A DNA stretch of 64,000 nucleotides from an uncultured Nitrospiraceae bacterium (lineage in GTDB: Bacteria; Nitrospirota; Thermodesulfovibrionia; Thermodesulfovibrionales; Dissulfurispiraceae). Below, one piece after another: positions 1-64,000 of the stretch. The stretch's first letter is position 1. Each line of letters opens with the position of its first letter. Location of the stretch: the NCBI GenBank assembly GCA_963727805.1, contig CAVSHF010000005.1, forward strand, positions 608,001 to 672,000, given 5' to 3'. The position numbers were made by a program, and so were the translations under genes. Under the pieces are notes generated by a model that did no database searches, was not told the DNA's origin, and saw only the letters and a list, made by a program, of their open reading frames with translations.

Positions 1-112
1 TGCCTTCAGTGACAATAGTCTTCGTCTCCTCATTCTTCTGTGCGGCAAACGAGATAACGACGCATGTCGCTACTGCTAACAGAGTTACCAGGAACGTTAA
101 TTTAAGCTTCAT
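1..112 (-). CDS. Exported protein, N-terminal fragment (runs off the window)
   Basis: Manual translation MKLKLTFLVTLLAVATCVVISFAAQKNEETKTIVTEG...; signal-peptide-like N-terminus; GGGGTG upstream of the ATG. Confidence 0.6.
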   Translation of the reverse strand, partial: MKLKLTFLVTLLAVATCVVISFAAQKNEETKTIVTEG

Positions 113-381
113 AAAACACCCCCATGCACAAATTTATTTAGACCGATTGTTTGAAGTCTAATATATATGCCCGACCGTATCAAGCGATAACCGAACAACA
201 TCTTTCTGGTCCTTTTTCTTACTTTTTTTAGACACGAATATGGTCTTTGATGAGCCGGATTTGTAAGCCTCCCTTAAGTGTGATTCAAGAGATTCTTTCT
301 TTTTTAGCTATATTCCATCGAAAATGCAAAGTAATCGTCTTCGTAGCTCGGTAAGTTAATGAAAGTAGTGACAGCTGCAGA

Positions 382-1428
382 TCAGTTTTCTATGAAACAT
401 TGCGGATCGTCAGCGAGGTAATTTTCTTGTCCTTTTGCCTTTGAATATGCGTACGCGATTGCCCTGCAGCCGCGGCAATTAGCCCATCTTTTACACGCTC
501 CGCATTTGCCTTGATACTTGTTTCTGTCTCTTAAGTGCTCCAAGACAGGTGAGGTCGCCCAAACTTCGCGCAAGGAATCAGTTTTGACGTTGCCTATAGG
601 TACGTTAAGCCGTCTGCACGGAGTAATCGTCCCATCCGACAGAATGGTTAGTCCAGAGACGCCCGCTGCGCAGCCTCCTGCGGCTACATTGCCCATGTCT
701 TCATCGTTTTCAAGTGACGTTAATTGAGATGCGACAGGATCACCGGTTATGATCTTGAGAGGCGCTGCATCGAGAGCGAATATTTTCCCGTACAGGTTTT
801 TGATCGCTTCCATTTCGATCATTTTATCGAGCATCGCCTCCCCCCTCCCATACGGGACAAGCCTCGAAAACCCAAGCCTCTGGACGCCGAGTGATTTGGA
901 CAGGCCTATCATCTCCATAAAATGTCCGGCGTTCAACGACGAAAGTGTAGCGTTCAATGTAACCGGGACACCGGCATCGACGAGATTTTTCACCCCCCCG
1001 ACGGCCGCCAAGAAGCTGCCTTCGCCCCTGATTTCTTCATGTATCGCCTCAGGCCCTTCCACACTAACCTGCACTCCTTTGATCCCTATCCCGGCGAGTC
1101 TTTGCGCCAAATCTTTATCTATAACTGTCCCGTTGGAAAGTATATATATATCGGCCCCTTTCCACGCAATTTCTTCGAGTATCTCAAAAATGTCCCGACG
1201 AAGAAAAGGTTCGCCTCCAGATATGTTATAGCTCATAGACAGTTTAATACCGTAGGCATCTTCCCAATCCCATATCATCCCGGAGGCTTCTTCGATAATG
1301 TCCATAATAGAATCTAGCGGCAATTCGGCAGGCTTTCTTTCCTGCTGATAGCAGTGGCGGCAACGGAGATTGCACCGCTCGGTAATATGCCATTGAATAA
1401 AAAAATCGTGTGTGTCGTTGACTGACAT
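382..1428 (-). CDS. Radical SAM/SPASM-domain protein, putative peptide maturase
   Basis: FFIQWHITERCNLRCRHC (CxxxCxxC), SGGEP, C-terminal SPASM Cys pattern CAAG...PCRR...CGACKRWANCRGC...DPQC; ATG at 1428 with AGAGGA RBS. Confidence 0.93.
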   Translation of the reverse strand: MSVNDTHDFFIQWHITERCNLRCRHCYQQERKPAELPLDSIMDIIEEASGMIWDWEDAYGIKLSMSYNISGGEPFLRRDIFEILEEIAWKGADIYILSNGTVIDKDLAQRLAGIGIKGVQVSVEGPEAIHEEIRGEGSFLAAVGGVKNLVDAGVPVTLNATLSSLNAGHFMEMIGLSKSLGVQRLGFSRLVPYGRGEAMLDKMIEMEAIKNLYGKIFALDAAPLKIITGDPVASQLTSLENDEDMGNVAAGGCAAGVSGLTILSDGTITPCRRLNVPIGNVKTDSLREVWATSPVLEHLRDRNKYQGKCGACKRWANCRGCRAIAYAYSKAKGQENYLADDPQCFIEN

Positions 1429-1469
1429 AAGCAATCCTCTTATAAGGATACAATTAAAAGCATTCGGTT

Positions 1470-1517
1470 AAAAAAGTAAAGCAGATACGCATCGTCCCTA
1501 TTTTGCGTATCTGCTTT
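1470..1517 (-). terminator. Intrinsic terminator/stabilising hairpin between the peptide gene and the rSAM gene
   Basis: 14-bp perfect inverted repeat AAAGCAGATACGCA (1478-1491)/TGCGTATCTGCTTT (1504-1517), followed on the minus strand by ACTTTTTT. Confidence 0.8.
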
Positions 1518-1526
1518 CATGATGTG

Positions 1527-1543
1527 GCTGCCGACCTGGCAGC
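1527..1543 (-). promoter_or_regulatory. Bacterial SECIS-like hairpin
   Basis: Minus-strand GCUGCC-AGGUC-GGCAGC, starting 11 nt after the in-frame UGA at 1555-1557. Confidence 0.75.
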
Positions 1544-1545
1544 GT

Positions 1546-1659
1546 TTAACTCTTTCAACTGCTTCACTTGCGGCATGCCTTGCCAGGAGAGGTTTTCTTG
1601 AGTCTGTCCCAGAGGACCGCCTCTTTCGCTAGTGCTGCCTTGCTTAGCTCTTTCTTCAT
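1546..1659 (-). CDS. Putative selenocysteine-containing RiPP precursor peptide, 37 aa (CxxUxxU)
   Basis: AAGGAGGTGA RBS; ATG at 1659; MKKELSKAALAKEAVLWDRLKKTSPGKACRK-U-SS-U-KS-TAA with in-frame TGA at 1564-1566 and 1555-1557; SECIS-like hairpin and rSAM/SPASM gene directly downstream. Confidence 0.8.
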
Positions 1660-1684
1660 CCTGTTGTCACCTCCTTTCGTGTTA

Positions 1685-1730
1685 ATAGTTATAAGCTATG
1701 CATGACATTAAATAGATAGCTTATAACTAT
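1685..1730. promoter_or_regulatory. 15-bp perfect inverted repeat (candidate operator) over the peptide gene transcription start
   Basis: ATAGTTATAAGCTAT (1685-1699) / ATAGCTTATAACTAT (1716-1730), 16-nt spacer. Confidence 0.55.
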
Positions 1731-1758
1731 AGTTTATCACTTCTGTAAAAATAGTCAA
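1731..1758 (-). promoter_or_regulatory. Sigma70-type promoter for the peptide/rSAM operon
   Basis: TTGACT-16 nt-TAAACT with an extended -10 TGn. Confidence 0.55.
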
Positions 1759-1770
1759 TTCCCAAAAAAT

Positions 1771-3215
1771 CTGGAGTTTCCTGAGTTTTTATCCGAACTC
1801 GAAGAGGAGTTGGAAGTCATCGCTACCGGCGGCTGATAATCCCCGTAGTGCCGTTTTGTCTGGGAACAGTAGATTGTAGATTCCATCAGCTATAGCGTAA
1901 TTGAAAAAACTCGGCACTCCAAAGAATCGTTTGGACACCAGAAAGACTCGTTCCACCAGCAATCGCAGCTTTATGTTCTGCCCAAGATACACCGCTGCAA
2001 AGTAAGAAACCGCAAGGACCAGTACGACGATATTTCGTATGCTGATATAGCTTCTCACCCGTATATCCTCAAGGTTATAGCACTGTTTGATGTACCGGTA
2101 CGACTCATCGCATTTCCACCGAGTCAGATAGTATTCAACAATCTTCCAGATGCTTTGCTTCTTGCGCATATTGACCGCACAGTTTGTTAACAGCATCATT
2201 GGCTTCATCCCGAATCCTTTTACCACAACCATGTGGAGGGGACGGTCATAGCCTGGAAGTTTAACCGCCACAGCATTGTACTGAACGGCCCGCCGCTTTT
2301 CCCTGCCGTCATCATAGACTATCAGAATACTTTCATGAGGCGTCGGCATCGTCATCGCCATATCAACACAGTGTTTGCGCTTTCCCCTATGCATCAAGTC
2401 CCGCTCCTTCAGCCGAATTACAAATCGTTGAGGCTTATCTCTTGTGAAGTAGTACTTATAGACGACCCCTCGGTCGCCACCGCGATCTATCGCATGGATT
2501 CCCTTATCTCCTATATGGCCGCGTACTGTTTCTATAGACTTCAACAGCTCAGAGTTCTCGCTTTTGACGTCCGCAGCCTCATAGGAATAGGCTTTGCAAT
2601 AAAGAGGTATTACCCGTGTGGTCTCCATATCCGCTGCCACTATTTTGCACAGATGATAGCCGTCACCTATTTCATGTTCACTGCCATCGTATATCTTGCT
2701 TAGCAGTTCCATCTTCTTGGCATATTTCTTCCGTATGTCGCCGGGATCGATCGCAATAACCATATCGTCACTAACCTTTGATGCTCCAAGCCGACAGATC
2801 TCTTCATTAATTGCAGTGGTAAAATCTTCATCGTCAAGGTTGCGAGACAGGCGGTCTTCGGTTTTTATCAATGCCTGCTCCTCTTTCAGTGTTCGAGCAA
2901 TGTTGCTTAGCTTTACGTCTTTAGCTGCCTGGATCCCATATAGCATTTCCTTGATGAGTTTCTGCTTTGGCTTCTTGCAGTTCTTTGAGATGATTCCTGA
3001 GAATTTCGAGAGTTGTCCCTTTAGATTGGCTACTGTCTTAGAGTTCTCGCTCATGGCACCTCCATCTTAGCCACAGATAAGGCTTTCACTATAATAGAGC
3101 ATTCGAAACTCAGGAATCTCCCTCAAAAACAGTCCCCGCCAGATGTTTATCATCAGATACCTTGCTACTTCAATAGGTTAGCTTATTTCTGACCGAAAAA
3201 CTCAGGAAACTCCAG
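1771..3215 (-). mobile_element. IS4-superfamily insertion sequence, 1445 bp
   Basis: 20-bp perfect terminal IRs CTGGAGTTTCCTGAGTTTTT (1771-1790 / 3196-3215); 9-bp target duplication CCAAAAAAT (1762-1770, 3216-3224). Confidence 0.92.
1789..3054 (-). CDS. DDE transposase (IS4-like)
   Basis: AIDPGD, AIDRGGD and YLTRWKCDESYRYIK (YREK-like) motifs; lies between the IRs. Confidence 0.9.
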   Translation of the reverse strand: MSENSKTVANLKGQLSKFSGIISKNCKKPKQKLIKEMLYGIQAAKDVKLSNIARTLKEEQALIKTEDRLSRNLDDEDFTTAINEEICRLGASKVSDDMVIAIDPGDIRKKYAKKMELLSKIYDGSEHEIGDGYHLCKIVAADMETTRVIPLYCKAYSYEAADVKSENSELLKSIETVRGHIGDKGIHAIDRGGDRGVVYKYYFTRDKPQRFVIRLKERDLMHRGKRKHCVDMAMTMPTPHESILIVYDDGREKRRAVQYNAVAVKLPGYDRPLHMVVVKGFGMKPMMLLTNCAVNMRKKQSIWKIVEYYLTRWKCDESYRYIKQCYNLEDIRVRSYISIRNIVVLVLAVSYFAAVYLGQNIKLRLLVERVFLVSKRFFGVPSFFNYAIADGIYNLLFPDKTALRGLSAAGSDDFQLLFEFG

Positions 3216-3439
3216 CCAAAAAATACATTGTCAAAAAATACATTCCCGAAAATACCCAAAAAATAGCCTATGGCCGACCACAATGGAAGGGAGGAATGAT
3301 TAATCGCTGACTAGAATACGGTACATTCCCCGTCCTCGTCAACGCTCTTTGAGGGGCGCTTTGGTGAAACGCACAGCCCGCAGGATCAGCCTATTTCCCA
3401 ATGTCACCTGGTGAAGGCTTCCATATCGGGCATGCGAAT

Positions 3440-3756
3440 CCCCCAAGGTGGAAAGGGCCGTAAGTGTGTTCCAGATTTTCTTTAGAATCTTTACCTTGAC
3501 TGAAGCACAACCGTCAAAGAGGCTGAAGCAGGTGCCTAAGATGAGTACAATTTGGTTCAGTGCAGCGTCTGCGGGAATACACATTAATCCTGTTACTTCG
3601 GGTCCGAGAATTGTGCCGGCTACCAAGCAATATAGTCACGTCGGGAAGGTTGATCTTGTACGATTACTATAACACTCTTACACTGCCATGCAAATGCAGC
3701 AGCCTATCAAAAATGTGTCCCCATTGCTGGATGGGCTGCTGAAACAGCTGCATCAT
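3440..3756 (-). pseudogene. Decayed N-terminal fragment of a CPA1/NhaP-type cation:proton antiporter
   Basis: Across a frameshift reads KINLPDVTILL / LVAGTILGPEVTGL..IPADAALNQIVLILG..FSLFDG..SVKVKILKKIW..L..LSTLG, resembling the GxxLGP...LFxGG pattern of CPA1 antiporters; stops and truncation; ends approximate. Confidence 0.6.
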
Positions 3757-3803
3757 GTTTTATATTTCACCACTCGGTATAAACACGTGTCGGCGAGTAT
3801 TAT

Positions 3804-4313
3804 TCAGTCAGCCACTCCGGACAGATTGTCGAACACATCGGCCATCCTCATAATACCGACAAATTTCTTTTTCCCTTCCAGTACGGGCAATAAAAGAAGA
3901 TCGTGGCGGACCATCAGGAAGGCAGCCCGTGTCAAAAGATCGTCGGGCTCCACAAAATATCTGACCGGCACCATGACCTCGCTCACAGGCCTTTCTACCT
4001 TTTGCTTCGCTTCAGAAATGAAATCACCGGGGAGACTATCGTCGGATTCATTCGTCTGCTGATCCAATGCCTCCGGAGTTAATCTCCAAAATTCAGGACC
4101 CAGCCCCCTCAACAGATCAAGTCTACCCAAGGTGCCCACAAGGTTATACTTCTCGTCAAAAACAAGTATCGCTACAGGGTCCGGTCGATCGCCATGGCCA
4201 GCAAAAGACATTTTCACCAGCTGGATAGCCTGTCCGATTGAAAACCAGTATGGAACATGGGGATAATCGAAAATGTTGACCATCAACTCTTTTACTTGTT
4301 TCTCTCCTGTCAT
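3804..4313 (-). CDS. CBS-domain protein
   Basis: VKELMV...LVGTL...VSEVMVP...LLPVLE...VGIMRMADVF, a tandem CBS pattern; GGAGG RBS. Confidence 0.85.
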   Translation of the reverse strand: MTGEKQVKELMVNIFDYPHVPYWFSIGQAIQLVKMSFAGHGDRPDPVAILVFDEKYNLVGTLGRLDLLRGLGPEFWRLTPEALDQQTNESDDSLPGDFISEAKQKVERPVSEVMVPVRYFVEPDDLLTRAAFLMVRHDLLLLPVLEGKKKFVGIMRMADVFDNLSGVAD

Positions 4314-4413
4314 TCATGCGCCTCCACCATGTAAAATTCATGTGCCCGGTGTCCCCTATTATCAGCAATAATATTGGCTTCGTCAATCAATATCTTCATG
4401 GTATAATAAACGG

Positions 4414-6993
4414 ATGCTTTTCTCAAATAAATTTAAAAAGAAAAATGATGCTGACCTTCGCGACACAACCCTTAGCGAGGCCTTTAAGACCAAATATTCC
4501 TCCTTCCACCGGCTCCTTGCCAAGAATAATGAAGTCCTTGAATTGATGGCCGATATGGAGGAGAAACGGTCGGGTGATTTTCTCTTTGACCGTCGGTATA
4601 TTGAAAATAATGCAGGTATGATTGCCAGCTGCCTGCGGGAGATTATTGAGCTGCTTAATAAGATTTCGGGGGACAGATACAAACTACTCTCTGAGCGGTT
4701 CATTGGTATTGAATCTCAAATCGAGGACATACTTATTAGAAAAAATGAGATTCCTGTGTGCAATTATACCATTCCCTTCGATCTGATCTCTGGTGATATG
4801 ACCGACCGGTTGGGTGGCAAAAACGCCAATCTTGGCGAGGTGCGAAACGTCATTCACTTACCCACCCCGCAGGGGTTTGCCATAAGCACTTATGCGTTCA
4901 AGAAATTTATGGAGCATAATGACTTCATCGGCAAGTTCAGCCAGCAGTTGTCCAGTCTTTCGCTTGAAGACCTCGATGAGCTCAATAATGTTACTGCCGG
5001 CATACAGAAGATGATCGCCTCGGCGGAAATTCCTATTGATATCAAGGAGGCCATCGAAAGAGAAATAGAATCCGTAACTCGAGGCATAACGGCTTCCGGC
5101 CATCCGGCCATGTTCTCCGTGCGGAGCAGCGCACTCCAAGAGGATAGCGAATTCAGTTTTGCGGGCCAATACGCCACCTATTTGAATGTACATGCGGAGC
5201 AAATACTGCAGAAATACAAGGAGGTCCTTGCAAGCCTCTTCACGCCCAGAGCAATTTTTTATTTTAAAACCAAGGGACTCAATGACTTTGATATGGTTAT
5301 GTCTGTAGGTGTCCTGAAAATGATCAATGCAAGGGCGGCAGGCGTAATCTATTCTAGAGACCCTAATAATTCAAAAAGCACCGACCTTATGGTCAGCTCT
5401 GTTCGGGGTCTGGGCAAATGCGTTGTCGATGGGTCGATGACCCCGGAGACCTATATGGTGTCGAGAAGCGGTCTGGAGATCATCCGAAGGGACATCCCGG
5501 TCCAGAAGACTATGTGTGTATGTTCAGCGAACGGATCCGTCCAAGAGGTCCCTGTGCCCGAAGTGCCTTCAGGCGGACAGAGTCTCAGCGATAGTGAAAT
5601 AAAGATTCTTGCCAAGTACACCCTCGATATCGAAAATCACTATGCGTGCCCACAGGACATTGAATGGGCCATCGATGGAAGTAACAACTTCTATATCCTA
5701 CAAGCAAGACCACTGAGGATTGTCGAAAAAGAGACGCCAAGATCCATTCCTACGCGGGTATCCGGTCATACCATTCTGATTGATAAAGGAATCATCGCCT
5801 CCAAGGGGATAGGATATGGAAAAGTACATATGATAAGAACCGACGAGGATCTTAAAAACTTTCCCGAAGGGGCAGTCCTTGTCGCTCGCCGCACGTCACC
5901 AAAGTATGTTGCGGTCATGAATCGTACGAGCGCGATTATTACCGACTTCGGGGGTGCTACTGGCCATATGGCATCCTTGACAAGGGAGTTTCAGGTCCCC
6001 GCAATCCTCGACACCGAGTCGGCGACCGAAAAGTTATCGGAGGGCCAGGAAATAACCGTTGATGCTTACAACTGTAATGTGTATGATGGTAGGGTTGCCG
6101 AACTCATCGAGATGGCAGGTAAAAGGGAAGACCCCTTTAAAGACACCCTCATCTTCAAGACTCTCCAGAAGGTACTAAAGTGGATAGTTCCGCTCAACCT
6201 GATCGATCCCGAGGGCGATAATTTCAGGCCTGAATCATGCCGGACTTTTCACGACATAACCCGCTTCTGCCATGAAATGGCGATGCACGAGATGTTCAAG
6301 ATAACCTCTACCCCTTCTGACGATATCGGCGAGACGAGAAAGCTTATTGCCGGGATTCCGCTTGTATCGTATCTCATTGACCTTGGAGGAGGAATAATGA
6401 TGGGTGCCCCGAAGGTACTCAATCCCGAACATCTCACCTCGGAGCCTCTCAGAGCCTTCTTCCGCGGTCTCGTTGCTTCTAACTGGCCCCAGGCCAAGCC
6501 TGTTGATGCGGGGGGCTTCCTCGGGATGCTCGCCCACACGGCCAGTATCCCCGAGGAGGAACTGCAGCGGACTGGGGAAAAGAGCTTCTCCTTCATCTCT
6601 GAGAATTATATGAACTTTCTCCTGCGGCTCGGCTATCATTTATCGACGGTCGAAGCCTTTGCCGGCAATAACATAAACGACAACTATATACGCTTTTTCT
6701 TTAAAGGTGGAGGTGCAGCGGCTGATAGGAGGCTCAGAAGGGTCAGACTGATCTCCGAGATATTGAAGACCATGGACTTTAAGGTCAAGATTGTTGATGA
6801 TGTTGTAGACGCCATCATCACGAAATATAAGAAGCACTACATCGAAGACAAGCTAGAAATACTCGGACGCTTTACAGCCTTTACGAAGCAACTCGATATG
6901 GTTTTGTACAATGATACGATCACCGATTTTTACACTCAAGATTTCATTAAAAAACATATCATTAAAAATGCCGGACAGGACAAAAAGTCTTAA
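4414..6993 (+). CDS. PEP synthase/PPDK-like protein (ATP-grasp N-domain plus phospho-His swivel domain, atypical C-terminus)
   Basis: LGGKNANLGE, SVRSSA.QED..FSFAGQY, DIEWA, ILQARP, GGATGHMASL. Confidence 0.85.
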   Translation: MLFSNKFKKKNDADLRDTTLSEAFKTKYSSFHRLLAKNNEVLELMADMEEKRSGDFLFDRRYIENNAGMIASCLREIIELLNKISGDRYKLLSERFIGIESQIEDILIRKNEIPVCNYTIPFDLISGDMTDRLGGKNANLGEVRNVIHLPTPQGFAISTYAFKKFMEHNDFIGKFSQQLSSLSLEDLDELNNVTAGIQKMIASAEIPIDIKEAIEREIESVTRGITASGHPAMFSVRSSALQEDSEFSFAGQYATYLNVHAEQILQKYKEVLASLFTPRAIFYFKTKGLNDFDMVMSVGVLKMINARAAGVIYSRDPNNSKSTDLMVSSVRGLGKCVVDGSMTPETYMVSRSGLEIIRRDIPVQKTMCVCSANGSVQEVPVPEVPSGGQSLSDSEIKILAKYTLDIENHYACPQDIEWAIDGSNNFYILQARPLRIVEKETPRSIPTRVSGHTILIDKGIIASKGIGYGKVHMIRTDEDLKNFPEGAVLVARRTSPKYVAVMNRTSAIITDFGGATGHMASLTREFQVPAILDTESATEKLSEGQEITVDAYNCNVYDGRVAELIEMAGKREDPFKDTLIFKTLQKVLKWIVPLNLIDPEGDNFRPESCRTFHDITRFCHEMAMHEMFKITSTPSDDIGETRKLIAGIPLVSYLIDLGGGIMMGAPKVLNPEHLTSEPLRAFFRGLVASNWPQAKPVDAGGFLGMLAHTASIPEEELQRTGEKSFSFISENYMNFLLRLGYHLSTVEAFAGNNINDNYIRFFFKGGGAAADRRLRRVRLISEILKTMDFKVKIVDDVVDAIITKYKKHYIEDKLEILGRFTAFTKQLDMVLYNDTITDFYTQDFIKKHIIKNAGQDKKS

Positions 6994-7104
6994 TATCCCA
7001 TTTGATACCCCAACCTTCGGTCATCCCTTGAACAAATCCATCAGCTATTAATCGGAATATCCCGGCGCCATTCAGCCTATACCTCAATTTTTTATTCTCG
7101 GCAA

Positions 7105-7518
7105 TCAGCTTTTGAGCTGCTCTTTCAGCTTCTTATTTTCTCTCTGTAGCCTGAGCCAATTTAGCGCTTTTTCAATAGTAAAAAGTATTTGTTCCTTTCT
7201 GAAGGGCTTTGTGATGAAGTCAAATGCCCCCTTGCTCAGCGACTCCTCGGCGGTCTCAACGGTACCGTAAGCGGTCATAATTATGACCGGTATATCCGCA
7301 TCGTATTTTTTGACCGCTTCAAGCATCTCAACGCCGTCAAGGCCGGGCATCTTCAGGTCAGTTATGACAAGATCATAGCCCCCTTTCGTTACCAGATCAA
7401 GGGCCTCCGTCGGGTTGTTGGTGGTTATTGTTTCATAAGGTGTCTTGTCCCTGATAATCATGCCAAGTAGCTTAAGCATATCAGGTTCGTCATCAACTAT
7501 CAGCAGCTTTTCAGCCAT
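7105..7518 (-). CDS. Stand-alone response regulator receiver protein
   Basis: LLIVDDE, ITDLKMP, MTAYG, FITKPF; start MAEKLL at 7518 with GGAGG RBS. Confidence 0.88.
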   Translation of the reverse strand: MAEKLLIVDDEPDMLKLLGMIIRDKTPYETITTNNPTEALDLVTKGGYDLVITDLKMPGLDGVEMLEAVKKYDADIPVIIMTAYGTVETAEESLSKGAFDFITKPFRKEQILFTIEKALNWLRLQRENKKLKEQLKS

Positions 7519-7693
7519 GGTGGCCTCCCAGTTCGCAAATCTGTATCGCAACAAATCAGCATATAGAACACGGATAAGATTTTACTATATATCAGCACAT
7601 GGAATCCACACGTCGCCAAGGGTATCGACGGATAACTCTCTTCCATGAGTAGGTTGAGCGTTTCTTATCCCGCACCTCTTTTATTCGCATCTG

Positions 7694-9046
7694 TCACTTC
7701 CTTACCGCCGGCAGAGTAAGAATAAACGTTGTTCCGGGGCTCTCGGACTCTTCCCTTGTTTTTGTCTCAAAGGTTATTGAACCCCCATGATGAGTGACGA
7801 TGCCGTAAACTACCGAAAGTCCCAGGCCGGTGCCTTCGCCGACCTTTTTTGTCGTAAAAAGCGGGTCGAATATCTTAGTCCTGTGCTCCCGTTTTATACC
7901 GTGTCCGGTGTCGGAAATGCGTACCTCTAGGGCCCTTCCCTGATCGACAGCAGCCGTCGATACGGTAAGAACACCCCCGCCTTTCATGGCAGCTATGGCA
8001 TTGCTAATAAGATTGAAGAAGACCTGCTGAAACTCCCCCGGATCTCCGTGAACTAAAGGCAAAGAAGTTGTAAAGTCCTTAATTGTCGTGATCTTTTTCA
8101 GAGAGATGGTACGTCCTATGACATCCAGGACCTCGTCGATGTTCTGGTTAATATCTATGTCCTTCTCATCATGCTCCGCATGCCGGGCAAAACTGAGAAG
8201 TTTCTCAACAACCCGCTTGGCGTTTAATGCCTGTTTTTCTATTGTCTTGAGTATATCATATGCTTCAGGGTCTTCAAATCTTTTTTCCAGAAGCATGTCT
8301 GTGAACCCAAGTATGATAGCGAGCGGATTATTAATCTCGTGGGCAACTCCTGCGGCAAGTGTGCCCATCGAGGCCAGTTTTTCGGTATAGATCATTTGCT
8401 CTTCGTTCTTTCGCCTCTGAGTGACGTCCCTGCCGATACCCAGGACCTTATATACATTCCCCCACTCATCCACAAGACCGCTCAAACTTATGTTAACCCA
8501 CTTCTCCGAATCATCAACAGCAGCCTTGCAATTGATGCGCCTACTGACTTGCGTTTCAAGAATTTCGGTGTTGGCCTGCAGTAGGACTTCAGCGCTGCCC
8601 GGTGGCAGCAACTCCCCTATGTCTCTCCCTACCACTTGAGCCGGGGGTTTGCAGAAGAACTCGCTGCCATAACGGTTCATCGAGAGTATCTTTCCCTCGG
8701 GGCTTATAGTAAATATAATATCGTTTGCGTTCTCGACGAGCGATCTGTACAGATGCTCCGACCTGTTGAGCTGTCTTGTCTTCGCTTCGACTTCTTCGGA
8801 AACGGTGCGTGACCACCGCTGCAGCAGGTTGACAAGAAAAAGCCCTGCAACGATGGTTATAGCGATCGCAAAACCTTCGAGCAGGACCTTTCTTTCCGAA
8901 ACCCATCCAAGAACCAAAATGATGCTGAGAAGGACAATCGTGACAACTGCCGTCACCATCCTGTAGTGTTTTATATAGTAATCAAAACACCACAAATGGA
9001 AACGAGAAATCCGACCCGACAGTTCGTTGCCTTTTTGAACTTCCAT
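7694..9046 (-). CDS. PAS-domain sensor histidine kinase
   Basis: Two TM helices, PAS domain, H-box AHEINNPL, N/G boxes (NAIAAM, DTGHGI, FTTK, GTGLGL). Confidence 0.9.
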   Translation of the reverse strand: MEVQKGNELSGRISRFHLWCFDYYIKHYRMVTAVVTIVLLSIILVLGWVSERKVLLEGFAIAITIVAGLFLVNLLQRWSRTVSEEVEAKTRQLNRSEHLYRSLVENANDIIFTISPEGKILSMNRYGSEFFCKPPAQVVGRDIGELLPPGSAEVLLQANTEILETQVSRRINCKAAVDDSEKWVNISLSGLVDEWGNVYKVLGIGRDVTQRRKNEEQMIYTEKLASMGTLAAGVAHEINNPLAIILGFTDMLLEKRFEDPEAYDILKTIEKQALNAKRVVEKLLSFARHAEHDEKDIDINQNIDEVLDVIGRTISLKKITTIKDFTTSLPLVHGDPGEFQQVFFNLISNAIAAMKGGGVLTVSTAAVDQGRALEVRISDTGHGIKREHRTKIFDPLFTTKKVGEGTGLGLSVVYGIVTHHGGSITFETKTREESESPGTTFILTLPAVRK

Positions 9047-9060
9047 ATCCCCCTTTCAAG

Positions 9061-9504
9061 TTACTCCGATAGTTTCACTACATACACTGAACAGTCGCTA
9101 TATTTTACCACTTGAGACGCAACACTTCCCATTTTGAATCTCGATGACGGACTTAGGCCCCGACTTCCCATGATGATCAAATCGACTTTGTCCTTCTCAG
9201 CCGTGCTAAGAATGGAATCGGCAATGGATGAGAAGGTCGTGACCACCTTGCAATCCGCCTTTATGCTCTCTTTCGCGATGACATCGCATGCCTCCTTGAT
9301 AACAGAAGCAGCCTGCTGCTCCAGGCGTTCATTGATCCTCGCACGCTCGCCGGCTGAGATCTCAAGATCTACGCCTTCACCTCCAGTATTGGAGGCAACA
9401 CTGATCACGGCCATCTCAGCCTTTTTATACTTCGCGCAATCAATGGCGACCTTCAGCGCCTCAAGGGAATATTTAGAACCGTCGACTGGCACCAATATTT
9501 TCAT
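9061..9504 (-). CDS. Universal stress protein
   Basis: KILVPVDGS...DLIIMGSRG...MGSVA. Confidence 0.9.
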   Translation of the reverse strand: MKILVPVDGSKYSLEALKVAIDCAKYKKAEMAVISVASNTGGEGVDLEISAGERARINERLEQQAASVIKEACDVIAKESIKADCKVVTTFSSIADSILSTAEKDKVDLIIMGSRGLSPSSRFKMGSVASQVVKYSDCSVYVVKLSE

Positions 9505-9514
9505 TATGTCCCTC

Positions 9515-10267
9515 CTATACCTCTTTCTTTACTTTCGCCTTTGTCATCGAAAGCCCGATTCCATTAAACATGTTGTAGATCGCAAAGCCCCACCACATGG
9601 TATACACTACATAGAAGACAAGCAGAAAGGTCATCAGGCCGACCTTGTCCTTAACCTGCAACGCTTCAACCCCATAGTAATTGTATGCCGTCTCTATGCA
9701 CCTTTTGGAAACTTCGGCGATGATGTTGGCTTCTTCAATCTTGCCCTGCTTTTTCAAAACCGTGTCCATCTTTACAAAAGCGTTGTACCATTGCCTGAAC
9801 ATTTTCTTCTCGTCGTCTGTCCCGTATTTGGCCTTGATCGCATTTCCGTCGTCCTTATACATGGCATCTGAATCCTGAACAGCAGCCATAAGGATATTTC
9901 CAAGGTCTCCCTCGATCTTCAAATCAGGCCCTGTTACCTCTGCTTTCGCCCCTGCGGCGATAAATACTTTAGATGCGTTTACAGCCCTTTTTTCAGCATC
10001 GCCAGCCTTATCATCCGGTTTATCCATCTTAATAGTGACCGCTAACATCCTGCCTTGATACTTCTCGACACTCTTTGCTACCTTCGGAATAAAATACGAT
10101 GAGCCCTTGGACAGCCTGTTGAACGTCTCATCGGCCCACTCCAGTCCGTTCTGGGCCTTCCCATCGGCTGTTTTAGGAAAAATCGGGGAAAAAGTCAGGA
10201 TCAATATTCCGATAAAGCCGACGGCCATTGCCAGGCCAAGGCTAAATTGCTTTTTTGATGTTACCAT
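9515..10267 (-). CDS. Conserved membrane protein (resembles the partner of TauE exporters in Desulfovibrio-type clusters)
   Basis: Start MVTSKKQF at 10267; N- and C-terminal TM helices; FNRLSKGSSYFIP and YTMWWGF motifs. Confidence 0.7.
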   Translation of the reverse strand: MVTSKKQFSLGLAMAVGFIGILILTFSPIFPKTADGKAQNGLEWADETFNRLSKGSSYFIPKVAKSVEKYQGRMLAVTIKMDKPDDKAGDAEKRAVNASKVFIAAGAKAEVTGPDLKIEGDLGNILMAAVQDSDAMYKDDGNAIKAKYGTDDEKKMFRQWYNAFVKMDTVLKKQGKIEEANIIAEVSKRCIETAYNYYGVEALQVKDKVGLMTFLLVFYVVYTMWWGFAIYNMFNGIGLSMTKAKVKKEV

Positions 10268-10269
10268 TT

Positions 10270-11529
10270 TTATCCCTCCTCTCTCAGCTTTCCGATGTTT
10301 ACAATGAACTTGCTGATGACCCAAAAGCCGAAGAACCCGACGACAACCCAGAATACGATATTGCCTACCATTTCTATCACGTCGACCGCCGATTTGGACA
10401 TTTGCAGATATTCAAGCTCGACCATTTTCTTCGGCAATGTTGTCGCCCTGTTTATAAAACCCGCGATGATCGACATTGCGTAAAATCCCCTGATATGAAT
10501 ACCTTTGACGACCTTTGTGGTGAGTGCGCCGACCTGGATACCGATCAGTGAGCCGATGAGCATACCCATTGCAAGGGTGTAAAACACATAACCGTAAATA
10601 GCGTATTGAAAGATAGAGGCAAGCCCTGCAGTAAAGATGATCTGGAGGATATCTGTTCCGACTGTAGTTGCAGTGGAAACTCCAAAAATATAGACGAACA
10701 TCGGGAAGGTGACAAACCCTCCACCGACACCCATGATTGCCGCAAGCATCCCCACAATAACTCCGCCTATGGCCACCCAGAGCCAGGAGATTTGCCTTCC
10801 GCCGAAATCTTCATCGAATGTTATCATGGGTGGGATATGGATCTTCTGCAGGCTTATCGAAAGAGATGTCATCCCCGCGGAACCGCCATGTGCGTCATGA
10901 GCGCCAGCATCGCCTCCCGCCGTCTTCTTCCTCGTCGACTTCCAGAAATCCAGCATGGCGTAACTACCGAGGAACCCGAGCAATACGGCATAAACGAGGC
11001 TTATGAATCCATCGCTCAGGAGGGGATCGTAATTATAAAGAGTTTTATTTATCCAGCCGCCTATAACGGTGCCGCCCCCTGATCCGACAACAAAAGCAAC
11101 TGCCAGTTTAAGCGAAACGTTGCCGAGCTTTCTATGAACGGTCGTTCCCATAATTGCCTTTGCGAAGATATGGAAGACATCCGTACCGACCGCGAGGATT
11201 CCCTTCACCCCCACTGCCATCAGAGCCGGTGTGATGATAAAGCCTCCTCCTGCGCCGATGCATCCCGTAATGAGACCGGCTGCAAGACCAACTGCTATCG
11301 ATGCAAAAAATATTAGGTCAGTATAGTGCGCAGGCGCATAAGCGTGTTTGCCGCCGATCATGTCTGCCGCATCCACCAGAGTTAATCCCAGGATTGGCAG
11401 TGCCAGCAGCAACAGAATCAGAAGCTTTTTCTTGCTCTTGATGATGGACATCGAAACGTCATAGTCCCACCTGGCGTGGGCCATTGAAGCCGCCTTTAGA
11501 AATTCATATGCCTGTCTTGGACCGCTCAT
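10270..11529 (-). CDS. TauE/SafE-family sulfite exporter
   Basis: Duplicated GCIGAGGGFIITP / AIMGVGGGFVTFP and AVGTD/TVGTD motifs; multiple TM helices. Confidence 0.88.
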   Translation of the reverse strand: MSGPRQAYEFLKAASMAHARWDYDVSMSIIKSKKKLLILLLLALPILGLTLVDAADMIGGKHAYAPAHYTDLIFFASIAVGLAAGLITGCIGAGGGFIITPALMAVGVKGILAVGTDVFHIFAKAIMGTTVHRKLGNVSLKLAVAFVVGSGGGTVIGGWINKTLYNYDPLLSDGFISLVYAVLLGFLGSYAMLDFWKSTRKKTAGGDAGAHDAHGGSAGMTSLSISLQKIHIPPMITFDEDFGGRQISWLWVAIGGVIVGMLAAIMGVGGGFVTFPMFVYIFGVSTATTVGTDILQIIFTAGLASIFQYAIYGYVFYTLAMGMLIGSLIGIQVGALTTKVVKGIHIRGFYAMSIIAGFINRATTLPKKMVELEYLQMSKSAVDVIEMVGNIVFWVVVGFFGFWVISKFIVNIGKLREEG

Positions 11530-11687
11530 TTAGCAACCCTCCTTGATGTCAGTTCAGTATAAGATTTATTGCAGCATCTTTTTATTGCACTTTACCCTTT
11601 GAGAAAAGCAACTAATCGTAATTAGATGGTGAATACAAAATATATGTTGACCACTTCTCACCCCCCCTTTTCCCCAATGTAAGAACA

Positions 11688-12320
11688 TTATTTTTTCAGA
11701 GTCTCTGCCCTGCTAATGTTCATAAACCTCAGCGCCTTGCCGTCTTCCTTGTAGTAGACACGGACTTCGTCGCCCGCCTCCCAGGTTTTGTCGGGCAGCG
11801 CAATGTACTCACCCGGCACAGTAAAGGTCGCCAGTATCTTCTGCCTTGGGGAGTATGTTGTTATCGTCCCCTTCTCCTTATCTACGATGGGGAACTGTTT
11901 TTCCTTTTTTGTCGCCTGATCCAATAGGAGAGGACTATCCCTGTCAACCAGCTCCTGCTGGTTGATAAGCTTGTAATCGATCGCCTTGAAGTTCTTAGCA
12001 GCAGCATCATAGATGATTACCTGGTTCTTCTTCGTGTCAAGTTTCATACGATATCCAGCCTTCGGCTCTGCACCCACAATCTCATTAAGGTCCTTCGGCA
12101 TTTCATATGTAAGCGGCGGCAGATGATTGTAGTCGGGGTTCCCCGGATCTGCCTTGACATCACGGATAAAGGTCACTGTCCGCTTATCCTTGTCGAATTC
12201 GATCACCCTTCCCTGGTCGACCTTGCCGAAATCCTTGCCGCAGCCCGCAATGAAGATCAACGGGGAGACACAAAGTAGTAAAATCAGGACGCATTTCTTA
12301 ATCATCAGATTCCTCCTCAT
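11688..12320 (-). CDS. Lipoprotein, DUF4881-like
   Basis: Lipobox IAGC, GKVDQGRVI...GDEVRVYYKE; found with TauE clusters; start may be a few codons downstream. Confidence 0.7.
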   Translation of the reverse strand: MRRNLMIKKCVLILLLCVSPLIFIAGCGKDFGKVDQGRVIEFDKDKRTVTFIRDVKADPGNPDYNHLPPLTYEMPKDLNEIVGAEPKAGYRMKLDTKKNQVIIYDAAAKNFKAIDYKLINQQELVDRDSPLLLDQATKKEKQFPIVDKEKGTITTYSPRQKILATFTVPGEYIALPDKTWEAGDEVRVYYKEDGKALRFMNISRAETLKK

Positions 12321-12463
12321 AGTAGGCCTGCTATACCCTTACGGTACCTTCTCCTTTGGCCATTTTAGTTTTAATACGACTTGCTCCTTTTTCCTCTTTG
12401 GCCCCCTGCCACCAGTTCCCGGTTGTCGGCACTTTTAAATCTATCTCATGCTGAAAGTCCATG

Positions 12464-13204
12464 CTATCTGATACCCTCGAATTCCATCTGCATCTTATAT
12501 TTCATGCCGCTCCCGATAAGTCTCGTATACGCCATAGGCTTCCCATCAGAACCGATCAGTATGCGGTGGACCTGCAACGCTGGTGAGCCTTCTTCTGTAT
12601 CGAGTATGGCTGCTTTCTCTGCTGCCATCAGGGCGACTTCTATCGTCTGAACCACCTTGACAATCTTCCTCCCTGCCTTGCCGTCCACAAGATCGTAAAT
12701 TGACTTATGGACGATGTCGTCCACACTAAGATCCAGGAAAAGGGAGCATGGGAAAAAGGATTCATCAATGAAAACAGCTTTATCCTCTACGAGCCTTTTC
12801 GTAAAAATATATTGAATGTCTTCTTCCATCTGTAGACAAATTCTGATGTCATCCGTCGGTGTCATTACCCCCATGGCAATTACTTCTATTTTAAAACTCG
12901 CCTCACTTCCTGAGATATCTTCAGTTATTCTGGTCCTCATCGCCAGCCCACGGTGGGGCTCCGCACAAATGACAAACGTTCCCTTGCCCTGTTGCCTCCT
13001 GATATATCCATCACGGACCAGTTCGGCGATTGCCTCTCTTATGGTAGCCTTGCTTACATCATAGGTCTTGCAAAGGTCATCTTCCGTGGGAATCATGCTC
13101 CCCACTAACCACTCCCCCTGCTCAATATTCGCTTTGAGAATGTCATATACCTGTACATATAACTTCTGTTTACCATCTCTCTCTATCGGTTTTCCCATTA
13201 TCAT
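12464..13204 (-). CDS. GntR/HutC-family transcription regulator
   Basis: LYVQVYDIL..IPTEDDL...VSKATIREA...RQQGKGTFV HTH plus UTRA-like C-terminus. Confidence 0.9.
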   Translation of the reverse strand: MIMGKPIERDGKQKLYVQVYDILKANIEQGEWLVGSMIPTEDDLCKTYDVSKATIREAIAELVRDGYIRRQQGKGTFVICAEPHRGLAMRTRITEDISGSEASFKIEVIAMGVMTPTDDIRICLQMEEDIQYIFTKRLVEDKAVFIDESFFPCSLFLDLSVDDIVHKSIYDLVDGKAGRKIVKVVQTIEVALMAAEKAAILDTEEGSPALQVHRILIGSDGKPMAYTRLIGSGMKYKMQMEFEGIR

Positions 13205-13246
13205 AAGTTTACCTTTTTATGTCTTTATAATCTTATGATATTTTGA

Positions 13247-13263
13247 AGCAATGAGTATGCCAA
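13247..13263 (-). promoter_or_regulatory. Sigma54 (-24/-12) promoter for the gntR-DUF4881-tauE operon
   Basis: Minus strand TTGGCATACTCATTGCT matches TGGCAC-N5-TTGCW. Confidence 0.8.
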
Positions 13264-13324
13264 ATACGTTAATCATTTTATTTCAGTGAGTTAATAAAAC
13301 GGGGGTTTGAGTGATTGAAACAAA

Positions 13325-13376
13325 AAGTTGCACCATTCAGATAAAAATCCGACTATTCGACCAATATGTGCAACTT
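13325..13376. promoter_or_regulatory. Candidate enhancer (UAS) inverted repeat
   Basis: AAGTTGCAC (13325-13333) / GTGCAACTT (13368-13376) upstream of the sigma54 promoter. Confidence 0.45.
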
Positions 13377-13393
13377 ATTGTTTCATGATAGTA

Positions 13394-14689
13394 TTATGTT
13401 GCTATTTTGAGTTGTTTGATCTTTCTTTGGAGTTGCTGCCGATAGATACCGAGGATTGTAGCCGCCCGGGAAATGTTGCCGCGGGCCTCCTGAAGGGCTG
13501 CCCAGATCAGTTCCCTCTCATAGGACGAAAGCGCCTCTTTCATTCTTGGTGTGGCTGTTCTCCTTTTTATACTGATCTGAAGAAGCGACGCCGGTAGGTC
13601 GGAGGGGAGTATCTGGGAATAAGTCGCAAAAGAAATGGCATGCTCGATAATATTTTCAAGTTCACGAACATTCCCCGGATAGGCGTAATGCAAGAGTATT
13701 TGCATGGCCTCATCAGTAATATTCCGGATCACAATATCCTTTCTCTTCGGTGCATATTTCCGGATGAAGTAGATCGCAAGAAGCGGAATGTCCTCCATCC
13801 TCTGGCGCAGGGGGGGCAGGTGAATGTTTATAACGTTCAGCCGGTAATAAAGATCCTCCCGGAATACTCCCTTCTTGCAGGCGAGCTTGAGATCTTTGTT
13901 TGTTGCAGCAATGATGCGCACATCGACCTTTTTATAGCGGCTCCCTCCAACCCGCATAATCTCGCCCTCCTGGATTACACGCAGCACCTTGGTCTGGAAC
14001 AGGGTCGAAACATCCCCTATCTCGTCGAGAAAGACAGTGCCGCCATCGGTGAGTTCAAGAATTCCCTTTTTTGTATAATTTGCTCCTGTAAAGGCACCCT
14101 TTTCAAAGCCGAAGAGTTCCGACTCGAGAAGAGTATCGGGGATGGCACTGCAGTTGAGGGTCATAAAAGACTTGTCTTTTCGGGGGCTCCAGCGGTGAAT
14201 AGCACGCGCCGTCGGCTCCTTTCCGGTGCCGCTCTCCCCGGTGATGAGCACGTTGCTTTCGCTGGCAGCAGCTCTCTTGATCAGGTTGAAGACCTCTTGC
14301 ATTATCAGGCTCTTACCGACAATGTCATCAAAGATTCCTTCAAGCTCCTTTGTACGCTCCTTATGGCTGTCGATGATGCTCTGGACCATCTCCCTAGTCA
14401 CTGCCTTTTCGATAACGTCGGCAGCCCCCAGGCGCATCGCCTCAACAGCGGTCCCTATGTCTGCGGCAGAAAAACATACGATCGGCATCTCGTGACGCAA
14501 TTCTTCAATCCACTCCCTCCACCCATCGGCAGAGAGGTCGAGAAAAGCCAGCTGAAACATGTCCGCTGGTAAGCGTATACCGGACAGAACGGTAAAGTCT
14601 TTAGTGCCGCAAAAAGAGCAGGGGATGCCCGATGATTCGAATATTTGCTCGATTTCCGTGGAGTCGGTGATCACCCAGATATCTGACAT
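13394..14689 (-). CDS. Sigma54-dependent activator (divergent receiver, AAA+, Fis HTH)
   Basis: GESGTGKE, ESELFG, GAFTGA, FLDEIG, FREDLYYRL, PGNVREL, C-terminal HTH. Confidence 0.93.
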   Translation of the reverse strand: MSDIWVITDSTEIEQIFESSGIPCSFCGTKDFTVLSGIRLPADMFQLAFLDLSADGWREWIEELRHEMPIVCFSAADIGTAVEAMRLGAADVIEKAVTREMVQSIIDSHKERTKELEGIFDDIVGKSLIMQEVFNLIKRAAASESNVLITGESGTGKEPTARAIHRWSPRKDKSFMTLNCSAIPDTLLESELFGFEKGAFTGANYTKKGILELTDGGTVFLDEIGDVSTLFQTKVLRVIQEGEIMRVGGSRYKKVDVRIIAATNKDLKLACKKGVFREDLYYRLNVINIHLPPLRQRMEDIPLLAIYFIRKYAPKRKDIVIRNITDEAMQILLHYAYPGNVRELENIIEHAISFATYSQILPSDLPASLLQISIKRRTATPRMKEALSSYERELIWAALQEARGNISRAATILGIYRQQLQRKIKQLKIAT

Positions 14690-14751
14690 TGCGGTATTTT
14701 AGAATAGATTTGATAAAAAAACAAAGAGATGGTTACTATATATAGATTGCC

Positions 14752-15561
14752 ATGCAAAAAATATATATACTGTCAGATGCCACCGGCCAGAGCGGGCTCG
14801 ATATATTGAAGGCTGCTCTTGTTCAGTTCGAAAACCCGAACATAAAACTTACGGTATTTCCACGAGTCGAATCAAAGGCGAGCATCACGAAGATACTTCA
14901 GCAAGCGAAGATCGAGAAAGCATTCGTCGCTTATACTCTCGTCAAGAAGGCGAACAGAGAATTTATTGATGAATACTGCAAAAAAAACAGTGTCCATCAT
15001 CTCGACATTCTCGGACCTCTCATCAGCACGCTCTTTTCCTACCTGAAGATCGAACCCTTCGAGAACCCCAGACTGCTTCGACAGATCGACGAACGATACT
15101 TTAAGCGAATTGAAGCGATCGAATTTACAGCAAACCATGATGATGGTCAGCGGGCACAAAGACTTGAAGAAGCCGATATTGTCATTCTTGGACTCTCAAG
15201 GACATCCAAGACACCGACTTCTTTTTTCCTCGCTCAGCAGGGCTTTAAGGTCGCCAACGTACCAATTGTCCCGGAAGTCTCTTTGCCCGATGAGATATTC
15301 ACGATCGATCAGAATAAAATTACCTGTCTTGTCATGGAACCCGACGTGTTGCAGAAAATAAGACTTTCCCGATTGAGCCACTACAAGACCGACAGCAGTT
15401 ACACCGACCTCAAAAAAATATATGAAGAGACAGAGTTCGTCGAAGGCCTGCTCAGAAAGCATAAGCAATGGAGAGTGATCGATACGACAAACAGGTCAGT
15501 CGAAGAGACTTCTCGTGAGATCATACAGACGGTTTTCGGAAGGGACGTTGAGTATCATTAA
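14752..15561 (+). CDS. ppsR: PEP synthase/PPDK regulatory kinase-pyrophosphorylase (DUF299)
   Basis: ILSDATG, YFKRIEAIEF..HDDG, LGLSRTSKTPTS, ANVP, SVEET. Confidence 0.9.
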   Translation: MQKIYILSDATGQSGLDILKAALVQFENPNIKLTVFPRVESKASITKILQQAKIEKAFVAYTLVKKANREFIDEYCKKNSVHHLDILGPLISTLFSYLKIEPFENPRLLRQIDERYFKRIEAIEFTANHDDGQRAQRLEEADIVILGLSRTSKTPTSFFLAQQGFKVANVPIVPEVSLPDEIFTIDQNKITCLVMEPDVLQKIRLSRLSHYKTDSSYTDLKKIYEETEFVEGLLRKHKQWRVIDTTNRSVEETSREIIQTVFGRDVEYH

Positions 15562-15585
15562 TCAGGTTAAAAGAAAGGAAGAATT

Positions 15586-15792
15586 ATGACTGAATTGACA
15601 TTAACAATTGAAGGAATGAGCTGTCAGCATTGCGTCATGAGGGTCAAAAAGGCGATCGATGCGCTTCAGGGAGTCACAAAGTCCGATGTCTCCATCGGCC
15701 GTGCAGTTGTGTCTGTGGATGAAGCAAAGGTCAAAAAAGAACAGATCATCGCGTCCGTGGAAAAAGCCGGATATAAGATCGTAAATCGGTAA
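15586..15792 (+). CDS. copZ: Heavy-metal (copper) chaperone, HMA domain
   Basis: IEGMSCQHC motif, AGY near the C-terminus. Confidence 0.85.
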   Translation: MTELTLTIEGMSCQHCVMRVKKAIDALQGVTKSDVSIGRAVVSVDEAKVKKEQIIASVEKAGYKIVNR

Positions 15793-16126
15793 GCTGCCTT
15801 TTCTCCTCAAAAAACGAAATGAGAGGCCGGATCATTCCGCCCTACATTCCTGCGATCAAACTCAGGGAAAAGATATTTCTCGATGTCGGAACCTATATTT
15901 TTCTCGCCGCCATAATAGACGTTTTTGCTCATCGTAAACTTTATTATTTCAACTTAAAACTCCATATCGTTGAAAAATTGGATGATATGAGCCTTAGCAT
16001 AATCGGGGCAACTCAATAATCACCGGCAACACTTCCAGCAAAAGATCAGGCTTTTAGGAATCGAGATTTCGTTGATCCATCAGTCTGGGCAGCAATTCCC
16101 TCGTATAAGCCAGGGTTAACGATTCT

Positions 16127-18211
16127 TTAAATCCTTAACTGCCCCGCCGTTTTGTCCATGATATACTCGACAAGGGATTGGTGAAGCGATTCGACTTCTT
16201 CATCAGTGAGGGTCCTATCCGGAGACCTGTACCTGACGTTAAAGGCAACGCTCTTTTTGCCCTCTCCAATGTTCGCCCCCTGATAGACATCAAAGATGGA
16301 GATGTCCTCAATAAGGTCGGAGGGATAGGATTTGAGATAAGTGATTATTTCGGCAGCCTGCAGGCCAGCATTTACAACAACCGCGGTATCTCTCTCGACA
16401 AACGGATATTTTGGCAGCGGCCTGTAGACTACCTCGCGTTTCGACGAAGAGATGGTCCTGCTCAAATCCATCTCAATGACGATAATAGACGGTTTCTGCG
16501 CCTTGATATCGAGAGCCTCGACAACAGATGGGGAAAGAGCGCCGATGAATCCTATTTTTTGTCTTCCGATGACGATATCTGCTGCACGCCCCGGATGCAA
16601 AAAGGGTTCATTAGAGCGGACGTATGAATGATCCATGATCCCAATTCCTTGAAGTATCGCATCTAGCACACCCTTGACGACATAAAAATCAGGCGTCTCT
16701 TCCCTGTAAAGCGTCTTGGCTTTCTCACCATAATAGAGGGCGGCAAGAGAGTCTTTTTCGATGGGGAGAGAGTTTGGTCCGCTGCTGATGTAGGACTTTG
16801 CAGTTTCAAAAAGTCTCAGTTCCCTGTTTCCGTGCGCCAGGTTGTGGAGAAGGTTCCTGATAAGCGCTGGCACGAGGGTCGTCCTCATGAAAGAATCCTC
16901 CTCCCTGAGAGGATTTCTGATCCTGACAAAATTCCTCCGCGCATCATCGTGCGGGAGGGTGAGAAAGTCGAGTTCAGAGGTCCCCATAAAGCTAAGGTTG
17001 ATCGCCTCCGAAAAGCCGGACTTGAGAAATGCCTCCCTAATCTCACGCTTTATTTCCTGCGCCGATATCTTCTCCTTCTGGGTATCAGCCGCCAAACTCG
17101 CCACAGGAAGTTCGGCCGGGATTTTATCAAAACCGTAAAGCCGTGCCACCTCTTCGATGATGTCAGCCTCCATAGTGATGTCCCTCCTGAAAGGCGGGAC
17201 CTTAACCTTAAATTCGGAACTGATATCTTCTGAGATGTCGAGACCAAGCCCCTTAAGGCTGCCGAGGATTTCTTGCCGGGAAAGTTTCAGTCCCAGTATT
17301 TTATTTACTCTTTCATAACGGACATTTAATTCCTTCGGATGGTAACGTTTTGGATAAATATCGATCTTCCCGTATATGGTGCCTCCGGCGACATCTCTCA
17401 TCAGCATTGCAGCCCTGTCGAGGGCTTTTTTAAGGGCCTTGATGTCCGTTCCGCGTTCAAACCGGTAAGATGACTCAGTCTTGAGCCCTAGTGCCCTAGA
17501 TGTCCTTCTAATTGACGCAGGATCGAAATAGGCGCTCTCGATAAATATGTCGACTGTCTTGTCAGTGACCTCAGTGTCCCTGCCACCCATGATTCCCGCA
17601 ACAGCAACAGGCCTTTCGGCATCCCATATCAGCAGGGATTCGCCGGGCACCTCTCGTTTAATGCCGTCAAGGGTATTCATTTCAATATGCGGCTGGCCGC
17701 TTATCGCCCTCGGTGTTCCTACTTTTATCATATTGCCCTTGAGTGTCTTGAGATCAAAGGCATGGAGCGGATGTCCGAATTCCAGGAGAACATAATTGGT
17801 AATATCCACCACATTGTTTATTGATCGTATGCCGCACTTTTCAAGCCGCTTCTTCATCCAGTCAGGAGAAGGTCCCACCTTGAGTCTGCTCACGATTCTG
17901 CCCGCGTATCGCCAGCAGAGGTCGGGCTCCGCAATCTCGACATTAAAGTCGAGTTCTTTGGAGTCGGCCACAACATTAAGATCGGGAAAGGTAAGAGGAA
18001 TGCCGTATGATGCAGACAACTCCCGTGCAATACCGATGATGCTCAGACAGTCGGGCCTGTTCGGAGTAACATTGACCTCGAAAACGACATCACCGTCGAC
18101 ACGCTCGACTGCCTCGACCTCCAGCCCCGTCATAGTGAGCTTCTCGGCGACAGCAATTGCCGATGCGTCAATCTTCACAAAATCTTTCAGCCACTCAAAA
18201 GATACTCTCAC
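16127..18211 (-). CDS. pheT: Phenylalanyl-tRNA synthetase beta subunit (short form)
   Basis: TPNRPDCLS, RFERG, DIIEEVARLYG, C-terminal anticodon-binding domain; follows pheS. Confidence 0.95.
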   Translation of the reverse strand: MRVSFEWLKDFVKIDASAIAVAEKLTMTGLEVEAVERVDGDVVFEVNVTPNRPDCLSIIGIARELSASYGIPLTFPDLNVVADSKELDFNVEIAEPDLCWRYAGRIVSRLKVGPSPDWMKKRLEKCGIRSINNVVDITNYVLLEFGHPLHAFDLKTLKGNMIKVGTPRAISGQPHIEMNTLDGIKREVPGESLLIWDAERPVAVAGIMGGRDTEVTDKTVDIFIESAYFDPASIRRTSRALGLKTESSYRFERGTDIKALKKALDRAAMLMRDVAGGTIYGKIDIYPKRYHPKELNVRYERVNKILGLKLSRQEILGSLKGLGLDISEDISSEFKVKVPPFRRDITMEADIIEEVARLYGFDKIPAELPVASLAADTQKEKISAQEIKREIREAFLKSGFSEAINLSFMGTSELDFLTLPHDDARRNFVRIRNPLREEDSFMRTTLVPALIRNLLHNLAHGNRELRLFETAKSYISSGPNSLPIEKDSLAALYYGEKAKTLYREETPDFYVVKGVLDAILQGIGIMDHSYVRSNEPFLHPGRAADIVIGRQKIGFIGALSPSVVEALDIKAQKPSIIVIEMDLSRTISSSKREVVYRPLPKYPFVERDTAVVVNAGLQAAEIITYLKSYPSDLIEDISIFDVYQGANIGEGKKSVAFNVRYRSPDRTLTDEEVESLHQSLVEYIMDKTAGQLRI

Positions 18212-19219
18212 TTAGAATTGCCTCAGGAATCTCATGTCATTTTCAAATAAAAGCCGTATATCGTCAATGGAGTATTTCAACAGCGTAATACGCTCTATTC
18301 CCATACCAAAAGCAAAGCCGGTGTATTCCTCAGAGTTGTAACCTACATTTTCGAACACCTTCGGATTCACCATGCCGGCGCCGAGGATTTCGAGCCACCC
18401 CGTTCCCTTGCAGACCCTGCAGCCTGCGGCTTTACAGAGAATGCAGCCCATATCGATCTCCGCCGACGGCTCGGTGAAGGGGAAAAAGCTCGGCCTGAAC
18501 CGCACAGGGATGTCGGGACCGAACATCTGATGGATGAATGCTGTGAGCACGCCTTTCAGGTGGCTGAAGGTGATATCCCTGTCGACCATTAACCCCTCGA
18601 CCTGATGGAACATCGGTGAATGAGTGACGTCGGCATCGCATCGGTATACTTTCCCGGGGGCGATAAACCTGAGTGGTGGTCTCTTCTTCTCCATCACCCT
18701 CACCTGAACAGGAGAGGTATGGGTCCGAAGTACAATATCCTCGCTGATATAAAAAGTATCCTGCATGTCCCTTGCAGGGTGGTCTTTTGGTATGTTCAGG
18801 GCCTCGAAGTTGTAGCAGTCGAGTTCCACTTCGGGGCCTTCCTCAATGCTGAAGCCCATCCTGGTGAATATGTCAATGACCTCGCGAAGGGTTCTGCTGA
18901 GCAGGTGTTCATGACCGAAACCAACGTGCTTGCCGGGCAACGTGATGTCAATCGCTTCCGCTAGAAGGCGGCTTTTAAAATCCGCACTCTTGAGGCACAC
19001 TTCCCTCTCATCACAGGCTTTCTCGATAAATTGCTTTAACTCATTGATCTGTCGTCCGGCGAGGCGTCTCTCATCCGCAGTGAGTGAGGAAAGGGATTTG
19101 ATCCTCGATGTGATGATGCCCTTTTTGCCGAGATATTTGACCCGGAGGTTAGTCGCGTCTACAAGACCCTTTATCGATGCAATTTCATCAAGAAATGTCT
19201 GTTTCAGGTCGTCGCTCAT
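18212..19219 (-). CDS. pheS: Phenylalanyl-tRNA synthetase alpha subunit
   Basis: HPARDMQDTFY, FRPSFFPFTEPS, GFAFGMGIER. Confidence 0.97.
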   Translation of the reverse strand: MSDDLKQTFLDEIASIKGLVDATNLRVKYLGKKGIITSRIKSLSSLTADERRLAGRQINELKQFIEKACDEREVCLKSADFKSRLLAEAIDITLPGKHVGFGHEHLLSRTLREVIDIFTRMGFSIEEGPEVELDCYNFEALNIPKDHPARDMQDTFYISEDIVLRTHTSPVQVRVMEKKRPPLRFIAPGKVYRCDADVTHSPMFHQVEGLMVDRDITFSHLKGVLTAFIHQMFGPDIPVRFRPSFFPFTEPSAEIDMGCILCKAAGCRVCKGTGWLEILGAGMVNPKVFENVGYNSEEYTGFAFGMGIERITLLKYSIDDIRLLFENDMRFLRQF

Positions 19220-19302
19220 GATCGAATGATAGCGGCAGGGTTGAGTATGTGCAGCTCAGGCAGTGCAAAAGGACGCGTATACTGGACCCTGTTGCCTGTA
19301 TC

Positions 19303-19650
19303 CTATCCCTTAACCTGTTCGACAAGCTGCCCAAATGCCTTTGGATCGCTGTATGCCAGATCTGCAAGGACCCTTCTGTCAAGAATAATGTTGGCCTTCT
19401 TGAGTCCGTTCATGAACTGGCTATATGAGAGACCGAGAGATCGAACGGCAGCATTGATCCTTACAATCCATAGAGACCTGAACTCGCGTTTCTTAAGCCT
19501 TCTGTCCCTATATGCAGCAACGAGCGCCTTATCTACTGCCTGGGCGGCATTCTTGTAAAGCCTGGACCTGCCTCCTGAATATCCCTTCGCTTGATCGAGG
19601 ACCTTTTTATGGTACCTCCGTGTTGTGAATCCACCTTTCGCCCTTGGCAT
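19303..19650 (-). CDS. rplT: 50S ribosomal protein L20
   Basis: MPRAKGG...[23 protein letters not shown]. Confidence 0.97.
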
Positions 19651-19871
19651 GTTTCCTCCTTATGCTACAATGCTCCATTTTTCAATAACCCGATAGTATA
19701 TGCAGATTTTTTAGAAATTGAATTTTAATAAATTTTTCACTGTAGAGTCAAGTACATTCATTTCAATAGTCAAGAAAAGTCAGATCAGCCGCCCATGTCT
19801 CCTGGCCCCCTGCAAACAATAAGGCATGCCTTTCTCATCGTTCGGCATGCCTTCAGGTTACGCAGATTAGG

Positions 19872-20072
19872 CTAAATCTGGTAGGGAAGCATCTTCCTGA
19901 TGTTCGGAAGCAGAACATCGGGAACGGGACAACTCTTTCTGAGCGTTCTCATCTTTTTGGCGGGCTTGCCTGTCAGAAGATGTCCTTTATATGCCTTGTA
20001 TCGCATTATTTTGCCACTGCCGGTAACCTTGAACCTCTTTGCAGCACCCCTGTGCGTCTTAAGTTTCGGCAT
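19872..20072 (-). CDS. rpmI: 50S ribosomal protein L35
   Basis: [21 protein letters not shown]. Confidence 0.97.
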
Positions 20073-20221
20073 CTCTATCCTCCTCTCTATTAGATCAATT
20101 ATATAAACTAAAAAAGCGCAGGTATTTTCGGGTGATATGTATATGAGTTTTCCAATAACATCAACTCAAAAAAACTCCTCACCCCTCTAACCCCTGAACT
20201 CGTTTGCGATTATTGTCTGAA

Positions 20222-20722
20222 TTATTTACTGCTTGGGGCAATAACCATGGTAATCGACTTGCCTTCCATCCGCGGCTGCTGCTCCACGGTGAACTTGCCA
20301 GTAAGCGTCCCAAGGATCCGTTCAAACACCTTCATTCCCAGTTCAGGCCTCACAATCTCACGCCCCCTGAAGAACATAATTACCTTCGCCTTGTCCCCTT
20401 CATCGAGAAAGCGTCTTAGGTTCCTTATCTTCAGTTCCAGGTCATGTTCCGATATCTGAGGTCTTACCTTGACCTCTTTGACATCGACGGTCTTCTTTGC
20501 CGAGTGCTTCTTGCTTATCTGGTACTTGTACTTGCCGAAATCCATCACCCTGCAGACCGGAGGAACGGAAGTCGGCGACACTTCGACAAGATCAAACCCT
20601 TTTTCGCGGGCCATCTTCAACGCCTCTGCGGGTATCATAATGCCAAGCTGCCCGCCCTCTTCGTCGATGACTCTTATCTCTTTTGCCCTTATTCCTTCAT
20701 TTACCCTGATATCCTTGCTTAT
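20222..20722 (-). CDS. infC: Translation initiation factor IF-3 (ATA start)
   Basis: Frame extends upstream of the called ORF as (I)SKDIRVNEGIRAKEIRVIDEEG; GGAGGTG RBS 5 nt before ATA at 20722; PPVCRVMDFGKYKY. Confidence 0.93.
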   Translation of the reverse strand: MSKDIRVNEGIRAKEIRVIDEEGGQLGIMIPAEALKMAREKGFDLVEVSPTSVPPVCRVMDFGKYKYQISKKHSAKKTVDVKEVKVRPQISEHDLELKIRNLRRFLDEGDKAKVIMFFRGREIVRPELGMKVFERILGTLTGKFTVEQQPRMEGKSITMVIAPSSK

Positions 20723-20753
20723 GCTCCCACCTCCATTTTTAAGTGAAGATCAT

Positions 20754-22652
20754 TCACTGTTTTTCACAGACCGCCTGCTGCACTATATCCATGAAGTCAG
20801 CGATACTGTAAGGGCCGGCGTTTTCTCCGTTTCTCTTCCGTACCGTTATCTGCTGGTCTGCAACTTCTTTATCTCCTATTATAACTAAATAGGGAATTTT
20901 TCTTAATGTTGCCTCGCGAATTTTATATCCTATCTTCTCGTTTCGAACATCCACCTCGGTTCGGATGTCGGCGGCTTTGAGCTGCCGGTGAATCTCCCGG
21001 GCGAACTCATCATGTCGCTCGGCTATCGTCAGTACCTTTGCCTGCACCGGAGTGAGCCAAAGAGGAAAGTCTCCTCCGTAATGCTCGATAAGTATTCCGA
21101 AGAACCGTTCGAGAGAACCCATCAGCGCGCGGTGAATCATGATCGGCCGGTGTTCCTTGCCGTCGCTTCCGCGATAGGTCATATCAAACCGTTCGGGGTT
21201 ATTGAAGTCGACCTGGATGGTGCTGCACTGCCAGTACCTGTTGAGAGCATCCTTTATTTTGATATCGATCTTCGGACCGTAAAACGCCCCCCCTCCAGGA
21301 TCGACATTGTATATCAGTCCCTTTTTCTCAAGCGAGAGTTTCAGCGCAGCCGTTGCCCTCTCCCAGCTCTCTATTGTCCCCACATATTTTTCAGGCCTTG
21401 TCGAAAGATAAATATCATATGCTTCAAACCCAAAGGTTTTGAGAACAAAGATCGTAAAATCGAGAATGTTCTGCATCTCTTCTTCGAGCTGCTCTTCCCG
21501 GCAGAAAATATGGGCATCATCCTGGGTAAATCCCCTCACCCTTAGCAAGCCATGTAATACGCCCGATCTCTCATAGCGGTAGACTGTGCCCAACTCGGCA
21601 TATCTGATCGGTAGATCACGATAGCTCCTGAGGTCGCTCTTATAAATCGTTATATGGAAGGGGCAGTTCATCGGTTTCAGCTCGTATGCGACCCCTTCGA
21701 TATCCATCGGGGAATACATGTTTTCACTGTAATAATCGAGATGGCCGCTCGTCTTCCAAAGGTTCAGCCTTGCTATATGCGGCGTAAAAAGTATCTTGTA
21801 ATCAGCTTTAAAATGCTCATTCCTCCAGAAGTCTTCGATGGTCTTCCTGATGAGCGCCCCATTGGGATGCCAGAGGATCAGGCCTGAGCCGATCTCGTCA
21901 CTCATGCTGAAGAGGTCGAGTTCCCTTCCCAGTTTTCTGTGATCCCTCTTTTTGACCTCTTCGAGGAAATCAAGATGGGCTTTCAGCTCATCCTTAGTCG
22001 CAAAGGCCGTGCCGTATATACGCTGCAACATCTTGTTATGTTCATTGCCCCGCCAGTAAGCGCCGGCAACACTCAACAACTTAAAGGCCTTCACTTTGCT
22101 TGTACGCACAAGATGGGGACCGCGGCAGAGATCGACAAAGCCGTCCTCTTCGTAAATGGTCACCTCTTCATCGGCAATATCGTTAAGGAGCTCGACCTTG
22201 TACCCCTCGCCTTTATCCTTGAAAAACCGCACTGCTTCATCTTTTGACATGTTTTTGCGGACAAAAGGGCTACTCTTTTTAATGATCTCGTGCATACGTT
22301 TTTCAATCTTCTGAAGGTCTTCTGCACTGAAAGGTGTTTCGAGGTCGAAGTCGTAGTAAAACCCGTCCTCAATTGCGGGACCAATGGCCAGCTTAACCTC
22401 AGGGAAGAGGTCCTTCACCGCATGGGCCATAATATGGGAAACGCTATGACGATATATCTCTTCCCCTTCCGCCGAATCAAACGCAATGGGTTCGATTATC
22501 GATGAAGGGTCAAGTTGTCCCGTGATCGTTGAGTATAAGTCTTTCAGCTCGCCGTTAACTTTAACAGCTAATGCTCTGACAGCCTCAAGCTCTTTTTTAA
22601 GATCCGATGGTGCTATCTCTTTTGTGGAGCCATCAGTCAATAACAGTTTTAT
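20754..22652 (-). CDS. thrS: Threonyl-tRNA synthetase (probable ATA start)
   Basis: DLCRGPH, RDHRKLG, KPMNCP, GAFYGPKID; AGGAGGG RBS 6 nt before in-frame ATA at 22652. Confidence 0.95.
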   Translation of the reverse strand: MKLLLTDGSTKEIAPSDLKKELEAVRALAVKVNGELKDLYSTITGQLDPSSIIEPIAFDSAEGEEIYRHSVSHIMAHAVKDLFPEVKLAIGPAIEDGFYYDFDLETPFSAEDLQKIEKRMHEIIKKSSPFVRKNMSKDEAVRFFKDKGEGYKVELLNDIADEEVTIYEEDGFVDLCRGPHLVRTSKVKAFKLLSVAGAYWRGNEHNKMLQRIYGTAFATKDELKAHLDFLEEVKKRDHRKLGRELDLFSMSDEIGSGLILWHPNGALIRKTIEDFWRNEHFKADYKILFTPHIARLNLWKTSGHLDYYSENMYSPMDIEGVAYELKPMNCPFHITIYKSDLRSYRDLPIRYAELGTVYRYERSGVLHGLLRVRGFTQDDAHIFCREEQLEEEMQNILDFTIFVLKTFGFEAYDIYLSTRPEKYVGTIESWERATAALKLSLEKKGLIYNVDPGGGAFYGPKIDIKIKDALNRYWQCSTIQVDFNNPERFDMTYRGSDGKEHRPIMIHRALMGSLERFFGILIEHYGGDFPLWLTPVQAKVLTIAERHDEFAREIHRQLKAADIRTEVDVRNEKIGYKIREATLRKIPYLVIIGDKEVADQQITVRKRNGENAGPYSIADFMDIVQQAVCEKQ

Positions 22653-22702
22653 GGCAGTCCCTCCTAACGAAAAAGGTAAGGTATATCATAGCCCATTACC
22701 CC

Positions 22703-23434
22703 CTAACGATTCAATAATATCCCGTCGATCATCTCGACGACGCGATGGCACCTCTTCGAGAGTGATTCATTGTGCGTTACGATGACAAATGTAACCCCTT
22801 GCTTTTCGTTGATCTCGATGAGCTGTCTGAATAGACTTTCCCCAGTTGCAGTATCAAGATTGCCCGTTGGTTCATCGGCAAATACGACGCGGGGCTCCAA
22901 AAGCAAAGCCCTCGCAACGGCAACGCGTTGCTGCTCCCCGCCCGAAAGTTCCCCGGGTTTATGCTCACATCTCTCATGCAATCCCAAAATATCGAGCAGA
23001 TGCATAGCTCTCTCGGTGAGTTCCTTTTTACTGCTGAATTTCTCAGGCCCGAACTTCGACGTATTAGTTCCAGAGAGACTTCGGCAAATAAGGCCTGGCA
23101 TAAGGACATTCTCGAGGGCGCTGAACTCAGGCAGAAGGTAATGGAACTGAAAGACAAAACCGATCATCCGGTTTCTGAATGCGGCAATCGCGCCGTTTCC
23201 CAGCGAAAAGGGCTCGACGGGTCCGTTCGCATTATAAACTATTTTGCCCTGTGTAGGCCTGTCGAGGGTGCCAAGTATATGGAGAAACGTGCTTTTGCCT
23301 GCGCCGGATGCCCCAACAACAGCAACCATCTCTCCTCCGCTGAAACTCATATCAATCCCCTTTATTACCTGCAACTCACCTGCCGGTGTCAGAAATGATT
23401 TATGGAGATTTTCAACTGAGATCAGCGAGCTCAT
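22703..23434 (-). CDS. lolD: Lipoprotein-releasing ABC transporter ATPase
   Basis: GASGAGKST, FVFQFHYLL, LSGGEQQR, ADEPTGNLD. Confidence 0.88.
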   Translation of the reverse strand: MSSLISVENLHKSFLTPAGELQVIKGIDMSFSGGEMVAVVGASGAGKSTFLHILGTLDRPTQGKIVYNANGPVEPFSLGNGAIAAFRNRMIGFVFQFHYLLPEFSALENVLMPGLICRSLSGTNTSKFGPEKFSSKKELTERAMHLLDILGLHERCEHKPGELSGGEQQRVAVARALLLEPRVVFADEPTGNLDTATGESLFRQLIEINEKQGVTFVIVTHNESLSKRCHRVVEMIDGILLNR

Positions 23435-23766
23435 TGCGTCTCACCTGTTTTCGCCGGGGACTGCTTGACGGCAGCACCCTTCTTCTTCGTTTTCTTCCCT
23501 TGGGGGTCACTTTTGAGGGTAGACTCCTGCACTTCCTTGCCCTCGCTTTTCTTACCCATTATCTGTTCCTTCCATTCATCGGCTTGCATCTTGATCATAT
23601 CAGCCTTGGTACTTAACTTGAGCATAATAGTCTGAACACTCGATGCAATCGATTGTCCCAACTTCGTGAATGGCTCTCCACCGGCATGGGCAGAGACAAT
23701 CATAAAGATGAGCCAGGGAGTGACTATTATCACCGAGAGCCATTTTATGAGCTTAAGCGCCGTCAT
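23431..23766 (-). CDS. Hypothetical membrane-anchored protein
   Basis: Overlapping start/stop codons with lolE and lolD; N-terminal TM helix. Confidence 0.6.
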   Translation of the reverse strand: MTALKLIKWLSVIIVTPWLIFMIVSAHAGGEPFTKLGQSIASSVQTIMLKLSTKADMIKMQADEWKEQIMGKKSEGKEVQESTLKSDPQGKKTKKKGAAVKQSPAKTGETQ

Positions 23767-25004
23767 TCGTACCTTAATGATTCAACCGGATTGAGTCGGG
23801 CAGCATAATATGATGGATAAAGAGTCGAGAGGAAGCTTATGGCGATAGCTGACACAGAAACGACCGCGAAATCGATGAAATGCATCTTAACCGGCAACTT
23901 GCTGAGATAGTAGACGTCGGAAGGGAGCTTGATCAATTCGTAATTATTCAGGACATTTCCGAGGATGTATCCCCCGGCCAACCCGATGGTAGTCCCAACT
24001 ATCCCAATCACCAACCCCTGGAGCATAAAGATCAGCATGATACCCTGATTTGTCGCCCCCATCGACTTCAGTATCGCAATCTCCTTCTGCTTTTCCATCA
24101 CGTTCATCATCAGGGTGCTCACTATATTGAACGATGCAACCAGTACGATAAGTATCAATATGATAAACATGGCCAACTTTTCAAGCTTAAGCGCCGAGAA
24201 GAGGTTCTTGTTCATCTGCATCCAGTCCTTGATGAGAAAAGGCGGACCAAGCTTTTTGGTCAGTTCTTTACGCACTTCGGGAGCCGCGTAAATATCCTTC
24301 AGCTTAAGCTCAATGCCTGAGACGGCTGAGCCATAGCCATAAAATTCCTGTGCGGATTTTAGATCGGTAAGCGCCAAGTTGGCATCGTACTCGAACATAC
24401 CCATGTCGAAGATTGCTACTACCCTGAACTGCTTTATCTTAGGAAGCATTCCAAGAGGGCCAATCTCGCCAAGCGGCGATATGACATTGATCGTGTCTCC
24501 CACGAGGATGCCGAGCATGCTTGAAAGTTCCGCGCCGATTATGATCCACGGAGGACCTTCGCGCCTGATTTCACGGTCCTTTATTTCCGGCAGCTTGCCG
24601 AATTTAATACGGCCTAGGATTTCGGTTGTCTTTGCTTCGGTGGTGAGGTCAACCCCCTTCATGAAAAGGCCGTGCGCGTTTTTCCCGGTCGAGACAAGCA
24701 CCTGACCGAGCACAAAGGGAGAAACGTTCATGACAGCAGGCTCATCTTTCAGTCTATCCATCAGAGGCAGGTATTCCCTGATAGTGCCAGAATAGCTGAG
24801 CACGATAGCATGTGAGTTGGCGCCCAGGATTTTTTTCTGGAGGTCTTCCTGAAAACCGCTCATAACGGAAAGCACGACGAGAAGTGCCATTACGCCGACG
24901 GCGACGCCGCCGATCGAAATTGCCGTGTTGAAGGAAATCCCCTTATGCTTTTTTTTCGATCTCAGGTATCTCGCTGCAATGAATAATTGATAGGGAAGAT
25001 TCAT
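23763..25004 (-). CDS. lolE: Lipoprotein-releasing ABC permease LolC/E
   Basis: GVAVGVMALLVVLSVMSGF, EIAILKSMGA, LYPSYYAARLNPVESLRYE. Confidence 0.9.
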   Translation of the reverse strand: MNLPYQLFIAARYLRSKKKHKGISFNTAISIGGVAVGVMALLVVLSVMSGFQEDLQKKILGANSHAIVLSYSGTIREYLPLMDRLKDEPAVMNVSPFVLGQVLVSTGKNAHGLFMKGVDLTTEAKTTEILGRIKFGKLPEIKDREIRREGPPWIIIGAELSSMLGILVGDTINVISPLGEIGPLGMLPKIKQFRVVAIFDMGMFEYDANLALTDLKSAQEFYGYGSAVSGIELKLKDIYAAPEVRKELTKKLGPPFLIKDWMQMNKNLFSALKLEKLAMFIILILIVLVASFNIVSTLMMNVMEKQKEIAILKSMGATNQGIMLIFMLQGLVIGIVGTTIGLAGGYILGNVLNNYELIKLPSDVYYLSKLPVKMHFIDFAVVSVSAIAISFLSTLYPSYYAARLNPVESLRYE

Positions 25005-25086
25005 AGAATTTCAATCAGAACACAAAAACCCAAACGGAGAATCAACCTCGGGTTTTGGGCCTTGACTTTTGGGTTTTGCATTAAGG

Positions 25087-26562
25087 TTACTGTTCCGGTT
25101 TTAGTTGGGGGAAAAGAATAACGTCGCGTATCGACGGTGAATTGGTCAGAAGCATGACGAGCCGATCGATACCGATGCCTTCTCCAGCAGCCGGCGGCAT
25201 GCCGTATTCGAGTGCCCTGACAAAGTCCTCATCCATCCAGTGTGCCTCTTCGTCACCCTTATTCTTGGCATCAACCTGCTTCAGAAATCGCTCTTTCTGA
25301 TCAGTCGGGTCGGTGAGTTCGGAGAATGCGTTCGCGATTTCGCGCGATGTAATAAAAAGTTCGAAGCGCTCAACGAGATCGGGATTGTCAGTCTTCCTCT
25401 TGGCGAGAGGTGAAAGCTCCACGGGGTAATCGATGATGAAAGTGGGTTGCACAAGCTCAGGCTCCACGAACTCCTTGAATATCTCGTCGAGTATCTTGGT
25501 AAGGGATGCATTGGTTTGAATATCAAGCTTCTTTTCTCTCGCCCATGCAAAAGCTTTGTCCCGATCGTTAATTGCCTCATCAGGAACGCCCTTCTGTTTC
25601 AAGGCTTCAAGCAGCGGAATCCTCGGCCATGGCGGCGTTAGGTCTATTATATCGTCGCCGTAAGGCACTTTTAATGTTCCGAGCGCCTTTTCTGCAATGT
25701 AAGTAAATATCTTTTCGGTAAAATCCATGAGAAAATTGTAGTCCTTATATGCCATGTAGAATTCGATCATGGTAAATTCAGGATTATGCTTCGTAGATAT
25801 TCCCTCGTTTCTAAAATTCTTGTTCAGCTCGAAAACCCTTTCGTAACCTCCAACGAGAAGGCGTTTGAGATAGAGTTCCGGTGCAATGCGCAAATAGAGA
25901 TCAATGTCGAGCGCATTGTGATGAGTCTTAAAGGGCTTTGCTGCTGCGCCTCCCGGTATCTGGTGCATCATCGGGGTCTCGACCTCGATAAAGCCGTTTG
26001 CTTCGAGGAAGTCCCTCAATGCCTTGATAATGGAGCTTCTCTTGGCGAAGATATCTTTAACCTGAGGATTGACTATGAGGTCGACGTACCTCTGCCGGTA
26101 CCTCAGTTCGACGTCCTTGAGGCCGTGCCACTTCTCGGGAAGAGGTCTCAGTGATTTACTCAAAAGCACAAAGTCCCTCACCTCTATGGTGAGTTCGTCG
26201 GTCCTTGTCCTAAAAAGCCTGCCCGAAACACCTATGATATCGCCGATGTCTAGTTTTTTTATTAATGCATACTTCTCGTTCAGAACACCCTTACTGAAAA
26301 AGATCTGTATCTTCTCCGTTGCGTCCTGTATCGTCGCGAAGCACCCTTTGCCGAAGTCGCGCATCGAGATCATCCTTCCAGCTGCGGAAACTGCAGCGGA
26401 ATTCGTCTCAAGCTCTTCCTTCGAGGCCGATGCATAGGTTGATTTGAGATATGCAGTGGTCGATTCGGGTTCGAACTTGCTACCATAAGGGTCCAGATGA
26501 AGTTCCTTAAGGTCGTTGAGCTTCTTAATACGCTGTTCTATGAGGTCGTTGATCTCTTCCAT
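25087..26562 (-). CDS. lysS: Lysyl-tRNA synthetase, class II
   Basis: RYRQRYVDL, YLRIAPELYLKRL, FRNEGI, GIGIDRL. Confidence 0.97.
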   Translation of the reverse strand: MEEINDLIEQRIKKLNDLKELHLDPYGSKFEPESTTAYLKSTYASASKEELETNSAAVSAAGRMISMRDFGKGCFATIQDATEKIQIFFSKGVLNEKYALIKKLDIGDIIGVSGRLFRTRTDELTIEVRDFVLLSKSLRPLPEKWHGLKDVELRYRQRYVDLIVNPQVKDIFAKRSSIIKALRDFLEANGFIEVETPMMHQIPGGAAAKPFKTHHNALDIDLYLRIAPELYLKRLLVGGYERVFELNKNFRNEGISTKHNPEFTMIEFYMAYKDYNFLMDFTEKIFTYIAEKALGTLKVPYGDDIIDLTPPWPRIPLLEALKQKGVPDEAINDRDKAFAWAREKKLDIQTNASLTKILDEIFKEFVEPELVQPTFIIDYPVELSPLAKRKTDNPDLVERFELFITSREIANAFSELTDPTDQKERFLKQVDAKNKGDEEAHWMDEDFVRALEYGMPPAAGEGIGIDRLVMLLTNSPSIRDVILFPQLKPEQ

Positions 26563-26570
26563 GAAAGAGA

Positions 26571-26649
26571 ATTATACTGGCCGCCCCTGTTAATAGTCAA
26601 CCGCTGCATCGACGGCGGCTTGACTATTAACCGGTCATTGCAATAAATT
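26571..26649. promoter_or_regulatory. Symmetric divergent promoters for lysS and tpiA
   Basis: IR GTTAATAGTCAA (26589-26600)/TTGACTATTAAC (26620-26631) gives TTGACT on both strands; 18 nt to TATAAT (minus) and TAAATT (plus). Confidence 0.65.
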
Positions 26650-26657
26650 ATAGAACC

Positions 26658-27404
26658 ATGCGAATACCGGTCATAGCAGCGAACTGGAAGATGAATAAGA
26701 AGATGGACGAGGCCCAGGCCTTTCTCGACGAGTTTATTCCGCTCGTCTGGAACGAGAGAGACGTTGAGATCGTCATTGCACCGGCATACACTGCACTTTA
26801 CACTATGGCCAATTTGCTCAAGATAACTAACATCCGCCTTGCCGCCCAGAATGTCTTTTACGAAGAAAAGGGTGCTTATACCGGTGAGATATCCCCGGTG
26901 ATGCTTACCGATATCGGATGTTCCCATGTGATCATCGGCCATTCAGAGAGGCGTATCTATTTTGGGGAAACCAATGAGGTCGTGAATAAGAAAATCAGGG
27001 CGGCCCGAGAAAACGGACTGCAGGTGATCTTCTGTATTGGAGAGTCACTTGCGGAGAGGGAATCCGGTATGACCTTTGCTATCTTGAAAAAGCAGCTCGA
27101 TGAGGGACTCAGGGACATCGCCTCGAAGGGATTAGTCATCGCCTATGAGCCAGTCTGGGCCATCGGCACGGGAAAAACAGCCACTCCGGACCAGGCGCAG
27201 GAGACCCACGAGGTTATCCGCAAAACGATTGCTGGCATCTACGGCGAAATCGCAAGGGAGATACGGATTCTTTATGGCGGGAGCGTCACCCCTGAAAATG
27301 TCGATATCCTGATGGCCTGCCCTGATGTGGACGGCGCCCTCGTTGGCGGCGCGAGTCTCAAAGCTGACAGTTTTGCTAAAATCGTAAAATATAACAAAAA
27401 GTAG
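26658..27404 (+). CDS. tpiA: Triosephosphate isomerase
   Basis: AANWKM, GHSERR, AYEPVWAIGTG, YGGSV, LVGGAS. Confidence 0.97.
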   Translation: MRIPVIAANWKMNKKMDEAQAFLDEFIPLVWNERDVEIVIAPAYTALYTMANLLKITNIRLAAQNVFYEEKGAYTGEISPVMLTDIGCSHVIIGHSERRIYFGETNEVVNKKIRAARENGLQVIFCIGESLAERESGMTFAILKKQLDEGLRDIASKGLVIAYEPVWAIGTGKTATPDQAQETHEVIRKTIAGIYGEIAREIRILYGGSVTPENVDILMACPDVDGALVGGASLKADSFAKIVKYNKK

Positions 27405-27461
27405 TCTCGTGCCATAAATAAATAAAATGAACTCCCCCGTTGGGGCTATCAGGAGGTTAGT

Positions 27462-27815
27462 GTGCAAGTCTTTTTGTTGATAGTGCATGTTATTGTAAGT
27501 ATCTTTCTTATCCTAATCGTTTTGCTTCAGAGTGGTAAGGGAGCTGAGATGGGAGCTGCATTCGGCGGATCGAGCCAGACCCTCTTCGGCAGCCGCGGAG
27601 CGGCCACGTTTCTGAATAAACTCACAACTGTTGCAGCAGTCCTCTTTATGGTAACCTCGCTTCTGTTAACAATAGTAACAACGAAAGGCTCTTCGGTCAT
27701 CCAGAATGTCCCGGTTGAACAGAGCAAAACGATGCCGCAGCAGTTGCCCCAGCAGCCCCTTTCACAGCCCGCTCCTCAGCAGCAACCAGCTCCTCAGGCG
27801 CCTGTCAGCAAATAA
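27462..27815 (+). CDS. secG: Preprotein translocase subunit SecG
   Basis: [25 protein letters not shown]; follows tpiA. Confidence 0.95.
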
Positions 27816-27842
27816 AAGATGATCCTATGAGTAAATGAGCGT

Positions 27843-29480
27843 ATGGTATCCTCGTTAATGGTCGCCATACGCTCATTTTTTTGTTTATTAAGCTCTTTAA
27901 CTATCTTGATTATTTGCGCTTCAAGTTTCTTTTGCATTGCCGGCTGCGCTAAAGAACCGGATATCAAATACCCGAACGCGATCACCCTGGGATCAGGCGC
28001 CGATGCTAAACGACTACTTCCCTTTTTGGCATCTGACGGCGCTTCAGGCCAAGTGAGCGGCTTTCTTTTCAACGGACTCATCAAATATGACAAAAACCTC
28101 ATTATCACCGGCGATCTCGCAGAATCGTGGGACGTAAGCGCTGACGGACTAACTATCACTTTTCACCTGAGAAAAGGCGTAAAATGGCATGACGGCGTCG
28201 AATTAACGTCAGAAGATGTAATCTTCACCTATGATGCAGTAACAAACCCGAAAATCCCGACACCTTACAGCAGCAATTACGGGCCGGTGAAATCCGTCGA
28301 GGCGCCTGACCGCTATACCATTCGGGTGCATTATAATGAACCTTTTGCCCCTGCTCTCGAATCATGGGGCATGGGCATACTTCCAAAGCATTGTCTCGAA
28401 GGGAAAGACATGGCCTCGCCTGAGATCAACCATCAGCCAGTCGGTACCGGACCATACCGTTTCAGAGAATGGATAACAGGTCAGAAAATAGTCCTTGAGG
28501 CATTCGACGGCTATTTCGAAGGACGGCCAAAAATAGACAGGATCGTCATAAGGGTCATCCCCGATCCGTCGACAATGTTCCTCGAGTTGAAGTTCGGCGG
28601 CATTGATTTTATGGGTCTCACTCCGCCCCAGTATAAACTCCAGGCGGATACAGATTTTTTCAAGCGCTATTTCCAGAAATTCCGATACCCTTCCTTCGGC
28701 TATACCTATCTGGGGTTCAATCTCCAGAATCAGATGTTTTCTGACGAAAGAGTCAGGCAGGCCATGGCACATGCGATCAATAAGAATGAAATCATCGCAG
28801 GTGTTCTGATGGGCTATGGAATTCCTTGTACGGGACCGTTCCCGCCCGAGTCATGGGCATACAACAGGGAAGTCAAGGATATCGATTTCGACCCCGGCAA
28901 GGCCATGGAGATTCTCTCGGAACTCGGCTGGAAAAGAAATGCTGAAGGATGGCTGGAAAAGGGGGGCAAGATTTTTTCATTCACTGTCATAACTAACCAG
29001 GGGAATGAGGAACGGATGAAGGCCGCCCAGATCATAAAGGAGCAACTCAAACGTGTGGGCATTGAAATGAACATTAAGGTACTTGAATGGCAGGCAATGC
29101 TCCACGAGTTTATTGATAAGAAAAAATTCGAGGCAGTCATCATGGGATGGGGACTTTCGCGTGATCCTGATCTTTACGATATCTGGCATTCGTCTAAAAC
29201 AAAGGAAGGTGAATTCAATTTCATCTCTTATAAGAATGAGGAGGTCGACCGGCTTCTGATAAAAGGAAGACAGACCTTTGACATCGGGGAAAGAAGAATA
29301 ATTTATCACCGTATTCATCAAATCCTTTCCGAAGAACAACCAACCATATTTCTCTATGTTCCGGATGCCCTTCCCGTGCTTCATAAAAGGATCAAAGGAG
29401 TAGAACAGGCGCCCATCGGTATCTGGTATGACTACATTCACTGGTATGTTCCGGCAGACCGGACCGCTTGGTATCAATAA
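27843..29480 (+). CDS. ABC transporter peptide-binding lipoprotein (family 5)
   Basis: DLAESW...FHLRKGVKWHDG, PVGTGPY; lipobox IAGC; start uncertain. Confidence 0.88.
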   Translation: MVSSLMVAIRSFFCLLSSLTILIICASSFFCIAGCAKEPDIKYPNAITLGSGADAKRLLPFLASDGASGQVSGFLFNGLIKYDKNLIITGDLAESWDVSADGLTITFHLRKGVKWHDGVELTSEDVIFTYDAVTNPKIPTPYSSNYGPVKSVEAPDRYTIRVHYNEPFAPALESWGMGILPKHCLEGKDMASPEINHQPVGTGPYRFREWITGQKIVLEAFDGYFEGRPKIDRIVIRVIPDPSTMFLELKFGGIDFMGLTPPQYKLQADTDFFKRYFQKFRYPSFGYTYLGFNLQNQMFSDERVRQAMAHAINKNEIIAGVLMGYGIPCTGPFPPESWAYNREVKDIDFDPGKAMEILSELGWKRNAEGWLEKGGKIFSFTVITNQGNEERMKAAQIIKEQLKRVGIEMNIKVLEWQAMLHEFIDKKKFEAVIMGWGLSRDPDLYDIWHSSKTKEGEFNFISYKNEEVDRLLIKGRQTFDIGERRIIYHRIHQILSEEQPTIFLYVPDALPVLHKRIKGVEQAPIGIWYDYIHWYVPADRTAWYQ

Positions 29481-29630
29481 AACCCTTTCACACCACCGTG
29501 CCGCTTGAGATGGGGAAATATAAATTTACTCTTGACAACAAGGGGCGTCTGTGTTAATAATTGATACTAGTGTTTAGGAGAGATCCCTAATTTTGGCGTC
29601 CATATTGATTTGGAAGGAGGTGATTCAAGA

Positions 29631-29837
29631 ATGAAGAAGGTATTGGCAATCGTTCTTTCACTCATGCTGCTCGTAGTTTTCGCAGTTGGTTGCAAGAAGG
29701 CTCCGGAAGCTCCGGCTCCGGCCCCTGCTCCGGCTCCTGCGGCTCCCGCTCCGGCTCCTGCTCCGGCTCCTGAAAAGGCTGGTGAGAAGGCTCCTGAGAA
29801 GCCGATGGAAAAGCCTGCTGAGGCTCCTAAGAAATAG
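29631..29837 (+). CDS. Small Pro/Ala-repeat lipoprotein
   Basis: AAGGAGGTGA RBS, lipobox FAVGC, (AP)n repeat, own TTGACA promoter and terminator. Confidence 0.8.
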   Translation: MKKVLAIVLSLMLLVVFAVGCKKAPEAPAPAPAPAPAAPAPAPAPAPEKAGEKAPEKPMEKPAEAPKK

Positions 29838-29857
29838 CACCGCCTTTAACGGCAAAG

Positions 29858-29900
29858 AACACCATGAGGGACAGCAATGTCTCTCATGGTGTTGCTTTTT
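29858..29900 (+). terminator. Intrinsic terminator
   Basis: AACACCATGAGGGACA-GCAA-TGTCTCTCATGGTGTT then GCTTTTT. Confidence 0.85.
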
Positions 29901-29951
29901 CTAGGGAAATATTGCTATACTAAACCATCATTTTCTGTGATGCAAATTCTT

Positions 29952-29980
29952 AAGAGTGGGCAATCCCACTCTTTTGTTTT
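29952..29980 (+). promoter_or_regulatory. rimP leader hairpin (attenuator-like)
   Basis: AAGAGTGGG-CAAT-CCCACTCTT plus T-tract just upstream of rimP, as commonly seen before rimP-nusA. Confidence 0.7.
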
Positions 29981-29994
29981 ATGGGACCAATGAT

Positions 29995-30504
29995 ATGATT
30001 CGCGCTACTGAAATAAAAGAGAAGATTTATGAGCTTGCCCAGCAGGTGGCCGAAGACGAGCAGATCGAGCTCGTCGACGTAACAATCCTCGGCGCCGGGA
30101 AAAAGATGCTGGTGAGGGTCACCATCGATAAGGAAAGCGGGGTGACGATAAGCGACTGTGAGCGCATGAGCAGAGGCCTCGAGGCGTTGCTGGATGTAGA
30201 GGACCTTATCCAGGTAGCCTATATGCTCGAAGTATCATCGCCGGGCCTTGATAGGCCTCTTACAAAAATGAGGGACTTTGAGAGAAGCAGGGGCAAACTA
30301 GCGAGAATCATCACATCGGAAAAGATCGGAAACGAATCGTTCTTTATCGGAAGGGTTATCGACACCGGTGACAACTGGATAAGACTCCGGCTTGAGGAAA
30401 AGTCCGTCAAGAGACCGTCAAAAAAGAAGGTTTCGGAAGAACCAAGAGATGTCTTCATCCCCTTTGAAAATATTTCGAAGGCCAAACTCGAAATAGAGTC
30501 TTGA
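29995..30504 (+). CDS. rimP: Ribosome maturation factor RimP
   Basis: GVTISDCE, YMLEVSSPGLDRPL; precedes nusA. Confidence 0.93.
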   Translation: MIRATEIKEKIYELAQQVAEDEQIELVDVTILGAGKKMLVRVTIDKESGVTISDCERMSRGLEALLDVEDLIQVAYMLEVSSPGLDRPLTKMRDFERSRGKLARIITSEKIGNESFFIGRVIDTGDNWIRLRLEEKSVKRPSKKKVSEEPRDVFIPFENISKAKLEIES

Positions 30505-30530
30505 AATAGAGAATTACGAGGAGTATCGAT

Positions 30531-31652
30531 ATGTCAAAAGAACTCTGTTTTGTAATAGATCAGATAGGAAGGGACAAGGGCCTCTCCCGCGATGCCCTGC
30601 TGAAACTTCTTGAAGCTGCGCTGCTGTCGGCGGCAAAAAAGCGTTTTGTGAATAAACCTAACATAGACCTGCGGATAGACCACAAGACCTGCAATATTGC
30701 CGTCTTTGAGGTCAAAACCATTGTTGAAACTGTAACCGCTCCAAATGAGGAGATGTCCGTCAGCGAAGCACAGACGCTCCATCCCGGCAAGACCATCGGT
30801 GATACGGTTGAAATACCGGTACTCTTGCAGGATTTCGGAAGGATAGCTGCCCAGACCGCAAAACAGGTCCTCTTTCAGAAGGTGCGAGAGGCAGAACGCG
30901 ACATTATCTTCGAAGAATACAAAGATAAGATCGGACAGATCATCAGCGGTACGGTTATCAGGAAAGAGAAAGGTTTTTACTTTGTCGCCGTTGGCAAAGC
31001 AGAGGCGGTCCTGCCCCAGAGGGAAACACTTCCCAGCGAGACTCTAAAGAGGGGCGATATCGTAAAGGCCTACCTTGCAGATGTGAAGCAAACTGCCAAG
31101 GGGCCGGCGATCGTCCTTTCCAGAACCGATGCCAATTTTATTGCCGGCCTTTTCAAGATGGAAGTCCCAGAAATACATGATGGGATTGTCCTAATCAGAG
31201 GTATGGCAAGAGAACCCGGAGAGCGAACGAAGATAGCGGTTGCTTCGAAAGACAGCTCTGTCGATGCCGTCGGAGCCTGTGTTGGTATGAAGGGTACGCG
31301 GGTCCAGTCCATTGTACGAGAAGTTAAAGGCGAGCGTATCGATATAATTCCCTGGAGCGATGACCCGCGCATCTTCATCGCTAGGGCACTGACACCCGCG
31401 AACGTCGACAGGGTCGGCATCGACGAGGCCGGCACCGATAAGAGAGCTATGGTCATTGCGGATGACCAGCAACTGTCCCTTGCCATCGGTAAACGAGGTG
31501 TGAACATTAAGCTCGCTTCGAAGTTAACGGGATGGGAAATCGATATCCTGAGCGAATCGGAATACTCCAAACTCAAGCTCGAAGAGGCGGATAAAGCGCT
31601 TGACGAGTCGTTAAAAAAAGATTCTCAAGAGAAGGCGGAAGAATCGCAGTAG
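30531..31652 (+). CDS. nusA: Transcription termination factor NusA
   Basis: FGRIAAQTAKQV, AREPGERTKIAV, GACVGMKG, SLAIGKRG. Confidence 0.96.
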   Translation: MSKELCFVIDQIGRDKGLSRDALLKLLEAALLSAAKKRFVNKPNIDLRIDHKTCNIAVFEVKTIVETVTAPNEEMSVSEAQTLHPGKTIGDTVEIPVLLQDFGRIAAQTAKQVLFQKVREAERDIIFEEYKDKIGQIISGTVIRKEKGFYFVAVGKAEAVLPQRETLPSETLKRGDIVKAYLADVKQTAKGPAIVLSRTDANFIAGLFKMEVPEIHDGIVLIRGMAREPGERTKIAVASKDSSVDAVGACVGMKGTRVQSIVREVKGERIDIIPWSDDPRIFIARALTPANVDRVGIDEAGTDKRAMVIADDQQLSLAIGKRGVNIKLASKLTGWEIDILSESEYSKLKLEEADKALDESLKKDSQEKAEESQ

Positions 31653-31684
31653 GGGCAATCCATGAATTACCCTTACTACCTTGA

Positions 31685-33772
31685 ATGGATATCCTCTCCC
31701 CCATCCAGTATGTAAAAGGTGTCGGTCCCCGGCGCGCAGCACTACTGGCGCGGCTGGGGATAGTGAGTGTAAGGGATGCCCTCTTCCACCTGCCCTCCCG
31801 ATACGAAGACCGCAGTTCCATAAAGAAGATCGTACAACTCTCATATGGAGAGATTCATACGGTCACCGGCAAGGTAATCAAGTCGGAGGTCGTACCCGCG
31901 AGCCCCCGAAAGCCACGTCTCAAGATATTTTCCGTTGTCATAACCGACGGGAGCGGCGCTCTGACCGCTAAATGGTTCAATCAAACCTACCTCAACAGGA
32001 TATTCAAGCCTTCGCAACAGGTGGTTTTTTACGGCCTTGTTAAGGCCAACTATTGGGGGAGCGGATTCGAGATGGTCAACCCTGAATTCGAGATCGTCGA
32101 TGATGACGAAGACGATGACGATCATATCAACACCGGAAGGATCGTCCCTCTTTATGGCCTGACAGAAGGGCTCAGCCAGAGGCAACTCCGGAGCATTATT
32201 CATGCAACGTTGAATAACACCCTTCCCTCTATTTCAGACCCCATGCCGGATGATATCATTGCCGGCCTCCGGCTTCCGGGGCTTACGGAGAGCTTAGAGG
32301 CCGTTCATTTTCCTCCACCACAGACATCCCTCATTGATCTAAACAGCGGGACGAGCCCCTATCAGCAGCGCCTTGCCTTTGACGAACTCTTCACTCTTGA
32401 GCTTGGGTTGGCAGCGATAAAGAACAGGGAAACCGCTGAAAAGGGCGTCTCATTTGTCCCTACCGGCAAACTCACTGGTAAGCTTCTGGAAAAACTCCCC
32501 TTTAGACTGACCGGCGCTCAGCAACGGGTCATTGACGACATCACGAAGGACATGAAATCCAACGTTCCCATGAATAGACTCGTGCAGGGAGATGTGGGAT
32601 GCGGGAAAACTATAGTCGCTTTAATTTCAATGCTCATCGCCGTAGAAAGCGGCTATCAGGCAGCCCTGATGGCACCGACCGAAATACTCGCTGAACAGCA
32701 TTACTTCAATATCCTTAGTATGGCGGAGTATCTGGGACTGAATATCAATCTCCTCACTGGAAGTAAAAAAGAGAAAGATTACGACATCATCGCTTCTGGA
32801 AATGCAGATATCGTGATCGGCACTCATGCTCTGATACAGGAAGGCGTATCGTTTAAAAAGCTCGGTCTCATCGTTATAGATGAACAGCACCGTTTCGGCG
32901 TCATGCAAAGAGCTCAGCTCAGAAAGAAGGGAATCAATCCCGATACGCTCATAATGACCGCAACGCCGATTCCACGTACACTCGCCCTCACCTTTTATGG
33001 AGATCTCGATTATTCCCTTATAGATGAACTTCCTCCGAACAGGACTCCCGTGGACACCAAAGTCATTCGCGAGACACAGAAAGACATCGCATATGAACTG
33101 ATCAAGCGTGAAACAAAGGCGGGGCGGCAAGTATACGTGGTATACCCACTCATCGAAGAGTCGGACAAAACTACTCTCAGGGCTGCTATCACAGGAATGG
33201 AGGGGCTCCAGAAAAAATTCCCCACTCTCAGGGTTGGCCTAATTCACGGCAAGCTACCGACATCCGAAAGAGAAGAGATGATGCGGGAATTCAAGCAGGG
33301 CTCCATCCATCTTCTTGTATCCACGACTGTCATAGAGGTCGGCGTCGATGTACCTAACGCGACACTCATGGTGATCATTCATGCCGAACGCTTCGGGCTC
33401 TCGCAGCTCCACCAATTGCGCGGGAGGGTCGGAAGGGGAGCGGATAAGTCCCATTGCATCTTGCTTAATTACGGTGGATCTGTCGACGCGATGAAGCGGC
33501 TCGATGTCATGGCCCGCACCAACGACGGCTTCATAATAGCCGAAGAGGACCTGAATATTCGCGGTCCGGGTGAATTCTTCGGCACCCGGCAATCAGGACT
33601 GCCAGACCTCAAGGCCGCCAACCTCCTGCGGGATTATAAACTTCTTGAAGCAGCAAGGAAACAGGCATTCAGTCTGATCGCTAAAGACCCTTCTCTTGCG
33701 CGATATCCTAAATTGAGGATTGCCCTCGAAGACTTCTGGGGTAAGAGGCTGGAGTTGTTCAAAACAGCCTGA
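31685..33772 (+). CDS. recG: ATP-dependent DNA helicase RecG
   Basis: QGDVGCGKT, DEQHRFG, MTATPIPRT, LHQLRGRVGRG. Confidence 0.96.
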   Translation: MDILSPIQYVKGVGPRRAALLARLGIVSVRDALFHLPSRYEDRSSIKKIVQLSYGEIHTVTGKVIKSEVVPASPRKPRLKIFSVVITDGSGALTAKWFNQTYLNRIFKPSQQVVFYGLVKANYWGSGFEMVNPEFEIVDDDEDDDDHINTGRIVPLYGLTEGLSQRQLRSIIHATLNNTLPSISDPMPDDIIAGLRLPGLTESLEAVHFPPPQTSLIDLNSGTSPYQQRLAFDELFTLELGLAAIKNRETAEKGVSFVPTGKLTGKLLEKLPFRLTGAQQRVIDDITKDMKSNVPMNRLVQGDVGCGKTIVALISMLIAVESGYQAALMAPTEILAEQHYFNILSMAEYLGLNINLLTGSKKEKDYDIIASGNADIVIGTHALIQEGVSFKKLGLIVIDEQHRFGVMQRAQLRKKGINPDTLIMTATPIPRTLALTFYGDLDYSLIDELPPNRTPVDTKVIRETQKDIAYELIKRETKAGRQVYVVYPLIEESDKTTLRAAITGMEGLQKKFPTLRVGLIHGKLPTSEREEMMREFKQGSIHLLVSTTVIEVGVDVPNATLMVIIHAERFGLSQLHQLRGRVGRGADKSHCILLNYGGSVDAMKRLDVMARTNDGFIIAEEDLNIRGPGEFFGTRQSGLPDLKAANLLRDYKLLEAARKQAFSLIAKDPSLARYPKLRIALEDFWGKRLELFKTA

Positions 33773-33846
33773 GTTATCAAGGCGAAGTTCAGGGGTTGCG
33801 AAATTTCTTCTGCAACATTACAATTAACAAGGCAGAGGGCAAAAAT

Positions 33847-34158
33847 ATGTACACTCGATTAAAGAATGATCTCGAAGACGGTTTAAACAAAATCAGATGG
33901 TTCGCCGATCTGCTTTCGGAACGGGTCAGGATCGAGTTGACTGTTTTCAGGCTCCTCTACCAGGCAGAGGAACTCAAGAAAAAACGCGATGTTCTTCTCA
34001 AAAAAATCGGCGAAGAAATTTATCATATGCACAACACCGAAAAAGACCTCCACCCCAGCACGGAAGTAATAGATATCATCAAGGAGATAGAGGCGCTGGA
34101 GCCACAAATAAAGGAGGCCTTCGACAAGGCCTCCGAGATAAGCAGGATAACATCATGA
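33847..34158 (+). CDS. Hypothetical coiled-coil protein
   Basis: GAGG RBS, helical composition, stop overlaps the pilD start. Confidence 0.65.
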   Translation: MYTRLKNDLEDGLNKIRWFADLLSERVRIELTVFRLLYQAEELKKKRDVLLKKIGEEIYHMHNTEKDLHPSTEVIDIIKEIEALEPQIKEAFDKASEISRITS

Positions 34159-34925
34159 TCCTTTATGTAATAATCGCTTTACTGTTCGGCCTCATCATCG
34201 GTTCTTTTCTCAATGTGTGCATCTATCGTATTCCGAGAGAGCAGTCTATCGTCAATCCTCCCTCTTCCTGCCCCGTGTGCGGGGCGCCGATCAAGCCGTG
34301 GGACAATATCCCGCTTGTCAGTTATCTGCTGCTGGCCGGCAAGTGCAGAAAATGCGGAGTAAAGATTTCACTACGATATCCTGTAGTCGAGCTGCTCAAC
34401 GGCATAATGTATGCGGCGGTAGTGCTCCGTTTCGGCATCGGGTGGTACCTGCCGTTGTTATTCGCCCTTGTATCTGCTATGGTCGTCATCACCTTTATCG
34501 ATCTCGATTTCCAGATTATCCCTGATGTTATCACACTGCCTGGCATGATTATCGGCTTAGCCGCTGCTCACTTTCTCCTTCCGGATCCCTTTGCAAGATA
34601 TTCTGTCCTGGGCTTTTCGAATTCACTTATAGGCCTGTTTGCCGGAGGGGTTTCTTTCTATCTTATCGCCATCCTGAGCAAGGGAGGCATGGGCGGCGGA
34701 GACGTCAAGATGATGGCTATGGTAGGCGCCTTCATGGGGTGGAAGGGTGTGTTCCTTACGACTCTTATCGGCAGCCTCACAGGCTCTTTGGTCGGGATTG
34801 CCCTTATTCTATTCAAAGGTAAGGGGAGAAAGACTAAAATACCCTTCGGCCCTTTCCTAGCGCTCGGTTCGTTTGTGACCCTTTTTTTCGGCAGTTTCAT
34901 CATTGATTGGTATTTTCCAAGCTAG
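34155..34925 (+). CDS. pilD: Prepilin peptidase
   Basis: GSFLNVCIYRIP, CPVC/CRKC, FIDLD, MGGGDVK, IPFGPFL; start MILYV at 34155. Confidence 0.93.
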   Translation: MILYVIIALLFGLIIGSFLNVCIYRIPREQSIVNPPSSCPVCGAPIKPWDNIPLVSYLLLAGKCRKCGVKISLRYPVVELLNGIMYAAVVLRFGIGWYLPLLFALVSAMVVITFIDLDFQIIPDVITLPGMIIGLAAAHFLLPDPFARYSVLGFSNSLIGLFAGGVSFYLIAILSKGGMGGGDVKMMAMVGAFMGWKGVFLTTLIGSLTGSLVGIALILFKGKGRKTKIPFGPFLALGSFVTLFFGSFIIDWYFPS

Positions 34926-35060
34926 ATCAGATATAATAAAAATCTGCATCAACCAAGTAACCGTCTTTCATAGTTCATCATGATCGGGGAAATAATGAAG
35001 GTTGGATGTCTATTCAAACTAATAACATTTAATGGTTAATCGAGGTCAAGGGAAGAATTA

Positions 35061-36869
35061 ATGAGAAGAGAAGATTTAAGAAATATCGCCATCATCGCCC
35101 ATGTCGACCACGGCAAAACTACACTCGTCGACGGGATGCTGAGGCAGGCTGGCATCTTCAGGGCTAATCAGCAGATCCAGGAGCGTGTTATGGACTCTAA
35201 CGATCTCGAGCGGGAGCGCGGCATCACGATCATGGCAAAAAATACAGCGGTAGAATATCACGGCTGCAAGATCAACATTGTCGACACCCCCGGCCATGCT
35301 GACTTCGGAGGCGAGGTAGAACGGATACTCAAGATGGTCGACGGTGTGCTACTTTTGGTCGATGCCTCGGAAGGCCCTCTCCCCCAGACCCGCTTCGTGC
35401 TCAAAAAAGCCCTGGACCTTCACCTCAAGCCCATCCTCGTAATTAACAAAATAGACCGACCCGATGCTCGTATCCAGGAAGTGCTGAATGAAGTATACGA
35501 TCTTTTCATTGATCTCGATGCCACCGAGGAACAACTCGAATTCCCCATCGCCTACACAAACGCAAAGCGTGGCACCGCCACGACAAATCTTACTACTGAG
35601 GGCGAGAACCTGAAGCCTCTATTTGATCTCATCCTAAGCACTATCCCAGCGCCAGAGGGCGACCCTAAGGGCATACTACAGCTTCTCGTAACGAATATCG
35701 ATTACAACGACTACGTAGGGCGCCTTGCCATTGGCAAAATATTTTCGGGTACGGTAAAAGTCGGGAACCAGGTCGCCATGTTCACGCATGACCAGAAGCT
35801 TGTGAAGACCAAGATTACCTCCATCTTTACCTTCCAAGGACTCGAACGGATCGATGCAACTGAGATAGCTGTCGGAGATATCGTCGCCCTTGCAGGACTT
35901 GAGGGGATCAATATCGGGGACACTATAACCGACATCGAAAATCCCAAACCCCTGCCAAGGATCACCGTAGACGAGCCGACGATTTCGATGGTTTTTTCGG
36001 TCAACACATCGCCTTTTTCAGGTCTTGACGGGAAATACGTGACATCGAGACACTTGCGCGAGAGACTCGAAAAGGAACTCCTTTACAACGTTGCCATAAA
36101 AGTAGAATTCGATAACCCCGACTCATTCAAGGTAATGGGGAGAGGAGAGCTTCAGCTCGCCATATTGATCGAAATGATGCGGCGGGAAGGATACGAGCTT
36201 TCCGTTTCAATGCCTGAAACAATCACTAAGGAGGTAGACGGCAAGCTGCACGAACCCATGGAACTGCTCGTCATTGATATCCCCGAAGATTTCGTGGGTG
36301 TCGTTACTCAGCAGGTAGGGATGCGTAAAGGCCGGATGCAGAAAATGCAGAACAACGGCCACGGAAGGGTACGGCTCGAATTCAGGATACCGTCTCGCGG
36401 CCTAATAGGCTTCAGGTCACAATTTCTTACGGATACAAAAGGCACCGGACTCTTAAACCACATTTTCGACGGCTACGAGCCTTGGCACGGTCATATGACA
36501 AAGCGCCAGACAGGAGTTCTTGTTGCCGACAGGCCTGGCAAATCAAATACATATGCCCTGTTTCACCTTCAACCGAGAGGCACCCTCTTCATTCGCGAAA
36601 ACACGCCTGTCTACGAGGGAATGATTGTCGGCGAAAACGCCAGGGAAGCGGACCTCGACGTTAACGTAACCAAGGAAAAGAAACTCACCAATATGCGGGC
36701 CGCAAGCGCAGACGACATTATGCAGCTTATCCCTCCAAGGCTCCTAAACCTTGATCAGGCACTAGAGTTCATTAAAGAAGACGAACTCGTTGAAGTGACG
36801 CCCCAATCGGTTAGGCTGAGGAAAAGTGTGCTTGAAGCAAATAAGAGACCTAGGGCGAATAAAGCCTAA
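35061..36869 (+). CDS. typA: Translational GTPase TypA/BipA
   Basis: [34 protein letters not shown]. Confidence 0.96.
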
Positions 36870-36919
36870 TTTACCGTGTTATAATTCCTGAGGCCCAACA
36901 GTGCTCTGGAATAAGAAAC

Positions 36920-37723
36920 ATGTTTAACGAAAAAGGCAAAATAGGTTTAAAAGCAATCCTGCTTATCTTGATTTCCGCCTTTATTCTTAGCATATCTGTC
37001 TATTTCGTCTACCCTGACGTCGCAAAGCTAAAAAAAGAGAATCCAAAAAAGACCTCCTTCATCGAATACCGCCAAAAGCAATGGCAGGAGGAAGGCAAGA
37101 AAATAACAGTCCACCAATACTGGGTGCCCCTTGCCCGCATTTCGAATTATATGACAAAGGCCGTCATTATCGCCGAGGATGATAAGTTCTGGTCCCACGC
37201 TGGTTTTGATTTCGATGCAATCGAGAAGTCGTTTGAAAAAGATCTCAAGGAAAAGAAATTCAAATTCGGCGGTAGCACCATAAGCCAGCAATTGGCAAAG
37301 AACCTTTTTCTCTCTCCGTCGAAAAATCCCCTTAGGAAGATAAAAGAGGCAATACTCACATGGAGGCTAGAAAAGAATCTTTCCAAGCGAAGGATTCTTG
37401 AACTTTACCTCAATGTTGCGGAATGGGGAGAAGGCATCTTCGGGATCGAGGCTGCATCACTCCACTATTACGGGAAACATGCTTCCGATCTCAGTGCTGA
37501 AGAAGCCTCACATCTCGCTTCGGTGCTTCCCAACCCAAGGAAATATAACCCTGTCGGCACATCTCGGTACGTGAACAACCGCTCGCATGTTATCTACGAG
37601 ATCATGGTCAGAAGAGGAATAGTGGTTGAGGAATACGAGGACGTAATAAAGACTCCTGATAAGGTCCCCGAGGCAGAGGATTCTCAGCGCATTATCGACA
37701 AGATGACCGTCCCGGTAAGATAA
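36920..37723 (+). CDS. mtgA: Monofunctional peptidoglycan transglycosylase
   Basis: AEDDKFWSH, GGSTISQQLAKNLFL, RKIKE, ILELYLN. Confidence 0.92.
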   Translation: MFNEKGKIGLKAILLILISAFILSISVYFVYPDVAKLKKENPKKTSFIEYRQKQWQEEGKKITVHQYWVPLARISNYMTKAVIIAEDDKFWSHAGFDFDAIEKSFEKDLKEKKFKFGGSTISQQLAKNLFLSPSKNPLRKIKEAILTWRLEKNLSKRRILELYLNVAEWGEGIFGIEAASLHYYGKHASDLSAEEASHLASVLPNPRKYNPVGTSRYVNNRSHVIYEIMVRRGIVVEEYEDVIKTPDKVPEAEDSQRIIDKMTVPVR

Positions 37724-37748
37724 TCAAATCGTAATCTTTTCATCCGCT

Positions 37749-38132
37749 TTACCAGGCAGTAACTTCACGTGGCGTTATTTTCTGTAAATTATCAATATCA
37801 TCAGTTCTCTTTTGTTCACATCCACTTCCTTCACTACTGTAGTCGACTATTATGTCCCGCGGATTTATCTTCCAGTGTAGGGAACACTCCCGGCCGAGGG
37901 GCTCTACGAACACATAATACCCGTTGGTCAATGGATAGGTTTTCTCCTGCCAGCCGACTTTCGAGGCATATGACTCGGGGCGATTCATGGCCTGTTTAAG
38001 TTCCGACAACGGTCTAGATATCCATTCATTGCTGCGCTCATCAACATATTGCGGAGTTGCGCACCCGCAAAGTAAAACAAGCAGCAGGAGAAAACCCCAT
38101 TTCTCAGTAAACACAATCAATCGACATTGCAT
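37749..38132 (-). CDS. Hypothetical lipoprotein
   Basis: LLLLVLLCGC lipobox; GAGGAG RBS. Confidence 0.65.
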   Translation of the reverse strand: MQCRLIVFTEKWGFLLLLVLLCGCATPQYVDERSNEWISRPLSELKQAMNRPESYASKVGWQEKTYPLTNGYYVFVEPLGRECSLHWKINPRDIIVDYSSEGSGCEQKRTDDIDNLQKITPREVTAW

Positions 38133-38190
38133 GACTCACTCCTCATCACTTTTGGTTGATATAGTATCTTAACAGATGCTTTCTGAAAAA

Positions 38191-39069
38191 TCATGAACGA
38201 TAGAGCAATTTCAGGTACTCCTGCACTGGTTTAGAAAGGTATTTGTCTTTCAAATAGACTACCCCGAGTTCCCTTGAGAAAGTCACATCAGCGATCTTCG
38301 ATTTAGCAAGCACCCCGCTTTTCACTTCTATTTCGACCGCCTTATCCGGAAGGACTGAAATACCGAGCCCGGCCCTCACAAGGCTCTTTATAGTTTCCAA
38401 GTAGGCGACCTCCATCGCGATATTTGGGGTCAGCCCTTTCTTGGAGAAGGCCACATCAATCATTTTTCTCGTTTCAGTCCCGGCCTCCGTTAGTATCATT
38501 GCATGTCTAGCAACGTCTCTAAGCCTGACAACTGAAAGGGACGCCAGCGGATGGCCCCTCACATATACCAGAGACATCGGATCCTCCCAAATCGTTTTAG
38601 TGAAAAGGTGTGCAGCCGGTTTCGGCAACGTTATCACCCCGAGATCCACAAGGTTTCTGTTCACCATTTCCAGGACAGTCTCTGAACGATGACAGCGGAG
38701 TTTGAGGTCAACTTTCGGAAAGGCGTTGATGTAAGATTTGAGCACGTCGGGGAGCCTATGAATACTGATGTGGTCGCTAGTTCCGATAATGAGTTCACCT
38801 GAGCATTCGGCGGACATGTCCTTGACTGCAATCTTGGCCTCCTCAACCGAACGCAGTATTCTGTCCACATGCGTATAAAGCACCTCACCAGTCTTTGTGA
38901 GATAGATCTTTTTGCCTATCCGGTCAAAAAGTCTTTCACCAAGTTCGTCTTCGAGCGCCTTTATCTGCTTGCTTACTGCCGGCTGAGTGATAAGAAGTTT
39001 TTCAGCTGCACGGCTTATGCTGTTGGTCTCAGAGACCTTTTTGAAGTAGGTAAGCTGATAGAAATTCAT
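38191..39069 (-). CDS. LysR-family regulator, divergent from leuCD
   Basis: SISRAAEKLLITQPAVSKQIKALEDELG. Confidence 0.93.
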   Translation of the reverse strand: MNFYQLTYFKKVSETNSISRAAEKLLITQPAVSKQIKALEDELGERLFDRIGKKIYLTKTGEVLYTHVDRILRSVEEAKIAVKDMSAECSGELIIGTSDHISIHRLPDVLKSYINAFPKVDLKLRCHRSETVLEMVNRNLVDLGVITLPKPAAHLFTKTIWEDPMSLVYVRGHPLASLSVVRLRDVARHAMILTEAGTETRKMIDVAFSKKGLTPNIAMEVAYLETIKSLVRAGLGISVLPDKAVEIEVKSGVLAKSKIADVTFSRELGVVYLKDKYLSKPVQEYLKLLYRS

Positions 39070-39184
39070 ACTTTTAGTTATCGTTATGATAAATATAATG
39101 TATTTTTATAATGTTTAATTTTATGATATATTAAATTCAGAAAAAGCGCAAAGTATTTTGACCCATAAAACGGAAGGTGAAGAA

Positions 39185-40480
39185 ATGGCGATGACACTGG
39201 CGGAAAAAATTTTCAAGTCACATCTGAGGGACGAACCATTCCCGGGAGCAAAAGTGCTGAATCTCGACGTGGTTCTATGTCACGAGATAACGACCCCGAT
39301 AGCTATAAACGACCTTATTGCGCGGGGCAAGGACAGGGTTTTCGACCCGCAGAAGATAAAGGCCGTGATCGACCATGTGACCCCGGCAAAAGACAGTAAG
39401 ACTGCCCAGCAGGGTAAGATCATGAGAGACTGGGCCAGGAGGCATGCTATCAGAGACTTTTTCGATATCGGAAGAAATGGAGTCTGCCATGCAATCTTCC
39501 CGGAAAAAGGATTTATCCGGCCGGGCTATACCGTCATCATGGGCGACTCCCACACCTGCACGCATGGGGCCTTTGGTGCCTTTGCGGCAGGCGTCGGAAC
39601 CACTGACCTCGAAGTCGGCATTCTGAAGGGAGTATGCGCATTTAGGGACCCAGGGACGATCAGGATAAACATCAACGGCAAAGTCCCGGATGGGATCTTC
39701 GCCAAAGACATCATATTAAAAGTTATAAAGACATTGACCGTGAAAGGCGCGACCGACTGCGTGATCGAGTTCCGCGGGAATGTTGTGAAAGGTATGACAA
39801 TGGAGAGCAGGATGACCATCTGTAACATGGCGATAGAGGCAGGTGCGACATCAGGGATATGCATGCCCGATGAGGTCACAGTCGATTACCTCTGGCCTTT
39901 TATATCTCCTGACTATAAGGATAAGATCGCTGCCATCGAAGATTTCAAAAAATGGTGGTCCGACGACGACTGTTCGTATATGAAAGTCCTCGACATCGAT
40001 GTGTCCAATATGGAACCACAGGTAACATACGGCTATAAGCCAGATGAGGTAAGGGACATTTCTGAGATAGAGGGGACGCCTGTAGACCAAGTTTATATCG
40101 GGTCATGCACTAACGGCAGGATCGAAGACCTCCGTGTTGCGGCTGCTTTCCTGAAGGGGAAGAAAATCGCTCCTTTTACAAGGGGAATTGTTTCACCGGC
40201 CACCCCACACATATTCAGGCAAGCCGACGATGAAGGGATAATAAAGATATTCATGGATGCTGGTTTCTGTGTGACGAACCCTACCTGCGGTGCGTGCCTC
40301 GGGATGTCAAACGGTGTGCTCGCCCCAGGCGAGGTCTGTGCATCCACGACTAACCGCAATTTCAACGGCAGAATGGGAAAAGGCGGTATGGTCCATCTTA
40401 TGAGCCCTGCAGTAGCCGCTGTTACGGCGTTAGAGGGCAAGATAGCTGACCCGAGAAAATTCAACAGGGAGAAAATCTAA
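39185..40480 (+). CDS. leuC: 3-isopropylmalate dehydratase large subunit (type 2/HacA-like)
   Basis: DSHTCTHGA, IGSCTNGRIEDL, CGACLG, STTNRNF. Confidence 0.9.
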   Translation: MAMTLAEKIFKSHLRDEPFPGAKVLNLDVVLCHEITTPIAINDLIARGKDRVFDPQKIKAVIDHVTPAKDSKTAQQGKIMRDWARRHAIRDFFDIGRNGVCHAIFPEKGFIRPGYTVIMGDSHTCTHGAFGAFAAGVGTTDLEVGILKGVCAFRDPGTIRININGKVPDGIFAKDIILKVIKTLTVKGATDCVIEFRGNVVKGMTMESRMTICNMAIEAGATSGICMPDEVTVDYLWPFISPDYKDKIAAIEDFKKWWSDDDCSYMKVLDIDVSNMEPQVTYGYKPDEVRDISEIEGTPVDQVYIGSCTNGRIEDLRVAAAFLKGKKIAPFTRGIVSPATPHIFRQADDEGIIKIFMDAGFCVTNPTCGACLGMSNGVLAPGEVCASTTNRNFNGRMGKGGMVHLMSPAVAAVTALEGKIADPRKFNREKI

Positions 40481-41004
40481 TGAAACAGTTCGGAGGCAAG
40501 GTCCTTTTTCTTGACAGATCTGATATCAATACGGATGAGATAATTCCGGCGAAATATCTTACGGAGATTTCGAAGGAGGCGCTGAAACCCCACATGCTCG
40601 AAGACTTAAAACTGGAAGAGTTCACTCCCACTAGCTCGTCAGTCCGCGAAGCAAAGGTGATTGTCACAAGGGCCAATTTCGGATGCGGGTCGTCACGCGA
40701 ACATGCTCCGTGGGTGTTTGAAGTGAATGACATTAATGTTGTCATAGCATCAAGCTTTGCCCGCATATTCAGGCAAAACATGTTCAACTGCGGCATGCTT
40801 GCAATAGAACTCTCGGAAACAGCAATCGAGGCCCTTTTTGAACAGAAAGGAAAGGATGCTTCAATAAAGCTCGATTTCGAAAATGATAACTTGATGATCC
40901 ACTCAGAGAAAGGGGAGAAATATTTTGATTATCAGATCTCTGAATTCGATAAGGCCCTTGTAGAAGCTGGGGGATGGGTGGAGTTCGCAGACTCAAAATA
41001 TTAA
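40480..41004 (+). CDS. leuD: 3-isopropylmalate dehydratase small subunit
   Basis: INTDEIIPA, NFGCGSSREHA, SFARIF. Confidence 0.9.
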   Translation: MKQFGGKVLFLDRSDINTDEIIPAKYLTEISKEALKPHMLEDLKLEEFTPTSSSVREAKVIVTRANFGCGSSREHAPWVFEVNDINVVIASSFARIFRQNMFNCGMLAIELSETAIEALFEQKGKDASIKLDFENDNLMIHSEKGEKYFDYQISEFDKALVEAGGWVEFADSKY

Positions 41005-41073
41005 AATATCGACTTCCCACGGAACAGTTTTTAGCATAATAAAAAAAATAGCGTGATTCGCCTTTCAATTGCT

Positions 41074-41114
41074 CAGCTTTTTTTACCACTCGAAGTGAGC
41101 GCTAAAAAAAGCTG
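41074..41114. terminator. Hairpin between convergent leuD and the 41162 gene
   Basis: CAGCTTTTTTTA...TAAAAAAAGCTG inverted repeat. Confidence 0.5.
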
Positions 41115-41161
41115 GTATAATCATTAAGTTACGATTGGTTTCGGCTTTGGACCTAATCTAT

Positions 41162-41575
41162 CTAGCTTGCGTCTAACGCCTTGGCTGCCTTATTCACATC
41201 CTTGGGTTCAACCCATAAGATGGCAGCATAGAGACCAGCGCCGGCCGCTACTGCATCAATGGCCGTGATGTTAATCTTCTTCTGAGCAAGTATCTTCAGC
41301 AGGTCTGCTACAGCGCCTTTCCGGTCATCTCCCCGTATCAAGAATGCAAACTTCTGGGGACGCGTCTTTAACTTCGCCCCCTTGACTGCTGTCTTGAACA
41401 CAGCCACATCTTCAGGAATGAAATCGATCTGCGCTTTCCTGCCGCTAGGGAACCCGGTAAATGCCAGCAGATCCACTCCCGCATCCGCTAATGCTCCCAG
41501 CACCCGTGCGCCCTCTCCTGGTTTGTTAGGAATGTCCATCGCAAAATACCCCACCTTCCTGACAATGATCGCCAT
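41162..41575 (-). CDS. Tandem ACT-like domain protein
   Basis: NKPGEGARVLGALADAGVDL and DRKGAVADLLKILAQKKINI repeats; AGGAGG RBS. Confidence 0.7.
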   Translation of the reverse strand: MAIIVRKVGYFAMDIPNKPGEGARVLGALADAGVDLLAFTGFPSGRKAQIDFIPEDVAVFKTAVKGAKLKTRPQKFAFLIRGDDRKGAVADLLKILAQKKINITAIDAVAAGAGLYAAILWVEPKDVNKAAKALDAS

Positions 41576-41664
41576 ATCCGCAACCTCCTTTTAACACACA
41601 GTATATCAATGTCTGAATGTGCTGCCTATAGAGAGGAAGTGGGCACGACCTTGCGACGTGGCCC

Positions 41665-43560
41665 TTAGACCGGCCCCCTCGGAACTGAATCCAAAAACTC
41701 CCACCGCTGATATGATGATGCGATCTCTTTTTCAAGTTTTTCCATTCTCGCCTTTGCTGCCGGCAGACTTACACTATGCTTTCGATAGAAGTCGGGGTTA
41801 GCAAGGGTATCATAGAGCCCTGCGCGCTCAGCTTCCAGAGATTCGATGAGTGCAGGTAAGCATTCGATCTCTTTAATCTCCTTGAAGGTCAGAGTTCGAG
41901 GACGCTCCCTCTGTGAGCGTGGCTTCCCCTGTTTTGCCGCCTTTTCCTTTGGTATCGGTGAAATAGGACCTCGCTGTCTCAGCCAATCATCGTATCCTCC
42001 CACGTATTCGGAGACCTCTCCAGCGCCTTCAAATACGATGGTGCTCGTTACGACGTTATTGAGAAACTCACGGTCATGGCTTACGAGAAGAACAGTGCCG
42101 TCATACTCCATAAGCATCTCTTCAAGCAGTTCCAGGGTATCGGTATCCAGATCATTCGTTGGCTCGTCCATCACTAATACGTTTGAGGGTTTTGTGAAGA
42201 GCTTTGCAAGGAGTGCCCTATTTCTCTCGCCACCGGACAAGACCCTTACCGGCAGTCGCGCGCGCTCAGCAGGGAAGAGGAAATCCTCAAGGTAACCAAT
42301 AATATGTCTCGTCTTTCCATTGACTATAACGTACTCAGATCCTTCAGCTACGTTGTCTATGACTGATTTGTCGTCAGCCAATTGTGCACGGTGCTGATCA
42401 AAATACGCGATCTCGAGTTTAGTCCCTCTGCGCACTAGGCCAGCTTGAGGCTCCAACAAGCCCAGAAGAATGCTGAGCAGTAAGGTCTTGCCCGAGCCAT
42501 TCGGGCCGATGATGCCAATCTTGTCCCCACGCATAATAGTCGTCGAAAAGTTGCGAATCAGAGGATGGCCCTCGTATCCGTAGCCAAGCCCTTCAGCCTC
42601 CAGAACCAGCTTGCCGGACCTTTCGGCCTCATTCAGCTTTATCGCGGCGCTGCCGGCCTGTTCGCGTCTCGCAAGACGTTCCCGGCGCATCTCCTTCAAC
42701 GCACTCACGCGTCCCTCGTTTCGGGTACGACGGGCCTTGATCCCCTGTCGTATCCATGCCTCCTCTTTTGCCAGTTTTTTGTCGAAGAGCGTTTTGTGCG
42801 CAGCCTCTGCATTAAGCTCGGCATGTCTTCTCATTAAGTAGGCGGCGTAATCGCCCGGCCAGTCGGTGAGGCGGCCACGGTCGAGTTCAATTATGCGTGT
42901 CGCCAGGGTCTGCAGAAACCTTCTGTCATGGGTTATAAATAGTATAGCTCCACGGAATTCACAAAGAAATTCCTCAAGCCAACCGATCGAAGTGATATCG
43001 AGATGGTTCGTCGGCTCGTCGAGCAGCAGCAGGTCCGGCTCGTTCACAAGGGCCCTCGCAAGGAGGACCCTCCTCTTATACCCCCCGGAGAGTTCGGCCA
43101 CAGATGCGTCGGAATCAAGGCTAAGGCGTGAAAGGATGGCCTGGACCTTCTGCTGCATCTGCCATCCGCCCGACGACTCGATAAGGTGCTGTATCCGCTC
43201 CAGTTCGGAGATACTGCCAGCATCATCACCGCGGGCAAGGCGGCTGCTAACAAAACGGTATTCCGACAGGAGGTCGACCATGCTTCCGAGTCCGCCGGCA
43301 ACTACCTCGAATACTGTTCCGGACAGGTCCTGCGGGACCTCCTGCGAGAGAGAGGCTGTCCGTACTCCCTGTGAGAAGATGACATCTCCGGCATCAGCAG
43401 TAATCTCACCGTTGATAATCTTCATGAGGGTGGACTTGCCCGCTCCATTTCTGCCGACAAGACCTACCCGCTCCGAACCCTCTATCTGCAGAGTCACTCC
43501 GTCAAGCAGCATGGGACCACCGAACGCGAGTCTCACCTGTTGCAAACTCATCAATGCCAC
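41665..43560 (-). CDS. uup: ABC-F ATPase Uup
   Basis: Two ABC cassettes (GRNGAGKST, LSGG, DEPTN), KARRTRNEGR linker, C-terminal coiled coil. Confidence 0.9.
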   Translation of the reverse strand: MALMSLQQVRLAFGGPMLLDGVTLQIEGSERVGLVGRNGAGKSTLMKIINGEITADAGDVIFSQGVRTASLSQEVPQDLSGTVFEVVAGGLGSMVDLLSEYRFVSSRLARGDDAGSISELERIQHLIESSGGWQMQQKVQAILSRLSLDSDASVAELSGGYKRRVLLARALVNEPDLLLLDEPTNHLDITSIGWLEEFLCEFRGAILFITHDRRFLQTLATRIIELDRGRLTDWPGDYAAYLMRRHAELNAEAAHKTLFDKKLAKEEAWIRQGIKARRTRNEGRVSALKEMRRERLARREQAGSAAIKLNEAERSGKLVLEAEGLGYGYEGHPLIRNFSTTIMRGDKIGIIGPNGSGKTLLLSILLGLLEPQAGLVRRGTKLEIAYFDQHRAQLADDKSVIDNVAEGSEYVIVNGKTRHIIGYLEDFLFPAERARLPVRVLSGGERNRALLAKLFTKPSNVLVMDEPTNDLDTDTLELLEEMLMEYDGTVLLVSHDREFLNNVVTSTIVFEGAGEVSEYVGGYDDWLRQRGPISPIPKEKAAKQGKPRSQRERPRTLTFKEIKEIECLPALIESLEAERAGLYDTLANPDFYRKHSVSLPAAKARMEKLEKEIASSYQRWEFLDSVPRGPV

Positions 43561-43599
43561 ATATTACCTCGAATAAAAGAAATAAAGCGGGGGAATTAA

Positions 43600-44094
43600 T
43601 TAATAATGCACAGAGGTTATGACAAAAGCAGCGGTACCATTAGGTCTGCTCACAACAACCTCGTCACCGTCTGTCTTACGCAACAACGCCTTCGCCATGG
43701 GGGATTCAATACTGATAAACCCCTTGTCGGCATCACTTTCATCAGGACCGACAATACGATACTTATATACCGTGCCTTCGATATCCTCGATTTCAACCCA
43801 GGCACCAAAATATACGGTTGATGTATCATCGGGGGTCCTGTCCACTACTGTCAGCTCACTCAATCGCTTTGAAAGAAAGCGAATGCGAGAATCGATCTGC
43901 CGTAACTGCTTTTTACCATAAATATAGTCTGCGTTCTCCGAACGGTCCCCCATAGCAGCGGCGTCAGCAACAGCCCGTGTAACCTGCGGGCGTTTTACCT
44001 TCCACAGATATGAAAGTTCCTCGCTTAAACGCTTCTGCCCGTCAGGGGTAATATATGATGAAACTTTTGCTTTGCCCGGTAATGGTTTTCTCAT
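43600..44094 (-). CDS. greB: Transcription elongation factor GreB
   Basis: GDRSENADYIYGKKQLRQIDSRIRFL, ISIESP. Confidence 0.93.
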   Translation of the reverse strand: MRKPLPGKAKVSSYITPDGQKRLSEELSYLWKVKRPQVTRAVADAAAMGDRSENADYIYGKKQLRQIDSRIRFLSKRLSELTVVDRTPDDTSTVYFGAWVEIEDIEGTVYKYRIVGPDESDADKGFISIESPMAKALLRKTDGDEVVVSRPNGTAAFVITSVHY

Positions 44095-44406
44095 CTGTCC
44101 TCAAACAGAACTGTTATTGTACAAGAGGCACCCGAAGAATAGAAACGATAGCGGTAGATTATTGTCCGTTCCGTATCATATCGTATCGTTTATTTTACCT
44201 GAGGGGATTGAAAAAGGTATACAATGCATAGATTTTTGAGATTGTATGGCTGACCTCACCCACTTGCCATTTTTTGCTCACACTCTGCTGCCCCTCTGCT
44301 ATTTTACGGGCTCTTTGTGGTAAAGTTTATGTACTGTCCGTGCGATACATTTGTAGGGGACCGGACAATCCTGAGTTCCATCAATCATCCAATAAGGAGT
44401 AGTCAT

Positions 44407-44610
44407 ATGGCAAAGTACACTGCGACAATCGACGAGGATACACGTCAGAGGATTCTTGAATTGCCGGGGAAAATACATTTCTCTGCCTTTATGCGAAAGG
44501 CGATTCTTGCCTTTGTTGAGGAACTTGAGAAGGACCCTGAGTTGACACCTGAGAATTTCATCATCACCCGTACAGCCCGGAAAGATCCGTCGACCAAAAA
44601 GAGACAATAA
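44407..44610 (+). CDS. Small hypothetical protein, possibly ribbon-helix-helix
   Basis: TAAGGAG RBS; MAKYTATIDEDTRQRIL...FSAFMRKAI. Confidence 0.55.
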   Translation: MAKYTATIDEDTRQRILELPGKIHFSAFMRKAILAFVEELEKDPELTPENFIITRTARKDPSTKKRQ

Positions 44611-44796
44611 CACATCGGGAAAAGCAGTTGTAGTCCTCACCTTCTTTATTCCGATCATTTCCAAGAAAACAAAATAATATGATATTCTAAGCAGACATGC
44701 TGCGATGAAAGCGGCTGTCAGGATCCTATCGTTCCTTAATAGATGCTTTGTTTGCACAATATAGAACACATTCGGACAAGATCACGGAGAAAAAAC

Positions 44797-45345
44797 ATGA
44801 AGAAGAAAGTCGTATTTGTTCTGGGGCCTGACAGGGCTGGCATTATCGCTGCTGTTTCGAAGACTCTCTTCGAACATGGCTGTAACCTCGAAGACGTGAG
44901 CCAGACCATCCTCCAGACGGAGTTCATGGGCATCTTCATAGCTTCGATGAATGACTCAAATAATGAAGACGAAGTACTTGCCGCGTTACAGGTAGAGATC
45001 GCCTCTCTGGGACTTTTTGTGCATATGAGGCCGCTGAGCTCCGGCCTCTCGCAGCAGCCAGCAGGCGAACCGTTCATCATCACTACGGTCGGCCCCGACA
45101 GGCCGGGACTCGTAGCCGGTATTACCGAGGTGCTAGCACAGCGTGGGGTGAATATCACGAACCTTAAGGCAGTGTCCAGGGGAGATGAAGATCGTCCGCA
45201 CTATATTATGATTTATGAGGTCGACGTTCCTCCTGCAACCGATCATCATGCCATGAGGACCGCCCTGTATGACCGGGCGCAGACGCTTGGACTGGACATC
45301 AACCTCCAGCACAGGGAAATCTTCGAACAAATCCATAGGGTATAA
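44797..45345 (+). CDS. ACT-domain protein (GcvR-like)
   Basis: Two GPDRxG motifs, QHREIFEQIHRV; precedes DUF711. Confidence 0.85.
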   Translation: MKKKVVFVLGPDRAGIIAAVSKTLFEHGCNLEDVSQTILQTEFMGIFIASMNDSNNEDEVLAALQVEIASLGLFVHMRPLSSGLSQQPAGEPFIITTVGPDRPGLVAGITEVLAQRGVNITNLKAVSRGDEDRPHYIMIYEVDVPPATDHHAMRTALYDRAQTLGLDINLQHREIFEQIHRV

Positions 45346-45349
45346 AGAA

Positions 45350-46723
45350 ATGCTGACTGAACGTGAAATTATCGCAACCCTTGAAATGCTCAGAAACGAA
45401 AATCTGGATGTTCGCACAGTGACGCTGGGCGTAAGCCTCTTCGATTGTGCAAGTCACGATGTGGAACGTTTCATTTCAAATGTGAGAGGAAAGATAATTC
45501 GCCTTGCGCGAAACCTTGTGGATACCTGCGACGACGTCGGGCTCCGTTACGGCATCCCTGTCGTAAATAAGCGGATTTCCGTCAGCCCTATCGCGGTAGC
45601 CGCCTGCAACTTTTCGGCCGGAGAGATGTGTAAGATCGCATCGGCACTTGATAATGTAGCCCGACAGCTCAGAATCGACTTCATCGGTGGCTTTAGCGCC
45701 CTCGTTGAAAAAGGCTTTACTAAAGGAGATCTGGCCCTCATCGAAGCGATCCCCGATGCCCTCGCAGAGACGGAGCGTGTATGCTCGTCTGTAAATGTAG
45801 CATCAACTCACTCCGGTATCAACATGGACGCGGTAGCGCTCATGGGAAGGACAATCAGACGTGCAGCCGAAATCACCGCTGCCCGTGATGGGATAGGCTG
45901 CGCTAAACTCGTTGTCTTCGCCAACATTCCCCAGGACGTGCCTTTCATGGCCGGAGCTTATCTTGGCGTGGGTGAGCCCGATGCGGTGATCAATGTAGGA
46001 GTCAGTGGACCGGGTGTCGTAAAAAAGGCGATCGATCGCGCCCGCATATCAAATCCAACCCTTGATTTGGGCCAGATTTCCGAGACAATCAAGCGGACTG
46101 CCTTCAAAGTAACTCGCGTCGGAGAACTTATTGGAAGAAAGGTTGCTGCAAAGCTTGGGATTCCCTTCGGCGTAGTGGACCTTTCGCTCGCACCTACACC
46201 GAATGTCGGTGACAGTGTCGGTGAGATTTTTCAGAGCCTTGGCCTTAAAAGTATCGGCAATCCGGGCTCGACCGCCGTTCTCGCCATGCTGAACGATGCG
46301 GTAAAGAAGGGAGGCATCTTTGCCAGTTCTTACGTCGGTGGACTGAGCGGCGCCTTCATCCCGATAAGCGAGGACCTGAACATTGCTGAAGCGGCAAGAA
46401 AAGGACACCTAACCATCGAGAAGCTCGAGGCGATGACCAGCGTTTGCTCCGTAGGGCTTGATATGGTTGCTATCCCCGGATCTACCTCAGCGGAGACTAT
46501 CGCGGGCATCATCGCCGATGAAATGGCGATCGGCGTTGTAAACAGCAAGGCCACGGCAGCGCGGCTTATCCCTGTACCGGGGAAAAAAGCGGGCGATCGT
46601 GCATCCTTCGGAGGACTGCTCGGTGAGGCAACGATAATCGATATCCCCGATGATGGTGGATCAGCAGGCTTTATTGCGCTTGGCGGCAGGATTCCTGCCC
46701 CGGTACAGAGCTTCAAAAACTAG
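45350..46723 (+). CDS. DUF711/PFL-like family protein
   Basis: LDVRTVTLG, GVSGPGVV, EKLEAMTSVCSVGLDM, GRIPAP. Confidence 0.88.
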   Translation: MLTEREIIATLEMLRNENLDVRTVTLGVSLFDCASHDVERFISNVRGKIIRLARNLVDTCDDVGLRYGIPVVNKRISVSPIAVAACNFSAGEMCKIASALDNVARQLRIDFIGGFSALVEKGFTKGDLALIEAIPDALAETERVCSSVNVASTHSGINMDAVALMGRTIRRAAEITAARDGIGCAKLVVFANIPQDVPFMAGAYLGVGEPDAVINVGVSGPGVVKKAIDRARISNPTLDLGQISETIKRTAFKVTRVGELIGRKVAAKLGIPFGVVDLSLAPTPNVGDSVGEIFQSLGLKSIGNPGSTAVLAMLNDAVKKGGIFASSYVGGLSGAFIPISEDLNIAEAARKGHLTIEKLEAMTSVCSVGLDMVAIPGSTSAETIAGIIADEMAIGVVNSKATAARLIPVPGKKAGDRASFGGLLGEATIIDIPDDGGSAGFIALGGRIPAPVQSFKN

Positions 46724-46759
46724 ACCCAATGGTAATTCTCAAAAACGAGGAAGATTGCG

Positions 46760-47056
46760 ATGACACAACAAAGAGACGATGATCAAATCAAGCGGGATTT
46801 TGCAATGCGGCGACGCCGTCAGCTGCTCGCCATACCGGCAACATTTATTTTCCTGTTAATGCTTGCACTGATTTCTAACCGTCCGGATGTCTTCGGGGAA
46901 TTTTCAAGAAACGATATCCTTGCAACCCAGATTCTGCTTTTGGCTTCCTTCGTCGGATTTAGCGCTATTAACTGGAAATGTCCTTCATGTAAAACGTATC
47001 TGGGTCCTGACCTCGGTAGACGCATCTGTAAACAGTGCGGGGCCAGATTGCGATAA
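46760..47056 (+). CDS. Two-TM protein with C-terminal zinc ribbon
   Basis: Two hydrophobic helices, then CPSC...CKQC. Confidence 0.7.
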   Translation: MTQQRDDDQIKRDFAMRRRRQLLAIPATFIFLLMLALISNRPDVFGEFSRNDILATQILLLASFVGFSAINWKCPSCKTYLGPDLGRRICKQCGARLR

Positions 47057-47093
47057 CAGGCATTTATTGAGTATCGGAGCTAAAATAATATAG

Positions 47094-47125
47094 TGGGATG
47101 GCGATTCATAATAATCGCCATCCCA
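47094..47125. terminator. Hairpin between convergent genes
   Basis: TGGGATGGCGATT / AATCGCCATCCCA 13-bp IR. Confidence 0.7.
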
Positions 47126-47143
47126 ATGTTACTTTTGATATTG

Positions 47144-48487
47144 TCAGCGCTTAGCGAGCGGTATATATGTTTTCTTCCCTTTTAATGATGTAACATAGGA
47201 CGGCCTGATAATCCTGCCCTGAATGAGTTCCTCAATCCTGTGGGCGGACCAACCCGCCACCCTCGCCATGGCAAATATCGGAGTAAAAAGATTTTTCGGT
47301 ATGCCCATGCACCGGTAGACAAAGCCTGAGTAAAAATCTACATTAGTACAGACGATTTTGCCTTTCTTGGCCCTAACAAGTTGCGGTGCTATCGTCGCAA
47401 TCTTCTTATAGAGCGAAAACTCTTCATCTCGCTTGGCGGCTTTTGCAAGTTCCCCTGCTTTTGCCTCAAGATAGACGGCACGCGGGTCTGATACGGTATA
47501 CACCGCATGCCCCAGGCCATAAAGCTTTCCGGACCTGTCTCCCGCCTTTTTATCAAGTATCATATCAAGGTATGCAGTCACTTCTTCGTCGTTTTCCCAA
47601 TTCTTGACTTTCCTTTTGATATCACTCATCATCCCGATTACAGCCTCGTTAGCACCTCCGTGCAAGTGACCCGAAAGCGATCCAATCCCTGCGCAGATTG
47701 CCATATATGAATTCGCTCCCGAAGAGGACACACACCGGGTTGAGAACGTTGAATTATTTCCGCCGCCATGCTCGGCGTGAAATATCAACATAGTGTCGAA
47801 AAGTTCCGCTGTTGCCCTGTCCGGAGCTTCACCGAAAAGCAGGTAGAGAAAGTTTTCGGCCACACTCATGTTCGGGTCTGGCTCTTTCAACTTATTGATG
47901 TCCTTTTTTTCCATCTTCGCCGTTAGGTAGTTGTACGCGATTATAGTCGGGAACTTCGCGATAAGGTCGAGGCATTGGCGTGTTACATCGTGCATATCGG
48001 TAGAATTTGGATTTTTATCAAATAGATGCATGGCCGACACAATCGTATGCAGGGACCCCATCTGGTCGTCGTGCCGGGGCCTATTGAGCATCATGTGCGT
48101 CACTTCGATAGGAAGTGCACGCCTTTTGGCGAGAAGTTGGGAAAAGGGCTTCAGGTCCTGCTTTGATGGGAGCGTACCCGTCAGGAGCAGGTAGACAGTC
48201 TCTTCAAAGCCAAATCTTTTCTCTTTTTCCTTTTCCCCTACCAGGTCGGCGACGTCATAACCGCAATAGAAGAGTTTGCCCGGTATGGGATTGACCCTTT
48301 CCGTGCCATCGCCATGAGCGACCTTCTCATAGCCAATAACTTGTCCTTTGCTCGTAATGCCTACAAATACGCCCGTGCCATCCTCATTCCTGAGGCCCAG
48401 CTTGATGTTCTTCTCCTCGATGATCCGCGGATCGACTTTATCATGAAGCAAAGAGAGTTCTTGAACCTTTTTAAGTACCCCATCCAT
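47144..48487 (-). CDS. gltA: Citrate synthase
   Basis: HAEHGGGNNST, HGGAN, GLGHAVY..DPRA, NVDFYSG; start uncertain. Confidence 0.9.
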   Translation of the reverse strand: MDGVLKKVQELSLLHDKVDPRIIEEKNIKLGLRNEDGTGVFVGITSKGQVIGYEKVAHGDGTERVNPIPGKLFYCGYDVADLVGEKEKEKRFGFEETVYLLLTGTLPSKQDLKPFSQLLAKRRALPIEVTHMMLNRPRHDDQMGSLHTIVSAMHLFDKNPNSTDMHDVTRQCLDLIAKFPTIIAYNYLTAKMEKKDINKLKEPDPNMSVAENFLYLLFGEAPDRATAELFDTMLIFHAEHGGGNNSTFSTRCVSSSGANSYMAICAGIGSLSGHLHGGANEAVIGMMSDIKRKVKNWENDEEVTAYLDMILDKKAGDRSGKLYGLGHAVYTVSDPRAVYLEAKAGELAKAAKRDEEFSLYKKIATIAPQLVRAKKGKIVCTNVDFYSGFVYRCMGIPKNLFTPIFAMARVAGWSAHRIEELIQGRIIRPSYVTSLKGKKTYIPLAKR

Positions 48488-48725
48488 ATACCATGTCCCC
48501 TTTGACAGATTCTTTACTATATCTATTAAAATATTTTTTTGCATAACAATGCAACTTAATCTCGTCACTAAGCAATAAATCACTTTCATCAGGGATCTTT
48601 ATTGACCCTCTATTTGGATTTGCAGACTAAATCGTTTCCCCCCCGAGTTGCCAATAGAATCTGGATGCTGTAAAATTCAAGCAAGTGCAGATGGGGCCTT
48701 CAATCAATGCAATGCGAGGTGAAAG

Positions 48726-50030
48726 ATGACTAATACACTGATAGAACACGGGTTGCCGTTGATCCAAGACGCAGAACTGAACGGGAAAATTGTCCTTGTC
48801 CGTTTCGACCATAATGTGGTCAAGAAAGGCGAAATCAGAGACCCCTTCAGGATCGACAGGACCATCGGGACGCTATTTCACATAGTAGAGCGGGGCGGAA
48901 GACCTATAATGATGAGCCACGTGGGCAGACCCAAGGAAAAGAAGACCGGCGTCATTGTGTGCAGGCCCGAAGAATCAGTGGAACCGATTGTACAATACCT
49001 GGAGCAAAAGCTCCATACCAAAATACATGTCCCGCGATTTCCTGTCGACAGTGATAAGGGGATAACCGGGATCGATACCTCGATCAACCTTGCCATCAGG
49101 GAACTCCGGGAGAGGAGGCTCGGCGGCATCTATCTTCCGAATTCGCGATGGTTCCAAGGCGAAGAGTCGAAAGAAGAGGTGGCCGAAAACCTTGCCCTGC
49201 AGCTTGCTGGATTGGCGGATATTTATATCAACGATGCCTTTGGATCATGGCAGCCCCATGCATCGACTTATAACATTACCCGTTATCTTCCTTCCTATGC
49301 GGGGTTCCTGATGCAGCAGGAGATCCAGAACCTGGACAGGGTGCTTGCCCCTGATAGACCTTTCCTTGCGGTCGTCGCAGGCTCTAAATACGATACAAAA
49401 ATCAGGCCTCTTTACTCGATATATGAAAAAGTGGATCATCTTATTCTCGGAGGAGTTATCTATAACACCTATCTTTGTGCAAAATACAATATAAGCATAA
49501 AGGGTGTTCTTGATGAAGATATCAAACTGGCAAAGGAGTTGGTCGAGAAGGATCGGACTCAGAAAAAGATTGTCGAACTCCCCTCTATTGTTGAGTCGGA
49601 TACCCTGGAGGGAAGATTAGAAGGCAGCTACCGGACAATATCCGTAAAGGACTTCACACCGGGAAGCACTTACGGCTATATCCTCGATATCGATCCCTCA
49701 TCCTTTGAAGACGGTGCAGTTGCAGCTGCTATCGCCGCTGCAAAAACGATCTTTGTCAACGCGGTCATGGGGTTCACACCCCATTTCACAGCGGGCTCGC
49801 AGGCCCTCGACAACACCATAGATAGAAACAGCACCGCCATGAAGATGTATGGGGGGGGTGACACACTACAGGAGTTCAAGGACCTTTGCCCCGGGCTCTA
49901 TCTGTCGGTGATGGACAATACGAATTACTACTTCTTCACCGGCGGCGGGACTGTTCTGACCGCCATTGAGCAAGGCAGCCCTTATGGATTAAAGCCTGTT
50001 GAGGCACTAATAGCAGCAGCGAAAAAATAG
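48726..50030 (+). CDS. pgk: Phosphoglycerate kinase (divergent type)
   Basis: VRFDHNV, MSHVGRP, INDAFG, GGGDT, FTGGG. Confidence 0.85.
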   Translation: MTNTLIEHGLPLIQDAELNGKIVLVRFDHNVVKKGEIRDPFRIDRTIGTLFHIVERGGRPIMMSHVGRPKEKKTGVIVCRPEESVEPIVQYLEQKLHTKIHVPRFPVDSDKGITGIDTSINLAIRELRERRLGGIYLPNSRWFQGEESKEEVAENLALQLAGLADIYINDAFGSWQPHASTYNITRYLPSYAGFLMQQEIQNLDRVLAPDRPFLAVVAGSKYDTKIRPLYSIYEKVDHLILGGVIYNTYLCAKYNISIKGVLDEDIKLAKELVEKDRTQKKIVELPSIVESDTLEGRLEGSYRTISVKDFTPGSTYGYILDIDPSSFEDGAVAAAIAAAKTIFVNAVMGFTPHFTAGSQALDNTIDRNSTAMKMYGGGDTLQEFKDLCPGLYLSVMDNTNYYFFTGGGTVLTAIEQGSPYGLKPVEALIAAAKK

Positions 50031-50785
50031 GGCTTCGTGGTCTTCGAATGCCTTTCTCTGTCCCAGTGATCACCTCGACAATTGAGCCTACCGTTGTCTC
50101 GTGAAGTACTCACCACTTAACATCAGGGAACGGTTGCAGAGGAGCTTCACGATTCGCAGACTCCAGCGCACTGCCCGTTTGCCCACAGAGCGTCTTACCA
50201 TAGTCTCCTACCTGGGCAACCCCGAGCAGGAGAGGGACAGCTATTCATGGATGTGCGCTTTGATTCGGGCAGTCCCTGCCATATTTGAGACTCCTTTCTG
50301 AGTCATATGGGTTTCTACTTGTTTGCCACAACAGTTCCGTTCAGCAATGCCCTGATTCTTTTGTTCTTGATAACTAGTGAGGCATTGTAGTCGTCCTTGC
50401 CTCAGTCAATATAAAAGATCTCTCTTACGAGTTCGACATCCGCAGAGCTAGCAAGTTTGCCGGCTAGCCCGCTACCAACAGCGTCTGCGACGCCAGCAAG
50501 GCTTCTTTTTCATTGAACGATAGCTTCATCATTCGGGACACGAAAGAGATATGAATCCATCACACTCATGACGGACAAAACCGTTATCGCTTGCATCAAA
50601 AGACTGTATGGAGATCATTTCACCTCCCAGAGGATTTTCACGTGACTTCTCGCTCGTATGACTCCCCATACTGCTATTACTATCCTAACTTTTAGTCCCT
50701 AATATCTACACTATTATTTTAATTATCGGTCATTCGGCAGATATCATGGATACGGATTTGGCTTCTGGCAATAGCGGGGCGTAAA

Positions 50786-50980
50786 TTAGTGAATAATCTC
50801 TTTTACCCGGCCCACTGCTCCGCTTTCGAGACGCACTTTGATGCCGTGTTGATGTGAAGGTGATTTGGTCAGGATATCTTTTACAATTCCTTCTGTCGAT
50901 TTCCCAGTCCGCTGGTCATTCTTCAATACAATCGAGACATGTAATCCCGGCTTGATATCGGCACGTCTCGTCCCATTCAT
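50786..50980 (-). CDS. YwbE/DUF2196-family protein
   Basis: DQRTGK..EGIVKDILTKS..H.HGIKVRLESG.VGRV. Confidence 0.85.
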   Translation of the reverse strand: MNGTRRADIKPGLHVSIVLKNDQRTGKSTEGIVKDILTKSPSHQHGIKVRLESGAVGRVKEIIH

Positions 50981-51063
50981 AATTTGCTTTCCTTTTAGTC
51001 TATATAAAATTGTGAACACATTACAAAACTCTTGCAGAACCCGCAGATTGATTATTTCAGATA

Positions 51064-51606
51064 TTATTTCTTGTCTTTTTTGTACATATACCAGGCGGCA
51101 GCCCCGGCCAGTGTGGCAGCCCCCGTACCGAGGCCGATTGTCCATATTTTCTTCCTGTTCTTGATTCTTTTTTCGATAATCTTCGCGTATCGGTCTGCTA
51201 TTATTTCACAGTACTTGAAGTCCTTCTCGGTGAATCCAAAGATGTTCGTGAAGAGTTCGATTCTTTCGTCTATCAGCGATTTGAGCAGCGTCCAGTATCG
51301 CACCTTGTCAAAAGAAGCTTTTCGCTCCCTTATTCTTTTCTCTTCATCTATCGTCTTGATAAACCTTTCCAGCAAGGCCCTGTCAGCTCCCTTGTATATC
51401 GGCAAGTTCGGGTCGCCAATCCTTCGAACAACCGGCCACTGGGATTGTTCCTCGAGTTTAAAGATTTCAGGCCAGAACCTTCTGCCAGCCCGCCTGAGGA
51501 TTACAGATTTTTTCACGGAAAAATAAAAAATTCGAAGCTCTGATACTGTGAACTCGGTGTCCTTGAAGATTGCTAAAAATCCTTTAAATGTAACCATGCT
51601 CCCCAT
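51064..51606 (-). CDS. Hypothetical protein with C-terminal membrane anchor
   Basis: 180-aa ORF, GAGG RBS, C-terminal GLGTGAATLAGAAAWY. Confidence 0.65.
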   Translation of the reverse strand: MGSMVTFKGFLAIFKDTEFTVSELRIFYFSVKKSVILRRAGRRFWPEIFKLEEQSQWPVVRRIGDPNLPIYKGADRALLERFIKTIDEEKRIRERKASFDKVRYWTLLKSLIDERIELFTNIFGFTEKDFKYCEIIADRYAKIIEKRIKNRKKIWTIGLGTGAATLAGAAAWYMYKKDKK

Positions 51607-51723
51607 CCTCGTATATTCTATTTATATTGTAACACGTTCGGGAAACATCGCAGAAAAAAAGAATCCGCTGTCAGCAATGAGCAGCGCGGAAGCTCTGCCA
51701 ATTCTCTATGTTAAAATAGACTC

Positions 51724-53541
51724 ATGAATCGTAACTCAAGCACTCAAGACCCGCTTTACGATACCCTGAAGGCCGTCTTCGGATTTCAGATTTTCCGCCC
51801 GAACCAGAAATCCATTATCAGGAATATTATTGACGGCAGTGACGTCTTTGCCGTGATGCCTACCGGTGGAGGGAAATCCCTCTGCTACCAGTTACCCTCA
51901 GTAATCATGAGTGGCACGGCGGTTGTCATCAGTCCCCTCATTGCTCTCATGAAAGACCAGGTGGATGCCGCGCTCGAAAATGGGATATCCGCTGCCTTCA
52001 TCAACAGCTCAATGAATGCCGATGAAGTTTCCAATGCATATCGCCTTTTGAAAAGCAACAAGATCAAGCTTCTCTATATCGCCCCCGAGCGATTTGCTAT
52101 GCCGCATTTCCTCGATCAACTGAAGACCGTTTCAATCTCCTTCTTTGCCATAGATGAAGCCCATTGCGTCTCTGAATGGGGACATGATTTCCGGCCGGAC
52201 TATCTCGGGCTTTCGCTCATCCCAAAGATGTTCCCTGACGTGCCTGTTGCCGCCTTTACTGCAACGGCAACCCAAAAGGTCCAGGAGGATATCATCAGCA
52301 AGATCGGGTTAAGAAAGCCGCATATCGTGCGTGCGTCTTTTAACCGTCCGAATCTCTTCTATGAAGTGAAGTCAAAGTACAAGGTAGAATCACAAATACT
52401 CGAATTTCTGAAGGACCATCCGGGCGAATCAGGCATCATCTACCGGACGACCCGTGTTTCTGTGATGGAGACGGCTGCTTTCCTAACATCAAAGGAGATG
52501 GTAGCACTCCCGTATCATGCAGGCTTGTCCTCCGAAGAGCGGAGCAAAAACCAAGAGGCATTTAACAGTGACGAGGCGCAGATTATCGTAGCAACGATCG
52601 CCTTTGGCATGGGGATAGATAAATCGAATGTGCGCTTCGTTATTCACGCCGACCTTCCCAGGAATATCGAAAGCTATTACCAGGAAACAGGACGTGCAGG
52701 AAGGGACGGGGAGGCGGCCCGGTGCCTTCTCTTCTTCGGAAGAGGAGACATCCCAAAGATCCGGTATTTCATAAATGAGATCGCAGATGAAAGTGAACGT
52801 TTTATTGCGATACAGAAACTGAATCAGACCGTCGGATATGCATCGCATAATGTTTGCCGGAGAAAACAGATCCTTGGCTTTTTTGGCGAGGACTATTCCC
52901 TCGATGATTGCTGTGCCTGCGACATCTGCGTCGGATCGGTTGAACAAATCGATATTACTACAGATGCACAAATTATCATGTCGGCCGTATCAAGGACTGG
53001 CCAACGGTTTGGGGTGGGCCACATTGTCGATATCGTAACCGGCGCATATACGAAGCGCATCCGTGAGCTCGGGCACGACACAATCAAGACCTATGGTGCG
53101 GGCAACAGCCGGGATAAAAAATATTGGCGGTCTTTTGTTGATGAACTCATTGCACAGGAGGCCCTTGTACAGGAAGTCGATCCTTACCCTGTGCTAAAAA
53201 TTACAAGTAAGGGCTCCGGTATTCTTTTTGGCAAAGGAAGAATATCATCTTTGAGGAAAGAGAACGCAAAGGGGGAAAGTGTTAGAGGAACGTCCAGCCA
53301 ATCGGGGGGATATGACGAGGCGCTTTTCGGCAAACTTCGCACCCTGAGAAAAAAGATAGCGGAAGCCCAACATGTTCCTCCCTATATCGTTTTTTCTGAC
53401 AAGACACTCCATGAGATGTGCAGGCTTTTTCCATCAACATTGTCTGACCTGAGAAAGATAAGCGGGGTTGGCGATGCTAAACTTGAACGATACGGGGAGG
53501 ATTTCATCATGGAGATACGAAGTTACATTGATATGAGATAA
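51724..53541 (+). CDS. recQ: DNA helicase RecQ
   Basis: PTGGGKSLCYQ, DEAHCVSEWGHDFRP, YYQETGRAGRDG, RQC and HRDC domains. Confidence 0.96.
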   Translation: MNRNSSTQDPLYDTLKAVFGFQIFRPNQKSIIRNIIDGSDVFAVMPTGGGKSLCYQLPSVIMSGTAVVISPLIALMKDQVDAALENGISAAFINSSMNADEVSNAYRLLKSNKIKLLYIAPERFAMPHFLDQLKTVSISFFAIDEAHCVSEWGHDFRPDYLGLSLIPKMFPDVPVAAFTATATQKVQEDIISKIGLRKPHIVRASFNRPNLFYEVKSKYKVESQILEFLKDHPGESGIIYRTTRVSVMETAAFLTSKEMVALPYHAGLSSEERSKNQEAFNSDEAQIIVATIAFGMGIDKSNVRFVIHADLPRNIESYYQETGRAGRDGEAARCLLFFGRGDIPKIRYFINEIADESERFIAIQKLNQTVGYASHNVCRRKQILGFFGEDYSLDDCCACDICVGSVEQIDITTDAQIIMSAVSRTGQRFGVGHIVDIVTGAYTKRIRELGHDTIKTYGAGNSRDKKYWRSFVDELIAQEALVQEVDPYPVLKITSKGSGILFGKGRISSLRKENAKGESVRGTSSQSGGYDEALFGKLRTLRKKIAEAQHVPPYIVFSDKTLHEMCRLFPSTLSDLRKISGVGDAKLERYGEDFIMEIRSYIDMR

Positions 53542-53705
53542 GCTGAACAAGTGGTTCCAAAAGCTTGAGTATTTTTATCAAAATGCATGAGGAAGTTGGT
53601 CCACGTCAATTTTTTCGACCGGGAAGTTATCTTTACCCTATCTCGCGACCTCGACAGATCGTCTCTGCACTGTCTTTAAAAACCTGAGAGTCTCTCTGTG
53701 CCGAT

Positions 53706-54338
53706 TCAGATATTCCTTGACGGGCATATATCGAAGAGAACGCATTTCTCATGCAATGGCTTCTTTGCCGGGCATATCTTTCTTCCATGGAAAATGAGAA
53801 GATGGGTGATGTTGCCCCACTCTTTTTTCGGCACTATTTCCATTAAGTCCTTTTCGATCTTCGCTGGTTCTCCGTACTTCGTGAGCCCAAGCCTTTGGGC
53901 GAGACGCATTACATGGGTATCGACAGCGATCCCTTCAGTGATTCCGAAAGCGTTGTAAAGGACAATGTTCGCGGTCTTCCTGGCCACTCCCGGCAGGCTG
54001 GTGAGGTCATCCATTGTCCTTGGGACCTCTCCGTTGTATTGTCCGATGATGAGCTTGGCCGCATTCTGAATATTCCTTGCCTTATTCCGGTAGAAATTGA
54101 CTGAACTGACGTCCCTTTCGAGCACCGCGGGATCGGCATTCGAGAAGTCCTTTACGCTTTTATACTTTCTGAAGAGCGGCTCGGTTACCTTGTTGACCTG
54201 AATATCTGTTGTCTGTGCTGAGAGGATGGTTGCCGCGAGCAACTCAAATGGGCTCTTAAAATTCAGGGCCGGCTTGAGCACAAGATATTCCTTTTTCAGC
54301 CGATTGATAATCTCTGTCATTAATTCTTTTCTATTCAT
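53706..54338 (-). CDS. nth: Endonuclease III
   Basis: LSAQTTD, LPGVARKTAN, VDTH, C-terminal Cys cluster. Confidence 0.93.
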   Translation of the reverse strand: MNRKELMTEIINRLKKEYLVLKPALNFKSPFELLAATILSAQTTDIQVNKVTEPLFRKYKSVKDFSNADPAVLERDVSSVNFYRNKARNIQNAAKLIIGQYNGEVPRTMDDLTSLPGVARKTANIVLYNAFGITEGIAVDTHVMRLAQRLGLTKYGEPAKIEKDLMEIVPKKEWGNITHLLIFHGRKICPAKKPLHEKCVLFDICPSRNI

Positions 54339-54556
54339 TATCACCTCGAAGATACCGTTAACGCTCTTGCTCTTACACAATCAATTCACACGTAGGTTAG
54401 AAGATTGTCACTGCGTTATTCTTCGGGATCACCTTCCTGAATATGCTGGCTGATTTATGAATATCAGTCAAGCCCCTCCCGAAGAGAACTCTCTGCAAGT
54501 CTTCATAGCCTTGATTCAATTTTATCAATAAATTAAGGAATCAAACATATCCATTT

Positions 54557-56062
54557 TTAAAGGTCGAGAAGTCTTTTATTTATCTCGATAGCAACAGCTG
54601 CCCCTTCACCAGCTGCGATGACAACTTGATCATGTCCGGTCAGCGGGCCAATAATAAAAAGTCCCTTCATTGACGATTCGTAATGATGGTCCGTTATATA
54701 TTTAAATCCCGGAGCATCGTGTTTCAGATCGAGATCTGAAAGAAACTCGGAGTTGAGCTTAAATCCGAAATTCGACATGATCACCTCGCATTCGATGCGC
54801 CTGCCATCCGGGAATTCGAGCGCCTCCATTTTTTTATTACCGATGATCTTCGAAGGGGTACCTTTGATCAATACTATTCCCTCGTCCGTCAAGGCATCGA
54901 TATACGACTCTGGCGGCTCATAAAAAAAGAGGACGAGCGTTACATGCTTTGTGTACATCTGCTTCATGGCAAAGGCGAGCCGCACCGCATGAATATTATT
55001 ACCCAGAATGACAAGCTTTTTGCCCGTTGTATGGTAACCATCGCAATCGACACAGGTAAAAAAACTTATTCCGAAATAATTGTACACATTTTCGATCTCG
55101 GGGATATTTTCTCGGCCACCAGACGACACGATTACAAACCGTGCGCGATAGAGCCTACTTCCGACATTGACCTCAAATTCGGCTTGCTTGATGACTTTCG
55201 TAACCGTTTCCCTGATGATACGTACATTGAAATGCCTCGCCTGTTCCATGCCGCGGGATATGATTTCCTTTCCCGAGATCATCTTCCAGGTGAGAAAATT
55301 CTCGATATGTTTCGCATGCGAAGTCCTACCGCCCCCCCGGTCTATAAGCAGGACATCTCTGTTGTACCTGCCGAGGTAGATGGCGGCCTGCAGCCCGCCG
55401 GGACCTGCGCCAATGATAATGCAATCGTAGACATGCTCGTCAGTCTTCTCGCTCAGCGTAGTGTCAGAGATAAAGTCTTCGAGTTCCGTCTTGAAAGACG
55501 AGACACCGCGAAAATGAATTACGTTAAGGCCTCCTGCCTGCGCCCTTTTTATGTTGTTGTCGCTATCGTCGATAAAGAGTGTCTCTCCGGGTTCGACACC
55601 AAGTGCGCTACAGATGTCTTTATAAACTGATGGATCTCTTTTGCTTTTGTGAATCGCATACGAATTAAAGATATGATCGAAATGATGATAAAACGGCATT
55701 CGGAAATTAATCTCTTCGAGCCAGTTCGTCTGGTCGCTCAAAATCGCGACCACAAAACCCCTCGCCTTAAGTTCGTCGACCACTTGCAGCATGTCAGGCC
55801 TAATGACGAACCGTTCAAGTATTATTTCTCTCAGCTCCTTGTCGCTGCCTTTGATGTCGGTCAAATCTCTCAATTCGTTCCACCAGGTCCACTCATCGGA
55901 CATGCCAACTACATATCCGCCGGGTTTATGAATCAGCTCCACGGCAGTCGCAAAAAAGTTCTCGGGGTCGTTGCCGTTTTGGACTGCAATATCCCTGAGC
56001 CCATGCCAGAAGCCCTCCTCTGCAATCACACCACCAAAATCAAATATTACCGCCTTTATCAT
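54557..56062 (-). CDS. HAD phosphatase fused to a thioredoxin-reductase-like flavoprotein
   Basis: FDFGGV / ILSD / K.DP / FIDD HAD motifs, then IIGAGPGG, CVDCDG, AAGEG. Confidence 0.8.
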   Translation of the reverse strand: MIKAVIFDFGGVIAEEGFWHGLRDIAVQNGNDPENFFATAVELIHKPGGYVVGMSDEWTWWNELRDLTDIKGSDKELREIILERFVIRPDMLQVVDELKARGFVVAILSDQTNWLEEINFRMPFYHHFDHIFNSYAIHKSKRDPSVYKDICSALGVEPGETLFIDDSDNNIKRAQAGGLNVIHFRGVSSFKTELEDFISDTTLSEKTDEHVYDCIIIGAGPGGLQAAIYLGRYNRDVLLIDRGGGRTSHAKHIENFLTWKMISGKEIISRGMEQARHFNVRIIRETVTKVIKQAEFEVNVGSRLYRARFVIVSSGGRENIPEIENVYNYFGISFFTCVDCDGYHTTGKKLVILGNNIHAVRLAFAMKQMYTKHVTLVLFFYEPPESYIDALTDEGIVLIKGTPSKIIGNKKMEALEFPDGRRIECEVIMSNFGFKLNSEFLSDLDLKHDAPGFKYITDHHYESSMKGLFIIGPLTGHDQVVIAAGEGAAVAIEINKRLLDL

Positions 56063-56242
56063 TCGTCTGAGTTCCCTCCAATTTGCAAGATGAAATTATC
56101 TACAGTATACCAAAGCTTAGTTTGAGGAAGAAGCAGAGGAGTTGTGTATGGGGCTCAGCCACTCAATTTTTATCTCACTCACCCTTTACAACCCTTTATT
56201 CTTGACATTCAGCACAATCTTGCTAAGCTAATAAACAAATAT

Positions 56243-56368
56243 ATGGCACAAGAAGACTTCGTTAAAAAGATAAGTCAAAAGATAGGCTTCCTAAAGCCCG
56301 GGTGGTGGATCGTCCACTTAGCGGGGATAACCCTTGTTTACGCCCTCGGACATCTTCTCTGGAGGTAA
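56243..56368 (+). CDS. Membrane micropeptide A (KPGWW..H..LGH), 41 aa
   Basis: MAQEDFVKKISQKIGFLKPGWWIVHLAGITLVYALGHLLWR. Confidence 0.7.
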   Translation: MAQEDFVKKISQKIGFLKPGWWIVHLAGITLVYALGHLLWR

Positions 56369-56369
56369 T

Positions 56370-56474
56370 ATGATACAGTTTTTCCTGAGATACAAGCCCG
56401 GATGGTGGATACTCCATGTTTTCGCCATCGCGTTAACATTTTACCTTGGCCACATGGCGAAGTACTCTTTCTAA
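56370..56474 (+). CDS. Membrane micropeptide B (KPGWW..H..LGH), 34 aa, not in the ORF track
   Basis: GGAGG RBS; MIQFFLRYKPGWWILHVFAIALTFYLGHMAKYSF; paralogous to peptide A. Confidence 0.72.
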   Translation: MIQFFLRYKPGWWILHVFAIALTFYLGHMAKYSF

Positions 56475-56478
56475 TGCC

Positions 56479-56886
56479 GTGAAGAAGACATCTCTTCTGT
56501 CGGCGCTTTTCCTGTTGGCCCTAGCAGGCCTGCTGTTACATGCGAGGATTCATTTTTTCATGGTTCCGGACAAGATGAACCCCGGCAGTTTAATCTTCGA
56601 GCCGACACGTTTTCTTTCCTTTATCTTTCCACTCATCGATGTGATCATTGTGACGCTGCTCTTCTTCTCTCGCAAAACGGCGGCTTATGGCTACCTCTTA
56701 AACGGACTGATCGTCATATACGGAACCGTGTTCATGGCGCATTACAGCCTGGCGGAAATGGCGGTCAAATCCATACCTCTGAGCCAGATGATTCTTAAAT
56801 CTACCTTGCCGGATATCGGTATTGCCTGGGCTGACTTCTTTGTCGGCAAAGCACTGTATGACTATTACCTTAAAGGCGGATCTTGA
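56479..56886 (+). CDS. Multi-TM membrane protein with His residues
   Basis: Probable GTG start at 56479; LLLHARIH, FMAHYS, STLPDI. Confidence 0.7.
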   Translation: MKKTSLLSALFLLALAGLLLHARIHFFMVPDKMNPGSLIFEPTRFLSFIFPLIDVIIVTLLFFSRKTAAYGYLLNGLIVIYGTVFMAHYSLAEMAVKSIPLSQMILKSTLPDIGIAWADFFVGKALYDYYLKGGS

Positions 56887-56945
56887 CAGGTGCCGGGGAA
56901 CCCCAGTCCCTACTTTGAACATAATTATTCATGAAGGAGACAAAC

Positions 56946-57464
56946 ATGAAAAAGATTCTGATTTTTACCTTAATGATGCTTTTTGTTTTTACTTTCGTCC
57001 ATTCATCTCTCGCGATCCATGAAACGATCCCTGCCGAAACGCAGATTTTGGAACCAGGACCCAATGGCGTGAAACTTTATGAATACATTGTGAAATTGAA
57101 ACCCTATACCGACTGGCAACTCTTCCCCGGCAAGGGCAGGATTTATCCGGGCACGCAACCTCATGGTTCTTTCCTCACAACGTATGTGAATGATGTGGCG
57201 TACTATTCCCTTAAAGATAAAAAGGGCATGTCCGATGGTTCCATTATCGCAAAAGAGAATTATACCGCGGATAAGAAACTTAATTCGCTTACCGTAATGT
57301 ACAAGATCATCGGGTACAACCCGACAGCAGGCGACTGGTTCTGGGCCAAGTATGGGCCTGGGGGAAATGTCATAGCTTCAGGAAAGGTCGAAGCCTGTAT
57401 TACTTGCCACGAATCAAAGAAAGAGAACGATTATATATACAGCGGAGTAGTGAAGAATTACTAA
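56946..57464 (+). CDS. Cytochrome P460-family c-type cytochrome
   Basis: Signal peptide, IAKENY, LTVMYK, GDWFWAKY, C-terminal CITCH. Confidence 0.82.
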   Translation: MKKILIFTLMMLFVFTFVHSSLAIHETIPAETQILEPGPNGVKLYEYIVKLKPYTDWQLFPGKGRIYPGTQPHGSFLTTYVNDVAYYSLKDKKGMSDGSIIAKENYTADKKLNSLTVMYKIIGYNPTAGDWFWAKYGPGGNVIASGKVEACITCHESKKENDYIYSGVVKNY

Positions 57465-58555
57465 GGAGGCCATAAGTAAAGCCCCGTTTAAGCTGCATAT
57501 CGAACATTCGGCTCCTTAAAGAATGCACAGACTTTCTCTGGATTCCGTTGCAGAAGCCGGAGGTGGCCGCGCACTTTCATCCCAAGATCATCTGGGCCTT
57601 TCACCGAAGAACGACTCACTCTCCGCTTAACACTATTCCATACTAGCTCATCAGGGTTGAGTTCCGGTGAGTACGGTGGCAAAAAGAACAGCTGCAATTT
57701 TCCCTTTAGTGTCTCCACAAACTTCTTAACCATTGATGATCTGTGCACCGGATGACTGTCTAGAATCAGAAATACGCTATTATCAACATTGTGCATCAGA
57801 CGCTTGAGAAACTCACAGAATACCGTTGCGTTTATCTTTCCCGTATGAGTCATGAACCGTATTTTGCCTTTCGCTGTAATGGCGGACAGCATATTCATTG
57901 AAAAACGGGCTCCTGTCGTTGCAATGATCGGGGTATCTCCGCGTAATCCCCACGTTGTGCCACGGTGGTAATCAGACCGCATCCCTGCCTCGTCTCCGAA
58001 ATATATTTCTGCCTTAATCTTCTTTGCCTTTGCCCTGATCTTCGGATAATCCTGCTCAACCCATTGTTGCACAAGAACCCCGTCTTGCTGAAAAGCCCTC
58101 ATCAAAGGCTTCTGACAGCTTAACCCCAGTTTCTTCAAGAGTCTCCCGACAGAGGTGATACTTAGCTTGATCCTGTATTTTCTCTTAATCAACTCTTTGA
58201 CCATTTCCCGCGTCCACAAGGCATAAGGAAACTGCAATTGCAGAGGGTTCTTTGTCGTAACAGTCCTGAATATCCAGCGCAGTTGACTTCCCGTTAGCCT
58301 TAACGGTCTCCCCGAAAGAACCCTCGCCCTCAGCGCCTCTACGCCACCTTCTCGATATTTCGCTATCCATTTGTAGATGCAGCGTCGGTTCATCCCCAAG
58401 GCCCTAATTACCACCTCAGGGCTCTCCCCTGCCTCAACCTGTTTGACTGCCCTAATTCGAATCGCCTCTAAAACCTCATGTCTGAGTTTCCTGCCATCAG
58501 TGGTATTCATGCATACTAGTATACCATAATGAGGCCTTACTTATGCACTACTTAG
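57461..58555 (-). mobile_element. IS630-family insertion sequence
   Basis: Imperfect IRs CTAAG-n5-CATAAGTAA at both ends, flanked by duplicated TA (57459-60, 58556-57). Confidence 0.85.
57488..58510 (-). CDS. IS630-family transposase
   Basis: N-terminal HTHs, FGDEAG, LILDSHPVH, LPPYSPELNPDE. Confidence 0.93.
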   Translation of the reverse strand: MNTTDGRKLRHEVLEAIRIRAVKQVEAGESPEVVIRALGMNRRCIYKWIAKYREGGVEALRARVLSGRPLRLTGSQLRWIFRTVTTKNPLQLQFPYALWTREMVKELIKRKYRIKLSITSVGRLLKKLGLSCQKPLMRAFQQDGVLVQQWVEQDYPKIRAKAKKIKAEIYFGDEAGMRSDYHRGTTWGLRGDTPIIATTGARFSMNMLSAITAKGKIRFMTHTGKINATVFCEFLKRLMHNVDNSVFLILDSHPVHRSSMVKKFVETLKGKLQLFFLPPYSPELNPDELVWNSVKRRVSRSSVKGPDDLGMKVRGHLRLLQRNPEKVCAFFKEPNVRYAA

Positions 58556-58579
58556 TAACTGTTATTGAAGGTGAGAACT

Positions 58580-59086
58580 ATGAAAGCCCTTATTATCAGC
58601 GCCGACAACTTCGAGGACACCGAACTCCTCGTCCCCTTCTATCGACTGAAAGAAGAAGGGATCGATATCGATATCGCTTCAATGAAGCGAGGCCCCTTTA
58701 AAGGGAAACACGGCTATGAAGTAGAAGCGGTTAAGGCCCTCGATGAAGTGAAGTCCGATGATTATGATTTTCTCTTACTGCCAGGCGGAAAAGCTCCAGA
58801 GGCGGTCCGTAAGGAAGGACGGGCACTCGACATCTCGCGCCATTTTTTCGAGAAGAACAAGCTGGTGGCTGCCATATGTCACGGCCCGCAAACATTGATA
58901 TCCGCAGGACTTATGAAAGGCAGGCATGCAACCTGTTACAAGTCCGTCGCTCAGGAAATGAAGGATGCTGGCGCCCTGTATGAGGATAAGGAAGTCGTCA
59001 TCGACGGAAACCTCGTCACATCCCGACAACCCTCTGACCTGCCGGCTTTCATGAAGGCGATAATGAAGATGATAAAAGAAAAGTAG
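58580..59086 (+). CDS. pfpI: PfpI/DJ-1-family protein
   Basis: FEDTEL, LPGG, AICHGP, VTSRQP.DL. Confidence 0.9.
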   Translation: MKALIISADNFEDTELLVPFYRLKEEGIDIDIASMKRGPFKGKHGYEVEAVKALDEVKSDDYDFLLLPGGKAPEAVRKEGRALDISRHFFEKNKLVAAICHGPQTLISAGLMKGRHATCYKSVAQEMKDAGALYEDKEVVIDGNLVTSRQPSDLPAFMKAIMKMIKEK

Positions 59087-59107
59087 GGGCTATCTATGGG
59101 GTCGACC

Positions 59108-59338
59108 CTAAAAACAAAATCCAGGTAGGCGCAGGGTCCTGCCCGGACTGGACTTCTTGCGCCGGAGATCGACGAAGAGCTGCTCGTAGGATTCTTCTAC
59201 TCTCTGCAGACAGTCCTGACAGTTCTGGCACTCCTGACTGTGGATTATGCAAAGTGCGAGGTCTCCTTTCCGTCTCTTTGGCAGGAAGTTCTGCGGTTCG
59301 TAGTAGGTTAAGTCCCTTGCTGGTGTCTCTTTAGCCGT
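59108..59338 (-). CDS. Uncalled Cys-rich 76-aa ORF with ACG start (or start-loss pseudogene)
   Basis: GGGGAG RBS 5 nt before ACG; open frame containing CIIHSQECQNCQDC. Confidence 0.4.
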   Translation of the reverse strand, partial: TAKETPARDLTYYEPQNFLPKRRKGDLALCIIHSQECQNCQDCLQRVEESYEQLFVDLRRKKSSPGRTLRLPGFCF

Positions 59339-59655
59339 CTATGCTCCCCTGTCGCACCATTATAAAAACTGTGCAGCCCAAAAAAAGTTCTTCATACCGG
59401 ATTGCTGGAAATCCGTTGGATATGCTTGGTATTGATAGGACAGACAGAATGTTTGGGTCGATAAATCGCTACTGTCCTTTCTCGGTCTCGACATAATATG
59501 GGAATCTCATGCTTTTTTATATGTATCCTTTCGACATCTGTCAACCCACTTACAGGCCCATCCCCACCGCGCCGAAGGGGACCTTTTGCCCTGGAAGATA
59601 AAATAGTTATAATCCGAAACATTCCTTGTCCTTCCCGCCTTTTCTATTCTGCTAA

Positions 59656-60579
59656 TCACCTGCGCGCCAGAGACCATTTCAGCGATTCCAAAAACTCTAT
59701 CGGTTCGCTACCGCACACTGCCTTTATACCGCCCATCAACGCATCGCCGTAAAGTCCGCATACATTGTCCTTCCACATCATACGGATGAGGTCCGAAGAA
59801 ATGGGCGGATTATCCATGATCGTCTCGGCGACTCGTCCTGCCCATGTCATCATGCATTTCGGCATGCTAAGGTAAAGCACTCTCCTCTGTAATATCGAAA
59901 AAACGGCATCAAGTAACTGCCGAAAACTCATTGCCTCAGAACCGCAGAGTTCATACACCCTGTTGTCGGTTTCGGTCTTCACAAGGGAAGCGGCAAACGA
60001 GCCTGCAACATCCCTCACGTCAACAGGCTGCATGCGGTGCTCTCCTCCCGCAGGGAGTGGAACGACAGGCATAATTCTGGTGAATTTCTGCATATCCGAA
60101 AAAAGTTTTTGTTCTGGTCCGATGATTACGGAAGGCCTGAAGATCGTATGCGTAAGGCCAGATGCGCGAAGTTCCTGCTCTCCTTTGAGCTTTGTCTTAT
60201 GATAATGAGAAGGAGCATCGGGATGGACACCGAGGGCACTCATATGAACCACTTTTTTAATTCCAATTTCTTTTGCGATAGCATATAAATCGCTAGGGAT
60301 TTCGTGATGTACCCTTTCAAAAGTAATTCCTTTTGAGCGGATTTCAGAGATGATACCAATAAGATGGATAATAGCGTCGGGCATCACTGTCTGGAGCGCT
60401 TTCCTGATGGAGTGTCGATCGCTGAAATCAGTGCCTATGGGAGACACCCGTTTACTGAATATGACATCGACTTTCGCGATGTCTCTCGCTGCCGCATGGA
60501 CTTCAATTCCTTGCGCCAGTAATTCGTTCACTACATACTTCCCCACAAAACCCGTTGCCCCCGTCACGAAAACCTTCAT
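59656..60579 (-). CDS. NDUFA9-like atypical SDR (NAD-binding)
   Basis: VTGATGFVG, HMSALG, YHKTK, FRPSVIIG, QPVDVRDVA. Confidence 0.88.
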   Translation of the reverse strand: MKVFVTGATGFVGKYVVNELLAQGIEVHAAARDIAKVDVIFSKRVSPIGTDFSDRHSIRKALQTVMPDAIIHLIGIISEIRSKGITFERVHHEIPSDLYAIAKEIGIKKVVHMSALGVHPDAPSHYHKTKLKGEQELRASGLTHTIFRPSVIIGPEQKLFSDMQKFTRIMPVVPLPAGGEHRMQPVDVRDVAGSFAASLVKTETDNRVYELCGSEAMSFRQLLDAVFSILQRRVLYLSMPKCMMTWAGRVAETIMDNPPISSDLIRMMWKDNVCGLYGDALMGGIKAVCGSEPIEFLESLKWSLARR

Positions 60580-60779
60580 TCCCGTCCTCCGGTATGCTAA
60601 AAACGATAACTTCAGCAACACTGATCAACTTCGTTCAATAATCTGTTTTATTGTAACTCAAAATAAAGAGATGTGACAGTCTCCTTTTCCCTGAATCTTA
60701 TAAGAAGGATAAAACTAGGCGCGAAAGAATTATAAATGATTGCGAATTGCAGAAGTACCCTCTATAAAGGGTGGAGTGT

Positions 60780-61805
60780 TTATGGAGAAAAAATAATAAC
60801 GATTGCATATATGACATAAAACAAGCCACTTAATAGCACCGTGACGGGTGAGAGCTTTTTTCGTATCGAGATATCAGCTAGGACCATTAATGTCGATAGA
60901 AGAGCGAGGATCGCGGAAAAGAGAGAGAGACCAGAGAGTGCCCAATCGGTGAAGAGCAGTCCGAGCGAAACGGGGAATGTTGCCTGAAAAACCATAGCCC
61001 CGGTTATATTCCCAACCGCAAGAGAGTCTTTTCCTTTGAAGGTCCAACTTACGCTATTGAACTTTTCCGGCAGTTCGGTTGCAATCGGGGCCACGAGAAG
61101 GGCAAAAAGAAGCGGGCTTACCCCCCAAGCTCTGGAGAGCATCTCAAGCCCTCTCACAAATACTTGAGCACCTCCAACCATCAATGCAAGCGCGCATGTA
61201 ACCTGAAAACCGATAAGAGGGATTCCTTCAGGACCTTGTGTTACGGCTGAAGACCGGTTGCGAAGAAACTTAACAAATCTTCTCATGTAGAGTTCCTCGG
61301 CATGAAAGATGCCCTCACTTTTCCCCCTAAAAGTAATTACTGCGTAAATGATGTAGCCAACCACAAGTCCAACCGCGATAAAGATCCTGCCCCCCTTAAC
61401 GAAAGCGGGAATCGAGATCGCCGCCCCATACATTAAGATAAAAAAAACGAGGTCTCTTTTCACGTTATGGAGTTCTACCCGCAGCTCAAAAGCTCTTTTC
61501 TTCCTGATAAAGCTAGCAATCGCGGTGACACCAACGAGAAAAAAAGCGAGTGTCGATAACATGAATGGGGCCCCGAGTATTGCTCCAACCCCGATATGTT
61601 TGCCGGCGGTTCCTCCATGCATAAAGATAGCCACGAAAGGGAGTATCGTTTCGGGCAGTGCCGTGCCAACCGCAGCCAGGAGGCTTCCCACGACGGCCTG
61701 AGATAGACAAAGTCTGCTGCCAAAGGCCTCGACGCCGTTGGTGAAAACTTCAGCACTGATTAATATCATCAGCAGGCTTAAGATGAGCAGAAAGATTTCT
61801 ATCAT
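60780..61805 (-). CDS. Sodium:calcium antiporter family protein
   Basis: Alpha repeats AVGTALPE and PIATELPE, GNITGA. Confidence 0.88.
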   Translation of the reverse strand: MIEIFLLILSLLMILISAEVFTNGVEAFGSRLCLSQAVVGSLLAAVGTALPETILPFVAIFMHGGTAGKHIGVGAILGAPFMLSTLAFFLVGVTAIASFIRKKRAFELRVELHNVKRDLVFFILMYGAAISIPAFVKGGRIFIAVGLVVGYIIYAVITFRGKSEGIFHAEELYMRRFVKFLRNRSSAVTQGPEGIPLIGFQVTCALALMVGGAQVFVRGLEMLSRAWGVSPLLFALLVAPIATELPEKFNSVSWTFKGKDSLAVGNITGAMVFQATFPVSLGLLFTDWALSGLSLFSAILALLSTLMVLADISIRKKLSPVTVLLSGLFYVIYAIVIIFSP

Positions 61806-61807
61806 TC

Positions 61808-62353
61808 TCAGCAGACGATAAAGACCGGGCAGGAAGAAGATCGAATGACAGACTCCGATACACCACCTAGATGGATGCCGCTTAAGAAAGTCGACCCTCT
61901 CGCTCCCATAACGATGAGGTCAATATCCATATCCCAACCGGCCTCACTGATTATTGAACAAGGATCGCCACACCTGATCATCCGTTGCACACCGCCAATA
62001 TCTTGGACAAGACTGGCGAGTCGCTGCTCGGCATCGGTCATAGTTTTGCTCAAATACCCTTCTTGATCCTTTGCATTGCAACCTTTGCGCAAAGAAAACT
62101 GAAAATAGGGGTCGGAAATCATGTGAAGAACGATTAGTTCTGACTTGTTCTCCTTTGCGAGATATCCCGCCCACCCGAGTGCATTGATAGAGCCGGCTGA
62201 AAAATCGACAGGACAGAGTATCTTTCTTATTTTTACCGCACCGGCGACGGCACCCTTATTACCTGCCATGCCGGCGGGCCATTCCGTATAAGTTAGTGTA
62301 TTATTGGTATTAGGGTCAAAATCAAGTGCCGCGATTGTCTTTTTTAAATCCAT
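61808..62353 (-). CDS. Universal stress protein
   Basis: KILCPVDFS...DLIVMGARG...GGVSESVIR. Confidence 0.8.
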   Translation of the reverse strand: MDLKKTIAALDFDPNTNNTLTYTEWPAGMAGNKGAVAGAVKIRKILCPVDFSAGSINALGWAGYLAKENKSELIVLHMISDPYFQFSLRKGCNAKDQEGYLSKTMTDAEQRLASLVQDIGGVQRMIRCGDPCSIISEAGWDMDIDLIVMGARGSTFLSGIHLGGVSESVIRSSSCPVFIVC

Positions 62354-62417
62354 TCTGTCGTCGGGCTATGAGATCTTTATGTTTTCAGAATCCATTTCAA
62401 ACTGTCCGATGGAAGCG

Positions 62418-62450
62418 AAAAAAAAAGAGGTGACGCTCCCTGTCACCTCT
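62418..62450 (-). terminator. Intrinsic terminator of hup
   Basis: AGAGGTGAC/GTCACCTCT stem followed by a T-tract on the minus strand. Confidence 0.8.
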
Positions 62451-62469
62451 CCCTTTCGTGATGGATTGC

Positions 62470-62742
62470 TTACTTTATTGAATCTTTCAAGGTCTTGCCT
62501 GCGGTGAACTTCGGTACTTTTGTAGCAGGGATCTTGATCTCTTGGCCGGTCCTCGGGTTGCGTCCTTTTCTTGCCTTCCTCTTGGAAACGGAGAATGTCC
62601 CGAAACCTACGAGGGTGACCTTCTGTCCCTTCTTGAGAGAAAGTCCGATAGTCTTGATGGTTGCATCGAGCGCGTTACCCGCGTCTGCTTTGGTGAGGTT
62701 CGCTGCTGCTGCGATCTTATCGATCAAATCGGCTTTTGTCAT
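62470..62742 (-). CDS. hup: DNA-binding protein HU
   Basis: [26 protein letters not shown]. Confidence 0.95.
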
Positions 62743-62846
62743 AGCTTAATCCCTCCTTTCTTTAAATAGTATTTGCATGTTGCTATAAACAATACCAAGA
62801 AGAATGGTTTTTGTCAAGAGGGAAAATAGACAAAATCGCGTAAATA

Positions 62847-64000
62847 TTACCTCCTCACATGCACCACTCCGTCCATCTGTGCTATCTTATTAATCAGGCC
62901 GATGAGCTGGTTTCTATCCTTTATCTCGATAGTGAGTTCGATAAGCGCCCTTTTGTCGGCCGTCGAATCGGCTTTTACCGAGGTAATATTCACATTCAGC
63001 AAAGAGATAAGGGCGCTGAGATTGGCTAGTATCCCCGGTTTGTCAAGACTTTCGACGAATACCTTCGTCTGCGTCGTCGCATCCCCATCATGGCTCCATT
63101 CGACCTCGATCATACGCTCTGCATCACCTGCTAGCCTTTCGAGATTAGGACACTGTTTTCGGTGGATGGTAACCCCTTTGCCTTTGGTAATGAACCCTAT
63201 AATATTGTCTCCGGGCACGGGCAGACAGCATTTGCCGATACGATAAAGAACATTATCGATCCCCTTGATCCTAATAACATCCCGATGCACCTTCTCATGT
63301 CGAACCGTTTTGGGAAGGAGCGGTTCTTCTTTTTCAGGTTCAAACTTGTTAATCACCTGATGTGCCGATATTTTCCCATAGCCGATAAGAACAAAGAGGT
63401 CTTCCAGCGTTTGGATACTAAAGCTCTTTAGGACTTCTTCCATCTTAGTGGACTTCAGTATGGCAAGTGGCAAACTATGCCTTCTCAGCTCTTCCTCGAT
63501 GAGTTTCGTGCCGAGTTCAACTCCCCTCTTACGCTCCTCCGCCCTAGTCCACTGCCGGATTCTGCTTTTAGCACGTTGGGTTACAACGAATTTGAGCCAG
63601 TCCTTGCTCGGGGTCTGTGTCGGGGAAGTAAGGATCTCGACCACATCTCCGCTGTTAAGCTTATATCTCAAAGGAACGATTCTGCCGTTTACCTTGGCGC
63701 CGACACACCTGTTGCCGACAGCAGAATGGATGCTGAAAGCAAAATCGATCGGCGTCGAATCGACCGGCAGTTCCTTGATGTCGCCACGCGGAGTAAATAC
63801 GTATACCGTATCGGGGACAACCTCTCCCTTGACCGCCTCGAGGAATTCCTTAGCATCGGATATCTCTTTGACGAGGTCCCGCAGCCAGGTGACAAAACGA
63901 GAGTTTTTTTGGTCGACTGCCTCTCTTTTTTCCTTATACCTCCAATGAGCCGCAATGCCCTCTTCAGCAATCTCGTCCATCTCCTTGGTACGAATCTGCA
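62847..64000 (-). CDS. relA: RelA/SpoT (p)ppGpp synthetase/hydrolase, C-terminal part
   Basis: AEEGIAAHWRYK, TGS (TPIDFAF.IHS.VG), CCLPVPGD, ACT domain; 5' part outside the window. Confidence 0.92.
   Translation of the reverse strand, partial: QIRTKEMDEIAEEGIAAHWRYKEKREAVDQKNSRFVTWLRDLVKEISDAKEFLEAVKGEVVPDTVYVFTPRGDIKELPVDSTPIDFAFSIHSAVGNRCVGAKVNGRIVPLRYKLNSGDVVEILTSPTQTPSKDWLKFVVTQRAKSRIRQWTRAEERKRGVELGTKLIEEELRRHSLPLAILKSTKMEEVLKSFSIQTLEDLFVLIGYGKISAHQVINKFEPEKEEPLLPKTVRHEKVHRDVIRIKGIDNVLYRIGKCCLPVPGDNIIGFITKGKGVTIHRKQCPNLERLAGDAERMIEVEWSHDGDATTQTKVFVESLDKPGILANLSALISLLNVNITSVKADSTADKRALIELTIEIKDRNQLIGLINKIAQMDGVVHVRR

Follow-up and report, generated by a model that had tools for sequence, protein, structure and literature searches.

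Can one hairpin, lying wholly beyond the stop codon of a bacterial gene, serve two UGA codons inside that gene, and what might the resulting peptide be? The question is raised by a small gene in the window, i.e., the whole stretch of 64,000 nucleotides analyzed here. The initial annotation had described the hairpin next to two in-frame UGAs and proposed that this single element directs double selenocysteine (Sec) insertion, an arrangement that it considered unusual for bacteria.

The hairpin and the reading frame before it

The feature is on the minus strand. The gene (1546..1659) runs through 37 codons from the ATG at 1659 to the TAA at 1546, its true stop being located at 1546..1548. A Shine-Dalgarno-like site (AAGGAGGTGA, 1667..1676, minus strand) is found 7 nt 5' of the ATG, and a similar site precedes the homologues. 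The encoded peptide, MKKELSKAALAKEAVLWDRLKKTSPGKACRK-U-SS-U-KS-stop, ends with C-R-K-UGA-S-S-UGA-K-S-UAA, the two in-frame TGAs being codon 32 (1564..1566) and codon 35 (1555..1557). We predict a leader, in which K12 and E13 are invariant and W17 nearly so, and a core formed by the C-terminal C-x-x-U-x-x-U-K-S. The gene has been overlooked by gene callers, the database calls ending at the first TGA. Upstream of it there is an AT-rich palindrome, TTATAAGCTAT...ATAGCTTATAA (1690-1735), a possible regulator site with similar versions at three other loci (L008, L010, and L027), and directly 5' of the promoter region of the peptide lies an IS4/IS701-like transposase (1789-3054, minus strand) that scores under all family cut-offs.

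The SECIS-type hairpin (1527..1543, minus strand), GCUGCC-AGGUC-GGCAGC, has a 6-bp stem and a 5-nt AGGUC loop and is located entirely 3' of the stop codon. It starts 11 nt past the second TGA, 20 nt past the first and 2 nt past the TAA, exactly where the initial annotation had placed it, with the loop at 17 and 26 nt from the second and first TGA, respectively. The proposed fold also held: the 17 nt give −10.1 kcal/mol (z −3.34, with 1 of 200 shuffles equally good) and, inside the surrounding 300 nt, pair with probabilities of 0.99–1.0 and no competing fold. Folding of wider contexts was without significance (z −1.85 for 42 nt and −0.32 for 66 nt). The likeness to the minimal SECIS of Escherichia coli fdhF, which is also 17 nt long and placed 11 nt after its UGA, had been drawn from a manual alignment and was confirmed against the E. 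coli fdhF gene sequence, 12 of the 17 positions being identical without gaps, including CAGGUC and the swap of a G-C to a C-G pair. However, the hairpin found here has no bulged U, is non-coding and would serve two UGAs, and in half of the family the stop is a third in-frame UGA that is still closer to it.

The bacterial SECIS consensus sets limits of 3–9 nt for the loop, 4–16 bp for the stem, an MFE <= −7.5 and 16–37 nt from UGA to loop, together with a G at loop position 1 or 2 (PMC13188914, in its available portions). Our hairpin lies within all four limits for both UGAs. An Rfam search of window positions 1-3400 gave no match. Comparable hairpins at 15–19 nt follow 163 of the 150,004 TGA triplets of the genome (0.11%), a frequency equal to that found for TAA, TAG, or TGC; given this background, chance is ruled out mainly by conservation. 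The same build of hairpin was found after the UGAs of other frames of this genome, which, from their motifs, we take to be two fdhA-like, msrA-like and DsbA-like.

Conservation of the codons and of the hairpin

A profile built from 15 peptides was searched in 401 genomes of the phylum and matched in 74 of them, one match being spurious (leaving 73/401). From relatives of the enzyme we obtained 24 loci, of which 23 carry labels of Nitrospirota groups and one just the label "bacterium." Two TGAs were present in 75 of the 77 peptide matches in the 401 genomes. For the finer comparison we used 67 distinct loci, leaving out a spurious match (G028/L064), a decayed copy (L063) and a duplicate (L045), as well as four loci removed by a ribosome-site filter (L042, L054, L076, and L087). 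The script behind this set demanded a TGA at the first site, so that its presence in 67/67 loci is by construction and the unconstrained count is that of the 77 matches. The second site is TGA in 66 of the 67 loci and TAA in the remaining one (L007, with an intact hairpin), followed by K in 66/67 (or R) and then by S (64 loci), T or A. As stop codon we found TGA in 34 loci, TAA in 26 and TAG in five, while two have a sense codon and then TAG.

The codons after both UGAs vary like those of a protein-coding sequence. Over the four codons that follow the first TGA the entropy was 0.90 at third positions vs. 0.32 (58 haplotypes), i.e., there is ca. threefold more variation than at first or second positions. 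Ser is encoded by both AGY and TCN, and K/R and S/T/A swaps occur after the second TGA. This pattern across loci indicates that both TGAs act as sense codons, the third one acting as a stop. Plain Cys codons at these sites were found in none of the 77 genome matches and in two metagenome loci, recovered with a looser pattern (a stricter one, all-Cys plus loop, gave none). One of them (L094) reads CxxCxxC, with TGT aligned to both TGAs, and has TGA as stop, a CGUC loop and no enzyme downstream. The other (L093) reads CxxUxxC, with TGT aligned to the second TGA only; its hairpin is intact, with the loop 27 nt from its only UGA, and the enzyme is found downstream. Of all natural variants, it hints most clearly at the far UGA being served by the hairpin, although it is a single locus at which the hairpin may simply not have decayed. 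The features from which a selenoprotein family can be predicted were all found (numerous members, a TGA at the position in question, conservation beyond it, homologues with Cys and the Sec machinery), the exceptions being L007 with its TAA and six genomes without a selA match.

The initial annotation had made the case depend on whether homologues that keep the TGAs also keep the hairpin, and on covariation in its stem. The hairpin is indeed kept: the loop has a G as its first or second nucleotide in 66/67 distinct loci and lies 15–19 nt after the second TGA in 65/67, with the spacer varying by single bases. All published consensus limits are respected for both UGAs in 47/67, the misses being mostly due to the energy limit or to a 15-nt spacing. 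Among 17 distinct sequences 99% of 102 cells are paired, 15 of them with a change on both sides. Compensatory change affects three of the six pairs, a result that none of 500 shuffles equaled and that no slid control came near, in a test that did not control for relatedness. There is no second hairpin between the two UGAs, which are 6 nt apart. At one locus (L020) both TGAs are kept and the hairpin is broken (−0.6 kcal/mol). Another (L067, in G118) has two hairpins after the second TGA, one with an AGUU loop at the usual place and one with the family-typical GGUC inside the start of the enzyme gene. From these comparisons we conclude that the hairpin is real, that it has been conserved and that it very likely has a function.

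The peptide gene is present in two further copies in this genome, one intact and one decayed. The first (C3:991293-991409, minus strand) has its SECIS and is followed only by an 18-codon remnant of the enzyme; the other (C3:1337109-1337189, plus strand) is the decayed one. The peptide corresponds to no family of NCBIfam (release 20) or Pfam, and the 15 peptide members gave just two weak, unrelated matches in NCBIfam at E up to 10. The ESM Atlas, queried with the all-Cys homologue, gave no usable match and none of 36 candidates from viral contigs was confirmed. When 1.84 billion representatives were searched with an HMM, 106 matches were obtained, in which the family members stop at the first TGA. 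One of these (P0006), with W at both sites, was taken as a miscall of TGA as Trp, and several long repeat proteins were discarded as spurious. Of nine RNA runs listed, four were compared, all with contigs of relatives (shares 0.08–0.11). Some of them cover the peptide and continue to where the enzyme begins, without a listed difference at either TGA or in the stem of the hairpin; we have not counted them as evidence of expression.

The probable radical SAM/SPASM partner

Downstream of the hairpin the minus strand encodes a radical SAM/SPASM protein of 348 aa (382..1428), with matches to PF04055 (75.6 bits) and PF13186 (41.2 bits). The three cysteines of its CX3CX2C motif and seven SPASM cysteines are invariant in 63 enzyme sequences. 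It scores under the cut-off of each of the best 25 NCBIfam families listed. The highest scores (165–176 bits vs. a cut-off of 500) are for heme-pathway families, such as NirJ2 (176) and AhbD (168); an AhbD/NirJ identity was rejected on these grounds, another gene of the genome, which scores 435, being the better AhbD match. The nearest solved relatives, the RiPP maturases SkfB, SuiB, and PqqE together with anSME, share 17–20% identity, SkfB being the top match in both sequence and fold. The structure model (pLDDT 90.7) starts with a barrel strand at residue 7 and has no N-terminal RRE, and a search of this genome with PF05402 (PqqD family) gave no match. As for the marks of a RiPP maturase, we therefore found CX3CX2C with SPASM and a co-inherited short precursor with leader and core, and neither an RRE nor a PqqD-like partner. 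One or the other occurs in about half of the RiPP classes (PMC11002830, available portions).

Orthologues of the enzyme (E < 1e-90) were found in 74 of the 401 phylum genomes. Peptide and enzyme occur together in 72 genomes, the peptide alone in one, whose locus (L099) ends at a contig end, and the enzyme alone in two (G024 and G406), where it is intact and no peptide was matched. These genomes are kin, so that the counts overstate the independence of the co-occurrences. The two genes are linked in 65 of the 72 (one across an assembly break and one with a 1.4-kb gap) and on other contigs in seven. In five further genomes, which may overlap with the 401, the enzyme has another gene upstream and all five keep a two-TGA peptide elsewhere. 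The flanks, most of them judged by eye, vary and show no constant transporter or protease.

Between peptide and enzyme there is a second hairpin (1470..1517, minus strand) of 14 bp with a U-rich tail. A stem of at least 7 bp with a U tail was found in 41/67 loci, and the stem often starts with GGCAG, as does the 3' arm of the SECIS. A simple terminator scan did not call it, and we consider it likely to be a leaky terminator or a 3' stabilizer of the peptide mRNA.

Two other genes recur in the surroundings of the family. At loci that the Sec peptide has left, another small ORF, basic and with four Cys (C-x-N-x-x-C...C-x-x-F-x-G-C-P-G-F), is found divergently upstream of the enzyme (L012:1546-1755, L017:2756-2935, L018:2520-2648, L026:2666-2842, and L028:2822-3001, all on the minus strand); it has no Pfam match and is absent from this genome. 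In addition, a YceI-family gene often follows the unlinked peptide or the enzyme (L083:1818-2348, confirmed by Pfam, and, by eye, similar genes in L085-L087, L065, L073, L074, and L078), either a possible third component or old synteny.

Proposed decoding and modification, and the place of the family

This genome encodes selB, selA, tRNA-Sec and two selD over cut-off, the latter (G000 C3:482960-483883 and C5:157506-158420) with one in-frame TGA each. A selA match is found in 67/73 peptide genomes vs. 192/401 overall. The six without it are 63–96% complete and belong to a family that has selA in 54/64 genomes; of five that were rechecked, three have tRNA-Sec and one a selB over cut-off. Two further tRNA genes (G000 C3:994192-994317 and C3:960046-960162, minus strand, loci L032 and L031), missed by ARAGORN, have a GCA anticodon, U73, an 8-bp acceptor and a long variable arm, and fit the selC* type of tRNA-Cys, which is described with a GCA or UCA anticodon and the same three features (PMC5389517; PMC7609411, both in part). 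The available text of these sources also describes an 8/4 branch with an A51a bulge, and adjacent selB*/cysS* in some deltaproteobacteria only, the arrangement differing by phylum. In our tRNAs the T stem was read as 5 bp; there is one selB over cut-off, and the flanking ORFs were identified only in part. One of the tRNAs precedes a YeeE/YedE sulfur transporter gene and the other has a [NiFe] hydrogenase operon and two rhodanese genes in its vicinity. Their presence means that UGA might sometimes be read as Cys in this organism. By BLAST, such tRNAs were detected in 11 of 151 genomes and in just two of the 19 genomes in this sample that have the peptide (distant forms may have been missed), which makes Sec the likelier residue and Cys a possible fallback.

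The reading that we favor, on balance and from comparative sequence data, is a di-selenocysteine precursor peptide decoded through a post-stop SECIS and matured by the radical SAM enzyme through selenium- or sulfur-to-carbon crosslinks. Its parts deserve different degrees of trust: we are highly confident that both UGAs are recoded through the hairpin, consider it likely that the residue is mainly Sec rather than Cys and somewhat less so, though still probable, that the enzyme acts on the peptide, while the crosslink chemistry is plausible, falling a little short of probable. SelB with Sec-tRNA would dock on the hairpin with the ribosome at the first UGA and again at the second, so that Sec would be inserted first 26 nt and then 17 nt from the loop. 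Release factors would then act at the stop codon, itself a UGA in 34/67 loci, because at ca. 7–9 nt from the loop the hairpin would be too close. The U-tailed second hairpin likely keeps the peptide mRNA in excess over that of the enzyme, which would grip the basic N-terminal leader without an RRE and modify the core, joining selenium or sulfur to carbons of neighboring residues (selenoether or thioether). With synthetic Sec peptides as substrates, PapB and Tte1186 form selenoethers, and an open auxiliary iron has been proposed for them (PMC10177961, available portions). By analogy with these enzymes, the chemistry may take place at an auxiliary cluster coordinated by three Cys, the seven SPASM cysteines leaving one iron open. 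As no transporter or protease accompanies the pair, the product is likely retained in the cell, with a metal-binding or redox role.

The same decoding and the same partner could also serve another chemistry: formation of seleno- or thio-oxazoles (as SbtM), stripping of selenium, or loading or repair of a metal or Fe-S(e) centre on C-x-x-U-x-x-U. The spacing C-x-x-C-x-x-C is a common cluster- or metal-binding motif, and no export or protease gene is co-conserved. SbtM, the one known radical SAM enzyme of Sec peptides, removes four hydrogens to give a thiooxazole (PMC11002830, in part). However, our enzyme reaches 134 of the 350 bits of the SbtM model (516 vs. 348 aa), the SGUG motif of SbtA is absent, and the seven SPASM cysteines would fit, by analogy, the open-site pattern of thioether enzymes (PMC10177961, in part), so that we regard these chemistries as rather unlikely. 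Doubt at the level of the residue is smaller still. The hairpin and SelB could be used to insert mostly Cys from the selC* (tRNA-ReC) tRNA, yielding an ordinary Cys peptide; such tRNAs are reported in Nitrospirae (PMC5389517, in part) and described as enriched in genomes with UxxU hydrogenases and as recoding UGA with a SECIS (PMC13582414, in part), and one of the two found here lies 2.8 kb from a further copy of the peptide gene. Their rarity among peptide genomes, the presence of selA in nearly all of these and the almost complete avoidance of plain Cys codons make this improbable.

A short ORF in which two codons can be recoded, with the enzyme gene immediately preceded by a terminator-like hairpin, the stem of which often begins like the SECIS 3' arm, might also be a selenium-sensing leader peptide, in which stalling at UGA controls read-through into the radical SAM gene. 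Nevertheless, the peptide, both TGAs and the SECIS are kept at nine loci in which the gene that follows is convergent or unrelated (L049, L054, L057, L071, and L083-L087), and such retention in trans argues against an attenuator. The SECIS pairing without a competing fold and the conserved K12, E13, and W17 point the same way, and we give this explanation very little weight. Least of all do we believe that the first TGA is a true stop followed by conserved RNA, or that another frame is the real gene. It is true that the database calls end there, that one locus has TAA at the second site and that a 40-codon ORF exists at 1576-1454. However, the codon-position pattern, the Cys homologues and the single-base variation of the spacer speak against a true stop, and changes in the other frames are mostly non-synonymous (14/17 and 10/12 vs. 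9/15).

Returning to the di-selenocysteine precursor, one of its closest counterparts is SbtA/SbtM (TIGR04081/TIGR04082), also a short Sec peptide with a SECIS beside a radical SAM/SPASM gene (PMC11002830, in part); the selenobacteriocin is listed with two Sec (PMC13188914, Table 1). However, our peptide ends in CxxUxxU-KS instead of SGUG and the enzyme obtains 133.8 of 350 bits for TIGR04082, over 348 vs. 516 positions. TIGR04081, assumed to be present in NCBIfam as TIGR04082 is, did not match any of the 15 peptide members at E up to 10. As for two Sec three residues apart, bacterial SelL reportedly has one SECIS for both, which is said to lie within the coding sequence. The same spacing is described for Group 4 [NiFeSe] hydrogenases, Prx-like/SelL, NF041115 and FmdB-like proteins (PMC13188914, in part), and a single downstream SECIS has been proposed for the UxxU hydrogenases, which are folded enzymes or domains with the SECIS inside the coding sequence (PMC13582414, in part). 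In contrast, the members of the family described here are peptides of 37–40 aa that have a third Cys and an enzyme dedicated to them. For a SECIS located past the stop there are precedents in SaoC, in which it follows from a Sec near the C-terminus (bioRxiv 10.1101/2022.07.06.499078, in part), and in engineered TXNRD expression (PMC11431864, in part); SaoC has one Sec only and its Sec form is a minority (3/52), whereas here it is nearly universal. Since both spacings lie within the 16–37 nt consensus, and UxxU families, a proposed single SECIS for UxxU and a post-stop SECIS have all been published, the proposal of one post-stop element for two UGAs is supported by conservation, while the opinion that it is unusual for bacteria was overstated. 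The sacti- and ranthipeptide maturases (SkfB, CteB, PapB, and Tte1186) likewise combine radical SAM and SPASM domains with a Cys-rich precursor. Our enzyme differs in its 17–20% identity to them, the lack of an RRE and scores under all family cut-offs. PapB and Tte1186 accept Sec (PMC10177961, in part), in peptides into which it had been introduced as a synthetic substitution.

The portions available of a 2026 inventory of 119 selenoprotein families (PMC13188914) have no entry with this motif; several are UxxU families and the one radical SAM target is the selenobacteriocin. We found no account of a C-x-x-U-x-x-U peptide family in the literature, although subscription papers and supplements could contain one, and the available parts of PMC3531188 and PMC2398784 have nothing specific on it. 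The peptide-enzyme pair thus appears, from its sequences, to be new, and the SECIS geometry a new combination of known features. Tentatively, and with more doubt than belief, we suggest that it represents a second class of selenium RiPPs, unrelated to the first, and would include the first selenoether-crosslinked peptide of natural origin, made by an RRE-less enzyme and widespread in Sec-using Nitrospirota. The mRNA would act as a ruler, three in-frame UGAs 9 nt apart being read as Sec, Sec and stop by their distance from one hairpin, and the selC* tRNA would provide a Cys version when selenium is short.

Gene callers miss the family, cutting it at the first TGA. In the 119-family inventory it would be only the second Sec-containing peptide family targeted by a radical SAM enzyme, and possibly the natural counterpart of a chemistry known so far from synthetic substrates. 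Its 37-codon gene offers a compact test of whether one bacterial SECIS serves two UGAs and of how distance decides between Sec and stop, with natural variants (UxxU, UxxC, and CxxC, with UGA or UAA as stop) already available.
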